Below are positions 1 to 64,000 of a stretch of DNA of 64,000 nucleotides, in pieces. Position 1 is the stretch's first letter, and every line of letters starts with the position of its first letter. The stretch covers positions 156,544-220,543 of the forward strand of contig WJJZ01000010.1 in the NCBI GenBank assembly GCA_014729395.1, written 5' to 3'. The stretch is from Candidatus Magasanikiibacteriota bacterium (GTDB taxonomy: Bacteria > Patescibacteriota > Patescibacteriia > Magasanikbacterales > UBA922). A model generated the notes under the pieces. It did not search any database and was not told the DNA's origin. It worked only from the letters and a program-made list of their open reading frames with translations. Made by a program: the position numbers and the translations under genes.

Positions 1-722
1 TTTGTAAAAGTAATCAAATTTGATTTATAAACTATGTCTTTTAAAATAGGTAATCTTAATAAAAGCCAATGTGTTACCGGCCTGGAAAATTTTTGTCTTA
101 CCAGCCACAGCAAAAAAACAGTTACACCTACAATAGAAATAAATAAAATAAGTCCGTGGTCTTGGACAAAATGAGAGAACCAAATTAAACCTCTTGTGGT
201 GGCAGGTAAATCAACATCTAAACCCTCAAAAAGTGGTGTTATCTTCGGTAAAACAAAAAAAGTAACTCCCATACCCAAAACAAAGCTGGCGATCAACACA
301 ATGATCGGATAAAGCATGGCACCTTTTATTTTTGCTATTAATTCTTTTTGAGCCTCCAAGTGCTCAGCTACACTGTTTAAGTTTTGCTCCAAAGTTCCGG
401 AAGCCTCACCGGCCTTAACAGCATTGATAAAGAGACCGGAAAAAACTTTTGGGTAACGAGCCAATGAGTCGGAAAGGGTTCGACCAGATTTTACAGATTC
501 TTGTATCTGACGAACTATTCTCTTTAGTTTACCTTCAGAGGATTCAAGCGCAATACCCAAAGCTTCGGTAATAGTAATTCCGGATTTAAGCATGACGGCT
601 AAATGTTTGGCAAAAACGGCTTTTTGTACCAAAGTGACACCACCAATTGAAATATCAAGAGCCATCAGACTCTCTTTCTTTTTTTTATCTTCTTTCTTTT
701 GAGAAACTTTTTTGACAGGCAT
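1..722 (-). CDS. pilC: Type IV pilus / type II secretion inner-membrane platform protein (GspF/PilC family), C-terminally truncated by the window edge
   Basis: My own translation of the minus strand from ATG (plus 720-722) runs open to base 1: MPVKKVSQKKEDKKKKESLMALDISIGGVTLVQKAVFAKHLAVMLKSGITITEALGIALESSEGKLKRIVRQIQESVKSGRTLSDSLARYPKVFSGLFINAVKAGEASGTLEQNLNSVAEHLEAQKELIAKIKGAML... This is a typical T2SS_F domain, lies directly downstream of pilB, and is missing from the ORF track only because no stop falls inside the window. Confidence 0.8.
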   Translation of the reverse strand, partial: MPVKKVSQKKEDKKKKESLMALDISIGGVTLVQKAVFAKHLAVMLKSGITITEALGIALESSEGKLKRIVRQIQESVKSGRTLSDSLARYPKVFSGLFINAVKAGEASGTLEQNLNSVAEHLEAQKELIAKIKGAMLYPIIVLIASFVLGMGVTFFVLPKITPLFEGLDVDLPATTRGLIWFSHFVQDHGLILFISIVGVTVFLLWLVRQKFSRPVTHWLLLRLPILKDIVYKSNLITFT

Positions 723-749
723 ATTAAAATTTTATGAGTATTTTTTAAA

Positions 750-2444
750 TTAGTCATCACTCGCCATACGCAAAACCTCCTCTATTGTAGTAATACCTTT
801 AAAAACTTTGTCCATACCATCCTCAAGCATGGTGCTCATGCCTTTTTTCTTGGCCAATTCCGTAATTTCATCACTTGAAGCTCTTTTTAAAACCAACTCT
901 CTTATTTCATCATCCATTTCTAAAATTTCAAAAATACCAACTCGTCCGGTATAGCCGGTGCCACTACAAACTGGACAACCAGCTCCGTGATACAAAGTTA
1001 TGTCAGAAACTTTTTTACCTTTCCTGCCCTGCATCATCTTTTTTACAACTTCATGACTTTTTATAAATTTCTTTTGTTCTGCGGATAATTTCACGGAGGC
1101 CCTACACTTGGTACAAATTTTTCTTACCAATCTTTGGGCAATTACAACATTGACAGTAGAGGCAACCAAAAATGGCTCCACTTCCATATCCAATAGACGC
1201 GGTAAGGTGGTGGCGGCATCATTGGTATGGAGTGTGGATAAAACCAAGTGACCCGTCAATGCAGAATTAACAGCAATTCCGGCTGTTTCTTCATCTCTAA
1301 TTTCGCCTACCATGATAATATCAGGGTCTTGTCTCACAATAGAACGCAAACCCTTGGCAAAAGTCAGGTTTGTCTTGGTGTTTACTTGGATTTGACTAAC
1401 ACCCTCTATATCATATTCCACCGGATCTTCAATAGTAGCAATGTTTATCTCACGTTTATTTACTATTTTTAAAACAGCGTATAAAGTCGTGGTCTTACCT
1501 GAACCGGTCGGACCGGTTACCAAAACCATGCCATGTGGATGCTTTATCGCTCGTTTTACTTTTTTCAAATCCCTTTCTTGAAGACCCAAATCAACTAAGC
1601 TAAACTTTCTACTTCTGGCTGAAAGCAGACGCATTACCGTAGTTTCACCTTGGGTGACCGGAACCACAGAAACTCTAACATCTATCTTACCCTCGCTGGT
1701 TTCAAACCTCATTTTACCATCTTGCGCAGCTCTGTGTTCATCAGTTCTCATCTTTGATAGAATCTTTATTCTGGTCAAAATATATTCATACAAATTTTTT
1801 GGCAGCTCCAAAACATCATGCAAAATTCCATCAATTCTATATCGAACAACAGCTTTTTTCACATGAGCGTCAATATGTATATCAGAGGCTTTATTCTGGT
1901 GGGCATAACGTAACAAAAGATCAAGGACAGTAATAATCATACTATCTTTTTCTTCTCGGGATAATTCTTCATTTTTTAGCTTTCTTAAAACCCCTTTGAA
2001 CTCCTCTTTTAAACTGCCTTTGTATATTGTAAAAGCCTCTTCCAGTTGTTCAATCGTGGTAAAATATGGAATTACGTTTTGATGAACACGTTTTTCTATT
2101 AAACCTAAAGTTTCGATGTCTTGAGGATCGTTCATAGCTACTTTTACCCCTTTTTCAGACCTCTCAAAAGCAATCACTTTTTTGGTCTTGGCTACTAACT
2201 CTGGAATCAAAAGCAAAACATCCTCATCTATTTTTTGTTTTTTAAGGTTGACATATTTTACCCCCAAATGTTCGGCAATAGCCTGACCATAAAGATCCTC
2301 GGACAAAAGATTTTCTGAAAACAGATAATCAGAAAAAGAGGTCTTATATTCTTTGGCAAACTCCTCGGCCTTTTTTAAATCCTCTTGAGTAATGTAGTTT
2401 TGCTCCACTAAATTTTTTTTAATTAGATCTTCATTTAATTGCAT
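750..2444 (-). CDS. pilB: Type IV pilus assembly / type II secretion ATPase (GspE/PilB family)
   Basis: N-terminal T2SSE_N-like region, Walker A GPTGSGKTTT, Asp/His boxes, C-terminal tetracysteine CTKC...CPVCSGTGY zinc motif. Confidence 0.9.
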   Translation of the reverse strand: MQLNEDLIKKNLVEQNYITQEDLKKAEEFAKEYKTSFSDYLFSENLLSEDLYGQAIAEHLGVKYVNLKKQKIDEDVLLLIPELVAKTKKVIAFERSEKGVKVAMNDPQDIETLGLIEKRVHQNVIPYFTTIEQLEEAFTIYKGSLKEEFKGVLRKLKNEELSREEKDSMIITVLDLLLRYAHQNKASDIHIDAHVKKAVVRYRIDGILHDVLELPKNLYEYILTRIKILSKMRTDEHRAAQDGKMRFETSEGKIDVRVSVVPVTQGETTVMRLLSARSRKFSLVDLGLQERDLKKVKRAIKHPHGMVLVTGPTGSGKTTTLYAVLKIVNKREINIATIEDPVEYDIEGVSQIQVNTKTNLTFAKGLRSIVRQDPDIIMVGEIRDEETAGIAVNSALTGHLVLSTLHTNDAATTLPRLLDMEVEPFLVASTVNVVIAQRLVRKICTKCRASVKLSAEQKKFIKSHEVVKKMMQGRKGKKVSDITLYHGAGCPVCSGTGYTGRVGIFEILEMDDEIRELVLKRASSDEITELAKKKGMSTMLEDGMDKVFKGITTIEEVLRMASDD

Positions 2445-2466
2445 AGACTAAAGCTATAAACTAAAA

Positions 2467-2835
2467 TTACTTTAATGTTTTTTTAACTATTTCAATTACA
2501 TCGCTAATTGGTACATCTGATTTGACAAGATATTCACTGGCACCAAGCTGTTTGGTCTTTTCTTTGTCACCATCTTGACTAAGATTGGTGGCAACTATAA
2601 CAGGAATTTTAATTCCTTTTTCTTTCATCTCTTCAAGAACGGTAAACCCGTCCTTTTTGGGCATTACCAAATCAAGTAACAAAAGATCATATTTGTTTTT
2701 GGACATTTTTTCCAAGGCATCTGCACCATCATAAGCAACCGAAACGGAAAACCCGGCACTGGTTAATTTCAGTTCCAAAGCTCGGGCCATTGGTTTTTCA
2801 TCCTCCGCTACGAGAATCTTTTTCTCTTTCGGCAT
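2467..2835 (-). CDS. Single-domain response regulator (CheY-like receiver)
   Basis: ILVAEDE...DLLLLDLVMPKKDG...K motif set of REC domains; 122 aa; immediately upstream of pilB. Confidence 0.8.
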   Translation of the reverse strand: MPKEKKILVAEDEKPMARALELKLTSAGFSVSVAYDGADALEKMSKNKYDLLLLDLVMPKKDGFTVLEEMKEKGIKIPVIVATNLSQDGDKEKTKQLGASEYLVKSDVPISDVIEIVKKTLK

Positions 2836-3086
2836 ATTTTCTTTATTCTTTTGATTAAATAACGTAAAATTAGTCCTATTTTAGGACTGACATATTAAAT
2901 AAAAATTCTACTGTAATTTAAGTAAAAATTTATAAATTAATTATTTATTAATTTATATTCAAATTATACCATAAAACAAACAAAAAACACACTGATTTAA
3001 GTGTGTATATCTTTGACACTTAATCACTCCAGCACTAGAGCACTCGATCACTAAAGTACAATAATCCTAAGCAGAGTTAATTTGTA

Positions 3087-3115
3087 TTGACATTTTGTAT
3101 ATTTTGATCTATAAT
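3087..3115 (+). promoter_or_regulatory. Sigma70-type promoter driving the tRNA-Val transcription unit
   Basis: TTGACA (3087-3092), 17-nt spacer, TATAAT (3110-3115). A transcript would start near 3122 and include the partial tRNA repeat plus structured leader. Confidence 0.55.
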
Positions 3116-3203
3116 GTAAGGGATTTTTGTGATAAGCACGCCTAGCTCTCGCCTTCGTCCTCGCTTCGCTCGGACTATGGCGAGGCAGGCAGCTGGTTTT
3201 AAA

Positions 3204-3280
3204 GCACGCCTAGCTCAGCTGGTTAGAGCGCCTCGTTTACACCGAGGAGGTCAGGGGTTCGACTCCCTTGGCGTGCACCA
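3204..3280 (+). tRNA. tRNA-Val (anticodon TAC), CCA encoded
   Basis: Cloverleaf folded by hand: acceptor GCACGCC/GGCGTGC, D arm GCTC-AGCTGGTTA-GAGC, anticodon stem CCTCG/CGAGG with loop TTTACAC, T arm AGGGG-TTCGACT-CCCTT, discriminator A + CCA. Confidence 0.85.
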
Positions 3281-3302
3281 AAAAAAACCACTCAAATAAA
3301 AA

Positions 3303-3340
3303 ACCCCTACAATTCACTTGTTGGGGGTTCGTTTTTTTTT
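3303..3340. terminator. Bidirectional rho-independent terminator (after tRNA-Val, and after the minus-strand lipoprotein gene)
   Basis: A-run, CCCC...GGGGG hairpin, then a T9 run. Confidence 0.5.
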
Positions 3341-3353
3341 GAAAAAATAATCC

Positions 3354-3662
3354 CTATTCAGGACTGTCAGGAAGATCTTCCTGATAACACATCCTTTTCT
3401 TGGGATCACAAATTTGATTTTCCGGGCAATCCTCCACTGACATACAACAAACACTTTCCTCAACAGGTCTACCCTGCACCCAAGTAGCGTCTTTTAACTG
3501 CTCCTCAAATTCTGCGCAGGAAATAGGACCGATTGGTTTTTTGCTTTTGTCAGCATAGACGAAATAGCACTCGTCGGGGTTATTTCTGGTAATTTCCGTA
3601 GAGCAAGAGCCCAAAAGAGCATTCCCGATAAACGCTAAAGCGACAACGATAAAAAACCGCAT
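3354..3662 (-). CDS. Small cysteine-rich secreted lipoprotein, hypothetical
   Basis: Signal peptide with lipobox LLGSC; 8 Cys in 102 aa; no recognisable domain. Confidence 0.5.
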   Translation of the reverse strand: MRFFIVVALAFIGNALLGSCSTEITRNNPDECYFVYADKSKKPIGPISCAEFEEQLKDATWVQGRPVEESVCCMSVEDCPENQICDPKKRMCYQEDLPDSPE

Positions 3663-3739
3663 TACTTCTCCTTTTGTTAAATAACGATACTTTCCAAGCT
3701 AAAAACGACTACTGACAATATATCATCTTCCAAAAATTG

Positions 3740-4744
3740 TCAAGAGCTTTTTAGTTTCATCTTTACATAATCCCAATAAAAATTATTTTCTTGTTTTTCC
3801 TTCATCCAATACCACCATTCAACACCCCATAGGTATGCTCTGGGTACTCCAATTCTTTCTACATATCTAAAATGTTTAATTAATCTCTCTGTATTCATGG
3901 TTTTTTCTTGCTCCTCTATCGGAGTATGAAGGGCTCCTCCATTAGTAAACCATGGTTCGGCTTGGAGTTCGGAGACAATGACATTATCCATATCCTTGTC
4001 GTACAACTGCGCTTTCAAGCGATAAACCGAGGGTGGTAGCCAATTATAAGAAAAAACCACACCTTTGTATGCGCGAACGACACGATATAAAGTGGTACCA
4101 AAAATATCTCCGGCATTAATGGCTTGACGCCATGTACTTAACTCTCCGCTGTCTGTAATCAAAATCTTTTTATTACCATCGAGCAATTTAACCAAATCGA
4201 TTTCATCATAGACCAAATCTTCTCGGTAATTGTCACACTCACCAAATCTAAATTTAATAAAAGGTTCATTCTCCACCTGCCACAGTTCCAAAGCCGGGTG
4301 ATTTTTGTATCTTTCCACTACTTTGGCAATATATGATAACAATCTGGTTCTATACTGTTCTTCATTCAAATTTTCTACCCAGTCCGGAACGTGGCACTCG
4401 GGCCAGCGCGGAGCTTTTTGACCTAGAACCAAAGTTATTTTGGTATCATTTTCAGCCGCTTTGTCCATCATCCAATCAACCTTGCTAAAATCGTAATACC
4501 CTCTTTCCGGTTCAATCTCACTCCACATGGCGGCTATTCGCACATACTCCGGTTCCAAAGATTCCAGCATGTCAATATAAACTTTTTGCCAATCCAATTC
4601 CAATGATTCAGCTTGGTATTGATTGTAACTAATGCCGTATTCGACATTATATTCTTTGCGGCTTATAAGCCATAAGAATAAATAAAACAATACTATTATA
4701 AATAGTATGATTGCAATAATCATAATAATTTTATTTTGCTTCAT
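3740..4744 (-). CDS. Membrane-anchored glycoside hydrolase, clan GH-A TIM-barrel-like (GH5/GH42-like)
   Basis: N-terminal TM helix; ELWQVENEP motif (NEP catalytic-acid signature of clan GH-A) and a second conserved acidic region; family not assignable by eye. Confidence 0.45.
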   Translation of the reverse strand: MKQNKIIMIIAIILFIIVLFYLFLWLISRKEYNVEYGISYNQYQAESLELDWQKVYIDMLESLEPEYVRIAAMWSEIEPERGYYDFSKVDWMMDKAAENDTKITLVLGQKAPRWPECHVPDWVENLNEEQYRTRLLSYIAKVVERYKNHPALELWQVENEPFIKFRFGECDNYREDLVYDEIDLVKLLDGNKKILITDSGELSTWRQAINAGDIFGTTLYRVVRAYKGVVFSYNWLPPSVYRLKAQLYDKDMDNVIVSELQAEPWFTNGGALHTPIEEQEKTMNTERLIKHFRYVERIGVPRAYLWGVEWWYWMKEKQENNFYWDYVKMKLKSS

Positions 4745-4779
4745 AATGACTTTATTTTACCACAAAAAAAAATAATTAA

Positions 4780-5724
4780 CTAATCACCTTGTGTAAAATA
4801 AGCGGTAAAATAACTGGTGGAATTTTTTATATTTTGCTGTAAATATTTACCGGAATTACTATGACGGATAATATTTAAATCACTGGCCCCAAGCATGTCC
4901 ATGGTTTTTAATAAAACAATTAAGGCTGCCGGTGCATCAATATAAGTATTATCAAACATTAAAATTTGGCTGTAAGCGCGATTTTCAATTGCGTCCCAAG
5001 TTATTTTATCCATATCAACTGATTCATCCGGGGTCAAATAATGTGAAAAATCAAAAGATCCAATGACCAAAACTTCATCGTTGCCGGAATATTCAGCCAG
5101 TCTGTCCGCTAATTTCTCCATGTCACTAATTTCTTTATTACTTAATATAACCAACGGAACTATGTCGGCTTTTGGAAAATAATATGAAACGAAAGCCACT
5201 GTGTTTTTAATGGAGTGTTCGGGAATAAAATTTTCATTATCATAAGAAACCAAACCACTAGCGACTAATTCATCGATAATAGTATAATTATTTTCTACCA
5301 CCCCAAACGGAGTCCGCCAATCCACTCGACCGCTAATAACATCATCCACGCCTTGACCGATGTGATTTGGTCCCAAAATAATTATGGTTTTTGGGTTTTC
5401 AGTTTCTTTAAGTCGAGAAAAGAATTCTGCAATATAATCTGAAACCAAATCATGATGAGGAATTATTCCACCATAAACTTTTTTATCTTTTTCTTGATAT
5501 GTTTTTTCACCGTTCTCTATGGCTGAATAAAACAATTCCCAGTTATAATCCAATTCAACTGTCTCCGCATACGGTTCGCTGTTAGAAAACACCGGACTAT
5601 GTTCATCTTTTATCTCAGTCAACATCTGTTGCTTGTAAAATATCAACAAAAAAATCACCACCAGACCGACAAAAGCGATGGCAGTGATTTTTAAGGTTTT
5701 AGATTGTCCGGTCTTATTCAACAT
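4780..5724 (-). CDS. MEMO1-family protein (AmmeMemoRadiSam system protein B-like) with N-terminal membrane anchor
   Basis: Motifs IPHHD, LGPNH, PEHSIKN, SFDFSHY match the MEMO1 family His/Asp metal-site motifs (PHAGY / GPSH / EHS / SDxSH). Confidence 0.55.
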   Translation of the reverse strand: MLNKTGQSKTLKITAIAFVGLVVIFLLIFYKQQMLTEIKDEHSPVFSNSEPYAETVELDYNWELFYSAIENGEKTYQEKDKKVYGGIIPHHDLVSDYIAEFFSRLKETENPKTIIILGPNHIGQGVDDVISGRVDWRTPFGVVENNYTIIDELVASGLVSYDNENFIPEHSIKNTVAFVSYYFPKADIVPLVILSNKEISDMEKLADRLAEYSGNDEVLVIGSFDFSHYLTPDESVDMDKITWDAIENRAYSQILMFDNTYIDAPAALIVLLKTMDMLGASDLNIIRHSNSGKYLQQNIKNSTSYFTAYFTQGD

Positions 5725-8700
5725 TTTCTATAACTATGGTACCCGGCTCGGAATAATTGATAATATCCTCGGTATTAACAGATTGGATTACGGCCGGCTC
5801 AACTGTAAATTCACCAAGCGAATTGACACGGGCATAGTATTTTCTATAACCGCATTTTGATCCCTTATAATAATTCGTTTTAATTATATTGTAACCGCTT
5901 CTATACGGATATATTATACAACTATCATAATCAATATCGCCCCTGGCATACGGTCTTTTGATTATACTTAAGCCGCTTGGTAATATATCGGTTACTGTGT
6001 AGGCGCCGTCAACAGAGTTGGGATTAATAGATGGATAAAGCCTCACCTCAACCACATCATTTTCTTTAAACGTAGTGGTTTCTTGACCATCTACAAAATA
6101 CTTTTTCTCAACTGATACATAAGTGACTCTCCCAGGTTCTTCGGCATACTGATTTGGAGCGGCAAAATATGATACGGTTACACCCACGTCGCCGTCTATC
6201 TCTTCAACTTTGAATGTTTCATATTGCTCCGGAGTAAGAGACAAGGTAAAAGTTCTACCTTTTTCCAATTCTTTTTCAATGCGCTTGCCATCAACGGTCA
6301 CAACAAAACTCACCGGAGTCGGTTTTAGATGTGTTAGCCTTTGCTTGATATACAAGAGCTCTTCCAAATTCACTAAAATTTCTCTAGTGTAATTCTTTTG
6401 AACATAATTCCACAATCTTTCGTGAAAATCATTATCCACACCGGCAGCTAAGTTGGCGGCGAGTGATGTAGCGGCCAAAATTTCGTCCTTATTGTCACTC
6501 GGTTTTATACGAACCATGCTTTCAAACTCTTCACCATAGTCGCTTAAGAGCTGATCTAACATATCGCGAGCTAGTTCGGTATCACCCAATTCTTCAGCCG
6601 CCAAAGCAATATAAAGACGATTTTTCACTGACAAATCCTCTTTTTGGGCCATTTTTTGCACCGGATACAAAACCGGTTCATCCAAAGCGGCCAAACCATA
6701 TAGTGACAGAGCGGCTTCATCTTCAGTCAAACTGGTTTGGTTGTAAAACCCGTAAAAATAATTGGCTAAAGCATTACGATCGAAAAATTGCGGGGCTAAA
6801 GCGGCTATTTTGGCCGACAGTTCAAAATCCGAATCGGCATATGACAACAAAGCAATACCGCCATTAGACATTTGGAATAAATTTTTATCAATTTCTTCAC
6901 CATTTCCTGTCATTTCGTCATCAAAATAAACTTGTTTGAATCTTCCGGCTAAGACGCGAGAAAGTTTTTGATCGATTCTGTCACCCCAAGTCCAAGCCAA
7001 TCTGGTCAAACGGTTGTAGAATTTACCTTGGCTTTCATCAGAAAAAATCATTTTAAATCTATCTTCAGGAATTTGTACCAGTTTTATATCTTGTGTCAGT
7101 TCATAAAAATCAGTAAATTCTTTCTTAAGCCTGGAATCTATAACGGAAATAGGCCTGATAACAGCGTCACTATAGCCGTTTGTCTTTACCGAGTGATATA
7201 GAGGATAAACACCTTTTTTAAGGTTACCCAAATCAAAATATTCCGGAACGAAAGCATACGAGGATCGCTCTTCATCAATACCCAGGTCATCAATTGTCAT
7301 TGAAAAATCAACCTTATCTCCCCGGTTCAATGAACTACCATAGGCTCTCAACTTAACGATAGGTTTATCACTTGCCAAATACTCGTCAGCAAATGTTCCC
7401 AAGACAAAAACCGGTTTACTGACATTTATGTTGCCGGTTGACTGACCGGCCAAAAGTGACTTGGTAACAGCTTTGGCATTAACTCGCCAAGAAGTAATAT
7501 TGTCGGGTAATTTGAAACTTATTTCACCCTTGCCATTACTGGCGGTTTGTCCGGAAAAGAACATAGCAGTATCCTTGAAGTCCACTCGTGCTCCGCCTTT
7601 TTCATTATGTACATAAATGCCATTGGCAATATAAGTATGATAATCAGCCACATGAAAATTAAACACCTCAACTGTCTTTTTCACTTTCTCAATATTTTCA
7701 ATCAAAATATAGTTACCATCCGCGTCCAACATAAAATCACCTACCTTGGCCTCGCCGATCATTTGCCAACCATCGTTGATATAGAATCTATGTTCCGGAG
7801 TTACTTCTATAGAATCATTTATAATAATATAACCCGGAACAACATGTTGAAAGGTTTCCACAACCTTGGCTTTGGTTAATTTTCTTGTTGCCGGTGAATC
7901 ATAAGTCAAAATCTCATCACCCGGGACAATATCCTCAATATTTTTTAAACTACCATCCGCCATAGTAATTTTGGTTCCGGACAAAAAGCAACCGGCCCCA
8001 CCTTCGGCTCCACTTTGATCAAATAAGGGGGTTTCGTGTGAACTATAGCTAAACAATTCACCACTTGGGACACCTGCATACAATTCCGACAATGTATTAC
8101 TGTAATCCTCTCTAATCTTATAAACAGCCTCATCAACCAAATTTATATTAAAACTTGACCTAACTCCACGACCAAATTTATCTTTGACGCTAATATACAA
8201 ATTTACATCTTCTCCGGGCTGATAAGTTTGCTTTTCACTAACCACTTCAATATCCAACTCCCTATCAGACTTGGCGACTCTGATGACAGAACCATTACCT
8301 CCTCCACCAAACCAATAATTGCTATAGGTCTCATGAAAAGTATTCCCATCATACCATACCCCTTTTAAACGTAAATTTGGTATGTCTTCTTCAGTAAATT
8401 TAAATCCGTATTCTGAATTCTGACTGACTTGGTAATCTTGCAAACCGCGCTGCATTTGCAAAAACAGAAAATCATTTTTGTCTGATCCGGACAGTTCTTT
8501 TCCATTATTTTTCATTTCCACTTTAACCGTCTCACCGATCGAGTACTCATTAAGATCCCTGTCTTCTGTCTCCTGTTTATCTTTTATTTCCAATTCATAA
8601 AAATCATAATCATACCTTGATTGAAAATTATAAAAATAAGCGGTTTGATAAAAAGCCCGACCATGATTATCTTTGGCAAAAACTTTAACGCGATAATTTT

Positions 8701-11284
8701 TATCTTTTTCAACATCAAACCGGTATTTATGTTCACCGCTGGCGCCGGTATTACCACTAAACTCGCCTACTTTATTCTCATAATAACTATATGAATATCT
8801 TTTACGTGTCACTTTATTTATAAAATCATAATCAGTACCGATTTCTTGTCTTTTATAACCAACTTCATATATTTCCGCTCTAAAATCAACATTGGCTCTC
8901 ACCGGACCCCGATAATCATAATAAATATTACCATCCCCACTGTTAATCTTATCAAAATCAAAGTAATTAAACTTGGTTGTTACTTCTGCTTTACCATCCT
9001 CCACCTTATTCGCTTTAACACTACCCAAAGTATCAAAATTGGCCACAATCACCATGGTACGACCGCTTATTTCTCCCAGTTCCGAATCTGCAGGATGAGC
9101 TTCTAAAGACTTATAAGACACACTAGCACAAGACCACTTATGTGTGCAGCTATGCTCTGATGTATTTATTACAGTCTTGACCCTGCCTTGAGAATCAGTA
9201 GTAACCTGTTGTCCATCAACCGATAAATCCAAATATGGTACTGGCGTCCCTTCAAAAAAATTAGTCTCAGCATCCAAATTAATATCTTCTCCGGCATAAA
9301 CAGCATACTTTTCCGGTGTAAGCTCTATTTGGTATTCGGGCTTAATATAATCTTGAACATTAATAAAATCCCTGGTCACGAATTCACCATCTACAAATAA
9401 CTCGACATGATAATATCCACTTTTAAGATCTTCCAAATTAAATTCCGCGGAAAAAGCACCGTTTGGATCCAATTCAATACTTACCTCTTCCAAAACAGCT
9501 GTTTCATGGTAATAATTAAAATAATCATTTTTTATAAGCTGAAGTTTTATGTCCTTATTTTTTAAATCATTACCATCACGATCTTGTAAAAACCCCCATA
9601 AATGGACTTTGTCATCCGGTTTGTAAACAGGTCTATCTTTTTCCAAAATTGTCCAATAGTCACCACCAAGGTTTCGATCGTATTTACTCAATTTAAACAA
9701 TGCTTTCTCCGATCCGTCGTCTATTACGATCTCATCGCTATCGGCATTAATCTTTTCAGTATCAAAAACCACCAGGCCATTGCTATTTGATGTGTATTCG
9801 TCTCCACTCCCAACCAGCCTAACTTTGGCAGCATTTATGGATGTATCGCTTTGTGCGTTCTTAAGCCAAACCAAAGACTGGTCTTCCAGTATATTTATAT
9901 AGGCGGCAATATTGGTAACTTGAAAAAAAGTCTGTAAAGTTCTATTGTCCGGTGTTTGCAGTTCCAGAGCATAAAAACCAACATCCAGGCTATCAGGTAA
10001 AACCAGATAATCTCTATTACGTGATTCGGTTGTTTTTAGATCAATATCCATGACTTGAACTGCATTACCAAGGTCAATCTTGGTATATCGATTCTGATAA
10101 CTCGCCCATGAAGGTATGGCACTTTTTTGACTAACCAATCTTTGATAGTTTTCCAAATTACCTAAATTATATACCGATACTTTATACTCAGCTTGGGTAC
10201 CATGCTCATATACCGGGAAAAAAGGAGTTACATCCGGAGAAAACTCACTAAGCTCTTTTCTAAAATAAATTTTTCGATAATTAGAAGCCGAGCCAGCAGC
10301 ATTGGTCTCAAATTGAAATTGAAAATCTTCTTCCAGTGATTCATCGGAATTTTCAAGGGGTAAATTTTTATCTACAGTTATAGTATAAATGGTACCGCTT
10401 TGTAATGTTTCATTTGGTACTAAAACCAAAGTCCGACCATGCTTTTCAAATCTATGGCTGATATTAGGTTCAATTGTGACATATTTATAATAATCATAAT
10501 AATCTTCATGACTAAAATAAATTTCTATACCGGTATTTAGCGGTACTTCGTCAACTTTGTCGCGCGGTAAACTGCCATAAATTTTAAACTGATCTTTGAC
10601 TTGGAAAGCCCAAGAATAGTCGCGCTCAACTGTTAAACCCTCGGAATTAACATATGCTGAATCAATTTTTAAATTATAAACAGTCCTGGTTTGAAGAGGA
10701 CTTTTTGGTGTAACTTTAAATTCTTGATTACTTATTACTTCAAAATTAAAATCAACCTCCGGAGTTAATTTAATATTTTCTTTTAACAAATTACTGTCTT
10801 CTATTTCGTCCTTGCTTTTTATTACAAAAGCGGTGCTGCTATCCACACCCAGACTGTCTGACTCAGTGGCTTCAACCGTAAAATTATCCTGGGCATAGGC
10901 CGGATTTATCAATAATTTTGAAAAGGGATCAAATAAACCGCCCGGCTGGCTTGGTTGCCAAATATAGATACTCGATATTGTGACCAATACCACCAGACCA
11001 ACAATCGCGGCCGGTACCAATCGCTTTGGCCTAAATAGGGTTTTTAGGGAAGCAATATTCAAACTTGGTTTTTTCATAATAATATTTTTTTTGCGCCGTT
11101 TCTCAATGATGTCTCGCTTTAGCGAATTTTTAAACTCTTGAGAAGCAGGCTGTGAATTAAAAATCCCCCGCTTGAGTTTACCCTCTGCTTCCTTTAACGA
11201 CGCAAACTTGGATTCATTACGTTTTTTATTGGATTTTTTATTATCCAAAAAATTCATTTTTTTATTTTTTGCCTTATTTTTCAT
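5714..11284 (-). CDS. Giant (1856 aa) single-pass membrane protein: Lys-rich cytoplasmic N-terminus, TM helix, Ig-like (Big_5/SbsA-type) and macroglobulin-like beta domains, embedded Hint/mini-intein-like domain, alpha-2-macroglobulin (A2M) domain, alpha-helical TED-like region without thioester, C-terminal receptor-binding-like domain
   Basis: A2M hallmark FKLPDNITSWR; TED-like LSLYGLAALDEP region but no CxEQ; C-terminal MG8-like region; start codon overlaps the stop of the upstream ECF sigma gene (ATGAAAAATAA overlap). Confidence 0.8.
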   Translation of the reverse strand: MKNKAKNKKMNFLDNKKSNKKRNESKFASLKEAEGKLKRGIFNSQPASQEFKNSLKRDIIEKRRKKNIIMKKPSLNIASLKTLFRPKRLVPAAIVGLVVLVTISSIYIWQPSQPGGLFDPFSKLLINPAYAQDNFTVEATESDSLGVDSSTAFVIKSKDEIEDSNLLKENIKLTPEVDFNFEVISNQEFKVTPKSPLQTRTVYNLKIDSAYVNSEGLTVERDYSWAFQVKDQFKIYGSLPRDKVDEVPLNTGIEIYFSHEDYYDYYKYVTIEPNISHRFEKHGRTLVLVPNETLQSGTIYTITVDKNLPLENSDESLEEDFQFQFETNAAGSASNYRKIYFRKELSEFSPDVTPFFPVYEHGTQAEYKVSVYNLGNLENYQRLVSQKSAIPSWASYQNRYTKIDLGNAVQVMDIDLKTTESRNRDYLVLPDSLDVGFYALELQTPDNRTLQTFFQVTNIAAYINILEDQSLVWLKNAQSDTSINAAKVRLVGSGDEYTSNSNGLVVFDTEKINADSDEIVIDDGSEKALFKLSKYDRNLGGDYWTILEKDRPVYKPDDKVHLWGFLQDRDGNDLKNKDIKLQLIKNDYFNYYHETAVLEEVSIELDPNGAFSAEFNLEDLKSGYYHVELFVDGEFVTRDFINVQDYIKPEYQIELTPEKYAVYAGEDINLDAETNFFEGTPVPYLDLSVDGQQVTTDSQGRVKTVINTSEHSCTHKWSCASVSYKSLEAHPADSELGEISGRTMVIVANFDTLGSVKANKVEDGKAEVTTKFNYFDFDKINSGDGNIYYDYRGPVRANVDFRAEIYEVGYKRQEIGTDYDFINKVTRKRYSYSYYENKVGEFSGNTGASGEHKYRFDVEKDKNYRVKVFAKDNHGRAFYQTAYFYNFQSRYDYDFYELEIKDKQETEDRDLNEYSIGETVKVEMKNNGKELSGSDKNDFLFLQMQRGLQDYQVSQNSEYGFKFTEEDIPNLRLKGVWYDGNTFHETYSNYWFGGGGNGSVIRVAKSDRELDIEVVSEKQTYQPGEDVNLYISVKDKFGRGVRSSFNINLVDEAVYKIREDYSNTLSELYAGVPSGELFSYSSHETPLFDQSGAEGGAGCFLSGTKITMADGSLKNIEDIVPGDEILTYDSPATRKLTKAKVVETFQHVVPGYIIINDSIEVTPEHRFYINDGWQMIGEAKVGDFMLDADGNYILIENIEKVKKTVEVFNFHVADYHTYIANGIYVHNEKGGARVDFKDTAMFFSGQTASNGKGEISFKLPDNITSWRVNAKAVTKSLLAGQSTGNINVSKPVFVLGTFADEYLASDKPIVKLRAYGSSLNRGDKVDFSMTIDDLGIDEERSSYAFVPEYFDLGNLKKGVYPLYHSVKTNGYSDAVIRPISVIDSRLKKEFTDFYELTQDIKLVQIPEDRFKMIFSDESQGKFYNRLTRLAWTWGDRIDQKLSRVLAGRFKQVYFDDEMTGNGEEIDKNLFQMSNGGIALLSYADSDFELSAKIAALAPQFFDRNALANYFYGFYNQTSLTEDEAALSLYGLAALDEPVLYPVQKMAQKEDLSVKNRLYIALAAEELGDTELARDMLDQLLSDYGEEFESMVRIKPSDNKDEILAATSLAANLAAGVDNDFHERLWNYVQKNYTREILVNLEELLYIKQRLTHLKPTPVSFVVTVDGKRIEKELEKGRTFTLSLTPEQYETFKVEEIDGDVGVTVSYFAAPNQYAEEPGRVTYVSVEKKYFVDGQETTTFKENDVVEVRLYPSINPNSVDGAYTVTDILPSGLSIIKRPYARGDIDYDSCIIYPYRSGYNIIKTNYYKGSKCGYRKYYARVNSLGEFTVEPAVIQSVNTEDIINYSEPGTIVIENVE
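7604..7990 (-). other. Hint / bacterial intein-like (BIL) mini-intein domain embedded in the A2M-like protein (aa 1099-1227)
   Basis: Block A CFLSGTKITMADG, block B TPEHRF (TxxH), block F/G VFNFHVADYHTYIANGIYVHN ending His-Asn; +1 residue is Glu (not Cys/Ser/Thr); no endonuclease domain. Confidence 0.75.
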
Positions 11285-11843
11285 ATTTTTTGTGTATCAA
11301 AGCAAATTTTTTCAAAGCTCTGTGAATTGTTACCCGGCTATTGTTCACCGACATACCCATAACCTCGGCTATTTCTTGGTTAGATAGTTCGGCATAAAAC
11401 TTCAAATGCAATATTCTTTGATATTTTTCTTTTAAATCACCTAAAGCTTTTTGAACTATTGTAGCCTCATATGATGCCTGCATTTCATCTTCGGGTGAAT
11501 CGGATTCAATCGGTTTATTTTCTAATCCTTCCATACCGGATTCTTTTTTCCTTCCTTGTTTACGGTAATAATCAATTAAATTATTATTGGCAATTGTATA
11601 AATCCAAGAAGAAAAACTGCCTTTTTTCGGGCTAAAACCGCTTAAATTACAAAAAACTTTCATAAAAGTACTAGATACCAAATCTTCAGTTGCTTCTTTA
11701 TTGCCGGTACGTTTAAAGATAAAGCCATATATCTTGGGAAAATAATGTTCATACAAAATTTCAAAAGAAGCTTCATCATCTTTTGCTTTTTCCACCAGCT
11801 GATTTTCATTTTTTATTTTTTCATTTTTGACACTCTCTGCCAT
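11274..11843 (-). CDS. ECF-type RNA polymerase sigma-70 factor
   Basis: Sigma70 region 2 (FMKVFCNLSGF...WIYTIANNNLIDYYRK) and region 4 HTH (LSNQEIAEVMGMSVNNSRVTIHRALKK); 189 aa. Confidence 0.85.
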   Translation of the reverse strand: MAESVKNEKIKNENQLVEKAKDDEASFEILYEHYFPKIYGFIFKRTGNKEATEDLVSSTFMKVFCNLSGFSPKKGSFSSWIYTIANNNLIDYYRKQGRKKESGMEGLENKPIESDSPEDEMQASYEATIVQKALGDLKEKYQRILHLKFYAELSNQEIAEVMGMSVNNSRVTIHRALKKFALIHKKYEK

Positions 11844-11881
11844 AAACTACTACGAAATAAATTTAAATCCATTACAGTTTT

Positions 11882-12784
11882 TTAAACTACAAACAAAGCC
11901 AAGCCCACAGCCACCAAAACAATGGCTGAAAGCTGCAGCCAAAATTCTTTTTTGGTAAAATACTCTTTGAATATTTTTGGATAAAAAACACTCATTAAAT
12001 AAATCAAGGCAAACATGGCGACAAATTGAAATCCGGCCAGTGCATTGACGACAGTAACGGAACCGATCGCAATCGCATACTGGATTAATATTACTCCAAT
12101 AAATCCCAATATTTTTGTAACAGCCACAATTGATAAGGCATGTTTGCGGTATTTGCTTTTGACTTTCTTTTTTCTTTTTTTAAAAATTCTTCGAACGGCC
12201 GGTGAAAACAACAAAAAAAGAGCAAAAAAGCCGGTTGTAAATCTGGTCCATATAAATACCGGCAAAAAATCATTTATATCATATAAATATTTTGCGCAAA
12301 TATGAGAAAAAGCAAACAATATTCCGGCTAAAAAAGCATATAAATAACCGACATGGATATGATTGTTATTTTTTGTTTTCTCAAAAGATAATAAAACCGT
12401 AGCAATTACCAACACTAAAAAGCCAATATTATCAAATAAAGACAAACGCTCACCAAGAATAAAAAAAGCTGTTAAATAAGTGGCGATTGCGGTAATTGCT
12501 CCGACGAAAGGATTGATATGACTGGCCTCGCCTTTTTTGGTGGCTACAAACATGGCCCACAAGGCCAAACCAAAAGTAATTCCGGAAACCAACGCCCACA
12601 GCCATTCCGTTCCGGACAATAATTCCGGCGCCAGAGGATACAAAAGCAAAGCACCGAACATGAAAATTGTGGAATAAAAAGTATAAACAATCGGTTTTCC
12701 GACTGATTTTGTTAGAATAAATTTATCCAGAGTAACCGTTAGCGCCAAAGCGCTATATCCCAAAATTGCAAGAAAAAACCACAT
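11882..12784 (-). CDS. EamA/DMT-superfamily membrane transporter
   Basis: 300 aa, about 10 TM helices in two repeated halves, EamA-like. Confidence 0.6.
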   Translation of the reverse strand: MWFFLAILGYSALALTVTLDKFILTKSVGKPIVYTFYSTIFMFGALLLYPLAPELLSGTEWLWALVSGITFGLALWAMFVATKKGEASHINPFVGAITAIATYLTAFFILGERLSLFDNIGFLVLVIATVLLSFEKTKNNNHIHVGYLYAFLAGILFAFSHICAKYLYDINDFLPVFIWTRFTTGFFALFLLFSPAVRRIFKKRKKKVKSKYRKHALSIVAVTKILGFIGVILIQYAIAIGSVTVVNALAGFQFVAMFALIYLMSVFYPKIFKEYFTKKEFWLQLSAIVLVAVGLALFVV

Positions 12785-12791
12785 GTAAAAT

Positions 12792-12853
12792 AAGTCTAAA
12801 GTCTAAAGTCTAAAGTCTAAAGTTGATTTAAGATTTTTGACTTTTAACTTTAG
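12792..12853. repeat. Tandem heptamer (AGTCTAA x4) followed by an 11-bp-stem hairpin (AGTCTAAAGTT ... AACTTTAGACT)
   Basis: Direct reading of the sequence; intergenic between the GT-B-like gene and the EamA gene. Confidence 0.6.
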
Positions 12854-12854
12854 A

Positions 12855-14243
12855 CTACAGTAGATGCATGTCTTCAATTTCACTCCTCTTTCCTTCCAGC
12901 ACGATTTCCTCTGTGTGATAAGCTCCGTTTCTTGGAGCATCCAAAAAACCTTCCATTGCTGCTTGAGCCAGCCAACCCGAACTTAGCCAATCAAACAGCC
13001 ATTCGTGCGTATACCGCGGATCGTCCTGTTCAAAACCGGCTCCGACCGCGTGTAGCCAGTCTTTGTTGTAATCTTCTTGCGACCCGATTGGCGGAGCCAT
13101 AATAATCGGCAGACCCAAACCCGCATAAAAAGACAGTTCACTCGGCTTTGTCCATAAAATATCAGTAGTTAGCAAGATTTGATTAAATTTTTTAAAATAA
13201 TCAATTTTGTTTGTATCGTAAATAATATTCAAGCTGGTTCCAAGACTTTTGTCTATCCCCATCATGCGCGCGTAATTATAATAATACTTATAGACATCAT
13301 TTCTAACCCCGGCTACCAAATTCAAATGGACTTGTTTTTTTCTAATTAGAGAATGCAGGCTTTCCAAAATTGTAGAACCGATTTGCCTTTGGGCACCGGC
13401 ACCACCGACCGCAAAAGTAATAGTCAAGGGGTGGCGAGGTTTTTTGTTGCAATAATCACGTCCCAAATAATATTTTAAAGTCCTTTGGTATTTATCCCGA
13501 TAACGATTTTCCGGATCAAGATTGGCAATTCTATATGCTATACTTTTTTTCAAAATATGCAAATCCTTGCCGCCGATATTTTCCTTTGGCAGAGGAAAAC
13601 CGGTGATATAAATATTTTTTTCTTTTACCCCGTATAACATCAAACGTTCTTTTACTCTACGATTGGGTGCCAAATATTTTATTCTACTTTTTGCCGGTTC
13701 CATTCCCACCCAGGCCCGAGATATATCCGTATCTGTACATATGCAGTAAATATCTTCTTTAAAATTGTGATATTCGGCAAAAAAAGCGGTACTAAAAAAA
13801 GAAGTTATCATCGGCAAAGGTTTTCTGTTTAAAACCTCTATCAAATGCTTGCCCCAGCCTTTTTCGATCATGCGATAAATACTTCTTACTTGAAATGTTG
13901 GTCTGGATAAATCACGTTTGGGATAAAAGGGTTCTATCCTCTGCAGATGATCCATCACACCAAAAAATATTTTTCCAATAAGAGGAATTTTTTTCATTCT
14001 GGAAATCTTTTCATAAATTGACCTTCCACCCTCCCAACGCCGTTTATCATACCCGGGAATTCCGGGATAATTATTGGCTGTAATTATATTGTGAGTATCA
14101 ATACCGCAACCATCCCAACCCTCGGGACAGGCGGCAATATCCTTTAATGGATAAACAGCTCGTTGATGACCATAGCCCATATCAACCGTGACGACATAGG
14201 CTTTTTTATACTGCTTTTGTTTTTTATTTTTTTTCTTTGGCAT
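12855..14243 (-). CDS. Putative GT-B fold glycosyltransferase (MGDG-synthase/MurG-like), hypothetical
   Basis: N-terminal VDMGYGHQRA (G-x-GH motif typical of GT28-like N domains) and C-terminal TFAVGGAGAQ Gly-rich loop; weak. Confidence 0.35.
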   Translation of the reverse strand: MPKKKNKKQKQYKKAYVVTVDMGYGHQRAVYPLKDIAACPEGWDGCGIDTHNIITANNYPGIPGYDKRRWEGGRSIYEKISRMKKIPLIGKIFFGVMDHLQRIEPFYPKRDLSRPTFQVRSIYRMIEKGWGKHLIEVLNRKPLPMITSFFSTAFFAEYHNFKEDIYCICTDTDISRAWVGMEPAKSRIKYLAPNRRVKERLMLYGVKEKNIYITGFPLPKENIGGKDLHILKKSIAYRIANLDPENRYRDKYQRTLKYYLGRDYCNKKPRHPLTITFAVGGAGAQRQIGSTILESLHSLIRKKQVHLNLVAGVRNDVYKYYYNYARMMGIDKSLGTSLNIIYDTNKIDYFKKFNQILLTTDILWTKPSELSFYAGLGLPIIMAPPIGSQEDYNKDWLHAVGAGFEQDDPRYTHEWLFDWLSSGWLAQAAMEGFLDAPRNGAYHTEEIVLEGKRSEIEDMHLL

Positions 14244-14270
14244 AATTTTTAGTTTATTATACCATATTTA

Positions 14271-15845
14271 TTAATTATTTGCTGCACCAAACCATTTATC
14301 GATTACGGCCTCAGCGGTTTTATTTCTTATGGAATTATTAATGCTAATTCTGGGCTTAACCTCAGGATCCATAGCATCATCCCACCAATATCCCAATATT
14401 GTAATTCTTTCAATAAAATCTCTACCTTCCAATGACCGCATAAATGCCTCATATATATCAGCTTGATGCTGCCAATCCGCTTCAACAGATGTTACTTCCG
14501 GTTTATAGAATTCATAAAACTCATGAAAGCCCTCATAATTAACCGAATCTTTAAAACTGGAAAAGCCCAGATTCAATGAAAGCTGTATATCAAGTTCCCT
14601 TGCTCTTGTTTCTATATCGTCTAAATATCTATCAAAAGCTTTTTTCATCTCTTCTATATTAGGGTTTGGTTGTACTTGGTAGGCACCGGGGAGATAAAAT
14701 ATATCCATATAAACCATATCAGCCTGGCGATAGTAATCATATTTATTCCAGTCGTCAGGACCTGACTGCTCACCCATAATGGAATAACGATCAATTATTA
14801 CCCCTATGTTACCTTCAAAATAATTTTGTAAGCTATTTATAGTTTCTTTCCATCTTTTATTTGCCAACTCTTCATAGGGATGGAAGCTGGGGTTGTGCCA
14901 ACCCGGAGTTATTATCATAGTATCAAACCCGGATTTTTTTAGCATTTGCGCTCTATGATTTAACACTCTGGCCCACTGTGCAAAAAAGGCTTCTACCCAT
15001 TCTCGACTTTTGTCCTGTGCCAAACGATCAAAATCGGACCCAACCCCACCGACAATATCTCCACTAGTAATATAGGCACCAATATTATTAAAATGCAGAT
15101 TAGATCGCCAAACGATTTCCATATCTCTATCGTGTGCTTGTTTTACCAGTTTATCCATATCTTCTTGAGTCATAGCTTCATCGCGTTGATCATTCCAAAA
15201 AATTTCCTCTTCAATATAAAAATTACTGTCCTTTACATCAACCCGGTCCTTTGCTTCTCCATCATATTTAACCCAAAAAAAATCTCTTGCTCCAGTTTCT
15301 TGAACACCCAATTCTGATAACCTACCAAAAGAAGATTCAACATTATTTCTGGTATCCTCGAACCACTCAAAATTATAATTACGACCCCAAGTATCGGCCA
15401 TATCCGCACCAAGAACCATATTCAAATCAGGTTCAAAACCCTGGTCACTCCACGAACTTACACCGTCAAAAACTTTTTTCTCTTTTTCATTGACAATCAA
15501 ATTCATATCTTCAGAAACTCCGCTTTCACTTCTATAATTATACTTAATTTTTTCCTGTCCAAAAACATCAATAACTGCTTGATATGTTAAATCTGAAATT
15601 TGTATCATATCCAAAACCTGTCCATCGGAAATATCCAATTTAATGCCTTTGGATATGTCTGTATTGTAAGGTACTGAAACTGTAAAAAAAATTTGTGCGT
15701 CTTCACCTTTTTTTATTTCAGTTTCACACCATGGTGGCATTGGCCATGGACCTTCGGGCGGACAATATCGAAACACAATCGTCATCACCACTATTATGCC
15801 TAAAAATATTAATAAGGACAAAATAATTAAAATTATCTTTTTCAT
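14271..15845 (-). CDS. Hypothetical membrane-anchored extracytoplasmic protein (possibly glycan-active)
   Basis: N-terminal TM; 524 aa; no confident motif. Confidence 0.4.
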   Translation of the reverse strand: MKKIILIILSLLIFLGIIVVMTIVFRYCPPEGPWPMPPWCETEIKKGEDAQIFFTVSVPYNTDISKGIKLDISDGQVLDMIQISDLTYQAVIDVFGQEKIKYNYRSESGVSEDMNLIVNEKEKKVFDGVSSWSDQGFEPDLNMVLGADMADTWGRNYNFEWFEDTRNNVESSFGRLSELGVQETGARDFFWVKYDGEAKDRVDVKDSNFYIEEEIFWNDQRDEAMTQEDMDKLVKQAHDRDMEIVWRSNLHFNNIGAYITSGDIVGGVGSDFDRLAQDKSREWVEAFFAQWARVLNHRAQMLKKSGFDTMIITPGWHNPSFHPYEELANKRWKETINSLQNYFEGNIGVIIDRYSIMGEQSGPDDWNKYDYYRQADMVYMDIFYLPGAYQVQPNPNIEEMKKAFDRYLDDIETRARELDIQLSLNLGFSSFKDSVNYEGFHEFYEFYKPEVTSVEADWQHQADIYEAFMRSLEGRDFIERITILGYWWDDAMDPEVKPRISINNSIRNKTAEAVIDKWFGAANN

Positions 15846-15862
15846 AGTAACTTTAAATTAAA

Positions 15863-16264
15863 TTATTGACCCAAACAAGCTCCGGCTTTTATATAATCAA
15901 AAGTACCGACTTCATCTTCACCACTTACTATCTGATCAACTCTGTCATCACCAAGTTTTTCTCTAAAGCAAGCTTCCATTTCAGGAGTAATTTCAGTAGG
16001 CAAAGCTTCAACATCCACACCGATTTTTTCCAAAGTTTTTTCCTGTTCAGTATCCAGTAGTGGGTGTTTGTCAGTCGACTCGTCAGTCTGGGTCATTTGT
16101 TCGTTACTTTTCGAATCAGACAGGTCGGTTTTCAAAAATTGCTTTAAATCATATGGATCAGCTACCCAAAACCATATGGCAAGAGCTATTACGGCTATAA
16201 TAAATAATGCAATTATAATGACCGCAATTTTAAAAATTGTCGATAAAAAACTTTTTATACTCAT
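15863..16264 (-). CDS. Hypothetical small membrane-anchored protein
   Basis: N-terminal TM helix, acidic C-terminal region. Confidence 0.4.
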   Translation of the reverse strand: MSIKSFLSTIFKIAVIIIALFIIAVIALAIWFWVADPYDLKQFLKTDLSDSKSNEQMTQTDESTDKHPLLDTEQEKTLEKIGVDVEALPTEITPEMEACFREKLGDDRVDQIVSGEDEVGTFDYIKAGACLGQ

Positions 16265-16265
16265 A

Positions 16266-16886
16266 TTATTTAAATTTTACTATTCTTGAATATTTAAAAT
16301 TTTCTTTTTTAATATAAAAATAACCTACGGTAGAAATAATTAATGCTCCGCAAGCATCAACTATGATATCCCACATGGTATCGACCAAACCCGACTTCAT
16401 CATATTTAAACCAAAAACAGAATCCATTAAAAATTCAAATACTTCCCACAACACTCCAATGGTTACAGCGAAACAAAATGAAAAAATAACAGTAAAAACC
16501 GGGCTCATTTCAAGGTGTACGGTTTTTTCGGCATGAAGCAAGCGAACCAATGAAAATCCTATAATACCGATGATAATACCGGACAAAAAATGCAAAAATA
16601 AATCCCACCACCAAAAAATTACATAAAATGATTGGATTTCTCCAAAATAGAGCGAGGCAAATAAAAAAAACAGAATTAAAATTTCAAATTCCGAAGGGTA
16701 ATCTATTTTTATTTCTCGTTCTATTATGCTAGGTAAAAAAGTAAAAAAAAGTGTAATAGAGGCCAAAGCCAAATTTATCCAATCTGCTTTTACTATGGCA
16801 ATTACGATTGCAACCAGCAATAAAATCCGCATCAACCAGGAAAAAACAAATTTGACCTTTTCTATACGCCTCATATTTATTGCCAT
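16266..16886 (-). CDS. Hypothetical polytopic membrane protein
   Basis: 5-6 TM helices; WEVFEF motif; overlaps msrA start by 10 nt. Confidence 0.45.
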   Translation of the reverse strand: MAINMRRIEKVKFVFSWLMRILLLVAIVIAIVKADWINLALASITLFFTFLPSIIEREIKIDYPSEFEILILFFLFASLYFGEIQSFYVIFWWWDLFLHFLSGIIIGIIGFSLVRLLHAEKTVHLEMSPVFTVIFSFCFAVTIGVLWEVFEFLMDSVFGLNMMKSGLVDTMWDIIVDACGALIISTVGYFYIKKENFKYSRIVKFK

Positions 16887-17416
16887 TTATCTTTAAATTT
16901 ATCTTTTATTTTTTTCATCTTTGGGGCGATAATTAGCTTACAATAAGCTGCTTCTTTGTTTTTATTATAATAATCTTTATGATGAGATTCAGCTTTATAA
17001 AATTTTTCAAATTTTTTTATTTCAGTCACAATCGGTCTTTTAAAATCAGATTTTATTGCTTTTATATATTTTTTTATAACATCTTTTTGATTATCATCAT
17101 TAAACAGAATAATGGAACGATATTGCGTACCAACATCTTCACCCTGACGATTTTTTGTAGTAGGGTCATGAGCTGCAAAAAAAACTTCAAGGATTTCTTT
17201 TAGTGAAATTTTTTTATCATCAAATTTTACTTTTATTACCTCCGCATGACCGGTGCTACCCGTTGCAACTAACTTATAATTTGGATTTTTAACCCAACCT
17301 CCGGCATAACCGGGAATGACTTTCTTTACGCCTTTTATTTTTTTAAAAATCGCCTCTGTACACCAAAAACAACCCCCGCCTAAAACAATCTCCGGTTTCA
17401 TATTTTTTTTAAACAT
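16877..17416 (-). CDS. msrA: Peptide methionine sulfoxide reductase MsrA
   Basis: GGGCFWC active-site motif, GHAEVIKVKFD. I place the start at the ATG at 17414-17416 (MFKKNMKPEI...) because a hairpin ATCTGCCGTCCTCACGAGGGCAGAT would lie inside the longer ORF-track start. Confidence 0.85.
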   Translation of the reverse strand: MFKKNMKPEIVLGGGCFWCTEAIFKKIKGVKKVIPGYAGGWVKNPNYKLVATGSTGHAEVIKVKFDDKKISLKEILEVFFAAHDPTTKNRQGEDVGTQYRSIILFNDDNQKDVIKKYIKAIKSDFKRPIVTEIKKFEKFYKAESHHKDYYNKNKEAAYCKLIIAPKMKKIKDKFKDKWQ

Positions 17417-17573
17417 ATTATATATCAATAAATATTTATCTGCCGTCCTCACGAGGGCAGATTCCAATTTTATTATTACCATTTAAATTTCATGGAAATA
17501 ATTCTGATGCGCTCAAAGCAGAGAAGATTACTAAGCTTAGGTGATATTATAGATAGATATTAAACTAAACGGT

Positions 17574-17933
17574 TTACTTTTTCTTAAACTCCAAAGAGAT
17601 GGAATTTACACAGTGACGGGTATTTTTCTCTGTCATACCTTCACCTGTAAAAACGTGTCCCAAATGAGCTCCGCATTGGGCGCATTGTATTTCCGTTCTG
17701 ACGCCGTCGTCATCCGGTATTTTTTTTAAAGCTCCGGGAATTTCATCATCAAAACTCGGCCAACCACAACCGGCTTCAAATTTATCTTTTGACAGAAACA
17801 ACTCGGCTCCGCAGCGCTTGCACGTATACACACCTTTTTCAAAGTGCTGGTCATACTTACCACTAAACGGCCGTTCCGTACCTTTGTTTACTATCACTTC
17901 CTGCTCCTCCGCAGTCAATTTTTTGTTATTCAT
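17574..17933 (-). CDS. msrB: Peptide methionine sulfoxide reductase MsrB (SelR)
   Basis: Two CxxC zinc pairs ([20 protein letters not shown]), RHCVNS active site. Confidence 0.9.
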
Positions 17934-17934
17934 A

Positions 17935-18771
17935 TTAAAATCTCCCTTCTATAACGTGGGTTTCCGGTTCACCATCATCTGTCTTTTCTTTGGTTATTAC
18001 CACATAATTAAACTCATTATATTTTTTTTCGGAAATATACTCCAGTAGCCAGTCACCTTCCGGTAACAATGTCATCTTCCCGGTTGAGAAAAAATCGACA
18101 CTCCCCGACTCGCTTACCAGCCAACCCTCATAAAATTCCCCTGCCTGCAAATCATTCGGTAATTCTGCTTTTACCATATGTTTTAGACCGTCTTCTTCCG
18201 ATCTCAATACATAAGCTACACCCCGACCCTCGCCTCCTCGCGCTGAAGCGGACAAATTGGCAGTATCAACTCCGCTTTCTTTGTAAATAGACTCAATAAT
18301 CGGGTAACCCGCTTCCAACCAAGCACTGTAGTTCCCATCCAATCTGTAAACATTTTTCATTCCGGCATTTACCAATTTTTCCGCACCGGCAACAGATGCA
18401 CTATCAACATGGCAATAGACCAAATACGTTCGATCTTCATCAAACTTTCCTTCGGACAATGCCTGATCCAAAGCTTCGTCTCCAAGATAATAATTTACAG
18501 AATTCAATAAATGTCCATCGTCATAATGTGGGGACACGTCAACAATAAGCAAGTTATCCGTATCTTCAATTATTTCAACGGATTGCTCCGGACTTACATC
18601 GGTGTAACCTTTCTCAGATGGACGCAAATCCCTTATATCCACCGTATCTTCGCCGTCTACTCCACCATTTATTTCTTTCACGGTTTTATTGCTATACCAA
18701 TAATAACCAACAACAGCTAATACTAATGCAACCAAGATAAATATAACCAAAACCAGTTGATCTTTTTTCAT
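17935..18771 (-). CDS. Membrane-anchored rhodanese-domain protein
   Basis: N-terminal TM; rhodanese fold motifs ([11 protein letters not shown] ... [12 protein letters not shown] ... [16 protein letters not shown]); stop/start abuts msrB. Confidence 0.6.
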
Positions 18772-18877
18772 AAAAATATTTTAATCTTAATAATTTTATT
18801 ATACTACAGTTTACCCATATTGACTAACATAATAATTGGGCTTTTGTGTTATACTTAACAATATCTTAAAAAAACAT

Positions 18878-20071
18878 ATGAATAAAAAAATTTTAATAAC
18901 AGCAATAGTTATAATCATTATCACTGCCGTACTGATTGTAATTTTTAATAAGCAAATCAGTAAATTAATTTTTAACCCGACCGAAACCAAGCTTCCAAGC
19001 GGGATAAAATATAGTGATGTTAATGATATAAGATTAAAAGACACTGAGGATGACTCTACCATGTCGGCTATTGAAGTCGTCGCTGAAAATCTGGAAATTC
19101 CTTGGGAAATAATTTTTCTGCCGGACGATACAATGTTGGTGACAGAACGGCCGGGACGACTGTTGCGAATTTACCCCAACAGACGAGAAGGCATAAATAT
19201 TTCCGGAGTGGAGCATCGTGGTGAAGGTGGTTTACTTGGTGCGGCACTACATCCTGATTTTGAAAAAAATAATCTACTCTATCTTTATCTAACAAGCAAA
19301 AACTCAGACGGCTTGATAAATCGTGTGGAAAGATATCACTTTGATGCGGAAAACAATAATTTATCTGACAAAAAAATAATTATAAATAATATACCCGGTG
19401 CCAGTTATCATGATGGTGGGCGCATAGCCTTTGGTAGTGATAACAAATTATATGTCACCACCGGTGACGCCGGTGATTCAAAATTGGCACAAAACATAAA
19501 TAGCTTGGCCGGAAAAATACTCCGTCTTAATGACGACGGCTCTGTACCCGGCGATAATCCTTTTGATAATGAAATCTGGACATATGGGCATCGTAATCCG
19601 CAAGGACTGGCTTGGGACAAAGATAACAATCTTTGGTCGACCGAACACGGCCCTTCCGGAGTCGGGTCGGGTTTTGATGAAATTAATCTGATTCAAAAAG
19701 GTAAAAATTACGGCTGGCCCGTAATTCAGGGAGGCGAAATTCAAGAAAACATGCAAACTCCCATAATTCAATCCGGAGCTGATGACACATGGGCACCGGC
19801 CGGCATGACCATAGTTGACAACAAACTGTTTTTTACCGGTTTGCGCGGCGAAGCACTTTATTCGGCTATTATTACGGATGACAAAAAACTATACACATTG
19901 CAAACCAATTTTAGAGAAGATTTTGGTCGCTTGCGCGTAGTGCGGACCGGTCCTGACGGCTGGCTGTATATAGCCACCAGCAATCGCGACGGTCGTGGCT
20001 CTATTCGACCTCAAGATGATAAAATTATAAAAATAAATCCCAATTTGTTCGGAACACATCAAAATAACTGA
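18878..20071 (+). CDS. PQQ-dependent soluble sugar (aldose/sorbosone) dehydrogenase family protein, YliI-like
   Basis: HDGGRIAFGSDNKLYVTTGDAG, GHRNPQGLAWD, KGKNYGWP motifs of the GSDH beta-propeller family; signal/TM at N-terminus; start placed at MNKKILI. Confidence 0.8.
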   Translation: MNKKILITAIVIIIITAVLIVIFNKQISKLIFNPTETKLPSGIKYSDVNDIRLKDTEDDSTMSAIEVVAENLEIPWEIIFLPDDTMLVTERPGRLLRIYPNRREGINISGVEHRGEGGLLGAALHPDFEKNNLLYLYLTSKNSDGLINRVERYHFDAENNNLSDKKIIINNIPGASYHDGGRIAFGSDNKLYVTTGDAGDSKLAQNINSLAGKILRLNDDGSVPGDNPFDNEIWTYGHRNPQGLAWDKDNNLWSTEHGPSGVGSGFDEINLIQKGKNYGWPVIQGGEIQENMQTPIIQSGADDTWAPAGMTIVDNKLFFTGLRGEALYSAIITDDKKLYTLQTNFREDFGRLRVVRTGPDGWLYIATSNRDGRGSIRPQDDKIIKINPNLFGTHQNN

Positions 20072-20077
20072 ATTTTT

Positions 20078-20239
20078 ATGCCTTTAAAAAAATCAACAAA
20101 AAACGGCAAGCCCTGTTACAAATGGGGTGATTCGGGCAAATGCTATCCCTACACGGCTGGAAATAAATCCAGCCGAGAGAGAGCAAAAAATAAAGCGAAG
20201 CATCAAGGCAGGGCGATTGAGATGAGAAAACATGCTTAG
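20078..20239 (+). CDS. Small basic Cys-containing protein (53 aa), hypothetical
   Basis: ORF MPLKKSTKNGKPCYKWGDSGKCYPYTAGNKSSRERAKNKAKHQGRAIEMRKHA, starting 7 nt after the dehydrogenase stop; below the ORF-track length cut-off. Confidence 0.3.
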   Translation: MPLKKSTKNGKPCYKWGDSGKCYPYTAGNKSSRERAKNKAKHQGRAIEMRKHA

Positions 20240-20397
20240 ATATAAAAAATGCCGGTCCAGACGGTATTTTTTTAATATCACTTTTTTTATTTAAAAAATA
20301 TGGATCAGCGAAAAAACCAATTCTTGACAATTCAATAAAAATAATATAATATTAAACATCAAAAAAAACGTTCATTCAACCACAACTAGGAGGTGCT

Positions 20398-20922
20398 ATG
20401 GAGAGTGGAAAAGATGAATTCACAAAAAAACTTGAACTATTGGAAGATCCGGATGGGGTCTCTATAAAATTTACCCAAATTACCCCACCGTTGACTAAAA
20501 AAGTGGATGTACTTCAATTTTTGGACTATCTGTGCAATGAAGATTTCATAACGAGAGATGAGTTTCTCGCCTATCAAAATCGCATCATGCTGATGGACAA
20601 TCTTAGCGACGAAAGTTTGATTGTTCCGCGGATAGACATTTGCATGTGTCGTGAGCATCTGAACATTGTAACCAGCTACGGTAGTCTGGAAGAAATTTCC
20701 TCATTTACCGAGTTGAAACAAATATTAAAAGAATTACAGGAAATGCATCATATCACGGAGGTGGATGCAAACCGTCTTCTACGACAGGCAAAAAAGGAAG
20801 CTATCCACATGCCGAACACGGAAATAATTCCTGAAGAGGCATTCGACATACAAGGCATACTCAGACTTCTGGAAGCAATCCAGGAAATCGCCGACGGCGA
20901 CGGAAATCAAAAGCCGAACTGA
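20398..20922 (+). CDS. Hypothetical protein
   Basis: Strong SD (AGGAGG) 6 nt upstream of the ATG; 174 aa; no recognisable motif. Confidence 0.5.
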   Translation: MESGKDEFTKKLELLEDPDGVSIKFTQITPPLTKKVDVLQFLDYLCNEDFITRDEFLAYQNRIMLMDNLSDESLIVPRIDICMCREHLNIVTSYGSLEEISSFTELKQILKELQEMHHITEVDANRLLRQAKKEAIHMPNTEIIPEEAFDIQGILRLLEAIQEIADGDGNQKPN

Positions 20923-20936
20923 AATATATAGCAAAA

Positions 20937-20965
20937 AGCACCCGTTGGGCGGAGTGCTTTTTTTA
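20937..20965 (+). terminator. Rho-independent terminator
   Basis: AGCACCCGTTGGGCGGAGTGCT hairpin followed by T7. Confidence 0.55.
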
Positions 20966-20967
20966 TT

Positions 20968-21040
20968 TGCAGGCGCGGTAGGAATCGAACCCACGACAAG
21001 AGTTTTGGAGACTCCTGTGATACCACTTCACCACGCGCCC
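20968..21040 (-). tRNA. tRNA-Trp (anticodon CCA), G73 discriminator, CCA not encoded
   Basis: Hand fold: acceptor GGGCGCG/CGCGCCT, D arm GTGA-AGTGGTA-TCAC, anticodon stem GGAGT/ACTCT with loop CTCCAAA, T arm GTGGG-TTCGATT-CCTAC. Confidence 0.8.
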
Positions 21041-21043
21041 ATG

Positions 21044-21292
21044 TTATTTGTATTTTAATCTTTTCATTAAACCTGTGTAAGCCGAGCCATATTGTTTCAA
21101 TTTCTTTTCACGTTCTTTAGCTAATTCTTCAACAATATATGATTCATAATAAATTAATTCCAACGGCCGTCTATATTTGGTTGACTTAACTTTCCCATCT
21201 ATATGATTTTTTAACCTTAATCTCAGATTGGATGTAAAACCTATATAAAACTTACTATCTTTTTTACTTTTTAAAATATATACATAAAACAT
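21044..21292 (-). CDS. GIY-YIG nuclease family protein (small stand-alone GIY-YIG domain)
   Basis: YVYILKSKKDSKFYIGFTSNLRLRLKNH = canonical GIY-x10-YIG with the R and N; 82 aa. Confidence 0.85.
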   Translation of the reverse strand: MFYVYILKSKKDSKFYIGFTSNLRLRLKNHIDGKVKSTKYRRPLELIYYESYIVEELAKEREKKLKQYGSAYTGLMKRLKYK

Positions 21293-21303
21293 AATTATCT
21301 ATT

Positions 21304-21379
21304 GTGGCGGTAGGAATCGCCCCGCCCTTCGCGAAGGGCGGGGTTGGAGACTCCTGTGATACCACTTCACCACGCGCCC
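21304..21379 (-). pseudogene. tRNA-Trp-derived pseudo-tRNA: exact copy of nt 1-37 of tRNA-Trp, a 24-nt perfect GC palindrome, and a copy of the tRNA 3' part (CGATTCCTACCGC)
   Basis: 36-nt identity to tRNA-Trp up to the anticodon loop, then CCCCGCCCTTCGCGAAGGGCGGGG, then the T-loop/acceptor 3' fragment; the acceptor stem can no longer pair. Confidence 0.7.
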
Positions 21380-21491
21380 ATATAGCTATCAGTTGACAGA
21401 CTTCAGCTAATACTACCAAAATAAAAGCTGAAGTCCGAAGTCTAATAACTGATTGCTAATTTTACACCATTTCTCCCAAAAAATCAACCCA

Positions 21492-22322
21492 TTAAACCAT
21501 TGTTTCCGGTTTATTTTTATTTGTTTTTTTAGGCTTTGTTTTTTTTACAAAAACAGCCGCTAGCATAACGAACAAAAGTAATACGGTGTAAGTGTAAATA
21601 TAATAATAACCGGCAATATCCAACACCAACTTTAAAAGTGTCGGCAGCGTAATACCATACATGCCCAAAGTATATATCTCTTGATATTTATAATTCTTAT
21701 GACCAAACTGAGCAGCAATCCAAACTATTAGAGATATAATTAGCAGATATACCAATTTGCCAATCACCAAGCCTACAAATACAGACAACAAAATAATAAA
21801 AAAAGCAAAATAAGGCAGACCATCGGTAAAACGACCAACCCAATAAACCATATCGTCCTTATCAAATTCAACACCATCTATATCTGAAAAAAATTGCACC
21901 CTGGTCTGACCCTGCTTACTATCATGCATCATAACTTTATTCCGTGTAATCAAAACACCGCTTTCTCTCATCGGATCAATAAAATCCTCTATCACCAGCT
22001 TTTCGTCTGTTTTTGTATCAACCACCAATAAAAAATCCTCATCACCTTCTCGACTCTCCAAAACAAATGGCTGCTCCAACTTGTCTACATTCAACCGGCC
22101 GTCTTCAATTTGTAAACTAAAATCCGGCACCTGATTAATAACTCCTTCATGTAAACCTTTAACCGCCTGAGGTATTTTCCAAGCAAAAAAAACAGAATAA
22201 AGCAAAGATACAAACAGAACAAAAAAAATAAAATAAGCACCGGCTTTGCCCATATCTTTGCGTCTTTCTCTTATCCACGCAAAATTAAATAAACTGTTTA
22301 CGAAAGCTTTTAGGTAATACAT
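21492..22322 (-). CDS. Hypothetical polytopic membrane protein
   Basis: 276 aa, TM helices at N-terminus and C-terminal half. Confidence 0.45.
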   Translation of the reverse strand: MYYLKAFVNSLFNFAWIRERRKDMGKAGAYFIFFVLFVSLLYSVFFAWKIPQAVKGLHEGVINQVPDFSLQIEDGRLNVDKLEQPFVLESREGDEDFLLVVDTKTDEKLVIEDFIDPMRESGVLITRNKVMMHDSKQGQTRVQFFSDIDGVEFDKDDMVYWVGRFTDGLPYFAFFIILLSVFVGLVIGKLVYLLIISLIVWIAAQFGHKNYKYQEIYTLGMYGITLPTLLKLVLDIAGYYYIYTYTVLLLFVMLAAVFVKKTKPKKTNKNKPETMV

Positions 22323-22344
22323 ATTGAAAAATTTTGAATTCTAA

Positions 22345-22366
22345 AACGGTCCTCAGAGGACCGTTC
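22345..22366. terminator. Perfect 10-bp stem hairpin (AACGGTCCTC-A-GAGGACCGTT) flanked by T-rich tracts on both strands
   Basis: Direct reading; intergenic. Confidence 0.35.
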
Positions 22367-22627
22367 TATTTTACCATTATTTGGTTTCTTTATGCAAAGT
22401 ATGTTTCTGGCAGTGCTTGCAAAATTTTTTTATTTCCAAGCGATTTTTCAAAGTCTTTTTATTCTTGCGAGAATAATAATTTATTTGTTTGCATTCAGTA
22501 CATTCCATTTTTATCATGTTATCTTGTGACATATATAAAATCCAAAATCATAAATCATAAATCTAAAATCAACTTAATTTTAGATGGTGAGAATATATTA
22601 CATAATTTAGCTTATTTTGTCAAGAAG

Positions 22628-23398
22628 TTATGGTTGTACAAAAATAATCGACTCTCCTTCCTTAAAATTGTCAGACTCAATCAAATCTAGCATATCTTGT
22701 CCACCCCATAGTCCCATTTGTCTTCCAACTTCAAAGCTGGACAAATTGAAAATATGATGCTTTATCTTATCTCTGTCAAGAGCATAGATTTTACCGGAAC
22801 TTTTAATTTTGATAAGTCTAAAAGGATATGAAATAGTTGAACAAATATTGTATTCCTTGACTACATCACTTAAAAACTCTCTGTATGTTTTATCCACCGA
22901 TCTCAGACCGGGCAATGGATCATAACGACGTCCGGGGTCAAGCAGATAGTGGCCGACTACAGATGTCTTGGGATCCAAACCAAACTTATGACAGGTATAA
23001 GCGATAGTCCACACATAGCGTTTATAAGCTTCTAAATTATTTATTCCTCCACCATAACAGAACTCGATGCCGATAGCCGTATCATTAGCTTCGTCTCCGT
23101 ACATTTTGTTATCCGCTTCCACATTATATCGGACATGCCATGCTTTTTCCGGTTTATCTGTCGTCAAAGCGGGTATACACTCCAGTATTTCCACATCATC
23201 TACAAACAGATGAGCCGAAGCATAGATTGAATTATTGGTATTTTCATAATAATTCACATTTGCTCGCGCGGTTGAACCGGGGTTTCCGGTATCATGAGCG
23301 ACAACAAATTTTACCTGCGGATTAATTTTTAGTCCGGAACGTCTCTTTGTCTTATCAGTCAGGTAAAGTGAAGTTATATTGTATTTTTTTTCAAACAT
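22628..23398 (-). CDS. N-acetylmuramoyl-L-alanine amidase (Amidase_2/PGRP domain) with C-terminal extra domain
   Basis: VVAHDTGNPGSTARANVNYY ... HLFVDD ... GIEFCYGG zinc-amidase signature. Confidence 0.7.
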   Translation of the reverse strand: MFEKKYNITSLYLTDKTKRRSGLKINPQVKFVVAHDTGNPGSTARANVNYYENTNNSIYASAHLFVDDVEILECIPALTTDKPEKAWHVRYNVEADNKMYGDEANDTAIGIEFCYGGGINNLEAYKRYVWTIAYTCHKFGLDPKTSVVGHYLLDPGRRYDPLPGLRSVDKTYREFLSDVVKEYNICSTISYPFRLIKIKSSGKIYALDRDKIKHHIFNLSSFEVGRQMGLWGGQDMLDLIESDNFKEGESIIFVQP

Positions 23399-23449
23399 AA
23401 TAATTACTGCTTTTATGCAATCTAATCATAAATCTAATTTTATGGCAAG

Positions 23450-25435
23450 TTAGTACACTACAATGGCAGTGTTTCCCAAATAAGTCCAAGTAGATAGAAA
23501 ATCTTGTACACTGTATTTTCTAGATCCTCGCCATGGGTCACTCGTCAAAATATAACCGGGATCTTCGACATCTCCGGTAAAACCTCTTACCACTTCAGAA
23601 TGCATACCGCGATATCCGGTTGCACCCGATTCCAGCTCAAACTCACCGGCTTTACTGTAATTATTGTGCCACCAAACTATTACCGGATTACCTTTTTGTA
23701 CTTCTTTTAGTAAATCCTGCAGATTCCAGCCTTTTTTCACAGCTACATTTCTATAGCGACTGATAAATGAAGCTATCGGTCCCCAGTGCACCCCGTAGTT
23801 TGATACCCAATCTTCATTCGGGTCATCACCCTCGCCCACCCCGCCAATAATATCTGATTCGGTTAAGTAAACACCTCTATAAGCAAGGACTATACGTGTA
23901 GCGGCAATATTACAAGTAAAAGTATCTTGCTGATTATACTGGGGTACGGGTAGAGTAAAAATTTTATCTTTGGTAGTAAAATAATATGTATAATCTTCTC
24001 CCAGATCTTTGCCGTATATACTTTTTATTCCGGCTTTTAGGCTTACCGTGTATTGAGTTGAAAAATCCAAATACCGACTAAAAATATATACCATTGAATT
24101 GTCTTTCCATGAAAAAGTCCCGGGCACATACGGATAAATGGAAAAAGCAGCTTCAGCCGACCCGTGATCTACCTCTTGATCAAACTCGATCACTACACGG
24201 GATAATTTTGTATCCACCCCATAACTACCGGAGACTGGATAAAGATCGCTTATTAATACACTTCCAATTGTTCGAAATCGAAGCTCGATATCTTCTGTTG
24301 TTTTTCCTCCATTTTCATTTGCCAATCCGGAAGACAAAGAAACAACATAGTCAGTATCATTGGCCAAATTTTCTGTTGGTCTAAAAACCAAAATGCGTTC
24401 ATCCGGCCATTCAAATTTTCCATCCACAGACGGTTTAATCATAAAACTGTTTTCCACCACTTCTTTACTCATCGCTTCATCAAACTCAATTTTTATAATG
24501 CTATCCAAGTGAACTTTGTATCCACGCGGTTCATAAGTTCTGATGGCCGGAGCCGATACCGTTTTAAATTCGGTATTTGATACTGAATTAAAATCACTTT
24601 TATCAATATCATCAAAATTTTCAGTATTGTATGTCCTTGATTTTTGGTAAATTAATAATCTATAAACAGTATCCTGAAACAAAGGTTTATTGAATAATAA
24701 TTTTTTCCTATTCGGCTTGTCACTAATAACATTAAAATCAACTTCAGGTATAAATTCATACCGCCACTCCACAAATGCACCATCTACAGAGTCTAAATTT
24801 ATGTAAATAGGATCATATATGGAGACATTTTCTGCATTATCTGCCGGTTCTATGCTTTCAATTTTGGTATTTTCGAAGAAAAAAATTCAAGCGACTGTTC
24901 GTGCGGAAATCCACCGGGAAACAATCGCTTCAATCCGACCGTGTAAACAATGATCTTGGTATCGGGATAAAAAGATTCATCAGGAAAAAAAATCGCTGAT
25001 TTTTTATAAGAAGTATTTATACCACTTAGATAATTTTTAAACTCCCAAGAACCGTCAATTTCAGGTGATAAATAAATTTTTAAAATCATTTATATTTACC
25101 GGTACGCTAAAATTAATTTTTATCGGTTGATGCGCTGTGTTCATATGAGATCCTGCATCAATACCAACCAAATTGATATAAGGGCGGATAAAAAAACTGG
25201 TTACAAAAAAACCGATTATAATTATTAATGTTATAAAGTCAAGCGCAAGCAAGGTGTGAAAAAGCCTTGACCTTTTTAAACCACCCAGATCAAACATCTC
25301 ACCTAGTTTTATTTTTTTTCCTTTTCTAATAACAAAAAAATAGAGAACAAAATTTTCAATAACCAGTATCAAAAAAAATACGAGTGATATCCAAATACGC
25401 TGAGTAAAGTTATTAATTCCCAATTCGAACAACAT
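23450..25435 (-). pseudogene. Frameshifted gene for a membrane-anchored protein with Ig-like (Big_5-type) repeats and a C-terminal papain-like Peptidase_C39_2-type domain; split into three ORF pieces (25061..25435, 24850..25089, 23450..24772)
   Basis: All three ORFs carry consistent domain content (TM + PIKINFSVPVNIN / SPEIDGSWEF / IEPADNAENVSIYDPIYINL Ig-like starts; FTCNIAATRIVLAYRG Cys nucleophile ... His). Frame changes fall at homopolymers: A7 at 24879-24885 and the T4A5T3 tract near 25065-25085. Confidence 0.55.
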
Positions 25436-25438
25436 ACA

Positions 25439-27016
25439 TTAATAATTATTCTCCCAAACTTGATAGACTTTCTCCAAATTAGCATAAATTACCGGTCCTT
25501 TATCATCCAAATATGAATAGGAGTCAATATAATTAAACAAATCGTCCACTTTCGGTTTATCCACATAAAACCAGTCCGGATGACTAAGATATACTACTAC
25601 CCTGCGCTCATACAAAGGCTCTCCTATGGCACCCCAATTCAAATTAAACCTTTCCTGCATATCACGAGCACTATACCACCAGGAGTCAGCCCCATTATTT
25701 GGAAACTCCCAAATATTCATATTTGGCGGTGCTGCTGAATTCTGATCATTTATATTTGGTCTATATGGTTGAGAGGTAATCGGCAAATCCCAATGACCCG
25801 GCATTTTTTTCGTGCCTAAATTATATTTGGTTCTGCCGGAGGTATCGACCACAAAGCCGTTATTTTCCAGTACTTGCAAAGCTTGCTCATCCAAAAACCA
25901 ACCACCTGCTCTGAAAGTAATGGGTTTTTTAAAACCGAGTTCAGTAAATTTTGTAATTGACCACTTTAATAATTTATCCAATTCAGATTCGTTTAAATAA
26001 GTTAAAGGTATATCATAGCCATCATCATATGCATAACCCCAATACGGTATATCATAAATTTGTTTCTTCTTTAATTTATTTTTATTGAATTCCTCTGCCA
26101 GGGAACTGGTAACCGTGCTGGTGGAGCTTGGTTCAATATACATATCAATATATGTCTGTAACAACTCTTCTTCATTTTTTTCCGGCAATTTGATTCCCGC
26201 TGCCGCTAAATTCTCATAAAACAAATGAAGGTGTAAACCAATACTGTCCCCGCGTGATGACTCTCTTTCCAAAAGCCAATTTTTCAATTCATCGCGCCTC
26301 TCATTAGTTATTGTCGGTGTTATAAAAAGTCGTGGATTGACCAAATGTGATAAAGGTATATTTTTATGTTTTTCACACAGATCATCCATAAATTTCAAAT
26401 AAGAGTCTTTTACATCATAACCCTCCCAATCAAAAGTCCAAACCACGTAAAAGGGATACGAAACCAACAAATTTTCATATACTTCTTCAGTACTACCGCA
26501 AGCAAATTCCAAAATTATTTTTACTTTGTAGACTCCGGGTGATAATCCCACAATCGCTACATCTTGATTAAATATTAATTCTTTCGAATCCTGCAAAGAA
26601 TCTTCTTCAAACTTTCCTTTAATAATACTATCAGTCAATTCTTCATTTTCTGTATTTATAAATTCATAGTAAATTTCAATTGCTTGACTTTGATCAAAAT
26701 ATTTTCTCGTTTCAGAGCTCAGATCGAGTTTTATATTCACTGTTTTTTCTTTCTCGCTAAACTCGGTACCCACCAAAACCCAACGGCGACTAAGCTCCAA
26801 AGAGTCAACCAAGCGATGTTTATCTTCGGCAAACATTAAGCAATAATCTTCATCGCTAGTAACTTTTTGGTGAACAGTTCTGACTTGACTGAAAAAATAA
26901 TTTTCACTACCTTGCTGCAACCTGATAAAAAATATAAAAAAAAACAAAACTGCCAATAAACATGCCACTACAAAAGTGGAGTAAAAAATTATCCTAAATT
27001 TTTGCTTTTTTCGCAT
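25439..27016 (-). CDS. Hypothetical membrane-anchored protein (possible polysaccharide-deacetylase-like C-terminal domain)
   Basis: N-terminal TM; 525 aa; weak similarity only. Confidence 0.35.
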   Translation of the reverse strand: MRKKQKFRIIFYSTFVVACLLAVLFFFIFFIRLQQGSENYFFSQVRTVHQKVTSDEDYCLMFAEDKHRLVDSLELSRRWVLVGTEFSEKEKTVNIKLDLSSETRKYFDQSQAIEIYYEFINTENEELTDSIIKGKFEEDSLQDSKELIFNQDVAIVGLSPGVYKVKIILEFACGSTEEVYENLLVSYPFYVVWTFDWEGYDVKDSYLKFMDDLCEKHKNIPLSHLVNPRLFITPTITNERRDELKNWLLERESSRGDSIGLHLHLFYENLAAAGIKLPEKNEEELLQTYIDMYIEPSSTSTVTSSLAEEFNKNKLKKKQIYDIPYWGYAYDDGYDIPLTYLNESELDKLLKWSITKFTELGFKKPITFRAGGWFLDEQALQVLENNGFVVDTSGRTKYNLGTKKMPGHWDLPITSQPYRPNINDQNSAAPPNMNIWEFPNNGADSWWYSARDMQERFNLNWGAIGEPLYERRVVVYLSHPDWFYVDKPKVDDLFNYIDSYSYLDDKGPVIYANLEKVYQVWENNY

Positions 27017-28046
27017 ATTTACTTATTTTTCCGACAAAAAAAGTTAAATAACTGATAACGACAAAAACTACAAGTTGCAAAACCCAGACATACAACGTGG
27101 TAAAGCTATACTCAATCAAATAATACTTTAACCCCAGTATAACCACCACATTGGCTAAAAAAATAAATAAAGCATTCTTTCCCAAAAATAAAATATATTT
27201 TTTTATAAATCCAAGTTTCCTTATAATCTTATATAGTAATATTATGGCAAAACAGTATGAAATACCATAGCTGAGAAATAGTACTGACGGAGGAAACCTG
27301 TACCAGCTTGATAAATTGTAGCTAATTAACGCAAAAACCAAAGCAAGCGAAATAATAAGTAAAATAAAATTTATTAATCTTCTTTTTTTCTTTGATTCGG
27401 CAATATAGCCGGATATCATACCAAGGGTGAAAACCGGAAAATAACTAAGGACCCCAAAAGAATGGACATGTTCGTGACCGACAAAAAGAGCTTTTATGTC
27501 ATTTATCGTACCGGTCCCCCCATCAACTTTATATAGATATATGGAAAGACCATAAATTAAAAAAGAAAATATAATAAAAGTTATAGGCTTTTTTAGTAAG
27601 TATTTAAAAAACTTTTGTGCAAAAATTAAAACCAAAACATATATGGCGAAAGTAATAATAAACTCGGTATACGGAGGTAAATATTTAAATTGTAATATAG
27701 ACAATAAGGTATCTCTATCTATACTTCTTTGGAGAAAAAAATGGGCAATTGCAGCCGAAGTCAAATATACTGCAAGAAGAATAAGAAATCTTTTTATTTC
27801 TCTGTATATTTTTAATTTCTTTTGTCTCATTAATTTCAACCCGTATATAAAAGCAAAACAAAATAAAAAAACCGTAAAACAAACGGTTGCACCCCACCAT
27901 GTTAACTTATCCAGCACCAAATCATATTCACTCTGAAAAACTGCATTAACATGCGTTATTATCATAAAAAAAATTGCACTTCCTCTCAAGAAGTCAATTT
28001 CATAAAATCTGGTTTTTTTTGATTTCTTGGCCATATCCAGCATCAA
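26994..28046 (-). CDS. Acyltransferase family 3 (OatA/OpgC-like) membrane protein
   Basis: N-terminal RFYEIDFLRGSAIFFMIITHV motif typical of Acyl_transf_3; about 10 TM helices. Confidence 0.65.
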   Translation of the reverse strand: MMLDMAKKSKKTRFYEIDFLRGSAIFFMIITHVNAVFQSEYDLVLDKLTWWGATVCFTVFLFCFAFIYGLKLMRQKKLKIYREIKRFLILLAVYLTSAAIAHFFLQRSIDRDTLLSILQFKYLPPYTEFIITFAIYVLVLIFAQKFFKYLLKKPITFIIFSFLIYGLSIYLYKVDGGTGTINDIKALFVGHEHVHSFGVLSYFPVFTLGMISGYIAESKKKRRLINFILLIISLALVFALISYNLSSWYRFPPSVLFLSYGISYCFAIILLYKIIRKLGFIKKYILFLGKNALFIFLANVVVILGLKYYLIEYSFTTLYVWVLQLVVFVVISYLTFFVGKISKYAKKAKI

Positions 28047-28080
28047 TTATACTGGAAAATGGGAAAAAAATAAACTTTTT

Positions 28081-28821
28081 TTACTCTATTACACAAAATG
28101 CGGCAATTCTGTCATCCACAGTAATCGCATCCGAAGATATACCTTGTGAAATATATTTTTCATCATCTTTTATTAACCAATCCCTGACAGGAACTTCAAT
28201 TGAAAAATTTACCAACTTGTCTTTTGCCTCGGTAATCGGATATGTCGGATATATCACCTCCAAAATTACTTCAAAATATTCCTTTTTTTCCTCTCCTCCC
28301 GGATTGTTATCAATTATAAAATCACCACCAAGTGCTTTTACCCTACCATCAAAATTTTTGATATATCGATCAAGATGAATTGGTGAGGCTATAATATCGT
28401 CTGTTCCTTTTTTTCTAATATATAATTTATCCACAAACACTTCATCAGCTATAGAAAATTTTATATCCATTGGATATTTTTCAATCCGGCTATCTTTGTT
28501 TGCCTTTGCCCAAAATGTTAACAATTTTATTTGACCCAATGTAACATTAAAACTCTGTCTGGTCCCCAAAAATTCACAACTCGCATTATCCAAACCAAAT
28601 TCAATTACCACCCTTTCTTCGGAATCATCGGTGCCGCTTTCGAAAACCTCTTCTGCCACATTTTTGTCGAATTCTACCACAGTATCTTTACTGCCAAATA
28701 CCCGATCCTTAAATTCTGTTATTTTTTCCGTCACGGATTTTTGGTTGGGTTGATTTATGTTTTCACAACCCGCACCCATAAATACGAGTACTAAAACTAA
28801 TAATATATATTTTTTAAGCAT
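28081..28821 (-). CDS. Hypothetical lipoprotein
   Basis: Signal peptide with lipobox FMGAGC; 246 aa. Confidence 0.45.
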   Translation of the reverse strand: MLKKYILLVLVLVFMGAGCENINQPNQKSVTEKITEFKDRVFGSKDTVVEFDKNVAEEVFESGTDDSEERVVIEFGLDNASCEFLGTRQSFNVTLGQIKLLTFWAKANKDSRIEKYPMDIKFSIADEVFVDKLYIRKKGTDDIIASPIHLDRYIKNFDGRVKALGGDFIIDNNPGGEEKKEYFEVILEVIYPTYPITEAKDKLVNFSIEVPVRDWLIKDDEKYISQGISSDAITVDDRIAAFCVIE

Positions 28822-28908
28822 ATTTTCAAATTCATTTAAATTATATCAAAAAATGATTTTATTACAATAAAAAAACCGCACACAAAGCATTTGCATACGG
28901 CCACCATT

Positions 28909-29997
28909 CTATTCATCAACAAGCCAATTCAATAGAAGTGAATAGGATCCAAAACATGCTTCTATTGATTCTTCCATCCATTCTTGATCCCCTTCGGGAA
29001 AGAATGCCCCCCATAAATCACGCTTTGATTGACGATAAAAATTGTCACTGACTTTATTTCTGTTTTGACGCACCCAATTAGCCCTCACTAACCTTTCAAC
29101 CGAATCTTTAACAGGAAGAACTCCTATTTCGAGGGCGACGGGCAAAAACTCAATGCCCGGTTTCCACCTCATAATTCCCGATAAAATATCGCCGGAAATT
29201 TTGCTGGAAATGGAAGACTCGGTATTGGGAAACTGACAACAGTCACCAAAAGTGGCAACTGTTCTGGCTCTTAGACCTATTTCTTCCGGAAAAGCCGGAG
29301 ACAATATCACTCCTTCGGCCCTTTCTCCCAAACCGGTATGTACATCAAGTACAACCGCCTTCTTGGACTCTCCCAGGTAAAATTCTACAATATTTCGAAG
29401 AGTGGTAATATTCCATGATTCTTCGGTGCCCCCAAAAAACAAACTGTCAGGATATTTATATTGACCCTGAGAGAATATTTGCTTGAACTTCTCTAGACCC
29501 AAATCCCGAACTCTGGCTAACAAATTGGCACCAGCTTGATCAGACCACTCATCAGGAAGCAATACATCAAGAATTAGTTCATGATCTGAACTATCTGTAT
29601 CCAAAGCTTTGGAAAAAGCATTTCTATTTAAGTCTATATTATCTTCATTGGTTCTCTCACCATATTTAAAACCCCAGGGATTTAAAGCAAAAATTAATAA
29701 TATATTAACCCCTTCCGGCATTACATCCGAATAATCAGCAGCTAATTTATTCAACAATCTTAACTGGAACTCAGCGCCAATCGGGCCCTCCAATCCATGT
29801 GTGCCGGATATCACAACGGCGGTTCTGTCAGCTTCGCCTCTGGAAATAAAAATAGAATCAATGGATATGTTATCGGAAGAAATTTCACCACCATTTTTAA
29901 AAAACCGCTGATGCATGCATAGGCATCCCAGCTGAGTGGTGGCTGTAGAGATTCTTCTTCTATACTTATCATACAAGGTCTTCATATCACCTCCCAA
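28909..29997 (-). CDS. M14-family zinc carboxypeptidase-like protein (succinylglutamate desuccinylase/aspartoacylase-like; DUF2817-like)
   Basis: ISGTHGLEGPIG (HxxE zinc site) and NPWGFKYGERTNEDNIDLNRN (M14 NPxG...DLNR signature), late His in VLDVHTGLG. Confidence 0.55.
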   Translation of the reverse strand: MGGDMKTLYDKYRRRISTATTQLGCLCMHQRFFKNGGEISSDNISIDSIFISRGEADRTAVVISGTHGLEGPIGAEFQLRLLNKLAADYSDVMPEGVNILLIFALNPWGFKYGERTNEDNIDLNRNAFSKALDTDSSDHELILDVLLPDEWSDQAGANLLARVRDLGLEKFKQIFSQGQYKYPDSLFFGGTEESWNITTLRNIVEFYLGESKKAVVLDVHTGLGERAEGVILSPAFPEEIGLRARTVATFGDCCQFPNTESSISSKISGDILSGIMRWKPGIEFLPVALEIGVLPVKDSVERLVRANWVRQNRNKVSDNFYRQSKRDLWGAFFPEGDQEWMEESIEACFGSYSLLLNWLVDE

Positions 29998-30032
29998 TGT
30001 TGGAATGAACGTCTTCTAAAAATATATAAGCA

Positions 30033-30060
30033 TAAAAAAAAGCCCGGGTCAAACCGGGTA
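30033..30060 (-). terminator. Rho-independent terminator after tRNA-Thr(GGT)
   Basis: Minus strand CCCGGTTTGACCCGGG hairpin followed by T8. Confidence 0.6.
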
Positions 30061-30069
30061 ATATTTAAT

Positions 30070-30145
30070 TGGAGCCGACATGCGGGATTGAACCGCAGAC
30101 CTCATCCTTACCATGGATGCGCTCTACCAACTGAGCTATGTCGGC
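30070..30145 (-). tRNA. tRNA-Thr (anticodon GGT), CCA encoded
   Basis: Acceptor GCCGACA/TGTCGGC, D arm GCTC-AGTTGGTA-GAGC, anticodon stem CATCC/GGATG with loop ATGGTAA, T arm TGCGG-TTCAATC-CCGCA, discriminator T + CCA. Confidence 0.85.
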
Positions 30146-30283
30146 ATGACTTCGTTAAAACTACGTCATACGCAGCACGACTTCGTTAAAACTACGTCAC
30201 CACTCGTAATTTTCGTCATGCAACTGCTTGCCCGCCGAAGTCCGGAGCTTGTCGAGGAACGAAGGCGGGAGCTATGTCGGCAT
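30146..30283 (-). repeat. Structured tRNA-Thr leader: two tandem copies of a 22-nt upstream motif (GTAGTTTTAACGAAGTC core), a conserved about 48-nt CGCC...GGCG stem element, and a 15-nt repeat of the tRNA 5' end (ATGCCGACATAGCTC)
   Basis: Direct sequence comparison with the tRNA-Val leader (3135-3203) and the tRNA-Thr(TGT) upstream region. Confidence 0.6.
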
Positions 30284-30399
30284 ATAAAAATAATAACTAA
30301 ACTATAATTATACAAATATTTTACAATAATTATTGTTTAATTATGGTCAAATTATGGTCAAATTATAGTACAATTATTATACCTTTCTGTCAATTGAAA

Positions 30400-31488
30400 C
30401 TATTTTTTCATAAAAATCGTCTGAGTCGGATATGCCAAATCAATATTCTCTTTTTCAAATACTTTCAATATTTCCATATTTAATTCATGTTTAACCGCTA
30501 CAAATTTTGCAAAATCTGGTGGTTCAACAACATAGACAACTTCATAATTTACACTCGAATCAGCAAACTCCATCAAATAACATCTTTTAAATTCGGCTCC
30601 TTTAATATTTTTGATTATTTTTTCAATTATTTCAGGAATTTTGATTAATTTTTCCTTTGGAGTTTCATAGGTCACAGACAATACAAACTTATCCTGTCTC
30701 TGTTTCATTTTCTTTAAATTTTGAATTCTTACTGTTGTAAGTTCTTTATTGGAAACGACCAACTCTTCTCCTCTAATAGTTCTTATGCGAGTTGATTTTA
30801 AACCGATTCTTTCAACAGTACCGGAATCAGTCCCCACCACTATCGTATCTCCAACTTTAAAAGGCTTATCCACAAAAATTGAAAAAGAGCTAAACATGTC
30901 ACTTAGAATATTTTGTACAGCCAATGCAATAGCAATACCGCCAATACCAAGACTGGCAACCAACGAAGTGACATTTATACCCAAATTGGATAATATTACC
31001 AAAATCGCTATTAGCCACATTGCGGCTACGGTAAAAGTACGCACTATTCTCATCATTGACTTTGCCTGCTGTTTTTCCACATTGTCTTTTTCTTCGTCTT
31101 CAATATATTTTTTTGTATAAAAATCAATTACCTGTTCAATCGCTCTAATCACTTCAAGCACAACTATTGCCACTAAAATCACAAACAGCAATTTGTTGGC
31201 AAAATCAGAATAATTTAAAAACCGTAATGCTAAAAATAAAGCAAATAGAAAATAAAATGGTGGCCGGACATTAGAAAATATTTCAATCAATAAATCATCC
31301 GCCTCTGTTTCAGTTTTTTCGGCCAATTTTTTTAATTTTCGCAATATCACAACTTGAAAAATTTTCAAAATAATAATCGCTCCAACAAAGACAAGGATTG
31401 TCAACAAATAATCCCAGCCGCTATTGCCTAAAAATTCAAAAGCTTTTAGTTGGTCTATATATTGGCTTAGGTAATTCATATGTTTCAA
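30400..31488 (-). CDS. Small-conductance mechanosensitive channel (MscS family)
   Basis: TM3 pore helix GIGGIAIALAVQNILSDMFSS followed by the beta domain KVGDTIVVGTDSGTVERIGLKSTRIRT. Confidence 0.85.
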   Translation of the reverse strand: MKHMNYLSQYIDQLKAFEFLGNSGWDYLLTILVFVGAIIILKIFQVVILRKLKKLAEKTETEADDLLIEIFSNVRPPFYFLFALFLALRFLNYSDFANKLLFVILVAIVVLEVIRAIEQVIDFYTKKYIEDEEKDNVEKQQAKSMMRIVRTFTVAAMWLIAILVILSNLGINVTSLVASLGIGGIAIALAVQNILSDMFSSFSIFVDKPFKVGDTIVVGTDSGTVERIGLKSTRIRTIRGEELVVSNKELTTVRIQNLKKMKQRQDKFVLSVTYETPKEKLIKIPEIIEKIIKNIKGAEFKRCYLMEFADSSVNYEVVYVVEPPDFAKFVAVKHELNMEILKVFEKENIDLAYPTQTIFMKK

Positions 31489-31635
31489 AAATTGGTATTA
31501 TTATAATAATAAAAAATATTTTTTTTAATTCACGTCCGCCCGCTGGAAAAAAGCTAGTTAAATTCAATAATTTTGTCTCCGGTTTTCGCCAGCAAAGTCA
31601 GTCAGCCATGAATCCTGTATCGTGTTCCATTATAC

Positions 31636-32496
31636 CTACTTTTGGCATTTGGGGCAATACGTGGTCCCCCTACCCGCTAATTTAATTTTTTTTAACTCTG
31701 TCTTGCATTTTTTGCACTTTTTACCCGAACGTCCATAAACCTTCAAGTGTTTTACAAAATTCCCCTGTCTACCGGAGCCGTCAAGATAATTTTTAAAGCT
31801 CGTTCCTCTTTTTTCGATTGCAATTTTTATAATTTTTTCCAAAGATTTAAATAATTCCTTTTTCTCAAGTTTAGATAATTGGTTTATTTTTCTACCCGGC
31901 CTGATTCCGGCATCAAAACAAACTTCATCTGCATAAATATTTCCAATTCCAGAAATAGCTTTCTGATTTAAAAGCAAAGCTTTTATATTGGTTTTTCTGT
32001 TTTTTAAAATTTCTAAAAAATTTTCAAATCTAAAACTCTTTGTTAACGGTTCCATACCAAATCCTTCCTTTATTTTTTTTAACTCTTTTTTGTCTACTAT
32101 TTGTAAATACCCAAAGCGACGCATGTCATTAAAATATAATTTGGATCCATCTGAAAAGATGAATTCTACTCTGGTAAATTTATTTTTTATGGATTTTTCC
32201 GACTCAGGCTCGGGATGACCCCCGGCAACAATCCTGTGGTCTTTTTCATAGATCAATTGACCGGTCATCTTTAAATGAATTAATAAATATTTGTCTTCCG
32301 GCATAACAAATATCAAGAGTTTCCCAATTCTATCTATATTTTTAAAATAATTATTTTTTATAGTATTTCTGAATTTACCCAAACTGCTATTTCTTATTCT
32401 GGCTTTTTGCGTTACTAAAAAAGTTTTGATTTTTTTATTTAAAATCAATTTTTTTAAATCACGCCGAATTGTTTCTACTTCCGGAAGTTCGGGCAT
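31636..32496 (-). CDS. mutM: Formamidopyrimidine-DNA glycosylase (Fpg/MutM; Fpg/Nei family)
   Basis: N-terminal MPELPEVE catalytic Pro2/Glu3, H2TH region, C-terminal CxxC-x16-CxxC zinc finger (CKKC...CPKC). Confidence 0.85.
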   Translation of the reverse strand: MPELPEVETIRRDLKKLILNKKIKTFLVTQKARIRNSSLGKFRNTIKNNYFKNIDRIGKLLIFVMPEDKYLLIHLKMTGQLIYEKDHRIVAGGHPEPESEKSIKNKFTRVEFIFSDGSKLYFNDMRRFGYLQIVDKKELKKIKEGFGMEPLTKSFRFENFLEILKNRKTNIKALLLNQKAISGIGNIYADEVCFDAGIRPGRKINQLSKLEKKELFKSLEKIIKIAIEKRGTSFKNYLDGSGRQGNFVKHLKVYGRSGKKCKKCKTELKKIKLAGRGTTYCPKCQK

Positions 32497-32630
32497 AAGA
32501 AGATGATATAATTGAAAAATTAACAGAAAAACACCCGTTTAGAGAGTGCTTTTTATTGTCTTTCAACTCGCTCCAGTCGCTTAGAAGAAAGTAGAACACC
32601 CTGAGAGGAGTGAAACCTGGAAAGACGAAA

Positions 32631-32714
<84 letters not shown>

Positions 32715-32795
32715 TTATAACAACAATTAACAATTAACTTTTTGAATATAATTTTTTAAAGTCTCTATAATGTTAATTGTTAAAGGTTGACCTAG

Positions 32796-32868
32796 AGCCA
32801 TCTCGGGGGTTCGAACCCCGGACCTACAGTTTACAAAACTGTTGCTCTACCAGCTGAGCTAAGATGGC
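32796..32868 (-). tRNA. tRNA-Thr (anticodon TGT)
   Basis: Acceptor GCCATCT/AGATGGC, D arm GCTC-AGCTGGTA-GAGC, anticodon stem ACAGT/ACTGT with loop TTTGTAA, T arm CGGGG-TTCGAAC-CCCCG. Confidence 0.85.
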
Positions 32869-32920
32869 ACGACTTCGTTAAAACTACCTAGTACAAAGCA
32901 TGACTTCAGCAAAACTATTC
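32869..32920 (-). promoter_or_regulatory. Tandem 22-nt upstream motif (two copies about 30 nt apart) abutting tRNA-Thr(TGT), shared with tRNA-Thr(GGT)
   Basis: Plus strand ggcACGACTTCGTTAAAACTAC...GCATGACTTCAGCAAAACTAT versus 30145-30199 ggcATGACTTCGTTAAAACTAC...GCACGACTTCGTTAAAACTAC; the minus-strand core GTAGTTTTAACGAAGTC ends exactly 2 nt before tRNA +1 in both loci. Confidence 0.5.
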
Positions 32921-33835
32921 CATTTCATCAATTCTTTGCCTAAAAGAAAGTAATTTTTGATTTTCCGGATTTACCATTCTCAGTCTTTTAAAAGCTTCTT
33001 CCGCATTGCTTTTTTGTCCAATAAGTATACTGATTTCAACCAATTTGTCAAGATACTTTGGATTTTGGGGTTCCAACTCAAGTGCCTGTAAAATTGCTTC
33101 ATTAGCCGCTCCATATTCCTCAACAGATTCCAATAATTCAGCAAATTTAGCAAAACGATTGGAAATATTCGGATTTAACAATATGGCTTTTTCATAATAC
33201 CGTATAGCTTCAGCGTAATTACCTTCTTTTTCGAATACATCTCCAAGTTTAATCAAAACATAATCATCGTCTTCATCAAGCTGTAATAAAAACTTATAGG
33301 TTTCTTTGGCCTCAGATAATTGACCTTGCTTTACATAAACATCTCCCAGACCTCTATAGGCGCTAATATTTTTTGCATCCACTCTAATCGCTTCTATATA
33401 TTTTTCTTCAGCTTTTTCATAATCTTCTTGTTCGTATGCTGCATCACCTTCCTTTAATAATTTGTCAACCTCTGACGTAATTTCCGAATCTTTTTGTTTT
33501 TCATTTTTTTCCGTGGCTTGTCTGACAACAGACTGAAGCTCTGTTTTTTCTCCGGCTTCCAGCTTTACCTTACCGACATATTTTCTAAACTTGATTTGAA
33601 TTTTTTTCCAAATCTCAATCAAAGGCTCAATCTTTTTTGTTATTTTTTCTTTATTTTCAATATTTTTTTTATCTACCCTCTTTTTCAAAAAGTCATCTTT
33701 CTTTTTTTCTTCTTTTACCTCCGGTAAATTTTCCACATCCAACAAAGTAAGCTGTGGAAATTTACGTATCAAAACTACTATTATTACCACTAAAGCCAAT
33801 AATACTAATATAAAAGGAATAATACTGTATGACAT
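32915..33835 (-). CDS. Membrane-anchored TPR-repeat protein
   Basis: N-terminal TM; Lys/Glu-rich linker; at least 5 TPR units (AYRGLGDVYVKQGQLSEA, AEAIRYYEKAILLNPN ...). Confidence 0.65.
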   Translation of the reverse strand: MSYSIIPFILVLLALVVIIVVLIRKFPQLTLLDVENLPEVKEEKKKDDFLKKRVDKKNIENKEKITKKIEPLIEIWKKIQIKFRKYVGKVKLEAGEKTELQSVVRQATEKNEKQKDSEITSEVDKLLKEGDAAYEQEDYEKAEEKYIEAIRVDAKNISAYRGLGDVYVKQGQLSEAKETYKFLLQLDEDDDYVLIKLGDVFEKEGNYAEAIRYYEKAILLNPNISNRFAKFAELLESVEEYGAANEAILQALELEPQNPKYLDKLVEISILIGQKSNAEEAFKRLRMVNPENQKLLSFRQRIDEME

Positions 33836-33860
33836 ATCAAATTATCAAGTGAAATTTGAA

Positions 33861-34631
33861 TCAGTTAATGTCTGATAATTCTTTTATTATTTCAGTAAAT
33901 GAGTCAATTTTCGTTGATGCACTACCAACCAAAACTCCGGAACAGTCTTCGAGCGCTACATATGATAACACATTTTTTTCATCTACGCTACCACCATATA
34001 ATATCGGAATTTCATTATCTGTATACTCTAAAATTTCTCTTTTTATCAATCCCATTACATCCTCAGCATCTGCTGGTGTGCATGGTTGCCCTTCTCCACC
34101 ATGAGAAATAGCCCAAACCGGCTCATATGCGATGATAATTTTATTATTTCCAATATCCAGATTATCAAAAACTTTCATTATCTGTTTTTTAATTCTGTAT
34201 TGGGTCTTGGATTCATCTTTGTCTTCTTTTGTTTCTCCAATACAAACAACCGGTGTCAAACCAACATCAAAACAGGATTCTACTTTTTTTCTTACATCTT
34301 CATTATTTTCTCCAAAAATATATCTTCTTTCAGAATGCCCTACTAAGGCATATTTTGCTCCCACTTCTTTGTATAAAAAAGCTGACAAAGCACCCGTATA
34401 AGCTCCTTGCGGAGCCCAGCTTACATTTTGTGCGCCGGTTTCAAAACCCATTGATACAATCTCTTTAAAAGCCAAAGCTGAAGGAAATATTATTAAGTTA
34501 TCCTCGGTATCCAAACTTTTTATTTGTTTTGCCAAATTTACCGACTCTTCATAATTAAGATACATTTTCCAATTGGCGAGAATATATTTCATAGTATAAT
34601 TATTAATAAATAATACTTTCCTTGTCAGCAT
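33861..34631 (-). CDS. tpiA: Triosephosphate isomerase
   Basis: ANWKMY, catalytic His in GHSERR, AYEPVWAI(S)G active-site Glu motif, GGSV phosphate loop. Confidence 0.9.
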   Translation of the reverse strand: MLTRKVLFINNYTMKYILANWKMYLNYEESVNLAKQIKSLDTEDNLIIFPSALAFKEIVSMGFETGAQNVSWAPQGAYTGALSAFLYKEVGAKYALVGHSERRYIFGENNEDVRKKVESCFDVGLTPVVCIGETKEDKDESKTQYRIKKQIMKVFDNLDIGNNKIIIAYEPVWAISHGGEGQPCTPADAEDVMGLIKREILEYTDNEIPILYGGSVDEKNVLSYVALEDCSGVLVGSASTKIDSFTEIIKELSDIN

Positions 34632-35862
34632 CGCCTATTACAGCCACTCTTAATTCAGATGGTCTGAAAACTTTTTTTGCCACCTTTTTGATATCCTCAT
34701 TTGTAACAGCATCAATTTTTTTCAATTTATCTTCCGGTGTACTAATCTTATCTTTAAAAAGCGCTTCACGTGCATACCAGTTCGCTTGCACGCTTGAGTC
34801 TTCCAACGAAAGAGCCAAAGAACCTCTAATATGTGTCTTTGCATCTTTTAATTCTCTTTTACTAACACCTTGACTAACAATTTTTTCTATTTCCGACTGT
34901 ATTACGCTTAGAGCTTTATTAATATTTTTGGTTTCCAATCCCACACGTATATATTCGTACCCGGTATCACGAAATTTTTCATTACCACTTCTTACCATAT
35001 ATGCCAAACCGCGTCTTTCTCTAATTTGAATAAATAAGCGCGAGCTCATAGAAGCACCCAGTACTGTATTTAATACCGATAAAATCGCATTATTATTATC
35101 GCCATATGGAAAGGCCGGATAGCCCATCATCATTTGAGCTTGATCAGTTTTTTTATCCTTCAGTATTAACCTATCCTTCTTAGCGCCAGCACCCAACTCA
35201 TAAGCTTTAAATCGCTTTGAAGAGTCCGTTTTTCTTGTTTTATTATGATCAAAATATTTTTCAATATCTTTTTTAACAGAATCATTAATTTTTCCGGCTG
35301 CAACTATTATTATATTATTACTCTGATAATGTTTAGTCTTGTAGCTCAAAACATCCTTTCGCTTGAAAGAAGCAACATCTTTTTCTTGACCGGCAATATC
35401 TCTACCCAAAGCTCCCTTGTACATTAATTCTTCAAATATATTTCCGATATTTATCAAAGGATTATCATTATACATTCGAATTTCCTCTATAATAACTTGC
35501 TTTTCTTTTTCCATTTCTTTGGAGTCAAATTTTGAATTGAAAAGCATATCAGACAAAATATCTGCAGCTTTGGAAAAATATTTACCATCCGCTTTTATAT
35601 AATAACCGGTGTATTCTTTTCCTGTAAAAGCATTATACTCAGCACCCAACTTGTCAATTTCACGAGTTAAACTAAGAGTGTTTTTTCTTTTATTGGTTCC
35701 TTTGAACATCATGTGTTCAATAAAATGAGATACACCGCTTAATTTCTCAGGCTCATATCTTGACCCAACCGGATACATAACGAGCAAAGTTGTGGATTTG
35801 GCACCCTGCTCCGGAATACAAATTACTTTAGCTTTATTTTGAAGTAAATATTTTTCAAACAT
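34603..35862 (-). CDS. M16-family (pitrilysin/insulinase-like) zinc peptidase
   Basis: Inverted zinc motif HFIEHMMFKGT (HxxEH) near the N-terminus, downstream Glu, two-domain size (419 aa). Confidence 0.8.
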   Translation of the reverse strand: MFEKYLLQNKAKVICIPEQGAKSTTLLVMYPVGSRYEPEKLSGVSHFIEHMMFKGTNKRKNTLSLTREIDKLGAEYNAFTGKEYTGYYIKADGKYFSKAADILSDMLFNSKFDSKEMEKEKQVIIEEIRMYNDNPLINIGNIFEELMYKGALGRDIAGQEKDVASFKRKDVLSYKTKHYQSNNIIIVAAGKINDSVKKDIEKYFDHNKTRKTDSSKRFKAYELGAGAKKDRLILKDKKTDQAQMMMGYPAFPYGDNNNAILSVLNTVLGASMSSRLFIQIRERRGLAYMVRSGNEKFRDTGYEYIRVGLETKNINKALSVIQSEIEKIVSQGVSKRELKDAKTHIRGSLALSLEDSSVQANWYAREALFKDKISTPEDKLKKIDAVTNEDIKKVAKKVFRPSELRVAVIGDADKESIIY

Positions 35863-35864
35863 AA

Positions 35865-37034
35865 CTATTCTTTATTTTGTTTCAATTTAAGTTCATCCTT
35901 TTTTTTAGTCAACATATCTTTGCCTTTAGTTTTAACAAAAAATATAATAGCGCCCACGACAATAACCAACACTATGACAAGAGCAATAATATTATGAAAT
36001 ATCATTGAAATAACAATTGTTACCACCGATAAAACAAAAGCAATGATAAAAGTAAGCAATTTTACCAGACCACGACTAAGCGAACCCATAAAAGGAAGCA
36101 CATCGAGCAAGGTACTAATGGGCTCAAGAACCATCATCAATCCTACCCACATTAAGATCAAACCCAGTATTCGTAAAACCCAAATACTCCAGGTATATTC
36201 ACTGTGCATCTGTACTACAGCTTGCTCCGGTGTACCGGAAAACATTCTATATATTGTTGCTCCTTCTTTTTGGTCGGTATAAGGAACAATTGACGATCCG
36301 CTCAATTTACCAAAAACCGTCACATCTTGATTCGGTCTTAACACTTTATACATTATACGGATATCCCCGACTTCCGGTCCATCAGAATAAGATTTTTCTT
36401 TGTATATATAATTATTCCGGATAGAGGTTAAATATTCATCTCCAAAATCTACCAAATCTTCACTCAACATCAGTTCATCGCCCGACAGCAAACTCATCTT
36501 CTGCGGATCAATTTTATATACTCCCACTTTTGCTTCCTCGACAACAAAAGTCTCCGATTGTATATCCAAAGAAGGATTTTCATGCCCTTCGCTGACCTTA
36601 AAACCGGAAGAATTTTGAGGATTTGAAGTCCATTCCTTTTCATAAGAATAGGTAGTCTCTGTTGTTTCACTACCTCCGTAATTAATCTCTGAACTTGATT
36701 CACTTTTTTCAACCCATGCATACATCTCTACAATTCTTTCAACTTTTACATAGTCACCTTGTTCCAAATACATATCATCCGAGAGTGTTTCTTCCGTAGT
36801 TAGAACTCCTGTTGTAGAAATCAAACTACCTTCCAAAGGATCATCGGTAAATTCCGTAGACGGAATGTTTATCGCTTCACTTGCAATCGTCGACAGGTCC
36901 AATCGCCCTTCATTCCAGTAAAGCAGTACAAATGATGCAATGAATAAAAGGATTCCTATAAAAATCCCTTTGAAAGACCTACCAAGACGTGTCCCCCAAC
37001 CTGTCTTGGTGGTTTCGGTATATTGATCGGGCAT
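35865..37034 (-). CDS. Hypothetical membrane protein (N-terminal TM, large extracytoplasmic domain, C-terminal TM bundle)
   Basis: Topology by hydrophobicity only. Confidence 0.4.
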   Translation of the reverse strand: MPDQYTETTKTGWGTRLGRSFKGIFIGILLFIASFVLLYWNEGRLDLSTIASEAINIPSTEFTDDPLEGSLISTTGVLTTEETLSDDMYLEQGDYVKVERIVEMYAWVEKSESSSEINYGGSETTETTYSYEKEWTSNPQNSSGFKVSEGHENPSLDIQSETFVVEEAKVGVYKIDPQKMSLLSGDELMLSEDLVDFGDEYLTSIRNNYIYKEKSYSDGPEVGDIRIMYKVLRPNQDVTVFGKLSGSSIVPYTDQKEGATIYRMFSGTPEQAVVQMHSEYTWSIWVLRILGLILMWVGLMMVLEPISTLLDVLPFMGSLSRGLVKLLTFIIAFVLSVVTIVISMIFHNIIALVIVLVIVVGAIIFFVKTKGKDMLTKKKDELKLKQNKE

Positions 37035-37054
37035 AAAATTTAATTAATGTCTAA

Positions 37055-38422
37055 TTATAAATTTTTACTAAAATAATTCTCCAACTCCTCAACACGTACT
37101 CTTTCCTGCTCCATTGTATCCCTGTCACGTACAGTCACTTTTTTGTCCTCTAGACTATCAAAATCCACTGTAACACAATACGGCGTACCGATTTCATCTT
37201 GTCTACGATAGCGTTTTCCAATGCTGGCCGTTTCATCATATTGTGTCATCCATTTACCCCATAAATCTTTTTGTATATCCTGAGCCATTTTTTGTAATGG
37301 TTCTTTTTTTGATAAGGGTAGAATGGCTATTTTTATAGGTGCCAAATCCTTGTGCAGTCTTAAAACAACTTCTTTTTCATGTTTGGAATTATCACCACCC
37401 CTTGCGTCCACTTCTTGGTAAGCATCAATCAAAAAAGCCAAAGTTGCTCTATCGGCACCTTCCGAAGTTTCAATAATATTTGGAATAAATTCTTCTTTTG
37501 TTTCATTATCTTTGTAGCTCATATCTTCACCGCTGAATTTTTGATGTCTGGATAAATCCCAGTCACCTCTGTTATGAATACCGGCCAACTCTTTAAAGCC
37601 CATTCCCGGATAATTATATTCAATATCCAAAGCTGACTTGGCATAATGAGCCAACTCATGTTCTTCATGCTCTCTGAATCGTAAATTTTCTTTCTTAATA
37701 CCATATGAATAGTACCAATTCATTCTATCTTCTTTCCATTGCTCAAAATATTTATCAGCTTCTTTTGGATTTACAAAATATTGTTGTTCCATTTGTTCAA
37801 ACTCTCGGGTTCGGAAGGTAAAATGACCCGGTGTAATCTCATTTCTAAAAGCTTTTCCAATTTGGGCTATACCAAAAGGCAATTTATTTCTGCTGGAATT
37901 CAAAACGTTTAAAAAATTTACATAAATACCTTGACAGGTCTCCGGTCTAAGGTATATCTGACTTGCTTCATCTTCCAAAGCCCCCATAAAGGTCTTGAAC
38001 ATAAGATTAAATTTTCTGACATCAGTTAATGTTCCACCGCATTCCGGACAGACTACATCCCCCATTGAATTTTTGCCGGGTCTAAAATCAGGTTTTATGC
38101 CTTTTGCTTCCAATAAATGATCGGCACGCCACCTTTTTTTACAGTCTTTGCAATCAACCAGTGGATCAGTAAAACCATCAACATGACCGCTCGCTTCCCA
38201 TACTTTGGGATGCATTAAAATAGCCGAATCCAACCCGACTACATCCGTTTTCATTTGTACCATTGATTTCCACCAAGCTTGTTTAATATTATTTTTTAAT
38301 TCCACCCCCAAAGGACCGTAATCATAACATGATGAAAGACCGCCATAAATCTCGGAAGATTGGAAAATAAATCCTCGCCTCTTAGCAAAGGACACAATTT
38401 TGTCTAAGGAATCATCTTTCAT
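37055..38422 (-). CDS. glyQS: Glycyl-tRNA synthetase, alpha2 homodimeric (GlyQS, class II)
   Basis: FAKRRGFIFQSSEIYGGLSSCYDYGPLGVELKNN (class II motif 1 region), motifs 2 and 3, C-terminal anticodon-binding domain. I place the start at ATG 38420-38422 (MKDDSL); the ORF track uses an upstream TTG at 38461, which would overlap the leader terminator U-tract. Confidence 0.85.
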   Translation of the reverse strand: MKDDSLDKIVSFAKRRGFIFQSSEIYGGLSSCYDYGPLGVELKNNIKQAWWKSMVQMKTDVVGLDSAILMHPKVWEASGHVDGFTDPLVDCKDCKKRWRADHLLEAKGIKPDFRPGKNSMGDVVCPECGGTLTDVRKFNLMFKTFMGALEDEASQIYLRPETCQGIYVNFLNVLNSSRNKLPFGIAQIGKAFRNEITPGHFTFRTREFEQMEQQYFVNPKEADKYFEQWKEDRMNWYYSYGIKKENLRFREHEEHELAHYAKSALDIEYNYPGMGFKELAGIHNRGDWDLSRHQKFSGEDMSYKDNETKEEFIPNIIETSEGADRATLAFLIDAYQEVDARGGDNSKHEKEVVLRLHKDLAPIKIAILPLSKKEPLQKMAQDIQKDLWGKWMTQYDETASIGKRYRRQDEIGTPYCVTVDFDSLEDKKVTVRDRDTMEQERVRVEELENYFSKNL

Positions 38423-38461
38423 ATTTTTATTGATTATATCTAAAATTTTAATATTTAACAA

Positions 38462-38630
38462 ATAAAAAAAGTCGGCTACATTAGCCGCCCCGGGGTCTCA
38501 ACCGATTAACAGGTTGAGACGGTTCCACCCGCAGGTTTCACTCTTGTTAATTGTCTACTCAACTCCAAGGTTGCCAAGACCTTTTCATCGTTGGGTATAT
38601 TAAATATACCTTATATATATATTTTGTCAA
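38462..38630 (-). promoter_or_regulatory. Probable glycine-specific T-box riboswitch leader with its promoter, upstream of glyQS
   Basis: Minus strand: TTGACA-16nt-TATATT promoter; stem I region with specifier GGC followed by A (cttGGCAacc); T-box-like GGGTGGAACCG (UGGA would pair with NCCA of a U73 tRNA-Gly); terminator CGGCTAATGTAGCCG + U7 just before the start codon. Confidence 0.5.
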
Positions 38631-38727
38631 TCGCAAATTATTAATATTGACAAAAAGGGCTAAAATTGCTAAGAATTAAGACAAGACAAAAGTAAAAAGT
38701 TCTTTGACAATCAACAAGGAGTAAGCC

Positions 38728-39594
38728 ATGAAACCAATGTCACAGCAGTACAAAAGAATCTTTGAAAAAAACCATGTCGCCAACAGATATATAGAAAAAA
38801 TTGACATAAACATTGAAGATGAGAAAAAACAAAAACGAAATTCACTACAAAAAAATGATTCTTATTTCCTTTTTGTTTTTGCTGGCGTTGTTCTCTCATT
38901 CTTCGTATTTTTTTCTTTTGTAATACTCATTGGCGGGAGTACAATAAACTCTAACAATCTACCGTACATTACGGGTATTTACTGTATTATTATTCTTATC
39001 ATAATAATACTCCTCAAAAAGGCAATATCAAACAAAAGGGAGGATGACAATAAATATAAATCAGACAAGCAAAGATGCGCCACAGAAATCAAACGAATTG
39101 AAAGCAAGTGGGAGCAAAGAAAGCTCAATGATTGTCTATATCAAAGGGCTGCGTTGATTTGCTGGGCCATTGATGACTTCAAACGACGGTACCACATATA
39201 CCAGAAGTGGCATGACCGGGTTGACCTTGGGTATCAAGAGGTTGACGAGACGCAGGCAGAGGAAATTCGTGTTCAGTTGGAGCAAATCCATGATGTCCTG
39301 ATAAAAGCCCTTGATAATTTCCAAAGGGCCTGGGAGATCAAAAAAGGTCGTGAAGACCTGACAACCAAATATGCCCGTCTGACCGATGGTGAAGATAGCG
39401 GAGCCTTGTCCGAGCTAATGAGCATATTGGACGAACGAGTTGAATTGGTTGAACCGAATTTGAATGACGACGATCCATCGTCTATCTTGGAGGAATACGC
39501 CATTTTGGATGAACTGTCATCAGATGACCTCGAACGACGATTCAAGGAAATCGAGGAGGAACAACAAGAGGCTACAGAAACAATTCCGGCTTGA
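38728..39594 (+). CDS. Hypothetical membrane protein with acidic C-terminal coiled region
   Basis: SD AAGGAG upstream; 2 TM helices; 288 aa. Confidence 0.45.
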   Translation: MKPMSQQYKRIFEKNHVANRYIEKIDINIEDEKKQKRNSLQKNDSYFLFVFAGVVLSFFVFFSFVILIGGSTINSNNLPYITGIYCIIILIIIILLKKAISNKREDDNKYKSDKQRCATEIKRIESKWEQRKLNDCLYQRAALICWAIDDFKRRYHIYQKWHDRVDLGYQEVDETQAEEIRVQLEQIHDVLIKALDNFQRAWEIKKGREDLTTKYARLTDGEDSGALSELMSILDERVELVEPNLNDDDPSSILEEYAILDELSSDDLERRFKEIEEEQQEATETIPA

Positions 39595-39631
39595 ACCATA
39601 GGCGCCTATCACCAGATGAGCGCTTTTTTTA

Positions 39632-40243
39632 TTAATAATAATTATCCTTTTCCCAATTTTTTGGATTATGCCTGATATACCAACGGATCTTATTTAATTC
39701 CAATTCATTTCTGACAATTCGATCATGGAATCTGGACTGCCAGGCAAAATGATTTTGACCAAATTTTGAATTGATTCGTTTTCTGGCAGCCGATTTAAAC
39801 CCGCGAATGATTGATGCTAAATTGTGGGATTGTGATCCGAATTTGTTTGGGATCCAATTTTGTTTACCTCGTTGTAGAGACGCGCAGCAGCGCGTCTCTA
39901 CGGTGTGCGTATCGTCTTGCGATGTTTGAGCGCAGCAGCGCGTCTCTACGTCATTATCATCATTTTTATTAATAATAACAATTCCGTGAATGTGATTCGG
40001 CATAACAACAAATTCATCCAAAATAACATACGGCCTGATCATGGTCGTATTTTTCCATTCATCATAAACAATTTTTCCAATTTCTGACAATTTAATTCTA
40101 CTATTTTCAATTTCGCCAAAATAACAAAAATTTTTTTTCGTACAAATAGTCACAAAATAGGCCGCGTCTTTGCCATAGTCCCACCCGCGCAGTCTGGTAC
40201 TGGAAATTCTGTATTTATTTCTAAATAATGGTCCGCTTGACAT
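39632..40243 (-). CDS. REP-associated tyrosine transposase-like (RAYT / IS200-IS605 Y1 HUH family) protein, carrying an in-frame GC-rich palindromic insertion
   Basis: HUH motif MPNHIHGIVII; WQSRFHDRIV and catalytic-Tyr region IRWYIRHNPKNW align with E. coli RAYT IWQPRFWEHAIR...DYIYINPVKHG; 203 aa. Confidence 0.7.
   Translation of the reverse strand: MSSGPLFRNKYRISSTRLRGWDYGKDAAYFVTICTKKNFCYFGEIENSRIKLSEIGKIVYDEWKNTTMIRPYVILDEFVVMPNHIHGIVIINKNDDNDVETRCCAQTSQDDTHTVETRCCASLQRGKQNWIPNKFGSQSHNLASIIRGFKSAARKRINSKFGQNHFAWQSRFHDRIVRNELELNKIRWYIRHNPKNWEKDNYY
39874..39949. repeat. GC-rich 28-nt perfect palindrome GTAGAGACGCGCAGCAGCGCGTCTCTAC plus a 20-nt direct repeat of its right half 48 nt downstream, inside the RAYT-like ORF
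   Basis: Direct reading; encodes a duplicated VETRCCA peptide in frame. Confidence 0.8.
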
Positions 40244-40249
40244 AAAAAA

Positions 40250-40702
40250 TCATTCCTTCGAATCAATTATCAAAGTAACCGGTCCATCATTTATTAAACC
40301 AACTTCCATTTCAGCGCCAAAAATACCCGTCTCCGCTTGCACATTTTTTTCTCTTAATTTTTCAACAAAATAATTATACAATTTCTCTGCCTGTTTTGGT
40401 CCGGCTGCTTCAGAAAAACTTGGCCTGGTACCTTTATGGCAATTTCCAAATAATGTAAACTGAGAAACAACCAAAACCGAACCTCTTATATCCTTTATAT
40501 TTCTTTCCAAAAAAGAATCCGATTTTTTAGTATCCGGGAACAGTCTTAATTTTAAGATTTTGTCCACCAACCAATCGGCGTCTTTGTTTTCATCTGAACC
40601 ACCTACAGCTACAAACAATAAGAAACCGCGGGAAATTTCCCCCACGGTTTTATTATCAACTCGTACAGATGCCTGTTTAACCCTCTGAAGTACAATTTTC
40701 AT
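40250..40702 (-). CDS. dtd: D-aminoacyl-tRNA deacylase
   Basis: MKIVLQRV start, SQFTL and NDGPVT signature motifs; 150 aa. Confidence 0.9.
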   Translation of the reverse strand: MKIVLQRVKQASVRVDNKTVGEISRGFLLFVAVGGSDENKDADWLVDKILKLRLFPDTKKSDSFLERNIKDIRGSVLVVSQFTLFGNCHKGTRPSFSEAAGPKQAEKLYNYFVEKLREKNVQAETGIFGAEMEVGLINDGPVTLIIDSKE

Positions 40703-40704
40703 AA

Positions 40705-41256
40705 TTAAACTTTGTTGATTTCATTTTCCTTATCTTCGCCGATTTGTTTGATCATTTCATTATACTCTTTCACCTCTTCTTCCAAATTATCCAATAATTT
40801 AAACTTTTCATCTTCTCCAATCATTTTATTTTTATAATTTTCCTCTATTTCTTCTTTTATATCTTCTCTAATTTTCCTAACCACTATCCTGGCTTGTTCC
40901 AATTTTTGACTTAAAACTTTGATTAACTCTTGACGCCTCTCCTGAGTCAACTCCGGTAGAGGAAGTCTGATTAACTTTCCATCATTTACCGGATTTATAC
41001 CCAGCTGTGAATTCGAAATTGCCGAATCTATCTGCTGCAAAACAGACTTATCCCAAGGATCCACTACTAAAGTTTTCGCATCTGAAACAGATATAGAGGC
41101 CAAGGCTTTCACCGGTTGCTTTGTACCATAAGCTTCAACCGTTATATCTTCAACCAAGGCCGGTGTGGCTCTACCTGTACGTAAACCGGTCACTTCGCTC
41201 TTTAGGTGATCAATGGCTTTTTCAAATTTTTCTTTGTGCTTTTGTATCAAATCCAT
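40705..41256 (-). CDS. frr: Ribosome recycling factor
   Basis: LRTGRATPALVEDITVEAYG ... three-helix bundle sequence; 183 aa. Confidence 0.9.
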   Translation of the reverse strand: MDLIQKHKEKFEKAIDHLKSEVTGLRTGRATPALVEDITVEAYGTKQPVKALASISVSDAKTLVVDPWDKSVLQQIDSAISNSQLGINPVNDGKLIRLPLPELTQERRQELIKVLSQKLEQARIVVRKIREDIKEEIEENYKNKMIGEDEKFKLLDNLEEEVKEYNEMIKQIGEDKENEINKV

Positions 41257-41266
41257 ATTTAATATA

Positions 41267-42352
41267 TTAATTAGAAGGCAAAATAGTAAAACCCAGATAG
41301 ATTATATTATCCTTTTCCGGATGTATTCGCAAGTAAGTTGGAACTTGACCCGAAGGAAGCTTTTTTGTGGTCCAGCTTACTCCCCCGTCATTACTTCTAT
41401 AAAATATTGATTTACCTTTTATCGTCGCGGTATAAAATATTTCATCCTCATTATTGGGGTTTACTGCAAAACCATATATATCGGCACTACCGGGCGGTGT
41501 AATCAATTCAAAAGGCTGCCACGAATTACCGGCATCTTCTGATTTTAATATACCATAAGTGGAGATCCAATAAAGAGTGCTGGTTGAACTGGAGTGCAAC
41601 TCAAATCTTCTAAATTCGAGCGACTCTGCAAAATCATCAAAGGATTCTTCCAGCGACTGCCAGGTATCTCCCGCATCTTCTGTTCTAAACAATCCCTCAT
41701 CTTTTGATGCTACATACAACAAGTCTTTCTCAAGAGGGCTGGCTTTTATTTCAGCAAAATCACCATTTTTTACGCGAGCAACCACAGTCCAACTGTCACC
41801 ACTGTCATTACTTCTAAGTATTTCTCCATTAGCTTTGGTTATAAATACCTGATAAGGAGAAAACTGATTTATAGCTATCGAAGTAACCCGCGCACGCTCT
41901 CTTTCTTCTCTATGTACTTCCACCCATGAACGGTTACAATTTTCAGTTTTGAAAACACGAAAACCATTGGTCGCATAAACATTACACTGATCAGCGGGAT
42001 GAACGGCCACACTATAAATGAAACCTTTATCGAGCGGTGCAACACTATGCTGCCAAGTTTTACCCTCGTCATAAGTATAATACAAGCCGTTTTGTCTCGA
42101 AGCCCAATATATTGTTTTGGAATCTTGGGGATCGTTAAACATCCTATACACACTAACATTACTAAGTTGTTCCACACCTTCTGCTGTTGGCAACAGGGAT
42201 ATCTGCCTCCAACTATCACCCCTATCGGCCGTTACAAAAATACCGGCCGGTCCGCTTCCGCTTTCATTATTCCCTGACAAAGAAACACAACCTTGTCCGG
42301 TCAGGATCAATACGAAAGAAAAAATTCCAAATAAATATAAAATTTTTTTCAT
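41267..42352 (-). CDS. BNR/Asp-box repeat beta-propeller lipoprotein (Ycf48/sortilin-like)
   Basis: Lipobox LTGQGC; multiple S/D-x-D-x-G-x-T/S-W Asp-box repeats (DRGDSW, DEGKTW, DSGDSW, DAGDTW, DAGNSW, DGGVSW). Confidence 0.6.
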   Translation of the reverse strand: MKKILYLFGIFSFVLILTGQGCVSLSGNNESGSGPAGIFVTADRGDSWRQISLLPTAEGVEQLSNVSVYRMFNDPQDSKTIYWASRQNGLYYTYDEGKTWQHSVAPLDKGFIYSVAVHPADQCNVYATNGFRVFKTENCNRSWVEVHREERERARVTSIAINQFSPYQVFITKANGEILRSNDSGDSWTVVARVKNGDFAEIKASPLEKDLLYVASKDEGLFRTEDAGDTWQSLEESFDDFAESLEFRRFELHSSSTSTLYWISTYGILKSEDAGNSWQPFELITPPGSADIYGFAVNPNNEDEIFYTATIKGKSIFYRSNDGGVSWTTKKLPSGQVPTYLRIHPEKDNIIYLGFTILPSN

Positions 42353-42385
42353 ATATAAATTTAGTAATTAATAATAATATTTATA

Positions 42386-43336
42386 TTAAGGTAATCTTGT
42401 TAAAATTTTTTCCACAAGCAAACGTGGATGAATATTCCTGTCCAACATTTTTTTTGTTTCTTCAATAGTATCGATTATTTTTATCTGGTCTTTTTTATTT
42501 TTTACAAACTCTATATCCAGTTGAAAAATACAACTGGAATTACTAAAACTTTTCAATAAATTATCTCTTAATAGAAGCTGCCAAATATTTAATACAGATT
42601 TCAAGTTTTCCCTGGTTACAATATGGTCTTTTTTATCTCCAAATAAATGTTCAACTATCTCTATTTTTTTATAAAACGGTTTTTGAAATAAATAACAAAA
42701 ATTTTTAACTTCCTGTCTATAGTTCTCATAAGCGTCCTCATCATCAATCCACTTAACCGCCAAACCGGGCAAACCCAAACTTAATCGCGACATTTCTTCG
42801 GCTCGTTTTTCATCTATTTTTTTACTTATTAAATATGTATATATTTCCTTTTTGTCAACAGGAGCAAAATATATCGTTTGAGTTCTGGAAATAATAGTCT
42901 CCGGTACCGACTTCTGCTCGTTGATTATTAAAAAAATAACTGTATTAATACCGGGTTCTTCTAAAGTTTTTAACAAAGCATTGGCAGAACTATCATTCAT
43001 AATATCAGCATCATTGATAATTGCCACTTTATAACCTTTGTTAAGGGGTCGGGAAGACATAAACCTGCGCAAACCTCTGATCTGATCAATATCAATATTC
43101 TTTTTTGTTTTTCCGGTTTTTTGATTTAACTCTCTTTCAATTATATAAAAATCCGGATTTGTCTTTAATTTATCCTGTTCAACACTCAGCAAACGAGAAG
43201 CTATTTTTTTAGCAACGGTTTTTTTTCCAACAAATGGAGTACCGACGAAACAATAAGCATGACTTAGATTTTCTCTATCTATAACTTTATCAAAAAAATT
43301 CAAGACTTTTTTATGTCCTATTATATCTAAGTTCAT
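42386..43336 (-). CDS. holB: DNA polymerase III clamp-loader delta-prime subunit-like AAA+ protein
   Basis: Walker A GTPFVGKKT, EPG..TVFILI box, SRTQ (SRC-like) motif; 316 aa. Confidence 0.65.
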   Translation of the reverse strand: MNLDIIGHKKVLNFFDKVIDRENLSHAYCFVGTPFVGKKTVAKKIASRLLSVEQDKLKTNPDFYIIERELNQKTGKTKKNIDIDQIRGLRRFMSSRPLNKGYKVAIINDADIMNDSSANALLKTLEEPGINTVIFLIINEQKSVPETIISRTQTIYFAPVDKKEIYTYLISKKIDEKRAEEMSRLSLGLPGLAVKWIDDEDAYENYRQEVKNFCYLFQKPFYKKIEIVEHLFGDKKDHIVTRENLKSVLNIWQLLLRDNLLKSFSNSSCIFQLDIEFVKNKKDQIKIIDTIEETKKMLDRNIHPRLLVEKILTRLP

Positions 43337-43347
43337 ATATGCTTAGA

Positions 43348-44496
43348 TTAGCATATTTTTTCTTTTTTAACAATCACACCCAAAGTATCTGAGGCACATT
43401 TCTGCCAAGAAAATTTTTTTACTCTTTCCAAACCCAAAACTACCTTTTCCTCTCTTAAATTATTATCATCTAAAAATCTTTGTATGGTGGTGGCAATAGC
43501 GTCGATATTTGATGGATCTACATAAAGAGCCGCCTTTCCGGCCACCTCATTCAAACTAGACTCATCGGCAGTCACCACCGGCGTACCACAGGCCATGGCT
43601 TCCAAAACCGGTAAACCAAAACCTTCATACAAACTTGGAAAAACAAACAACTCGGCCGCATTCATCAAATAAGGCAGATCTTGCTCGCTTACCCAACCCG
43701 GCTGAATAATATCATCTTTATACTGACTGGTCCGGATTACTTGGGCAACTTTTTCGTAGCCAAAACCGGGACTACCCACAAGGAGTAATTGGAGGCTGGT
43801 GGCTGATGACTGAAGATTATTTTTCTGTTTGATAATTTCAAATGCCTTAACTATATTCACAGTATTTTTTTTCTCTTCCAGTCTACCAACTGACATCACA
43901 AATGGCTTTTTTACCTTATATTTTTTTAATATCTCTACAATCTTTTTTTCATCGTCAATTACTTTGTATTTTTTATCATAACCGTGTTTAATAATAAAAA
44001 TTTTATCATCCGGTCTCCGGTCTCCAGTCTCCAGTCTCTCTAATTCTTTTTTCGTAAAACCAGAAGGAGTAATAATTTTCCATAGAGTATTTAAAGCGTG
44101 CTTGGCCGACCAAAGCGAATACCATCTTTCGAACCAATTAAAAGATTTGGGGTATTTTGCCGCTGCTACATCATGTACGGTCATAATCGTTTTTTTGGGG
44201 TGGACAATGGGAAAGACATGAGCGGGAATAAATAAAACATCCGGAGGATTTACAAACATTTCCCAACTCAATCTTATCTGTGTCCACAGCCTTTTAGGGG
44301 GCCAATGTAGAACTTTTTCTTGCCAATTTACCGGCATTTCAGACAGTTGTCCCTGTAAAGGTTTATCAGTGTATAAAACAACCCGAACATTCTCGGGTAT
44401 ATTTTTTTTTAATTCCTGAATAAGCTGAAAAGCATAGCATTCCACACCGGTTTTTTGTAAATTGTTTGCACGAGAGGCATCTATACCTATAATCAT
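43348..44496 (-). CDS. Glycosyltransferase family 4 (GT-B, glycosyl transferases group 1)
   Basis: VGRLEEKKN ... EGFGLPVLEAMACGTPVV E-x7-E motif. Confidence 0.85.
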   Translation of the reverse strand: MIIGIDASRANNLQKTGVECYAFQLIQELKKNIPENVRVVLYTDKPLQGQLSEMPVNWQEKVLHWPPKRLWTQIRLSWEMFVNPPDVLFIPAHVFPIVHPKKTIMTVHDVAAAKYPKSFNWFERWYSLWSAKHALNTLWKIITPSGFTKKELERLETGDRRPDDKIFIIKHGYDKKYKVIDDEKKIVEILKKYKVKKPFVMSVGRLEEKKNTVNIVKAFEIIKQKNNLQSSATSLQLLLVGSPGFGYEKVAQVIRTSQYKDDIIQPGWVSEQDLPYLMNAAELFVFPSLYEGFGLPVLEAMACGTPVVTADESSLNEVAGKAALYVDPSNIDAIATTIQRFLDDNNLREEKVVLGLERVKKFSWQKCASDTLGVIVKKEKIC

Positions 44497-44507
44497 AAAT
44501 AATAATG

Positions 44508-44705
44508 CGAATATACGCCTGCCTGCCGGCAGGCAGGGATAATTCAGATTTACGGATCGTTTAGTCTATAAACCAATAAAATATTTACTATCAACTGTCT
44601 GTATTAATAGAAGTCCTTTATTTGTTAATGATACACTGGACTAACACCAATCTATCCTAAAATCCGCACCTGCCTGCCGGCAGGCAGGTTATCCGTATAT
44701 CCGTA
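44508..44705. repeat. MITE-like element bounded by two identical 20-nt perfect palindromes CCTGCCTGCCGGCAGGCAGG (44518-44537, 44669-44688) with about 10-nt inverted flanks (CGAATATACG / CGTATATCCG)
   Basis: Direct reading; GC-rich palindromes in an AT-rich intergenic region between mreB and the GT4 gene. Confidence 0.6.
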
Positions 44706-44710
44706 TCGTA

Positions 44711-45718
44711 TTATTTTGTAGCCAAAACACTTCTTTTGTAGCTATCCAGGTTTTCCAGAGCCACTCCGGTTCCTTTAGCGACACATAAAAGCGGCTCATC
44801 AGCAACATAACAAGCGACTCCTGTGGCCTGAGCTATAAGTTCATCAAGATTTCTAAGCTGTCCGGATCCGCCGGACATTATAATCCCTTTATTCATCACA
44901 TCTGCCGATAGTTCAGGCGGTGTTTTGTGTAATACGTCTTTTATAGCCTGTACCAATCCTTCCATATCATGTTGTAGCGCCTCTGTGGTATCATCTGAAC
45001 TGACCTTTACAATTCTGGGCAGGCCGGTAATCATGTCCCTGCCTTTGACATCCATTTCCAAGGGCTTATTCATAAACATAGCCGAACCAACAGTTATTTT
45101 TACTTGTTCGGCAGTTCTGTCACCAATTGCCAAATTATATTTTCTGCGAACATACTCGGCTATTGAGGTATCAAACCTGGTTCCACCTATTCTTACCGAC
45201 CCTACGGAAACGATTCCGCCCAAAGATATTACGGCGATTTCAGCGGTACCCCCACCAATATCGATTATCATGTGTCCTGATGCGCTTCCAATCGGAACGT
45301 CTGCTCCTATCGCCGCTACTATTGGTTCTTTTATAATATAGGCTGCACGCGCTCCGGCAGCCATTGCAGCATCAATAACCGCTCTTCTTTCCGTAGAAGT
45401 TATACCCGCGGGTACGGCCACCATAACTTCCGGCCTAAAAAGCCTAACAGCGCCTAATGCACGATTTATAAAATACCGCAGCATTGATTCCGTAGTCTTG
45501 TAATTAGCTATCACTCCGTCTTTAAGGGGACGCTCGGCAATTATCGTATCCGGGGTTCTACCAATCATTTCCTTTGCTTCAGAACCAACTGCCAAAACTT
45601 TTTTATCATCTTTGGATATTGCCACTACGGATGGTTCGTTTACTACAATTCCACGCTTCGGTAAATAAACCAAAACATTTGTTGTTCCCAAATCAATTGC
45701 AACTTTTTTTATTAACAT
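44711..45718 (-). CDS. mreB: Rod-shape-determining actin homologue MreB
   Basis: DLGTTNVLVY ... phosphate 1/2 and adenosine motifs of the actin/Hsp70 fold; 335 aa. Confidence 0.9.
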   Translation of the reverse strand: MLIKKVAIDLGTTNVLVYLPKRGIVVNEPSVVAISKDDKKVLAVGSEAKEMIGRTPDTIIAERPLKDGVIANYKTTESMLRYFINRALGAVRLFRPEVMVAVPAGITSTERRAVIDAAMAAGARAAYIIKEPIVAAIGADVPIGSASGHMIIDIGGGTAEIAVISLGGIVSVGSVRIGGTRFDTSIAEYVRRKYNLAIGDRTAEQVKITVGSAMFMNKPLEMDVKGRDMITGLPRIVKVSSDDTTEALQHDMEGLVQAIKDVLHKTPPELSADVMNKGIIMSGGSGQLRNLDELIAQATGVACYVADEPLLCVAKGTGVALENLDSYKRSVLATK

Positions 45719-45721
45719 AAA

Positions 45722-47191
45722 CTATTCAAATTCCATTCTAAATAATCTATCTAAAATCAAATCACTTTTAATAGTGTAAACTCCGGACTGCATTTTTGCA
45801 AGAGCGACTTCCGGTTCCGCATTTTTTATTGTTTTTTCAAATTTCAAATCTAAAACCAAATCATGTCCAATCGTACCCGATTGTTTTTGAACATAAATTG
45901 TGTACGAACCATTTTTTATTTGACCTTCTATCTTCTCCGGTAATTTGTAAGTAAAACTCAAAGTCTTGGTATCACCCGGCTCTATTGAAATAAAAGTTCC
46001 AAACCATTGCTTGCCCAATTCTTGACCCTGATCCACCTCACCCTCCTCTTCAGTTTTGTCGCCGGCCATTGATCCTTCCACATCCACTAATTCCGATCCC
46101 TGTGGTACAAAAATACGAGCATATGTCCTATATCTTGTAGTCCGCCAATCAAAACTTCCGGTATTTTCATAACGCATAGTCGCGTTAGCTATATATTCGC
46201 CTTCTTCATTTTTTTCAATCTCATACATTAATGTCCTCTCCATTGCATGATCAGTTTTCAATGCGGCCATATTGGCGTCCACCCACATGAGATAATCCCC
46301 GGCAACAGTTTTTTGTTCTCCTGACCAATCATGCTTGTTTATAATATTTTCAATATCTTTGTCAGTTGAATAAACCATAATATGACGCTGATCAGCGAGC
46401 CCACCAAAAGTTTCAATGTATGTTTTGTAATTATAAAAGAGATCTGATTTCATTTTATTCAAAATCGTGAGCATCAATGGTTTCATTATTTTTTTTCTAT
46501 CTTTCGGAGTAATTTCTTTTTCCAAAAAACCATATTCAACTTCGTATTCCAAAGTTTCTGTCACATTTTCCGAAGTAAATTCAATACCTTCCACTTCAAT
46601 TGGTCCGGTAAGGCGCAGCATTTCTTCGAGAACTGTTGGGGTAATTGCCACGACTGCATCTATTTCATTAGCTAGCTCTCCACCTTCTCCTTTATAAAAC
46701 TCCAAGGCTCTCCGCGCATTTACCATATAATCAGGCGACCAATTACTATCTCGAAAATACCATGTGTCCAGGCCCAAATACTTGGATATCGGTTCCGGTG
46801 GTTTTCTGTCCCAGGATTCAGGAGCTCGTCCATCCAAATTTTCCGTTCCTTCTACAACTATTAACTCCACCTCGCCTTTATCAGCCATCAGAACAGCGTA
46901 AGAACCTATAAAACCTCCACCCGGTCTTAATTCCGTGTTATTTTTAAATAAAACCAAGTATGTATATGGCTTACTATACCCTAAAAAGGTAGGCAGTAAA
47001 TTAAATAGTTCCTCTCCATCTTCATTCAAATTATCTCGTACTATTTCGCTCACAAAATTACTGTTAATGATCTCTTCAACTGTTAAATTAGTCAACCAAT
47101 TATATACAAATATACCAACGACTATCATAACAGCCGCAAAAGCAAAAATGGCTAACGGTAAAATACTTGGCTTTTTTATTTGAGAATTCAT
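45722..47191 (-). CDS. Hypothetical membrane-anchored extracytoplasmic protein (DUF4012-like)
   Basis: N-terminal TM; ELRPGGGFIGSY motif; 489 aa. Confidence 0.35.
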   Translation of the reverse strand: MNSQIKKPSILPLAIFAFAAVMIVVGIFVYNWLTNLTVEEIINSNFVSEIVRDNLNEDGEELFNLLPTFLGYSKPYTYLVLFKNNTELRPGGGFIGSYAVLMADKGEVELIVVEGTENLDGRAPESWDRKPPEPISKYLGLDTWYFRDSNWSPDYMVNARRALEFYKGEGGELANEIDAVVAITPTVLEEMLRLTGPIEVEGIEFTSENVTETLEYEVEYGFLEKEITPKDRKKIMKPLMLTILNKMKSDLFYNYKTYIETFGGLADQRHIMVYSTDKDIENIINKHDWSGEQKTVAGDYLMWVDANMAALKTDHAMERTLMYEIEKNEEGEYIANATMRYENTGSFDWRTTRYRTYARIFVPQGSELVDVEGSMAGDKTEEEGEVDQGQELGKQWFGTFISIEPGDTKTLSFTYKLPEKIEGQIKNGSYTIYVQKQSGTIGHDLVLDLKFEKTIKNAEPEVALAKMQSGVYTIKSDLILDRLFRMEFE

Positions 47192-47201
47192 ATATAAAAT
47201 A

Positions 47202-48710
47202 TTATTGACTATCCATTATTAATTCCTTGCGTTTTTTTTGTGATATATTAAAACCGAGATACTTACCAAACATCAAATGAGTGACGGCATCAATGGCCGG
47301 TATTGCGCTTAGAAGTATCAAAGAAATTGGTAATAATACCCATTGCAACAGCATGATTACATACTTGTGGCGCGGATACGATTTGGGTCGTTTTGGTAAG
47401 AGTGGAATACTAAGTAATGCTGACAAAAGCAAACCGGACATGGCCATAATCATCAGTGTCTCCAAAAGATGAGGAGCATTGAAAAAAAGAGCGCTTTGAG
47501 TAACTTGTTCAGGAGCTACCTCTAAAGGCAAACGGCCTACTATGGTAATAAGAAGTGCTACCAAACACCAAGACCATTTACCTTCCCATTCAATAAAAAT
47601 CCATTTTGCTTTTTTCCACCAAGGAATTAATTTACCTTTTTTCTTGAAATTCCAAAATAAATACGGAACATGTTCGACACCCCATGCCCAGCGTCTTTGT
47701 TGTTTATATAAATTCTTCAAACTCTTCCACCAATTATCATCTCTTACGGTATCCATTGAAACAGGTATATACATTGGTGCCACCTTGTAATCTCCATTAT
47801 ACGCCAAAAGGCACTGATAAAAAATACGTGAATCCTCACTTACGATTCTCTTTTCATGAAAACCGGCATCTACCAACGCGCGAAAGCTCATTGAATGAGA
47901 GGAAAAGGTTACCAGGGCATCTTGCCTGGCAAGAGAAGTCATCATCCAAAAGGTGGTACCAAAAGCCATGATACGTAAAACAGCCGGTGAATCCCACATA
48001 TTATTATTATAAAGAGCGATCGGCTGATATGATGTTCTGGTCGCTTTTGGGTTTGTGCAATATAAATATGTAAGATAAGAAAAATACTGTCTATGACATA
48101 CCGTATCAATATCAAAAATGGTGACAATAATATCATCGTAAGACCAATCCATTCGATCAATATATTTTTTTATTTGTTTTTCAGAATAATTCAAATTGGA
48201 GCCTTTCCCCGGGATCTCGTCAGGTAAATTTTGCGGATGTAGAGTAAATTTGATCTTGAAAAAGCAATTGTCAAATTCTTTTTTAACATTTTGAAATATT
48301 TTCCGACAGTGTTCCTCGTTTCTTTCTTCACCGGCTATTACGACAACAAATCTATCTCTTTGATAGGCGGCATCGCATACACTCTGCAGAGCCGCTTTAA
48401 CCACTGACCAATCTTCATTATATACCGTTAAAAAAACAACATGCATTTTCTTGTCCCAGTCGGTTAAATCATGACGCATTTTATCCTCCCAGTCGATCTT
48501 TTTAACATTCCTAAATCTTTTCCATGAGATAATAAGATAAAAAACAAAGTTTACAACCTTTAAAACCCAATATATATCAAACACTATAATAAAATAAATC
48601 ATCCACATCGGTTTTATAAAGGAAATTATTATACTTAAAATCAAAGTTAGCCAAATCGATAAACCCGGTAGTATTTCGTAAATTCTATATTTTTGATAAT
48701 CGGTTAACAT
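47202..48710 (-). CDS. Membrane-embedded family 2 glycosyltransferase (processive, cellulose/chitin-synthase-like)
   Basis: DxD (FDIDTV), Q(Q/R)xRW motif QQRRWAWG, N- and C-terminal TM helices. Confidence 0.8.
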   Translation of the reverse strand: MLTDYQKYRIYEILPGLSIWLTLILSIIISFIKPMWMIYFIIVFDIYWVLKVVNFVFYLIISWKRFRNVKKIDWEDKMRHDLTDWDKKMHVVFLTVYNEDWSVVKAALQSVCDAAYQRDRFVVVIAGEERNEEHCRKIFQNVKKEFDNCFFKIKFTLHPQNLPDEIPGKGSNLNYSEKQIKKYIDRMDWSYDDIIVTIFDIDTVCHRQYFSYLTYLYCTNPKATRTSYQPIALYNNNMWDSPAVLRIMAFGTTFWMMTSLARQDALVTFSSHSMSFRALVDAGFHEKRIVSEDSRIFYQCLLAYNGDYKVAPMYIPVSMDTVRDDNWWKSLKNLYKQQRRWAWGVEHVPYLFWNFKKKGKLIPWWKKAKWIFIEWEGKWSWCLVALLITIVGRLPLEVAPEQVTQSALFFNAPHLLETLMIMAMSGLLLSALLSIPLLPKRPKSYPRHKYVIMLLQWVLLPISLILLSAIPAIDAVTHLMFGKYLGFNISQKKRKELIMDSQ

Positions 48711-48804
48711 TAAAACAATATGTATATAATAATTAGACTATAATTATACTACAATTTAACAATAATTACTGTTTATAATTTACATAATTTCACCTAAATT
48801 ATTG

Positions 48805-49077
48805 TTATAATATTTCAAATCTTTTTTTAGACATGCTCGGTATTTCTTCCCAATGCTCTTCCACTCTTTCAACTTTCGCAAGCCGACTACCCAGCTTACA
48901 CCAATTAACCATTCTTTTCAAGCCTTCTTTTTCACCTTCAGCTTCTATCTCTACAGTCCCGTCAGATAAATTTTTTGCATAGCCGACAATACCTAATTCA
49001 TCCGCCATCTGTTTAGCACTATCCCTAAAAAAAACTCCCTGCACTTTTCCATATATTTTAAGTAAGACTTTAGTCAT
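48805..49077 (-). CDS. acyP: Acylphosphatase
   Basis: GKVQGVFFR phosphate-binding loop and GYAKN motif; 90 aa. Confidence 0.85.
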   Translation of the reverse strand: MTKVLLKIYGKVQGVFFRDSAKQMADELGIVGYAKNLSDGTVEIEAEGEKEGLKRMVNWCKLGSRLAKVERVEEHWEEIPSMSKKRFEIL

Positions 49078-49088
49078 AAAAACAATAA

Positions 49089-49484
49089 TTATCCAATATT
49101 TGGTTTACCACTATAGCTGGCTGATACATAGTTACTCTTTTCCGTATTATCAAATATTGATATCAGTTCAGGATAATTATCGACTATTTCAACATTCACG
49201 CCAATCACCTTTATCCCATGAACATAACAAAATACATTGGCAACCGTAGTAGCTATTCTTGTACTGGTAAAACTACCCTCCCCAACAACAACCGCTATTC
49301 CTTTAATTTGCTTCACCTTTACAAGGTTTTGAATAAAAAAAGTGTCCAATGACACAAGCAGGTCTCTATTTTTAGCATTATAATCTTCAGAAGTTATTTT
49401 TCCTTTTATATCAAAAAGCTTAAGTTTTATCTTATTGTTCTTTGATAAATCAATTAATAAATACATATTAGGCCATAATTTCAT
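49089..49484 (-). CDS. tsaB: TsaB (YeaZ)-like protein, N-terminal domain only
   Basis: GEGSFTSTRIATTVANVFCYVHGIKVIGV matches the TsaB GPGSFTGxRIG...G motif; only 131 aa. Confidence 0.5.
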   Translation of the reverse strand: MKLWPNMYLLIDLSKNNKIKLKLFDIKGKITSEDYNAKNRDLLVSLDTFFIQNLVKVKQIKGIAVVVGEGSFTSTRIATTVANVFCYVHGIKVIGVNVEIVDNYPELISIFDNTEKSNYVSASYSGKPNIG

Positions 49485-50067
49485 CGACCACCATCACATT
49501 TTCCGCTTCAAATAAAGCGTATAAAAATTTATCCATAACGTGACGCCTATCATAAAACTCCTGTTCGGTCATTGTCGTATATTTAATAGTAAAACCAAAA
49601 TCTTTTTCGTATTTGGAAATTACCCTACTGATACTTCTTTCTTTTAATTTACCGACAAGTAGTAAATCGCTAGGTGCCCGACTATCCCCTGAAAACTGCC
49701 CCGTTAGAAGGAAAAGCTTGATTATTCCGGCTTTCTTTCTCATCTCGTTTACAAATTTTTGTTCACCCAAAACTTGTGCCTTTAAAATTAATGATTGTAG
49801 TTCGGGATATAAAATCGCCTCTTTGTTTAATTTAAAATATTTACGAAGACTGGATCCAGCTTTTTCCTCCTTGCGTTTAACTTCGTCACTATCCACCTCC
49901 TTTATAAGTTCTATATTTTCGAGTGTCTCCAACTCGCGACGTACAGCATTTATTTGAAGGTCAAGCATTCTTGTTAACTCCCTCACATAAAAGCTCTTTT
50001 CTGAATCTTTCATAAAAGCTTTTAATACTTTCACCCGAGCTTTTGAACCAAAAAGATGTTCAAGCAT
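49468..50067 (-). CDS. Winged-helix DNA-binding protein, hypothetical regulator
   Basis: N-terminal HTH-like SFYVRELTRMLDLQINAVRRELETLE. Confidence 0.35.
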   Translation of the reverse strand: MLEHLFGSKARVKVLKAFMKDSEKSFYVRELTRMLDLQINAVRRELETLENIELIKEVDSDEVKRKEEKAGSSLRKYFKLNKEAILYPELQSLILKAQVLGEQKFVNEMRKKAGIIKLFLLTGQFSGDSRAPSDLLLVGKLKERSISRVISKYEKDFGFTIKYTTMTEQEFYDRRHVMDKFLYALFEAENVMVVDEIMA

Positions 50068-50226
50068 ATTTAATTATTATTACTAATTTTTATTGTATAT
50101 TTCCTAGACTTTATTTATGTTTAAATAATTTTAATTTTTTTCATTTTTATAGTATAATAATTTTACTTATCAAAGTCAAAATTCTATATTAACAATCTTT
50201 AATAAACCCGGCAGAAAATCAGCCAT

Positions 50227-52485
50227 ATGTACAAACCACCGGAAATACATGAATTTTTTGTTGAAGGAAGTGATTTAAAAAAATCTCATGTACTCCTACA
50301 TATCACAGAGCCGTCAAATGCTGAGGAGTTAAAAAAGGGTTATTTTTTTGCACTCACTGAAATTAATAATGGTTCCATTGAACAAATTGAGCACCTGCAA
50401 CAAATGATCGATGATCTTGAATCAGGCTATTATGAAACGGAATCTGAGGACAAAAAAGGCGCTTTTGAAATTACGCTTGAGTATATCAACAGACGCGGCC
50501 ATCGAATTTTAGAAAATGAAAAATCCACTATTCATTGCATAGTGGGTGTTTTGCATGAAAATAATATATCTTTTGCTTACCATGGAAAACCCAGTGCGGT
50601 TTTATTTTACTATGCACAGGAAAAAATAAAGAATCTGAATGTATTAAGTGATGAAGACGAAGATGATGCAGATAATGAACAACTCTTCTCTTCTGTGATG
50701 GAAGGAAGTCTAAAAACGGGAGATTTTTTTTATGTGGTTACACCACATGTCGATGATTATTTTGCTCATGAAAGAATTGCTAAAATTTTGGATAGCAGAA
50801 GCACCAGACAAAGTACTTCACATATTCAAAAAGTTTTAAAAGATATTAGAAATGACCTTTCATTTGGCGGAGTAGTCATAAAAGCTTCTGAAAAAGAAGA
50901 ACAAAGCAAAATACCAAACACACCGATAGACCGACAAGGCGGTCCAAACGAATCAATTGACCAAATGATTGAAACGAATGAAAAAACTGATGAAATATTA
51001 GGCTCTCCTTTAATATCGAAATTGAAAAAGAAGATAAAAAAAATCAATCAAAATAATAAAAACAAAAATAATAAAGAACAATATAACGATTCAAATAGGA
51101 AAGTATATTTTAGCAACTCAATGGAAACAAATTACAGGCCGCGAGAATTGGAAGTAAACAATAACTCAATCATCAACAGTATCCTGGTTGGATTGGGACG
51201 ATCGGTGGTATTGTTATGCATTGGTTTATACAAATCATTAATTTATGTACTTAAATTCACCGGTAAAACAATTCTGGCAATTATTTTAATAATAACCAAC
51301 AAAGGCAACCGCAGGCGTGAAATTATACTAGAGTTAAAAAAAGATTTTCAAAATAGAAAAAAATTTATCAAGAACTTACCACCCAGCAGTAAAATAATTT
51401 TTGTATTAACCGTCTTTCTAGTATTGTTTTTTGCGGGTAGTATTACATACAGCAGAATCCAAGAACAAGAAAAAATAAGAAATCAAAAATATAATGATCT
51501 TATAAGTCAAATTATTGAAAAAAAGGATTTGGCAGAAGCCAGTATATTATATAACGATAACAATAAGGCTTATTCTCTTTTGCAGGAAGCTAACGACCTG
51601 ATAAACCAACTCCCAATAGAAAACGAAGATGAACAGAAAAAAATCGAAGTAATCGAATTACAAAAACAAATGGAAAATATATCCAAGGAACTAAGAAAAG
51701 TGGAAAAAGTAGCCCCGGAAATTTTGGCTGATTTGAATACATTCTCAGCAAACGCAACAAAAATTGAATTAATAGATGAAAATATAATCGCTTATGGAGA
51801 AGAAGATAATAGCTTTTATAAAATTGACATTGACACAAAAAAAATAGAACAAAAGGATCACTCTACCATAACTAATTTGAAAACAGCCGCCGTTCCCAAA
51901 GAAAATGATAAAATTATTTTCGTCGCAGGAAAAAATGAAATTGCCGAATATAACAAGGAAACGAATACTATCTCAAAAAAAGAAATCAGTTTTATTGATC
52001 AGGATACAAGCATAGCTTCGATCTTTGTTTATAATCGCAGATTATATACACTGGCGCCGGAAAAGAATCAAATTTATAAACACGGACCGACTCTGGGTGG
52101 TTATGACAAAGGAAATAATTGGATTACGGATAGCAATATTAATATTGAAGACGGAATTTCATTTGCAATTGACGGGGATATATATGTTTTAAAAAACGAT
52201 GGAAAAATAACTAAATTATCAGCTGGACAAAAAGATAATTTTGAAATTTCTTACATTGATCCAAAGCTGGAAAATCCGACTAAAATTTGGACATATAACG
52301 GTGTAGAAAATCTATATATACTCGAGCCGAACAAACAAAGAATTGTGGTTTTGGATAAAAAAGGTAATCTGGTAAAACAATACAAATATGATGGTTGGCA
52401 AAATCCCAATGATATGATCATAGACACCATATCCGGCGTCATATATATTATTGATGCAAATAAAATATCGAAATTTAACTTATAA
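50227..52485 (+). CDS. Hypothetical large membrane protein (cytoplasmic N-domain, two TM regions, C-terminal beta-rich domain)
   Basis: 752 aa; no confident motif. Confidence 0.45.
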   Translation: MYKPPEIHEFFVEGSDLKKSHVLLHITEPSNAEELKKGYFFALTEINNGSIEQIEHLQQMIDDLESGYYETESEDKKGAFEITLEYINRRGHRILENEKSTIHCIVGVLHENNISFAYHGKPSAVLFYYAQEKIKNLNVLSDEDEDDADNEQLFSSVMEGSLKTGDFFYVVTPHVDDYFAHERIAKILDSRSTRQSTSHIQKVLKDIRNDLSFGGVVIKASEKEEQSKIPNTPIDRQGGPNESIDQMIETNEKTDEILGSPLISKLKKKIKKINQNNKNKNNKEQYNDSNRKVYFSNSMETNYRPRELEVNNNSIINSILVGLGRSVVLLCIGLYKSLIYVLKFTGKTILAIILIITNKGNRRREIILELKKDFQNRKKFIKNLPPSSKIIFVLTVFLVLFFAGSITYSRIQEQEKIRNQKYNDLISQIIEKKDLAEASILYNDNNKAYSLLQEANDLINQLPIENEDEQKKIEVIELQKQMENISKELRKVEKVAPEILADLNTFSANATKIELIDENIIAYGEEDNSFYKIDIDTKKIEQKDHSTITNLKTAAVPKENDKIIFVAGKNEIAEYNKETNTISKKEISFIDQDTSIASIFVYNRRLYTLAPEKNQIYKHGPTLGGYDKGNNWITDSNINIEDGISFAIDGDIYVLKNDGKITKLSAGQKDNFEISYIDPKLENPTKIWTYNGVENLYILEPNKQRIVVLDKKGNLVKQYKYDGWQNPNDMIIDTISGVIYIIDANKISKFNL

Positions 52486-52490
52486 AAAAT

Positions 52491-52691
52491 ATGCCCAGAA
52501 TTCAACCGGAAATACATAAAAACAACTACATACCCCCCGAAGAGATAGAAAAAATTAAAAAAGAGAAAAAAAAGCAAGATGAAGAAAAGCGAGGAGCCGA
52601 AGTAATAGCAACTTGGCATGATGAGGAGGACGATGAGGATGAAAGTAATGACGGAGTTGTAAAAATTGATATGAATGAAACAAAAAACTGA
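52491..52691 (+). CDS. Small charged hypothetical protein (66 aa)
   Basis: Starts 6 nt after the preceding stop; Lys/Glu/Asp-rich. Confidence 0.25.
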   Translation: MPRIQPEIHKNNYIPPEEIEKIKKEKKKQDEEKRGAEVIATWHDEEDDEDESNDGVVKIDMNETKN

Positions 52692-52716
52692 CCAATAAGG
52701 CCAGTTTTTGTTTAAC

Positions 52717-53262
52717 TTATTTTAATTCAACTTTTCCACCCGCTTCTTCAATCTTCTTTTTCATTTCTTCCGCTTCTTCTTTGGCTACATCTTCTTTTAC
52801 AGCTTTTGGAGCACCATCTACCAATGCTTTTGCGTCAGCCAATCCCAAACCGGTAATTTCTTTAACAGCCTTGATTACAGCTATTTTTGTGTCGCCAGCG
52901 TCTGTTAACTCAACAGTGAATTCAGTTTTTTCCTCTGCAGCGCCTTCACCACCGGCCTCAGCACCACCGGAGGCCATCATCATTGCCGGGGCGGCTGCGC
53001 TTACGCCAAATTTTTCTTCCAAAATTTTGACGAGCTCTGCTAAGTCTAGAACAGACATTTTTTCAATCTCTTCTACAAGAGATTTGAACTTAGCCGGAAC
53101 TTCAACCTCTTTACTCTCTTCTTTTGTTTCTTCAGCTACTTTAGTTTCAGCTTCAGGTTTTTTTTCTTCTTTAGAAGCTTCTTGTTTACCCTTCGCATCA
53201 GTCGAAGGAGTTTTTGTCTCCTTTTCCGCTTTTTCTTCAGCGGCTTTTTTTTCTTCTGCCAT
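52717..53262 (-). CDS. rplL: Ribosomal protein bL12 (L7/L12) with an about 50-aa Lys/Glu-rich N-terminal extension
   Basis: Canonical NTD ([23 protein letters not shown]), Ala/Gly hinge, CTD ([32 protein letters not shown]). Confidence 0.85.
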
Positions 53263-53348
53263 ATATTTTTTTAATATAAATTTATTAATTTAATTTCCCC
53301 ATTCTCCCTCCCCTTCACAAGGGGAGGTGCCCGAAGGGCGGAGGGGTT

Positions 53349-53870
53349 TTAAGCTTTATTTTCTTTTATACCGTTCAAAACATTTACCAAACCTCTCAAA
53401 TTACCGGCCAGTACATTTACAAAACCGGATACCGGTGCATTTATTGAACCAACAACCTTGGCATATAATTCTTCTTTACTAGGAAGTTTGGAAAGCTCCA
53501 GCACTTTAGCCTCATCAATGAAATCATTTTCCAAAATTCCACCAAATATTTTTACCACATCATGATCTTTGGCAAATTTTGCAATAAGCTGGGCAGGAGC
53601 AACCTCATCTTCTTTCCCAAGAAAAACTCCAACCCCACCTTCAAAAGCCTTGGTATCAACCTCCATTCCTACACTGTCCAACGCTCTTTTAAGTAATGTT
53701 TTTTTTGTTGCGGTACAATCCACATTTTGTTCCCGACAAATTCCGCGCAGCTCTTCCATTTCAGACACCTTTAGACCCTGAAAATTGGCAAACACGGTTG
53801 ATTTGGCTTGTTGCATGTCTTGAGTAAGGCTTTTTACAGCCTCTTCTTTTTGTACTCTGGTTTTAGCCAT
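53349..53870 (-). CDS. rplJ: Ribosomal protein uL10
   Basis: Typical L10 sequence and rplJ-rplL order; 173 aa. Confidence 0.85.
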   Translation of the reverse strand: MAKTRVQKEEAVKSLTQDMQQAKSTVFANFQGLKVSEMEELRGICREQNVDCTATKKTLLKRALDSVGMEVDTKAFEGGVGVFLGKEDEVAPAQLIAKFAKDHDVVKIFGGILENDFIDEAKVLELSKLPSKEELYAKVVGSINAPVSGFVNVLAGNLRGLVNVLNGIKENKA

Positions 53871-54228
53871 AATATATAATTTTAGGCTTATTTACAATAA
53901 AAAACTGTGGTTTTCACCACAGACCTTGAAGTTTCGATAAAAATCGACCTAGAAGACAAAAAATCTTCTTTCTACCTCGGTAGCGTATTTAATCCTTTTT
54001 TGGAAGCTACTGTCTGCGGTTTTTAGTGTTTACATAATAACAAAATTAAAAAATCATGTCAATACCTTGACAAATTAGCTAAAATGTGATAAAAATCAAT
54101 ATCTTTCGCCCTTTTCTATTACAAAATAAGGAGGATTGATGATATAAAGATAAAAATAATTTAACCGGCAGAAGGAAAGATCTTTCACCAACGTGACAAC
54201 TCCTTCTGTACAACAGAAGGAGAAAGTC

Positions 54229-54546
54229 ATGAAAGTGAAGGACAAGTGCGAAGAGTGCGGACGCTGGGTACCGGTCGACGAGATGGCCTACTGGGGACGG
54301 CCAACCTGCAAGGACTGCCTGACACTCTCCATGAGTACCACCACAGACATCTGCGGTGGTTGCGGGAAAGAATTCCCGGAGAGGATGCTCGTATGGGCTC
54401 GTTCTGCAGATGAGTTCCACATCTGCGGAGAGCTGTGTCGGATCGACGGCTGCTGCCTGCGTGTCTGTACCGGCTCGGGTCAATGGTTCTGCCCCCGGTG
54501 CCACCAAAAACACCGGGATGAACTCGAGGCTCGCACCCACTACTGA
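54229..54546 (+). CDS. Cysteine-rich (13 Cys, four CxxC pairs) small protein encoded in an about 60% GC island
   Basis: SD AAGGAGA 7 nt upstream of ATG 54229; CEECG, CKDC, CGGCG, CPRC motifs; strong terminator directly downstream; G/C-ending codon usage unlike the rest of the window. Confidence 0.5.
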   Translation: MKVKDKCEECGRWVPVDEMAYWGRPTCKDCLTLSMSTTTDICGGCGKEFPERMLVWARSADEFHICGELCRIDGCCLRVCTGSGQWFCPRCHQKHRDELEARTHY

Positions 54547-54555
54547 CACACTGCC

Positions 54556-54595
54556 CCGATTCCACCACAGGAATCGGGGTTTTTATTTTTTTTTA
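54556..54595 (+). terminator. Rho-independent terminator
   Basis: CCCCGATTCC-ACCACA-GGAATCGGGG hairpin followed by a long T-run. Confidence 0.7.
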
Positions 54596-54643
54596 TCATT
54601 CCAGCTTTTGACATACTGGATTTCCATGCTATACTTATATAGT

Positions 54644-54880
54644 ATGTCAGAAGAAATTTTAGACAAGATACTTACTAAAGTAGTCAACATCGAAGACAAG
54701 ATGGATAATCTTGCAACCAAGGAAGATTTACGAGTAGCCAAAGATGAAATTATAGGTGATGTTGATAGATTTGTAAAACTTCATGAAACCTTAGACCATG
54801 AACTTGTTGCTCTGCGTAATAAATATGACCGTTTGGAAGAACGCATCAAAAAACTGGAAACTGGAATGGTCAGTACTTAA
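54644..54880 (+). CDS. Small coiled-coil protein (78 aa), hypothetical
   Basis: AT-rich ORF MSEEILDKILTKVVNIEDKMDNLATKEDL...; TTGACA 54609-54614 and TATACT 54630-54635 only 8 nt upstream of the ATG (possibly leaderless); the ORF-track 174-aa version is an artefact of read-through of the GC island. Confidence 0.4.
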   Translation: MSEEILDKILTKVVNIEDKMDNLATKEDLRVAKDEIIGDVDRFVKLHETLDHELVALRNKYDRLEERIKKLETGMVST

Positions 54881-55042
54881 TTTATAATTTTAAAATCTGT
54901 AAATTTCTTAAATCAAGCATCAACTTGATTTTTTGAATTAATAAACAAAAGTTCTTGACTAAACAGACATAAATGTGTATAATTTTGAAAGTTCAAAGTC
55001 GTTTGTTAATTGTTAATTGTCAAGTTGTTAATTGTTGTAAAT

Positions 55043-55114
55043 GGCCCGTTCGTCTAGTGGTTAGGACTCCAGGTTTTCATCCTGGCAACAGGGGTTCGAT
55101 TCCCCTACGGGCTG
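55043..55114 (+). tRNA. tRNA-Glu (anticodon TTC)
   Basis: Acceptor GGCCCGT/ACGGGCT, D arm GTCT-AGTGGTTAGGAC, anticodon stem CCAGG/CCTGG with loop TTTTCAT, T arm AGGGG-TTCGATT-CCCCT, discriminator G. Confidence 0.8.
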
Positions 55115-55293
55115 CAAACGCAAAAGTGTCAACTACAGTTGGTACTTTTGTATTTGTGAATACCCTTGAGGGAATCGAACTGGGGATGGTAAGGGGCGTA
55201 GCCCCTTACTTGTGGAGGAAAGCCTACGAAAACCCGAAGGTTTTCGTGGGAGCGACTGAAAGGAGCGAGTGAGATTTCCCCTACGGGCTGCAA
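55115..55293 (+). other. Highly structured about 160-nt insert followed by a 19-nt repeat of the tRNA-Glu 3' end (GATTTCCCCTACGGGCTGCA)
   Basis: Three clean hairpins (CAAAAGT...ACTTTTG; GGGGCGTAGCCCC; CGAAAACCCGAAGGTTTTCG) and a duplicated tRNA 3' terminus. Confidence 0.55.
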
Positions 55294-55294
55294 A

Positions 55295-55320
55295 AAAAAG
55301 AGGTAATCAACCTCTTTTTA
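55295..55320. terminator. Bidirectional rho-independent terminator
   Basis: A8-AAGAGGT-AATCA-ACCTCTT-T5. Confidence 0.6.
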
Positions 55321-55342
55321 TGCTATGTAATAATAATTATAT

Positions 55343-55744
55343 TCAATACAAACCGTGATCATTAAAAAACTTAGTATATTTTTTATCTATTTTTAAAATG
55401 TGGTTGATCCACCAGTCTGCCAAAAAATCGTCAACTTCTTTATAAATACCAGGTTCACCGGCCCTTTCTATAAGATCTCCGATCTTTGCTCTAAAACCAT
55501 TGTGTATTTTAATATGCATTTTCTCCTCCGGATAACCATATTTTTTAAAATCCTCTTCTTCGGCCGCCAAATGATAATCAATATATTTATTTAATTCCGA
55601 TAAAAGTTTATCCAGCATCTTATTTTTTTCCTGACTCCTTAAAAGATCTCCATATTGTCCAATCAAAGCAAAAATTTTCTTATGATGAAAATCAAACTCC
55701 TCTACCCCAACGCTATATTTTTTTAGCCAGACTATATTGGCCAT
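55343..55744 (-). CDS. Hemerythrin-like (bacteriohemerythrin) metal-binding protein
   Basis: W..YSVGVEEFDFHHKKIF start and the H...HxxxE...H...HxxxxD spacing of the HHE cation-binding family. Confidence 0.7.
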   Translation of the reverse strand: MANIVWLKKYSVGVEEFDFHHKKIFALIGQYGDLLRSQEKNKMLDKLLSELNKYIDYHLAAEEEDFKKYGYPEEKMHIKIHNGFRAKIGDLIERAGEPGIYKEVDDFLADWWINHILKIDKKYTKFFNDHGLY

Positions 55745-55746
55745 AC

Positions 55747-57645
55747 TTATACATTTAAAATAGTAAAATAAAAAGTAGTACCCTTACCTTTTTTACTTTC
55801 ATACCAAATTTTTCCACCATGACCTTTAATAATTATTTTACTGATCACCAAACCCAATCCCGTGCCGATATTCTTTTTGGCGTAGGCATTTCTAGCTCGA
55901 TAAAATTTATCAAATATAAAAGGCTTGTCTTTATTAGCTATACCAATCCCCTGATCTGCAATTTCAAATTGAATATAGTTATCCACTTTACCGGCACTAA
56001 TAATAATTTCGCCCCGATCATTGGAATATTCAATCGCATTGTCAATCAAATTATCCAGAATAACTTTAAATCTCCCCAAATCTACATTGATAATTATTTT
56101 GGAAGGAACATCAACCTGCACCTTTAATTTTTTGCTTTTTATCTCATCTTCAAATGATCCGATCATTTCTTCTGTTAATTTTCTGGCATTGACCTTCTCA
56201 AGGTTGGTAGCCAAATAATTATCACTTAACTCAATATATTGTAAAAAGTCATTCATAATAGCAAGTACCTGTTTGTTGCCTCTTGATATTTCTTCAATAT
56301 ATGGCATGAATTTCTTTTTATTTTTGGCTCTTGACATTTCTTCTGTAAGTAAATCCGTATAAGTACGGACCACGGTGGCCGGTGTCCGAAGTTGATGTGA
56401 AGCCGAAGCAATAAACTCATATTTTTCCCGATCGCGCACACGTATATTAGTAATAAGCTCATTCATTTTTTTGGCAAATTCACCGAACTCATCTCTGCTT
56501 GTCACCGGTATGGAAATATCATAACGACCCAAATTTAAATATTCAACGGATTTGGATATTTGCTTGATTGGTCTTAATAAACGAAGACTAAGCAACAAAA
56601 ATATCAAAAACATCATTAACATAAAGACACCGCTTTGCAATAACAAACGATCTCTGGTGTCTAAATATCCGGAAAAATAAGTATTATAATCTTCTTCAAT
56701 TGCCAATACCCAATACCTCTCAGGTTCGGTTATGCTGTAATTAAATCTATAATAAAAACCAACTGGACTTCGTTTATCATATTTACTATCACGCACAAAT
56801 TTGGATGTCTTAAAATAATCATCAAAATAGTCAGGATCGTCTTTAATACCATGCCAGCGAATATCAAGCCCCAGAGACTTTCCCCACTCTTTACTCACGT
56901 CAGTCGGATGAAAAATAAAATAACCGTCTTGGTCCATCAGGTATGTGTGTTCATATGGACTCAATCTAATAAAATCCAAAATTTTATCGGCAAATACATT
57001 AATTACAACAACCCCCTGAATCCGGTCTGCTGAATCAATAATTGGCGTAGCAAATCTTATAACCGGCTTATACGGCATCTCAACCTCAGCTTCTTCAACA
57101 TTAAGATCGAGCTCGGATACATACACCTCACCTTTGTTTAAATTAATGGATTTTTGAAAATAATATCGATCTGACTTGCTCTGCAATTCTTCTTCACCAA
57201 AAATATATGGTCTGGTATCCCTGTCGTCTCTACCGACTCGTACCACCTCATCACCCTGTTTGTCAATTAATCTAGCTTGCATAAAATCTTCCTCATTGTC
57301 CACAAATGCAAAAAAGATCTTTTCGATTTTCTCCAAATCTTCATTTAGTTTCGCTTCCAACTCGGGCTGCAATTCACTATCAATATTTTTCTCCAAATTT
57401 TCTTTAATTTTCGCAAACTCTTTTACTTCATCAAAACTGGTAAGGAGGAGGGCTTCATTCTTATAATTATTCAGTTTATTTTTTATCTCTTGTTCAATCG
57501 TCGTAAAATAATTTATAGCGATCCTTTCATTATATTCATCAAACAAACCTCTTGTGGTAGTAAAGATATAATAATATACGAAAAAAACCACTGTTGCTAC
57601 CACAAAAGCAATTATAAGTAACTTAAATTTTATTCCCATCCTCAT
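55747..57645 (-). CDS. Sensor histidine kinase with periplasmic sensor domain
   Basis: Two TM helices flanking an extracytoplasmic domain; H-box ASASHQLRTPATV; N, G1 (DQGIGI), G2 (GTGLGLVISK) boxes. Confidence 0.85.
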   Translation of the reverse strand: MRMGIKFKLLIIAFVVATVVFFVYYYIFTTTRGLFDEYNERIAINYFTTIEQEIKNKLNNYKNEALLLTSFDEVKEFAKIKENLEKNIDSELQPELEAKLNEDLEKIEKIFFAFVDNEEDFMQARLIDKQGDEVVRVGRDDRDTRPYIFGEEELQSKSDRYYFQKSINLNKGEVYVSELDLNVEEAEVEMPYKPVIRFATPIIDSADRIQGVVVINVFADKILDFIRLSPYEHTYLMDQDGYFIFHPTDVSKEWGKSLGLDIRWHGIKDDPDYFDDYFKTSKFVRDSKYDKRSPVGFYYRFNYSITEPERYWVLAIEEDYNTYFSGYLDTRDRLLLQSGVFMLMMFLIFLLLSLRLLRPIKQISKSVEYLNLGRYDISIPVTSRDEFGEFAKKMNELITNIRVRDREKYEFIASASHQLRTPATVVRTYTDLLTEEMSRAKNKKKFMPYIEEISRGNKQVLAIMNDFLQYIELSDNYLATNLEKVNARKLTEEMIGSFEDEIKSKKLKVQVDVPSKIIINVDLGRFKVILDNLIDNAIEYSNDRGEIIISAGKVDNYIQFEIADQGIGIANKDKPFIFDKFYRARNAYAKKNIGTGLGLVISKIIIKGHGGKIWYESKKGKGTTFYFTILNV

Positions 57646-57752
57646 ATTTTAATATTATAGCATAAAACCCGGCTGGTTTTAATAATCCTCATTTTGATAT
57701 AGATAAAATTTAAAATTGAATAAAAAAAATCATTCTGCTAGAATAAAACAAT

Positions 57753-58781
57753 ATGAAAATTCTAGGAATTGAAACATCTTGCGACGATACAGGAGCCGCT
57801 TTAGTAGAAGCTACTGATGATGGCTTTGTTGTGTTATCGGAAAAAACGGCTAGCCAAATAGAAGTACATAAAAAATACGGTGGTGTTGTACCCGAAATTG
57901 CCGGGAGACAGCACGCGGAAAATATTTTGCCGGTAATTGAAGCGGTTCTTAAAAACCAAGAAAAACCTGACGTTATCGCCGTCACTGCCGGCCCAGGCCT
58001 TATGACAGGACTCCTGATTGGCGTAGAAGCTGCTAAAACCCTCTCCTACTTATGGGAAGTACCCCTTGTTGCAATTAATCATATTGAAGGTCATATTCAC
58101 TCAGTGTTAATTGGAGATCAGAAACCGAAGTTTAGTTTTCCCGCCCTATGCTTGACTGTAAGCGGCGGCCACACTAAATTAATTTTAATAAACGATTTTG
58201 GTGATTATACAAAAATCGGTGAAACACGAGATGATGCCGCCGGAGAATGTTTTGATAAAGTCGGTAAACTTATCGGACTTGATTATCCCGGTGGTCCGAA
58301 AATTTCCAAACTTGCGGAATCGGGCAATCCTGACGCTATTGATTTCCCCCGTCCCATGATTAATGAAGGTAATTTTGATTTTAGTTTCTCCGGCCTCAAA
58401 ACCGCTGCCCTCTACTGGTTACAAGAAAATACGGAAATAAAAACTGCGAAATGTGAACTGTCGGCTGTGAACCGAAAAGATTTCTGCGCCTCCTTTGAGC
58501 AAGCTATAGTCGATGTCCTGGTTACCAAAACCATAAAAGCCGCTAAAAAATATAAACCAAAAACAATCATTCTGGCCGGTGGTGTCAGCGCTAACAAAAA
58601 ATTAAGAGAAACCGTACAGGAAGCAAGCAAGACTGTGAACTGTGAACTATTGCCTGCAAACCCAAAGTACTCAATGGATAACGCCGCCATGATTGCCGCA
58701 GCGGCTTATCACCACGCCTTAAAAAAAGACTTTATTTGCTGGAAAAATATAGAAGCTAATCCGAATTGGAAGTTGACTTAA
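57753..58781 (+). CDS. tsaD: tRNA N6-adenosine threonylcarbamoyltransferase TsaD (Kae1/YgjD)
   Basis: MKILGIETSCDDTGAALVE start; HIEGHI metal-site motif; GGVSAN. Confidence 0.9.
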   Translation: MKILGIETSCDDTGAALVEATDDGFVVLSEKTASQIEVHKKYGGVVPEIAGRQHAENILPVIEAVLKNQEKPDVIAVTAGPGLMTGLLIGVEAAKTLSYLWEVPLVAINHIEGHIHSVLIGDQKPKFSFPALCLTVSGGHTKLILINDFGDYTKIGETRDDAAGECFDKVGKLIGLDYPGGPKISKLAESGNPDAIDFPRPMINEGNFDFSFSGLKTAALYWLQENTEIKTAKCELSAVNRKDFCASFEQAIVDVLVTKTIKAAKKYKPKTIILAGGVSANKKLRETVQEASKTVNCELLPANPKYSMDNAAMIAAAAYHHALKKDFICWKNIEANPNWKLT

Positions 58782-58870
58782 TACAATAAATACTATAGAC
58801 TATTCAAAAAATCGTACATTTACATTAACCCTCAGGTCGAACAGACCTGTTTTTTAAAAAGGAATTTGTC

Positions 58871-59512
58871 ATGAGTAAAATACCTCTAATCATCAGTGCC
58901 GGTGGTACCGCCTCCGGAAAAACCACTCTGGTAGAGGCCGTTGTTAAAATGCTGGGCCCGGAAAAATGTACAGTAATTTGTCAGGATTGGTACTACAGAG
59001 ACCATCCCGAAAAAACCGCTGAAGAATTAAGTCAACTCAATTATGATCATCCCGGCGCATTTGAAGAATCTTTACTGGTAGATCAGATAAAAGCCCTCAT
59101 ACAAAATAAAATCGTTTTTACTCCTCGTTATGACTTCCGTACCCATCGTAGAAAACCACAAAGAGTGGAGACTGCTCCGGCGCAAGTTATTATTCTCGAG
59201 GGTATACTAGCTCTCACAATAAAAGAGTTGGTTGATCTGGCTACCTTTAAAATCTTTGTGGAAACTGATGACAGTATTCGCCTCCTGCGCCGCATGGAGA
59301 GAGACATGGCCGAACGAGGTCGTACATTCGAACAAGTAAAGCAACAATGGGTTGAGACGGTTCAACCAATGTATTTACAATTCTGCTTTCCATCAAGGCG
59401 TTTTGCAGACATTACCGTCCACCACGGGGGTAAGAATCCAATTGTCCTCCAGATGCTTCAAAAATTATTTGGAGAAATGGCGACCAATGGTCTTCGAACC
59501 ATGGTTGCATAA
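58871..59512 (+). CDS. udk: Uridine kinase (PRK/uridine kinase family)
   Basis: P-loop SAGGTASGKTT, DxYY... lid region; 213 aa. Confidence 0.75.
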   Translation: MSKIPLIISAGGTASGKTTLVEAVVKMLGPEKCTVICQDWYYRDHPEKTAEELSQLNYDHPGAFEESLLVDQIKALIQNKIVFTPRYDFRTHRRKPQRVETAPAQVIILEGILALTIKELVDLATFKIFVETDDSIRLLRRMERDMAERGRTFEQVKQQWVETVQPMYLQFCFPSRRFADITVHHGGKNPIVLQMLQKLFGEMATNGLRTMVA

Positions 59513-59626
59513 ATCCTTATAATCCTCGAAAAAAATCGAGGATTTTATTTTTGACTTTAATCAATGATTGATATACAATTCAGACAAGTTTCGTTCATTA
59601 ACAGAACAAAAACTAGGAGGTGCACG

Positions 59627-60589
59627 ATGGACAACGATCTTATCATTTTTTCCGGCAGCTCGCATGAAAAATTTGCGGAAGCTGTCGCCGCAAAACTCTT
59701 CAAAAAACTCGGCGAGAGGACAACAACGAAATTTAGTAATGAAAACATCATGATTCAAGTGCGTGAAAATGTACGTGAAAAAGATGTTTTTGTCATCCAA
59801 ACCAGCTGCCCTCCGGTGCATGAAAATTTCATGGAGCTTCTTATCTTTATTGATGCGCTCAAACATGCCTCTGCCAGCCGCATCACAGCCGTACTGCCAT
59901 ATATGCCTTATGTCCGCTCGGACAAAAAAGATCAACCGAGAATATCAATTACGGCCAGGTTAGTGGCCGACCTGTTGGAGACAGCGGGAGCTGATAGAGT
60001 CCTCACAATGGACCTCCATTCCCACCAGGTTCAGGGATTCTTCCGCATCCCGGTTGACCAACTGCGTGCTGTCAATACGCTTTGTGAAAAATTGAGACAA
60101 CTGGACTTGAATCAGGATAACGCCGTATTAATTGCAGCCGATGCCGGCGAAGCCAAACACATCGGCGCTTTTGCCAACCGTCTCGATCTGCCTTTTGCTA
60201 TCATTGACAAAAGACGTACTGGCAACGACGAAAAGCCGAAAGCGGTTGGCATTGTAGGTGACGTGAAAGATAAAATATGTGCCATTATCGATGACGAGAT
60301 CGCTTCCGGCGGTACTCTCATCCAGGCTACCAACTTTTTACTGAACCAGGGGGCCAATAAAGTTATGGCAGCGGTAACACATGGTGTGTTCAGTGGTTCG
60401 GCGTGTGGCCGAATTAAAGAATCAGCCATCTCAAAGGTCATAGCCACTGATACCATACCCGCCTGTAACCCACTTCCTGACAAAATCGAATACATTACCG
60501 TGACTGATTTATTTGCGGAGGCAATAAAACGTATCCACACCGGTGAATCAATATCCCATATCTTTCAGAGAGGATGGGATACAAGATAA
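59627..60589 (+). CDS. prs: Ribose-phosphate pyrophosphokinase (PRPP synthetase)
   Basis: SD AGGAGG upstream of ATG 59627; N-terminal IIFSGSSHEKFAEAVAAKL; PRPP-binding loop DDEIASGGTL. Confidence 0.9.
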   Translation: MDNDLIIFSGSSHEKFAEAVAAKLFKKLGERTTTKFSNENIMIQVRENVREKDVFVIQTSCPPVHENFMELLIFIDALKHASASRITAVLPYMPYVRSDKKDQPRISITARLVADLLETAGADRVLTMDLHSHQVQGFFRIPVDQLRAVNTLCEKLRQLDLNQDNAVLIAADAGEAKHIGAFANRLDLPFAIIDKRRTGNDEKPKAVGIVGDVKDKICAIIDDEIASGGTLIQATNFLLNQGANKVMAAVTHGVFSGSACGRIKESAISKVIATDTIPACNPLPDKIEYITVTDLFAEAIKRIHTGESISHIFQRGWDTR

Positions 60590-60605
60590 TTAACGGGATA
60601 CAAAC

Positions 60606-60637
60606 CAAAAACCTGCTCGGAAACGGCAGGTTTTTTT
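60606..60637. terminator. Bidirectional rho-independent terminator between prs and dnaE
   Basis: A5-CCTGC-TCGGAAACG-GCAGG-T7. Confidence 0.65.
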
Positions 60638-60651
60638 AATATAATTAACAA

Positions 60652-63600
60652 TTAACTATTTACTTCCACCCTGCCTTTCCCTACCACCTCATCTATTTTT
60701 CCTAAAATTTCATCGTTCCAATCTATCAAAGATTTGGTACGGATTATGTTTCCTTCAACATTTATAAAAACTTGATAATCTCCGGCCGAGCTTTCCATTA
60801 TCCGCTTAAGCTCATCCATATTCTTTTTTAACTCATCTTTGCTTAAATTTATTACCACACTTTTTTCTTTTTTTTGTTCACTCCTACTGCTTTCATGATT
60901 ACCAAGAGAAAGCTGTCGGGCAAGTGTTTCGGCATTGTCTTTTGTGAGGACAAAAGCTTTTTCCACAAAGACTTTATTATCCCCCTGTTCTTTTGGGGTT
61001 TTACCAACCACGCACACAATGTTCTTCTCAACCCAAATATCTTTGGTAGTTTCATATGTTTTTGGGAAAATCAATAACTCAAATGAACCGGTGACATCTT
61101 CCAGAGTCGCAAACATCATTATACTCCCCTTTTTTGTAATTTTTTTGGTCGCTTTGGCAATTACCCCGCCGATTATCACCCATTCATCACGCTTATAATC
61201 TTCCAATTCTCTAAGTTCGGTTAGAGTTCCTCTCATGACTTTTTGGAAATAATCAAATGGATGGGCGGTTACATAAATTCCCAGTAAATCTTTTTCCCAG
61301 TTTATTTTTTGATCCAAGCTGGCCGGGGCGGCTTCTATTAAAGTTACTTGATTGCCAATCTCAATAGCTGTACCGGAAAACAAAGAATCTTGGTTTGAAA
61401 CGGCTCTTTCTTTGATACTCTTGGAATAAAATAAAATATTTTCAATATTTTTAAGCAAAACTCCTCTGTCGTGTCCAAAACAATCCATGGCTCCGGCCTG
61501 GATTAGGCTTTCCAAAGATTTTTTGTTCAAATCTTTGTCTTGAATTCTTTCCAAAAAATTCTCCAAACTTTCATATTGGCCACTGTCTTTTCGCTCGCGA
61601 TAAATCACCTCGCAAATATGAGAACCAACATTTTTTATAGCATTCAAACCAAAGCGAATTCTCCCTTCTTCGCCCTGTTTTGATACCATGGCAAAATTTC
61701 TAAAACTTTCATTAACATCCGGCGGTAAAACTTTTATCCCCATACGCTCGCATTCATGAACAATGGCTGATACTTTATCGGCATCCCCAAACTCGGCTTG
61801 GAGTACGGCTGTCATAAACTGCACCGGAAAATGCGCTTTCATATAAGCTGTCTGATAAGCAACAATGCCGTAGCTGGCCGCATGAGCTTTGTTGAAACCA
61901 TAGGCGGCAAACGGTTCAATCGCACGCCACAATTCATCAATAGTTTGCTTTTTAAGCTTGCCTACTTTTTCGCATCCGTCATAAAATTTTATTTTCTGCT
62001 TTGCCATTTCTTCGGGAATTTTCTTTCCCATCGCTTTTCTAAATTTATCAGCTTCCATCCAGTCGTAACCGGCCAATTCTATGGCGGTCAACATAACATC
62101 ATCTTGGTAAACCAGCAGTCCATAAGAAGCATCCAAAATTTTCTCCAATCTTGGGTCGAGATAACTAATAGTCTCTGGATTGTATTTTCTTTTAATGTAT
62201 TCCGGAATGGATTCCATTGGTCCGGGACGGTACAAAGCTACCATGGCCATAATATCTTCAATCCGGTTTGGTTTTAACTCTTTTACCCAGCGAGTCATGC
62301 CGGATCCGGAAAGCTGAAAAACTCCCATGGTTTCTCCTCGAGCCAACTTTTCAAAAGTTAATTCATCATCAAGAGGTAAATTATAGATATCCACTTTTTT
62401 ATTGGCTGTTTTTTCTACAATCTCAACTGCATTTCCCAAAATAGCCAAATTCCTAATTCCCAAAAAGTCATTTTTCAAAACTCCGGCCGCTTCAACCGAT
62501 TTCATTTCATATTGAGTGGTTATTTTATCTCCCCCGGACTCTCGTTGGACCGGAGTAAAATCAGTTAGTGGGGTTGGCGAAATTACTACACCGGCAGCAT
62601 GAATTGAAGTGTGGCGAGCGCAACCTTCCACTTGCTGAGCCAAATCCAATAGTCGCTTAACTTCTTCGTTTGTGTCATAAAGTTTTTTCAAATCCGGCTC
62701 TTCTCCCAAGGCTCTCTCAATTGTCATCGGAAAACCTTGAGCTCCGGGTGGAATAAGTTTGGCCACCTGATCACAAAAACTATAAGAATAGCCCAAAGTC
62801 CGACCCACGTCCCTCACACTGGCCCGAGCGGCCATAGTTCCAAAGGTAATAATTTGCGCCACTTTGTCTTCTCCGTATTTTTCTGTTACATACTCAATCA
62901 TTTCTTCGCGACGATCGTCAGCAAAGTCCGTATCAATATCAGGCGGACTGGGTCTAAATGGATTTAAAAATCTTTCAAACGGCAACTTGAATCTAATTGG
63001 ATCAACCGTAGTGATTCCCAAAACAAATGAAACAACCGAGCCGGCGGCCGAACCTCTGGTTGATTCCACTATGCCGTTACTTTTGGCAAAACGAACATAG
63101 TCGGCCACACAAATAAAATAAGGCGAATAACCTTTTTTCCTAATAATTCCAAGTTCATACTCAATCCTCTCCTTTATTTCATCAGTTAGTGGATCATAAA
63201 AATTTGGCGCATATTTATATGTTTCATCACGCAAAAATTCATCAGCATTTTTCCCGGGTGGCAGATCAACCGGAGCAAAATGCCACTTGTCTAACTCAAT
63301 TTCAATATTGATTCTATCGGCAATCTTACCGGTATTTTCAATCGCCTCCGGAACATGACGAAACCTGGAAATTATGTCTTCGGCAGTATTCAATGATCTG
63401 TCTACCTGGCGATAATCTTCTCTGTCATGATTATCCACTTTCCAACCCTCGCTAATACAACGCAAGACGTCTTGTGCTTCGGCTTGATTTGTTTCCATAT
63501 AATGCACGTCTCTTGTTACAACCAGTGGTAATCCTGTGTCCTTTGATAATTGAATAAGTTTTGTGTTCACATCCAGTTGGCCGGCAATAGCCGGATGATC

Positions 63601-64000
63601 CTGGAGTTCCAGATAAAAATTATCTTCTCCAAAAATTTCTTTATATTCAAGTGCAGCTTTTTTAGCCTGGTCGTCCTTACCCTCTTTTAATAAAGTCGGC
63701 ACCTCCCCTTTTATACAGCCTGACAAAGCGATTATATTTTTACCATATTCTTTCAATAACTCTTTATCTATTCTGGGCTTATCATTAAAAAAGCCTTCCA
63801 GGTGACCCAAAGAAGACAATTTCATCAAATTTTTATAGCCTTTATAATTTTCTGCCAAGAGTACCAAATGATACAGTTCTTTATCTTTTTCCAAATCTTT
63901 ATCATGACGGCTGCGAGGAGCAACATAAGCCTCAAAGCCTATAATCGGTTTCATTTCTTCGGCCATACATGCCTTGTAGAATTCAATCGCTCCATACATT
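60652..64000 (-). CDS. dnaE: DNA polymerase III alpha subunit (DnaE), N-terminus truncated by the window edge
   Basis: PHP domain, polymerase core (GxGSAAGS, catalytic region), OB fold at the C-terminus; the frame is open to base 64000. Confidence 0.9.
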   Translation of the reverse strand, partial: MYGAIEFYKACMAEEMKPIIGFEAYVAPRSRHDKDLEKDKELYHLVLLAENYKGYKNLMKLSSLGHLEGFFNDKPRIDKELLKEYGKNIIALSGCIKGEVPTLLKEGKDDQAKKAALEYKEIFGEDNFYLELQDHPAIAGQLDVNTKLIQLSKDTGLPLVVTRDVHYMETNQAEAQDVLRCISEGWKVDNHDREDYRQVDRSLNTAEDIISRFRHVPEAIENTGKIADRINIEIELDKWHFAPVDLPPGKNADEFLRDETYKYAPNFYDPLTDEIKERIEYELGIIRKKGYSPYFICVADYVRFAKSNGIVESTRGSAAGSVVSFVLGITTVDPIRFKLPFERFLNPFRPSPPDIDTDFADDRREEMIEYVTEKYGEDKVAQIITFGTMAARASVRDVGRTLGYSYSFCDQVAKLIPPGAQGFPMTIERALGEEPDLKKLYDTNEEVKRLLDLAQQVEGCARHTSIHAAGVVISPTPLTDFTPVQRESGGDKITTQYEMKSVEAAGVLKNDFLGIRNLAILGNAVEIVEKTANKKVDIYNLPLDDELTFEKLARGETMGVFQLSGSGMTRWVKELKPNRIEDIMAMVALYRPGPMESIPEYIKRKYNPETISYLDPRLEKILDASYGLLVYQDDVMLTAIELAGYDWMEADKFRKAMGKKIPEEMAKQKIKFYDGCEKVGKLKKQTIDELWRAIEPFAAYGFNKAHAASYGIVAYQTAYMKAHFPVQFMTAVLQAEFGDADKVSAIVHECERMGIKVLPPDVNESFRNFAMVSKQGEEGRIRFGLNAIKNVGSHICEVIYRERKDSGQYESLENFLERIQDKDLNKKSLESLIQAGAMDCFGHDRGVLLKNIENILFYSKSIKERAVSNQDSLFSGTAIEIGNQVTLIEAAPASLDQKINWEKDLLGIYVTAHPFDYFQKVMRGTLTELRELEDYKRDEWVIIGGVIAKATKKITKKGSIMMFATLEDVTGSFELLIFPKTYETTKDIWVEKNIVCVVGKTPKEQGDNKVFVEKAFVLTKDNAETLARQLSLGNHESSRSEQKKEKSVVINLSKDELKKNMDELKRIMESSAGDYQVFINVEGNIIRTKSLIDWNDEILGKIDEVVGKGRVEVNS

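Follow-up and report, generated by a model that had tools for sequence, protein, structure and literature searches.

A covarying, RNA-like element downstream of tRNA-Glu is one copy of a large tRNA-associated family in Patescibacteria

The window analysed here, a stretch of 64,000 nucleotides from a Candidatus Magasanikiibacteriota bacterium, carries an intact tRNA-Glu(UUC) gene at positions 55043-55115 of the + strand, found by both ARAGORN and Rfam (61 bits). The acceptor stem has 7/7 pairs, with a G1-U72 pair, the discriminator G is located at 55114, and CCA is not encoded, CAA being present in its place. The transcription unit of the tRNA has a sigma-70-type promoter (TTGACT-17-TATAAT, 54955-54983, + strand) that matches the consensus at 11/12 positions. 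In a consensus scan it is the sole good promoter-like site upstream of the element described below, and none was detected from the first hairpin behind the tRNA to the element. A GC-rich island at 54150-54600 is unrelated to the element.

The 3' end of the tRNA is duplicated. The proximal copy (DR1, 55100-55118, + strand) of the 19-nt repeat TTCCCCTACGGGCTGCAAA spans U59 and U60 of the T-loop, the 3' strands of the T-stem and the acceptor, the discriminator, and CAAA, and an exact distal copy (DR2) is found at 55276-55294 on the same strand. The window has no third copy, even at 3 mismatches, and two matches were obtained in 0/100 shuffles. An earlier note on this DNA had described the intact tRNA-Glu, the 19-nt copy of its 3' end with one extra T (GATTTCCCC versus GATTCCCC), and a terminator after the repeat, and all of these are confirmed. 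The same note took the duplication for an insertion signature; the duplication is real and marks an insertion-type event. The terminator (T2, 55295-55319, no strand assigned) is composed of an A-tract, a perfect 10-bp inverted repeat, and a T-tract, and looks like a bidirectional intrinsic terminator, which was not flagged by the consensus terminator scan owing to the few G-C pairs in its stem. Directly behind the proximal copy lies another terminator-like hairpin, that of the tRNA itself (T1, 55121-55150, + strand, CAAAAGTGTCAAC / GTTGGTACTTTTG), which is followed by TATTTGTG. Hairpins of this type are found downstream of the tRNA in most members of the family, and also at empty sites.

The sequence at 55119-55294 represents a single copy within a large family of non-coding, structured elements in Patescibacteria (CPR). 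The element proper (55162-55284, + strand) is matched over the full model length by R1, a covariance model built from the homologues, with 105.4 bits and E = 1e-29, and this is the only R1 match in the window. The element folds into a four-way junction of about 120 nt, comprising P1, P2, the junction motif GAGGAAAG, P3, and P4. The whole 181-nt stretch has a folding energy of -67.4 kcal/mol (z = -4.5; equally stable shuffles, 0/200).

The closing helix P1 is formed by a 5' strand (CCCTTGAGGGAATCGAAC, 55163-55180, +) and a 3' strand (GTGAGATTTCCCCTACGGG, 55269-55287, +; helices 1 and 2 of the alignment). The 3' strand corresponds to tRNA nucleotides 53 to about 70, with GA instead of U55-C56 and one extra U. 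The 5' strand, an 83% inverted copy of the T-loop, T-stem, and acceptor 3' region of the tRNA, is complementary to the T-loop, to the 3' strand of the T-stem, and to part of that of the acceptor, and both tRNA 3' copies, distal and proximal, are possible partners for it. P2 (GGTAAGGGGC-GTA-GCCCCTTACT, 55188-55211, +) has conserved G-U pairs at its base, and its loop is C-GNRA-G in most family members as compared with GTA in the window copy. The purine-rich GAGGAAAG (55215-55222, +) occupies nearly invariant alignment columns, although it belonged to the search pattern, so that its conservation among those matches is partly built in. P3 (CCTACGAAAACC-CGAA-GGTTTTCGTGGG, 55223-55250, +) has a sequence-invariant upper part (GAAAACC-CGAA-GGTTTTC) and a covarying lower stem. 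P4 (GC-GA-C(UGAAA)G-GA-GC, 55252-55266, +) is a small hairpin with tandem G-A pairs, which was read from the sequence and checked against the alignments; its length differs across the family and it lies outside the base pairs of R1. The three hairpins listed as perfect in the earlier note are all present: the P3 hairpin stands as described, GGGGC-GTA-GCCCC is part of the longer P2 stem, and the hairpin at 55121-55150 contains two G-U pairs and is thus not strictly perfect. That note mentioned neither the inverted copy of the T-arm by which the structure is closed nor the membership in a large family.

The R1 model gave 107 matches (52-121 bits) at about 100 loci, and one exact motif matched 116 metagenome stretches. 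The core has a size of about 120 nt and is located just downstream of tRNA genes on the tRNA strand. In roughly 90/120 copies a same-strand tRNA ends about 95-105 nt upstream of GAGGAAAG (99 nt from tRNA-Glu in the window copy). The neighbouring tRNAs represent at least 18 amino acids, and the 3' terminus of each element repeats the T-loop, T-stem, acceptor 3' strand, and discriminator of the tRNA beside it. The window copy has all the features by which the family is defined, namely an R1 match, a position downstream on the tRNA strand, and a 3' strand that copies that tRNA. Several copies are present on some contigs. In the window, elements are found at 1/6 tRNAs. Homologous inserts are found at the orthologous tRNA-Glu in L012 and L030, which makes 3 of about 30 such loci occupied. 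The earlier note had considered that the insert might prove unconserved, or that relatives might carry larger prophages at the site. Neither was found, as the insert is conserved at these two loci, and most relatives have an empty site instead, including L002, in which tRNA-Glu is 100% identical. Look-up of three window proteins for near-identical strains by exact match returned none on record.

Covariation supports the fold on the + strand. Paired cells amount to 87%, versus 75% in shuffles and 43-62% in slid controls; double changes occur in 27/33 pairs, and the observed values were reached in 0/500 shuffles. For P2 (helix 3 of the alignment) 92% of cells are paired, with double changes in 8/10 pairs. 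In P3 (helix 4) pair 84/149 is CG in 60 and UA in 43 cases, and pair 86/147 is CG in 59 and GC in 33. G-U pairs are abundant (35/64, GU 82; 36/63, GU 79; 80/151, UG 47), and by this abundance the strand is fixed as +. An RNA of the minus strand was also considered and rejected: its UUCG-like loops are outweighed, as the G-U pairs would turn into A-C mismatches. RNAalifold on plain MAFFT alignments gave P2 and P3 only, and P1 was therefore set by hand in the model.

In P1 the 5' strand pairs with a 3' strand copied from the neighbouring tRNA, from G53 to the discriminator. The 5' strand fits its own 3' strand better than swapped partners (dG -14.8 versus -10.7 kcal/mol, p = 1e-7). Most copies have GA in place of U55-C56 in the 3' strand, which creates tandem G-A pairs. 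Where preservation is best, the T-stem and acceptor 5' strands are both reproduced in the 5' strand, and P1 is then equivalent to the 'top-half' minihelix of a tRNA with the core (P2, GAGGAAAG, P3, P4) in place of the T-loop; complete acceptor and T-stem minihelices are found in L100, L131 (including G-1:C73), and L178. Reproduction of the acceptor 5' strand in the 5' strand is not general, and the enrichment is weak: at the acceptor end P1 is complete in a minority of copies, with a mean pairing of 3.2-4.0 of 7 nt (2.4-2.9 in controls). As this end is reached in a minority only, processing of the RNase P type is not assured.

The family is missing from Rfam 15 and is proposed as new. At gathering thresholds tRNA and the L10 leader are the only Rfam families matched in the window, and the Rfam scan proposed in the earlier note thus yields no family for the insert. 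At E <= 10, nothing credible was obtained over the insert and L081. Nine further loci gave tRNAs only. A literature search on tRNA-adjacent structured RNAs or T-loop insertions in CPR returned nothing relevant.

Several known classes were compared with the element and, MITEs apart, rejected. Neither a tRNA nor a tmRNA is detected in the element on either strand by ARAGORN or the Rfam models, and ARAGORN reports no tmRNA anywhere in the window; a helix and core replace the T-loop, and the acceptor-like helix of tmRNA and tRNA-like domains is complete in some copies only. A group I intron within a tRNA, which would sit in the anticodon loop and have a P3-P9 catalytic core of at least about 200 nt, does not agree with an intact tRNA-Glu, a downstream element of about 120 nt, and the lack of a match to intron models. 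The resemblance to bacterial RNase P RNA is limited to GAGGAAAG(UCC), which resembles CR-I; RNaseP_bact_a scores 8 bits against a threshold of 100, and the element is found more than once on some contigs, against one RNase P RNA per genome. Self-cleaving ribozymes (hammerhead, twister, twister-sister, hatchet, pistol, HDV-like) were unmatched in Rfam at E <= 10; for the hammerhead, CUGAGGA is present, and stem II and the GAAA arrangement do not follow it when read from the sequence. P4 is similar to the GAAC..GAAGUGA of 5S rRNA, but Rfam gave no match. With regard to the omega RNA of IS200/IS605 and the bridge RNA of IS110, no TnpB, IscB, or IS110 recombinase recurs within 4 kb on either side. 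The predicted ORFs are spurious and alignment gaps are out of frame, which bears out the earlier view of the insert as RNA-like rather than protein-coding; ORF remnants are absent as well. MITEs are short, multi-copy, and non-coding, with terminal inverted repeats and short target duplications of fixed length; the element is short, multi-copy, and non-coding, its inverted repeat derives from the target tRNA, and its duplication measures 49-69 nt when young.

The direct repeats of the tRNA 3' end (exact over 19 nt in the window, and likewise across the family) are those expected of an integrative element or CIME, and tRNA 3' ends are insertion hotspots in these genomes (L010, L132). The earlier note had accordingly offered the scar of a deleted integrative element as one reading, and in this form the insert would be the functionless residue of an ordinary integrase-mediated island that had decayed at the 3' end of tRNA-Glu. 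We regard this as most improbable. A core of roughly 120 nt recurs at more than 100 loci, and sequence and structure are conserved with compensatory base changes over 105 distinct copies. The architecture is identical, with constant boundaries, beside tRNAs of at least 18 specificities, and no integrase or other conserved gene is near. Sites of relatives are empty and not larger, and the alignment gaps are not multiples of three. As a class, integrative elements and CIMEs are also disfavoured by the target range, which is too wide (18 amino acids, with cores independent of tRNA type), and by the lack of an integrase, an excisionase, or their remnants in the insert; the one exception is L115, where an island lies between two copies.

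In L115 the two copies bracket a 6.2-kb island that carries a large serine recombinase, a rolling-circle Rep protein of the G2P type, APH, and M23, which hints at a link of the elements to integrating replicons. The repeats are 210 nt long, 99% identical, and each span a whole unit (tRNA 3' end, hairpin, element, tRNA 3' end). The elements could accordingly be read as the footprint or landing pad of replicons that target tRNA 3' ends (ssDNA phages, plasmids, or integrase islands), that is, as a folded att region or single-strand origin, with the solitary copies left by recombination between flanking repeats. Campbell-type recombination of a circle with a homologous segment would yield the long repeats of young copies, and other cassettes with the same bracket contain GIY-YIG or HNH-like genes. 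Single-strand origins and folded att sites, too, typically fold in a strand-specific way with G-T pairs; such wobbles are tolerated in folded single-stranded DNA, and the element may have a role at the DNA level. Nevertheless, an island of this type is seen once among roughly 120 copies and no recombinase recurs. An exact search of 2.9 million viral contigs with the family motif returned 0 matches, as did exact searches of viral contigs with the 19-nt repeat and the P2 hairpin. One core is found at 18 or more tRNA targets, a range at odds with the target specificity of site-specific integrases; the elements have fixed boundaries and contain no partial gene remnants; and GNRA loops and tandem G-A motifs are features characteristic of RNA. 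Such an origin is, in our estimate, improbable.

The distribution points to an element that is mobile and non-autonomous. Sites are empty in related Magasanikbacteria, including that with the identical tRNA, and core similarity is independent of tRNA type: the nearest-neighbour core is on a tRNA of the same amino acid in 10/81 cases, against 8% expected. The nearest core to that of the window is on tRNA-Met, to that of L012 on tRNA-Asp, and to that of L030 on tRNA-Trp. Five loci (L138, L182, L168, L137, L107) show perfect repeats of 49-69 nt that extend through trailer and terminator, and flanking repeats grade continuously from perfect to unrelated terminators. Tandem units and truncated units both occur. 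No protein family recurs beside about 115 copies within 4 kb on either side, and the element is thus taken as non-autonomous.

These repeats show that a unit originates with duplication of the tRNA 3' portion, trailer, and terminator, and that the terminator copy decays later while the tRNA-derived part remains identical to the tRNA. The acceptor strand and discriminator have 0-1 mismatch in 63/79 copies, with trailers down to about 50-60% identity, which argues for selection on the tRNA-like part. P1 pairing does not increase with copy age (rho = 0.07). Copy-and-join alone does not explain the match of the 5' strand to the new tRNA.

The homology boundary, at 58/59 of the T-loop or at 52/53, would also suit an intron of the T-loop, in which the segment from the proximal copy to just before the distal copy is spliced from read-through transcripts, joining nt 58 to the distal 59. 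The excised piece would be one repeat unit, and an alternative predicted fold brings both junctions together. This reading is very improbable, since the upstream tRNA is already complete, the 'intron' would hold a terminator, a group I intron would need a larger core, and the Rfam intron models are unmatched. Moreover, no bulge-helix-bulge splicing endonuclease is known from bacteria.

In our opinion the locus is explained best, and somewhat probably, by a selfish, non-autonomous mobile element that acts as RNA and is lodged downstream of tRNAs of any specificity in Patescibacteria. We take it as most likely that the element is transcribed together with the tRNA and processed into a mimic of the tRNA's top half. 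It would lack a promoter of its own and be transcribed by read-through or co-transcription from the tRNA promoter. For co-transcription speak L108 and L191, in which the core lies directly between two tRNA genes and its own closing helix is absent, and L084, L087, and L120, with no terminator between tRNA and element. As a hairpin of the T1 type usually stands between the two, read-through might be rare. The tRNA-like closing helix and the 3' trailer would admit the tRNA-maturation enzymes for trimming, with RNase P acting on the 5' side and RNase Z or exonucleases, together with the CCA-adding enzyme, on the 3' side. The suggestion of the earlier note, a co-transcribed structured ncRNA released by tRNA processing, comes close to this reading. 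New copies would arise via copy-and-join at two sequences of a generic kind, the T-loop and the T-run that follows the terminator; with the T-loop junction upstream of the T-run junction, the intervening stretch is duplicated. The invariant P3 and the junction probably bind a factor encoded elsewhere in the genome, but their conservation across very divergent genomes could reflect a host function instead.

A host-beneficial, tRNA-specific RNA is a further alternative. It would act on the neighbouring tRNA by T-arm invasion, substituting or sequestering its 3' end, with possible roles in 3'-end swap or repair, in quality control, or as a decoy for acceptor-attacking enzymes or toxins. The T-loop, T-stem, and acceptor 3' strand of the tRNA itself are all complementary to the 5' strand, and the element provides a spare 3' copy, sometimes with encoded CCA (in the distal copy only in 6 cases, in the proximal copy only in 0). 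In all predicted minimum-energy folds of tRNA-plus-element co-transcripts (52/52) the tRNA 5' acceptor strand pairs with the distal copy and the P1 5' strand is placed on the authentic T-arm, with a median advantage of -10.9 kcal/mol; for the window co-transcript the fold has -109.9 kcal/mol (z = -5.8). These predictions ignore tRNA tertiary structure and co-transcriptional folding. The change of U55-C56 to GA weakens P1 relative to pairing with the real T-loop, and the tRNA-derived part stays tRNA-identical as the flanks decay. A similar layout of guide, structured core, and replacement 3' segment is used in engineered trans-splicing ribozymes. Against this stand the patchy distribution (1/6 tRNAs of the window, 3 of about 30 orthologous tRNA-Glu loci), the occurrence of truncated and tandem copies, the movement of cores between tRNA types, the several unrelated cores within the same bracket, and the absence of a recognised catalytic motif in the Rfam searches. 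We consider an RNA of this kind unlikely.

A bolder form of the idea, to which we give a low probability, is that the family is a natural RNA device on tRNA T-loops, composed of a guide, a four-way-junction core (a candidate ribozyme or RNP scaffold), and a spare 3' segment. Strand-swap with the tRNA, or cleavage and ligation, would lead to exchange or repair of tRNA 3' ends, and the same chemistry reversed, in combination with reverse transcription, could spread the element.

The element bears a partial likeness to four groups of known systems. With islands, prophages, and cis-mobilisable elements at tRNA 3' ends it shares the tRNA site, the bracket of 3'-end direct repeats, the intact tRNA, an occupancy that is polymorphic between relatives, and tandem accretion. 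It differs in being only about 120 nt long, covarying, non-coding, and without integrase, with one core for at least 18 tRNA species; it is closed by an inverted T-arm copy, and the young repeat is an in-situ duplication of 49-69 nt with the local terminator and not a short att core. Like tRNA-like tags (the tmRNA domain, mascRNA at the MALAT1 3' end, plant-virus 3' TLS, Neurospora retroplasmid 3' ends), it carries cargo RNA on a tRNA top half, with an acceptor/T-stem-like helix and a discriminator end, sometimes with CCA, which could recruit RNase P, RNase Z, and the CCA-adding enzyme as in those tags. In the element, however, the T-loop is replaced by about 8 more base pairs and the four-way junction, and the tRNA mimicked is whichever adjoins and not one fixed identity, a mimic to which ARAGORN and Rfam are blind. 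SINEs, R2 elements in rRNA genes (with a 5' ribozyme), and bacterial MITEs are similarly short, multi-copy, and non-coding, located in or beside a highly transcribed RNA gene, with target duplications of variable length and probably trans factors. Here, in contrast, no reverse transcriptase or transposase partner was identified, there is no known parent transposon, the target duplication is far longer and set by the T-loop and the terminator T-run, and the terminal inverted repeat is target-derived. Finally, in the ncRNAs of tRNA operons (the Nanoarchaeum dicistronic tRNA-C/D box sRNA, tRNA-spacer sRNAs) a tRNA promoter and processing give a second small RNA, as is proposed for the element, and the members directly between two tRNAs (L108, L191) are comparable; unlike these ncRNAs, the element is mobile, carries a partial tRNA copy, and is without a recognisable guide function.

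CPR bacteria, with their tiny genomes, account for a large part of bacterial diversity, and their ncRNAs and mobile elements are little known. In them we find a family that is highly conserved, multi-copy, structured, outside Rfam, and specifically tied to tRNA genes, and that accounts for a recurrent annotation oddity, the partial tRNA 3' ends after tRNA genes. The R1 model can be used for annotating the family, and the invariant P3 hairpin offers a handle on a partner protein. If the family is a mobile RNA-structured element, it would represent a new mode of mobility, with the T-loop of the tRNA and the terminator as its two RNA landmarks, as well as a new route for hijacking tRNA maturation. 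If it acts on tRNAs, it would add a new layer to tRNA biology, and, should the T-loop device prove true, it would be the first bacterial RNA mobile element that is SINE-like or retrozyme-like and targets tRNAs.

The window comes from a low-GC genome of the Patescibacteria, whose L10 protein has its best match (73%) in Magasanikbacteria-type metagenome-assembled genomes. The tRNA-Glu(UUC) gene is called at 55043-55115 on the plus strand, downstream of a good promoter match (TTGACT-17-TATAAT, 54955-54983). Its 3' end belongs to a 19-nt direct repeat, TTCCCCTACGGGCTGCAAA, found in two exact copies at 55100-55118 (proximal) and 55276-55294 (distal). No third copy occurs elsewhere in the window, even when three mismatches are allowed, and two copies were never obtained in shuffles. 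Three hairpins lie between the copies: the terminator-like T1 (55121-55150), a longer version of GGGGC-GTA-GCCCC (55188-55211) and CGAAAACC-CGAA-GGTTTTCG, within a 12-bp stem (55223-55250). The distal copy is followed by a perfect terminator with A-tract, hairpin and T-tract (55295-55319). The folding of the insert stretch is far more stable than that of shuffles (z = -4.5). The earlier note had listed the repeat, the hairpins and the terminator, all of which are confirmed at these positions, and had overlooked an inverted copy (83% complementary) of the tRNA T-loop, T-stem 3' strand and acceptor region at 55163-55180.

Two exact copies of TTGTTAATTGTT, 22 nt apart, are present at 55003-55036, between the promoter and the tRNA 5' end. 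The tRNA-Glu genes contain a G1-U72 wobble pair, in the window (55043-55118) and at many loci, and most tRNA genes in these contigs continue from C74 into A/T-rich sequence, not into a full CCA. The GC-rich island at 54150-54600 (56-60% GC vs ~33% for the genome) looks like a recent horizontal acquisition. It contains a Cys-rich ORF of 117 aa with its own terminator (54193-54546, plus strand), for which Pfam gives only zinc-ribbon matches, all sub-threshold; no homologue was found among the fetched loci. On the minus strand, an Rfam L10 leader (60 bits, 53889-54037) lies upstream of rplJ, the L7/L12 protein (52717-53262) carries a Lys/Glu-rich N-terminal extension of ~55 aa, and rpoB does not follow rplJ-rplL.

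Among the comparison loci (L numbers), one set was fetched around L10 homologues from 80 Patescibacteria genomes, in ~30 of which rplJ adjoins tRNA-Glu. The search for an empty site in related genomes, proposed in the earlier note, had this outcome: most of the rplJ-adjacent loci are empty sites with tRNA-Glu and then a terminator only, including L002, whose tRNA-Glu is identical to that of the window. An insert of the same architecture follows tRNA-Glu in L012 and L030, with 3' ends that copy the local tRNA-Glu (GTGGCGCTA and GTAGCGGTA vs TACGGGCTG in the window). Among related Magasanikbacteria (L001-L052), tRNA-Glu has repeatedly changed its direction with respect to rplJ, about half of the loci having it each way, which points to recurrent small inversions.

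The motif GAGGAAAG-N3-9-AAACCCGAAGGTTT, common to the window, L012 and L030, matched 116 metagenome stretches and no viral contig. A covariance model (R1) built from 34 sequences gives 107 matches in 100 loci, including second copies overlooked by the exact pattern; in the window it has a single full-length match in 64 kb, at 105 bits. The Rfam scan suggested earlier for the insert returned no matching family in Rfam 15, either at gathering thresholds or at E <= 10.

The element (55162-55284, plus strand) has a strand-specific conserved fold, an obligatory linkage to tRNA genes, and a tRNA-derived 3' strand with a matched 5' strand. From the 5' end, the consensus comprises the 5' strand, ending in (G)GGAAUCGAAC; GGGAAA; hairpin P2 of ~10 bp, whose base contains G-U pairs and whose loop is C-GNRA-G in most copies; UUGCU-GAGGAAAG; hairpin P3, made of a lower stem that covaries and the invariant GAAAACC-CGAA-GGUUUUC; AG; the short hairpin P4, often GC-GA-..-GA-GC; CGA; and the 3' strand, GUGAGAUU (or GUUCGAAU), followed by the T-stem 3' strand, the acceptor 3' strand and the discriminator. 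In an alignment fitted to R1, and hence biased toward the structure, 87% of pair cells hold standard pairs, compared with 75% in shuffles and 43-62% in slid-partner controls. Both sides change in 27 of 33 pairs (e.g. pair 38/60, AU 46 and UA 46; pair 84/149, CG 60 and UA 43), and none of 500 shuffles reaches the observed values. Even with this bias, the slid controls and the variety of pair types speak for real helices. Four positions have frequent G-U pairs (in 82, 79, 47 and 26 sequences), which would turn into A-C mismatches if the opposite strand folded; the folded strand is therefore the tRNA-sense strand.

The 3' strand corresponds to tRNA nucleotides 53 to 73, with GA in place of U55-C56 in most copies, so that tandem G-A pairs form between the 3' and 5' strands. 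Each 5' strand is specifically matched to its own 3' strand (-14.8 vs -10.7 kcal/mol for swapped partners, p = 1e-7). In L100, L131 (G-1:C73) and L178 the 5' strand copies the 5' sides of acceptor stem and T-stem, and the closing helix P1 is an acceptor and T-stem minihelix in which the core replaces the T-loop; in many copies P1 ends inside the acceptor strand.

The 3' part of the tRNA, with trailer and terminator, is duplicated, and the element is mobile between tRNA species. For ~90 of 120 copies, the end of a tRNA on the same strand lies ~95-105 nt upstream of the GAGGAAAG motif; the neighbouring tRNAs span 18 amino acids. Over acceptor strand and discriminator, 63 of 79 non-redundant cases copy the tRNA 3' end with at most one mismatch. 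The youngest copies (L138, L182, L168, L137/L193, L107) have 100% identical repeats of 49-69 nt, which start at the T-loop, take in trailer, terminator hairpin and T-run, and reach the element 5' strand. The terminators have diverged but are recognisably homologous in intermediate copies (L100, L131, L098), and in old ones (window, L012, L030) identity remains only in the tRNA-derived part. From this sequence series it follows that the unit arises together with an in-situ duplication of the 3'-terminal part of the tRNA transcription unit, and that the tRNA-like segment is then kept, by selection or conversion, as its flank decays. Tandem and truncated units are also found (L138, L098, L090, L113, L093). 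Core similarity is unrelated to tRNA identity: of 81 cores, 10 have their nearest neighbour beside a tRNA for the same amino acid (8% expected), and the window, L012 and L030 cores, at the orthologous tRNA-Glu locus, have their nearest relatives on tRNA-Met, tRNA-Asp and tRNA-Trp. Cores thus pass from one tRNA species to another. Beside the elements there is no recurrent protein family.

Other cargo shares the bracket of tRNA, cassette and copy of the tRNA 3' part. In L010 a GIY-YIG nuclease gene cassette (2579-3060) directly follows tRNA-Glu and precedes 38 nt that repeat the 3' half of the tRNA from the anticodon stem onwards; this site is empty in the related L007, and small GIY-YIG ORFs lie near tRNAs in 4 metagenome loci. 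In L132 (14-1110) a 1008-nt insert after tRNA-Ser(UGA), bounded by a tRNA 3'-end copy, codes for a protein of 237 aa whose N-terminus is HNH-like (HHICP..CGG...C..C) and which has no Pfam match. Several unrelated structured cores occupy the same bracket: a ~190-nt unit in tandem after a standard one in L098, a "GGGAUGAGAAG" type and a 96-nt mini version after tRNA-Ser (loci L098 630-1010; L119, L149, L163; L105 and L189). These non-coding cores keep a T-stem-like 5' strand and the tRNA 3' copy, which suggests a superfamily. In L115 (1783-8159), a 6.2-kb island has genes for a large serine recombinase and a G2P-type rolling-circle Rep, and also for APH, an M23 peptidase and a LigT-like protein; a gene for an AbiEii toxin adjoins it. 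The 210-nt direct repeats on its two sides are 99% identical, and each contains a whole unit, with hairpin and element set between two copies of the tRNA 3' end. With the varied cargo, the island indicates that tRNA 3' ends are a general insertion hotspot in these genomes. An alternative reading would give the element a DNA-level role, as a folded att region or a single-strand origin, but the island is a single case, viral contigs lack the element, and the range of tRNA targets is broad.

As to mechanism and function, we offer hypotheses at the RNA level. No promoter of the element's own was found, and L084, L087 and L120 have no terminator between tRNA and element. The RNA would be co-transcribed with tRNAs and excised by tRNA-processing enzymes, since in L108 and L191 the core sits directly between two tRNAs with no closing helix of its own. 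In standard copies, P1 with the copied trailer and terminator would form a tRNA-like substrate for these enzymes. The duplication geometry fits copy-and-join with generic sequences at both junctions, namely the T-loop and the T-run that follows the terminator. Such an event could be template switching by a polymerase or reverse transcriptase, or recombination involving an intermediate that is circular or concatemeric. The invariance of P3 and the junction suggests a partner supplied in trans. This scheme is weak in three respects: T1 resembles a terminator, many copies pair only part of the acceptor strand, and the scheme gives no reason why the 5' strand should match every new tRNA.

The RNA might instead act on the neighbouring tRNA, by 3'-end swap, sequestration or as a decoy. 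This reading is based on the predicted minimum free energy fold of the whole transcript of tRNA plus element in the window (55043-55296), where the tRNA 5' acceptor strand pairs with the distal copy, and the element 5' strand occupies the T-loop, T-stem and acceptor 3' strand of the tRNA proper. In each of the 52 family members tested, the predicted fold likewise puts the distal copy in place of the tRNA 3' end, and the median gain is 10.9 kcal/mol; this thermodynamic prediction disregards tRNA tertiary structure and folding order. The swap arises because the 5' strand is perfectly complementary to the real T-loop and the distal copy carries the GA substitution, and it may be incidental. CCA is encoded at the distal copy only in 6 cases and at the proximal copy only in none.

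A word-matching search of the literature found no description of such an element. It resembles tRNA-targeting islands in its att-like repeat, tRNA-like tags in its acceptor/T-stem mimicry, and SINEs and MITEs in its small, non-autonomous habit, but it fails the defining tests of the islands, the tags, SINEs and every Rfam family. As to MITEs, it is short, multi-copy and non-coding, its inverted repeat derives from the target tRNA, and the duplication measures 49-69 nt in young copies. We therefore regard it as an element of a new kind, with good support for its anatomy, its status as a family and its mobility.
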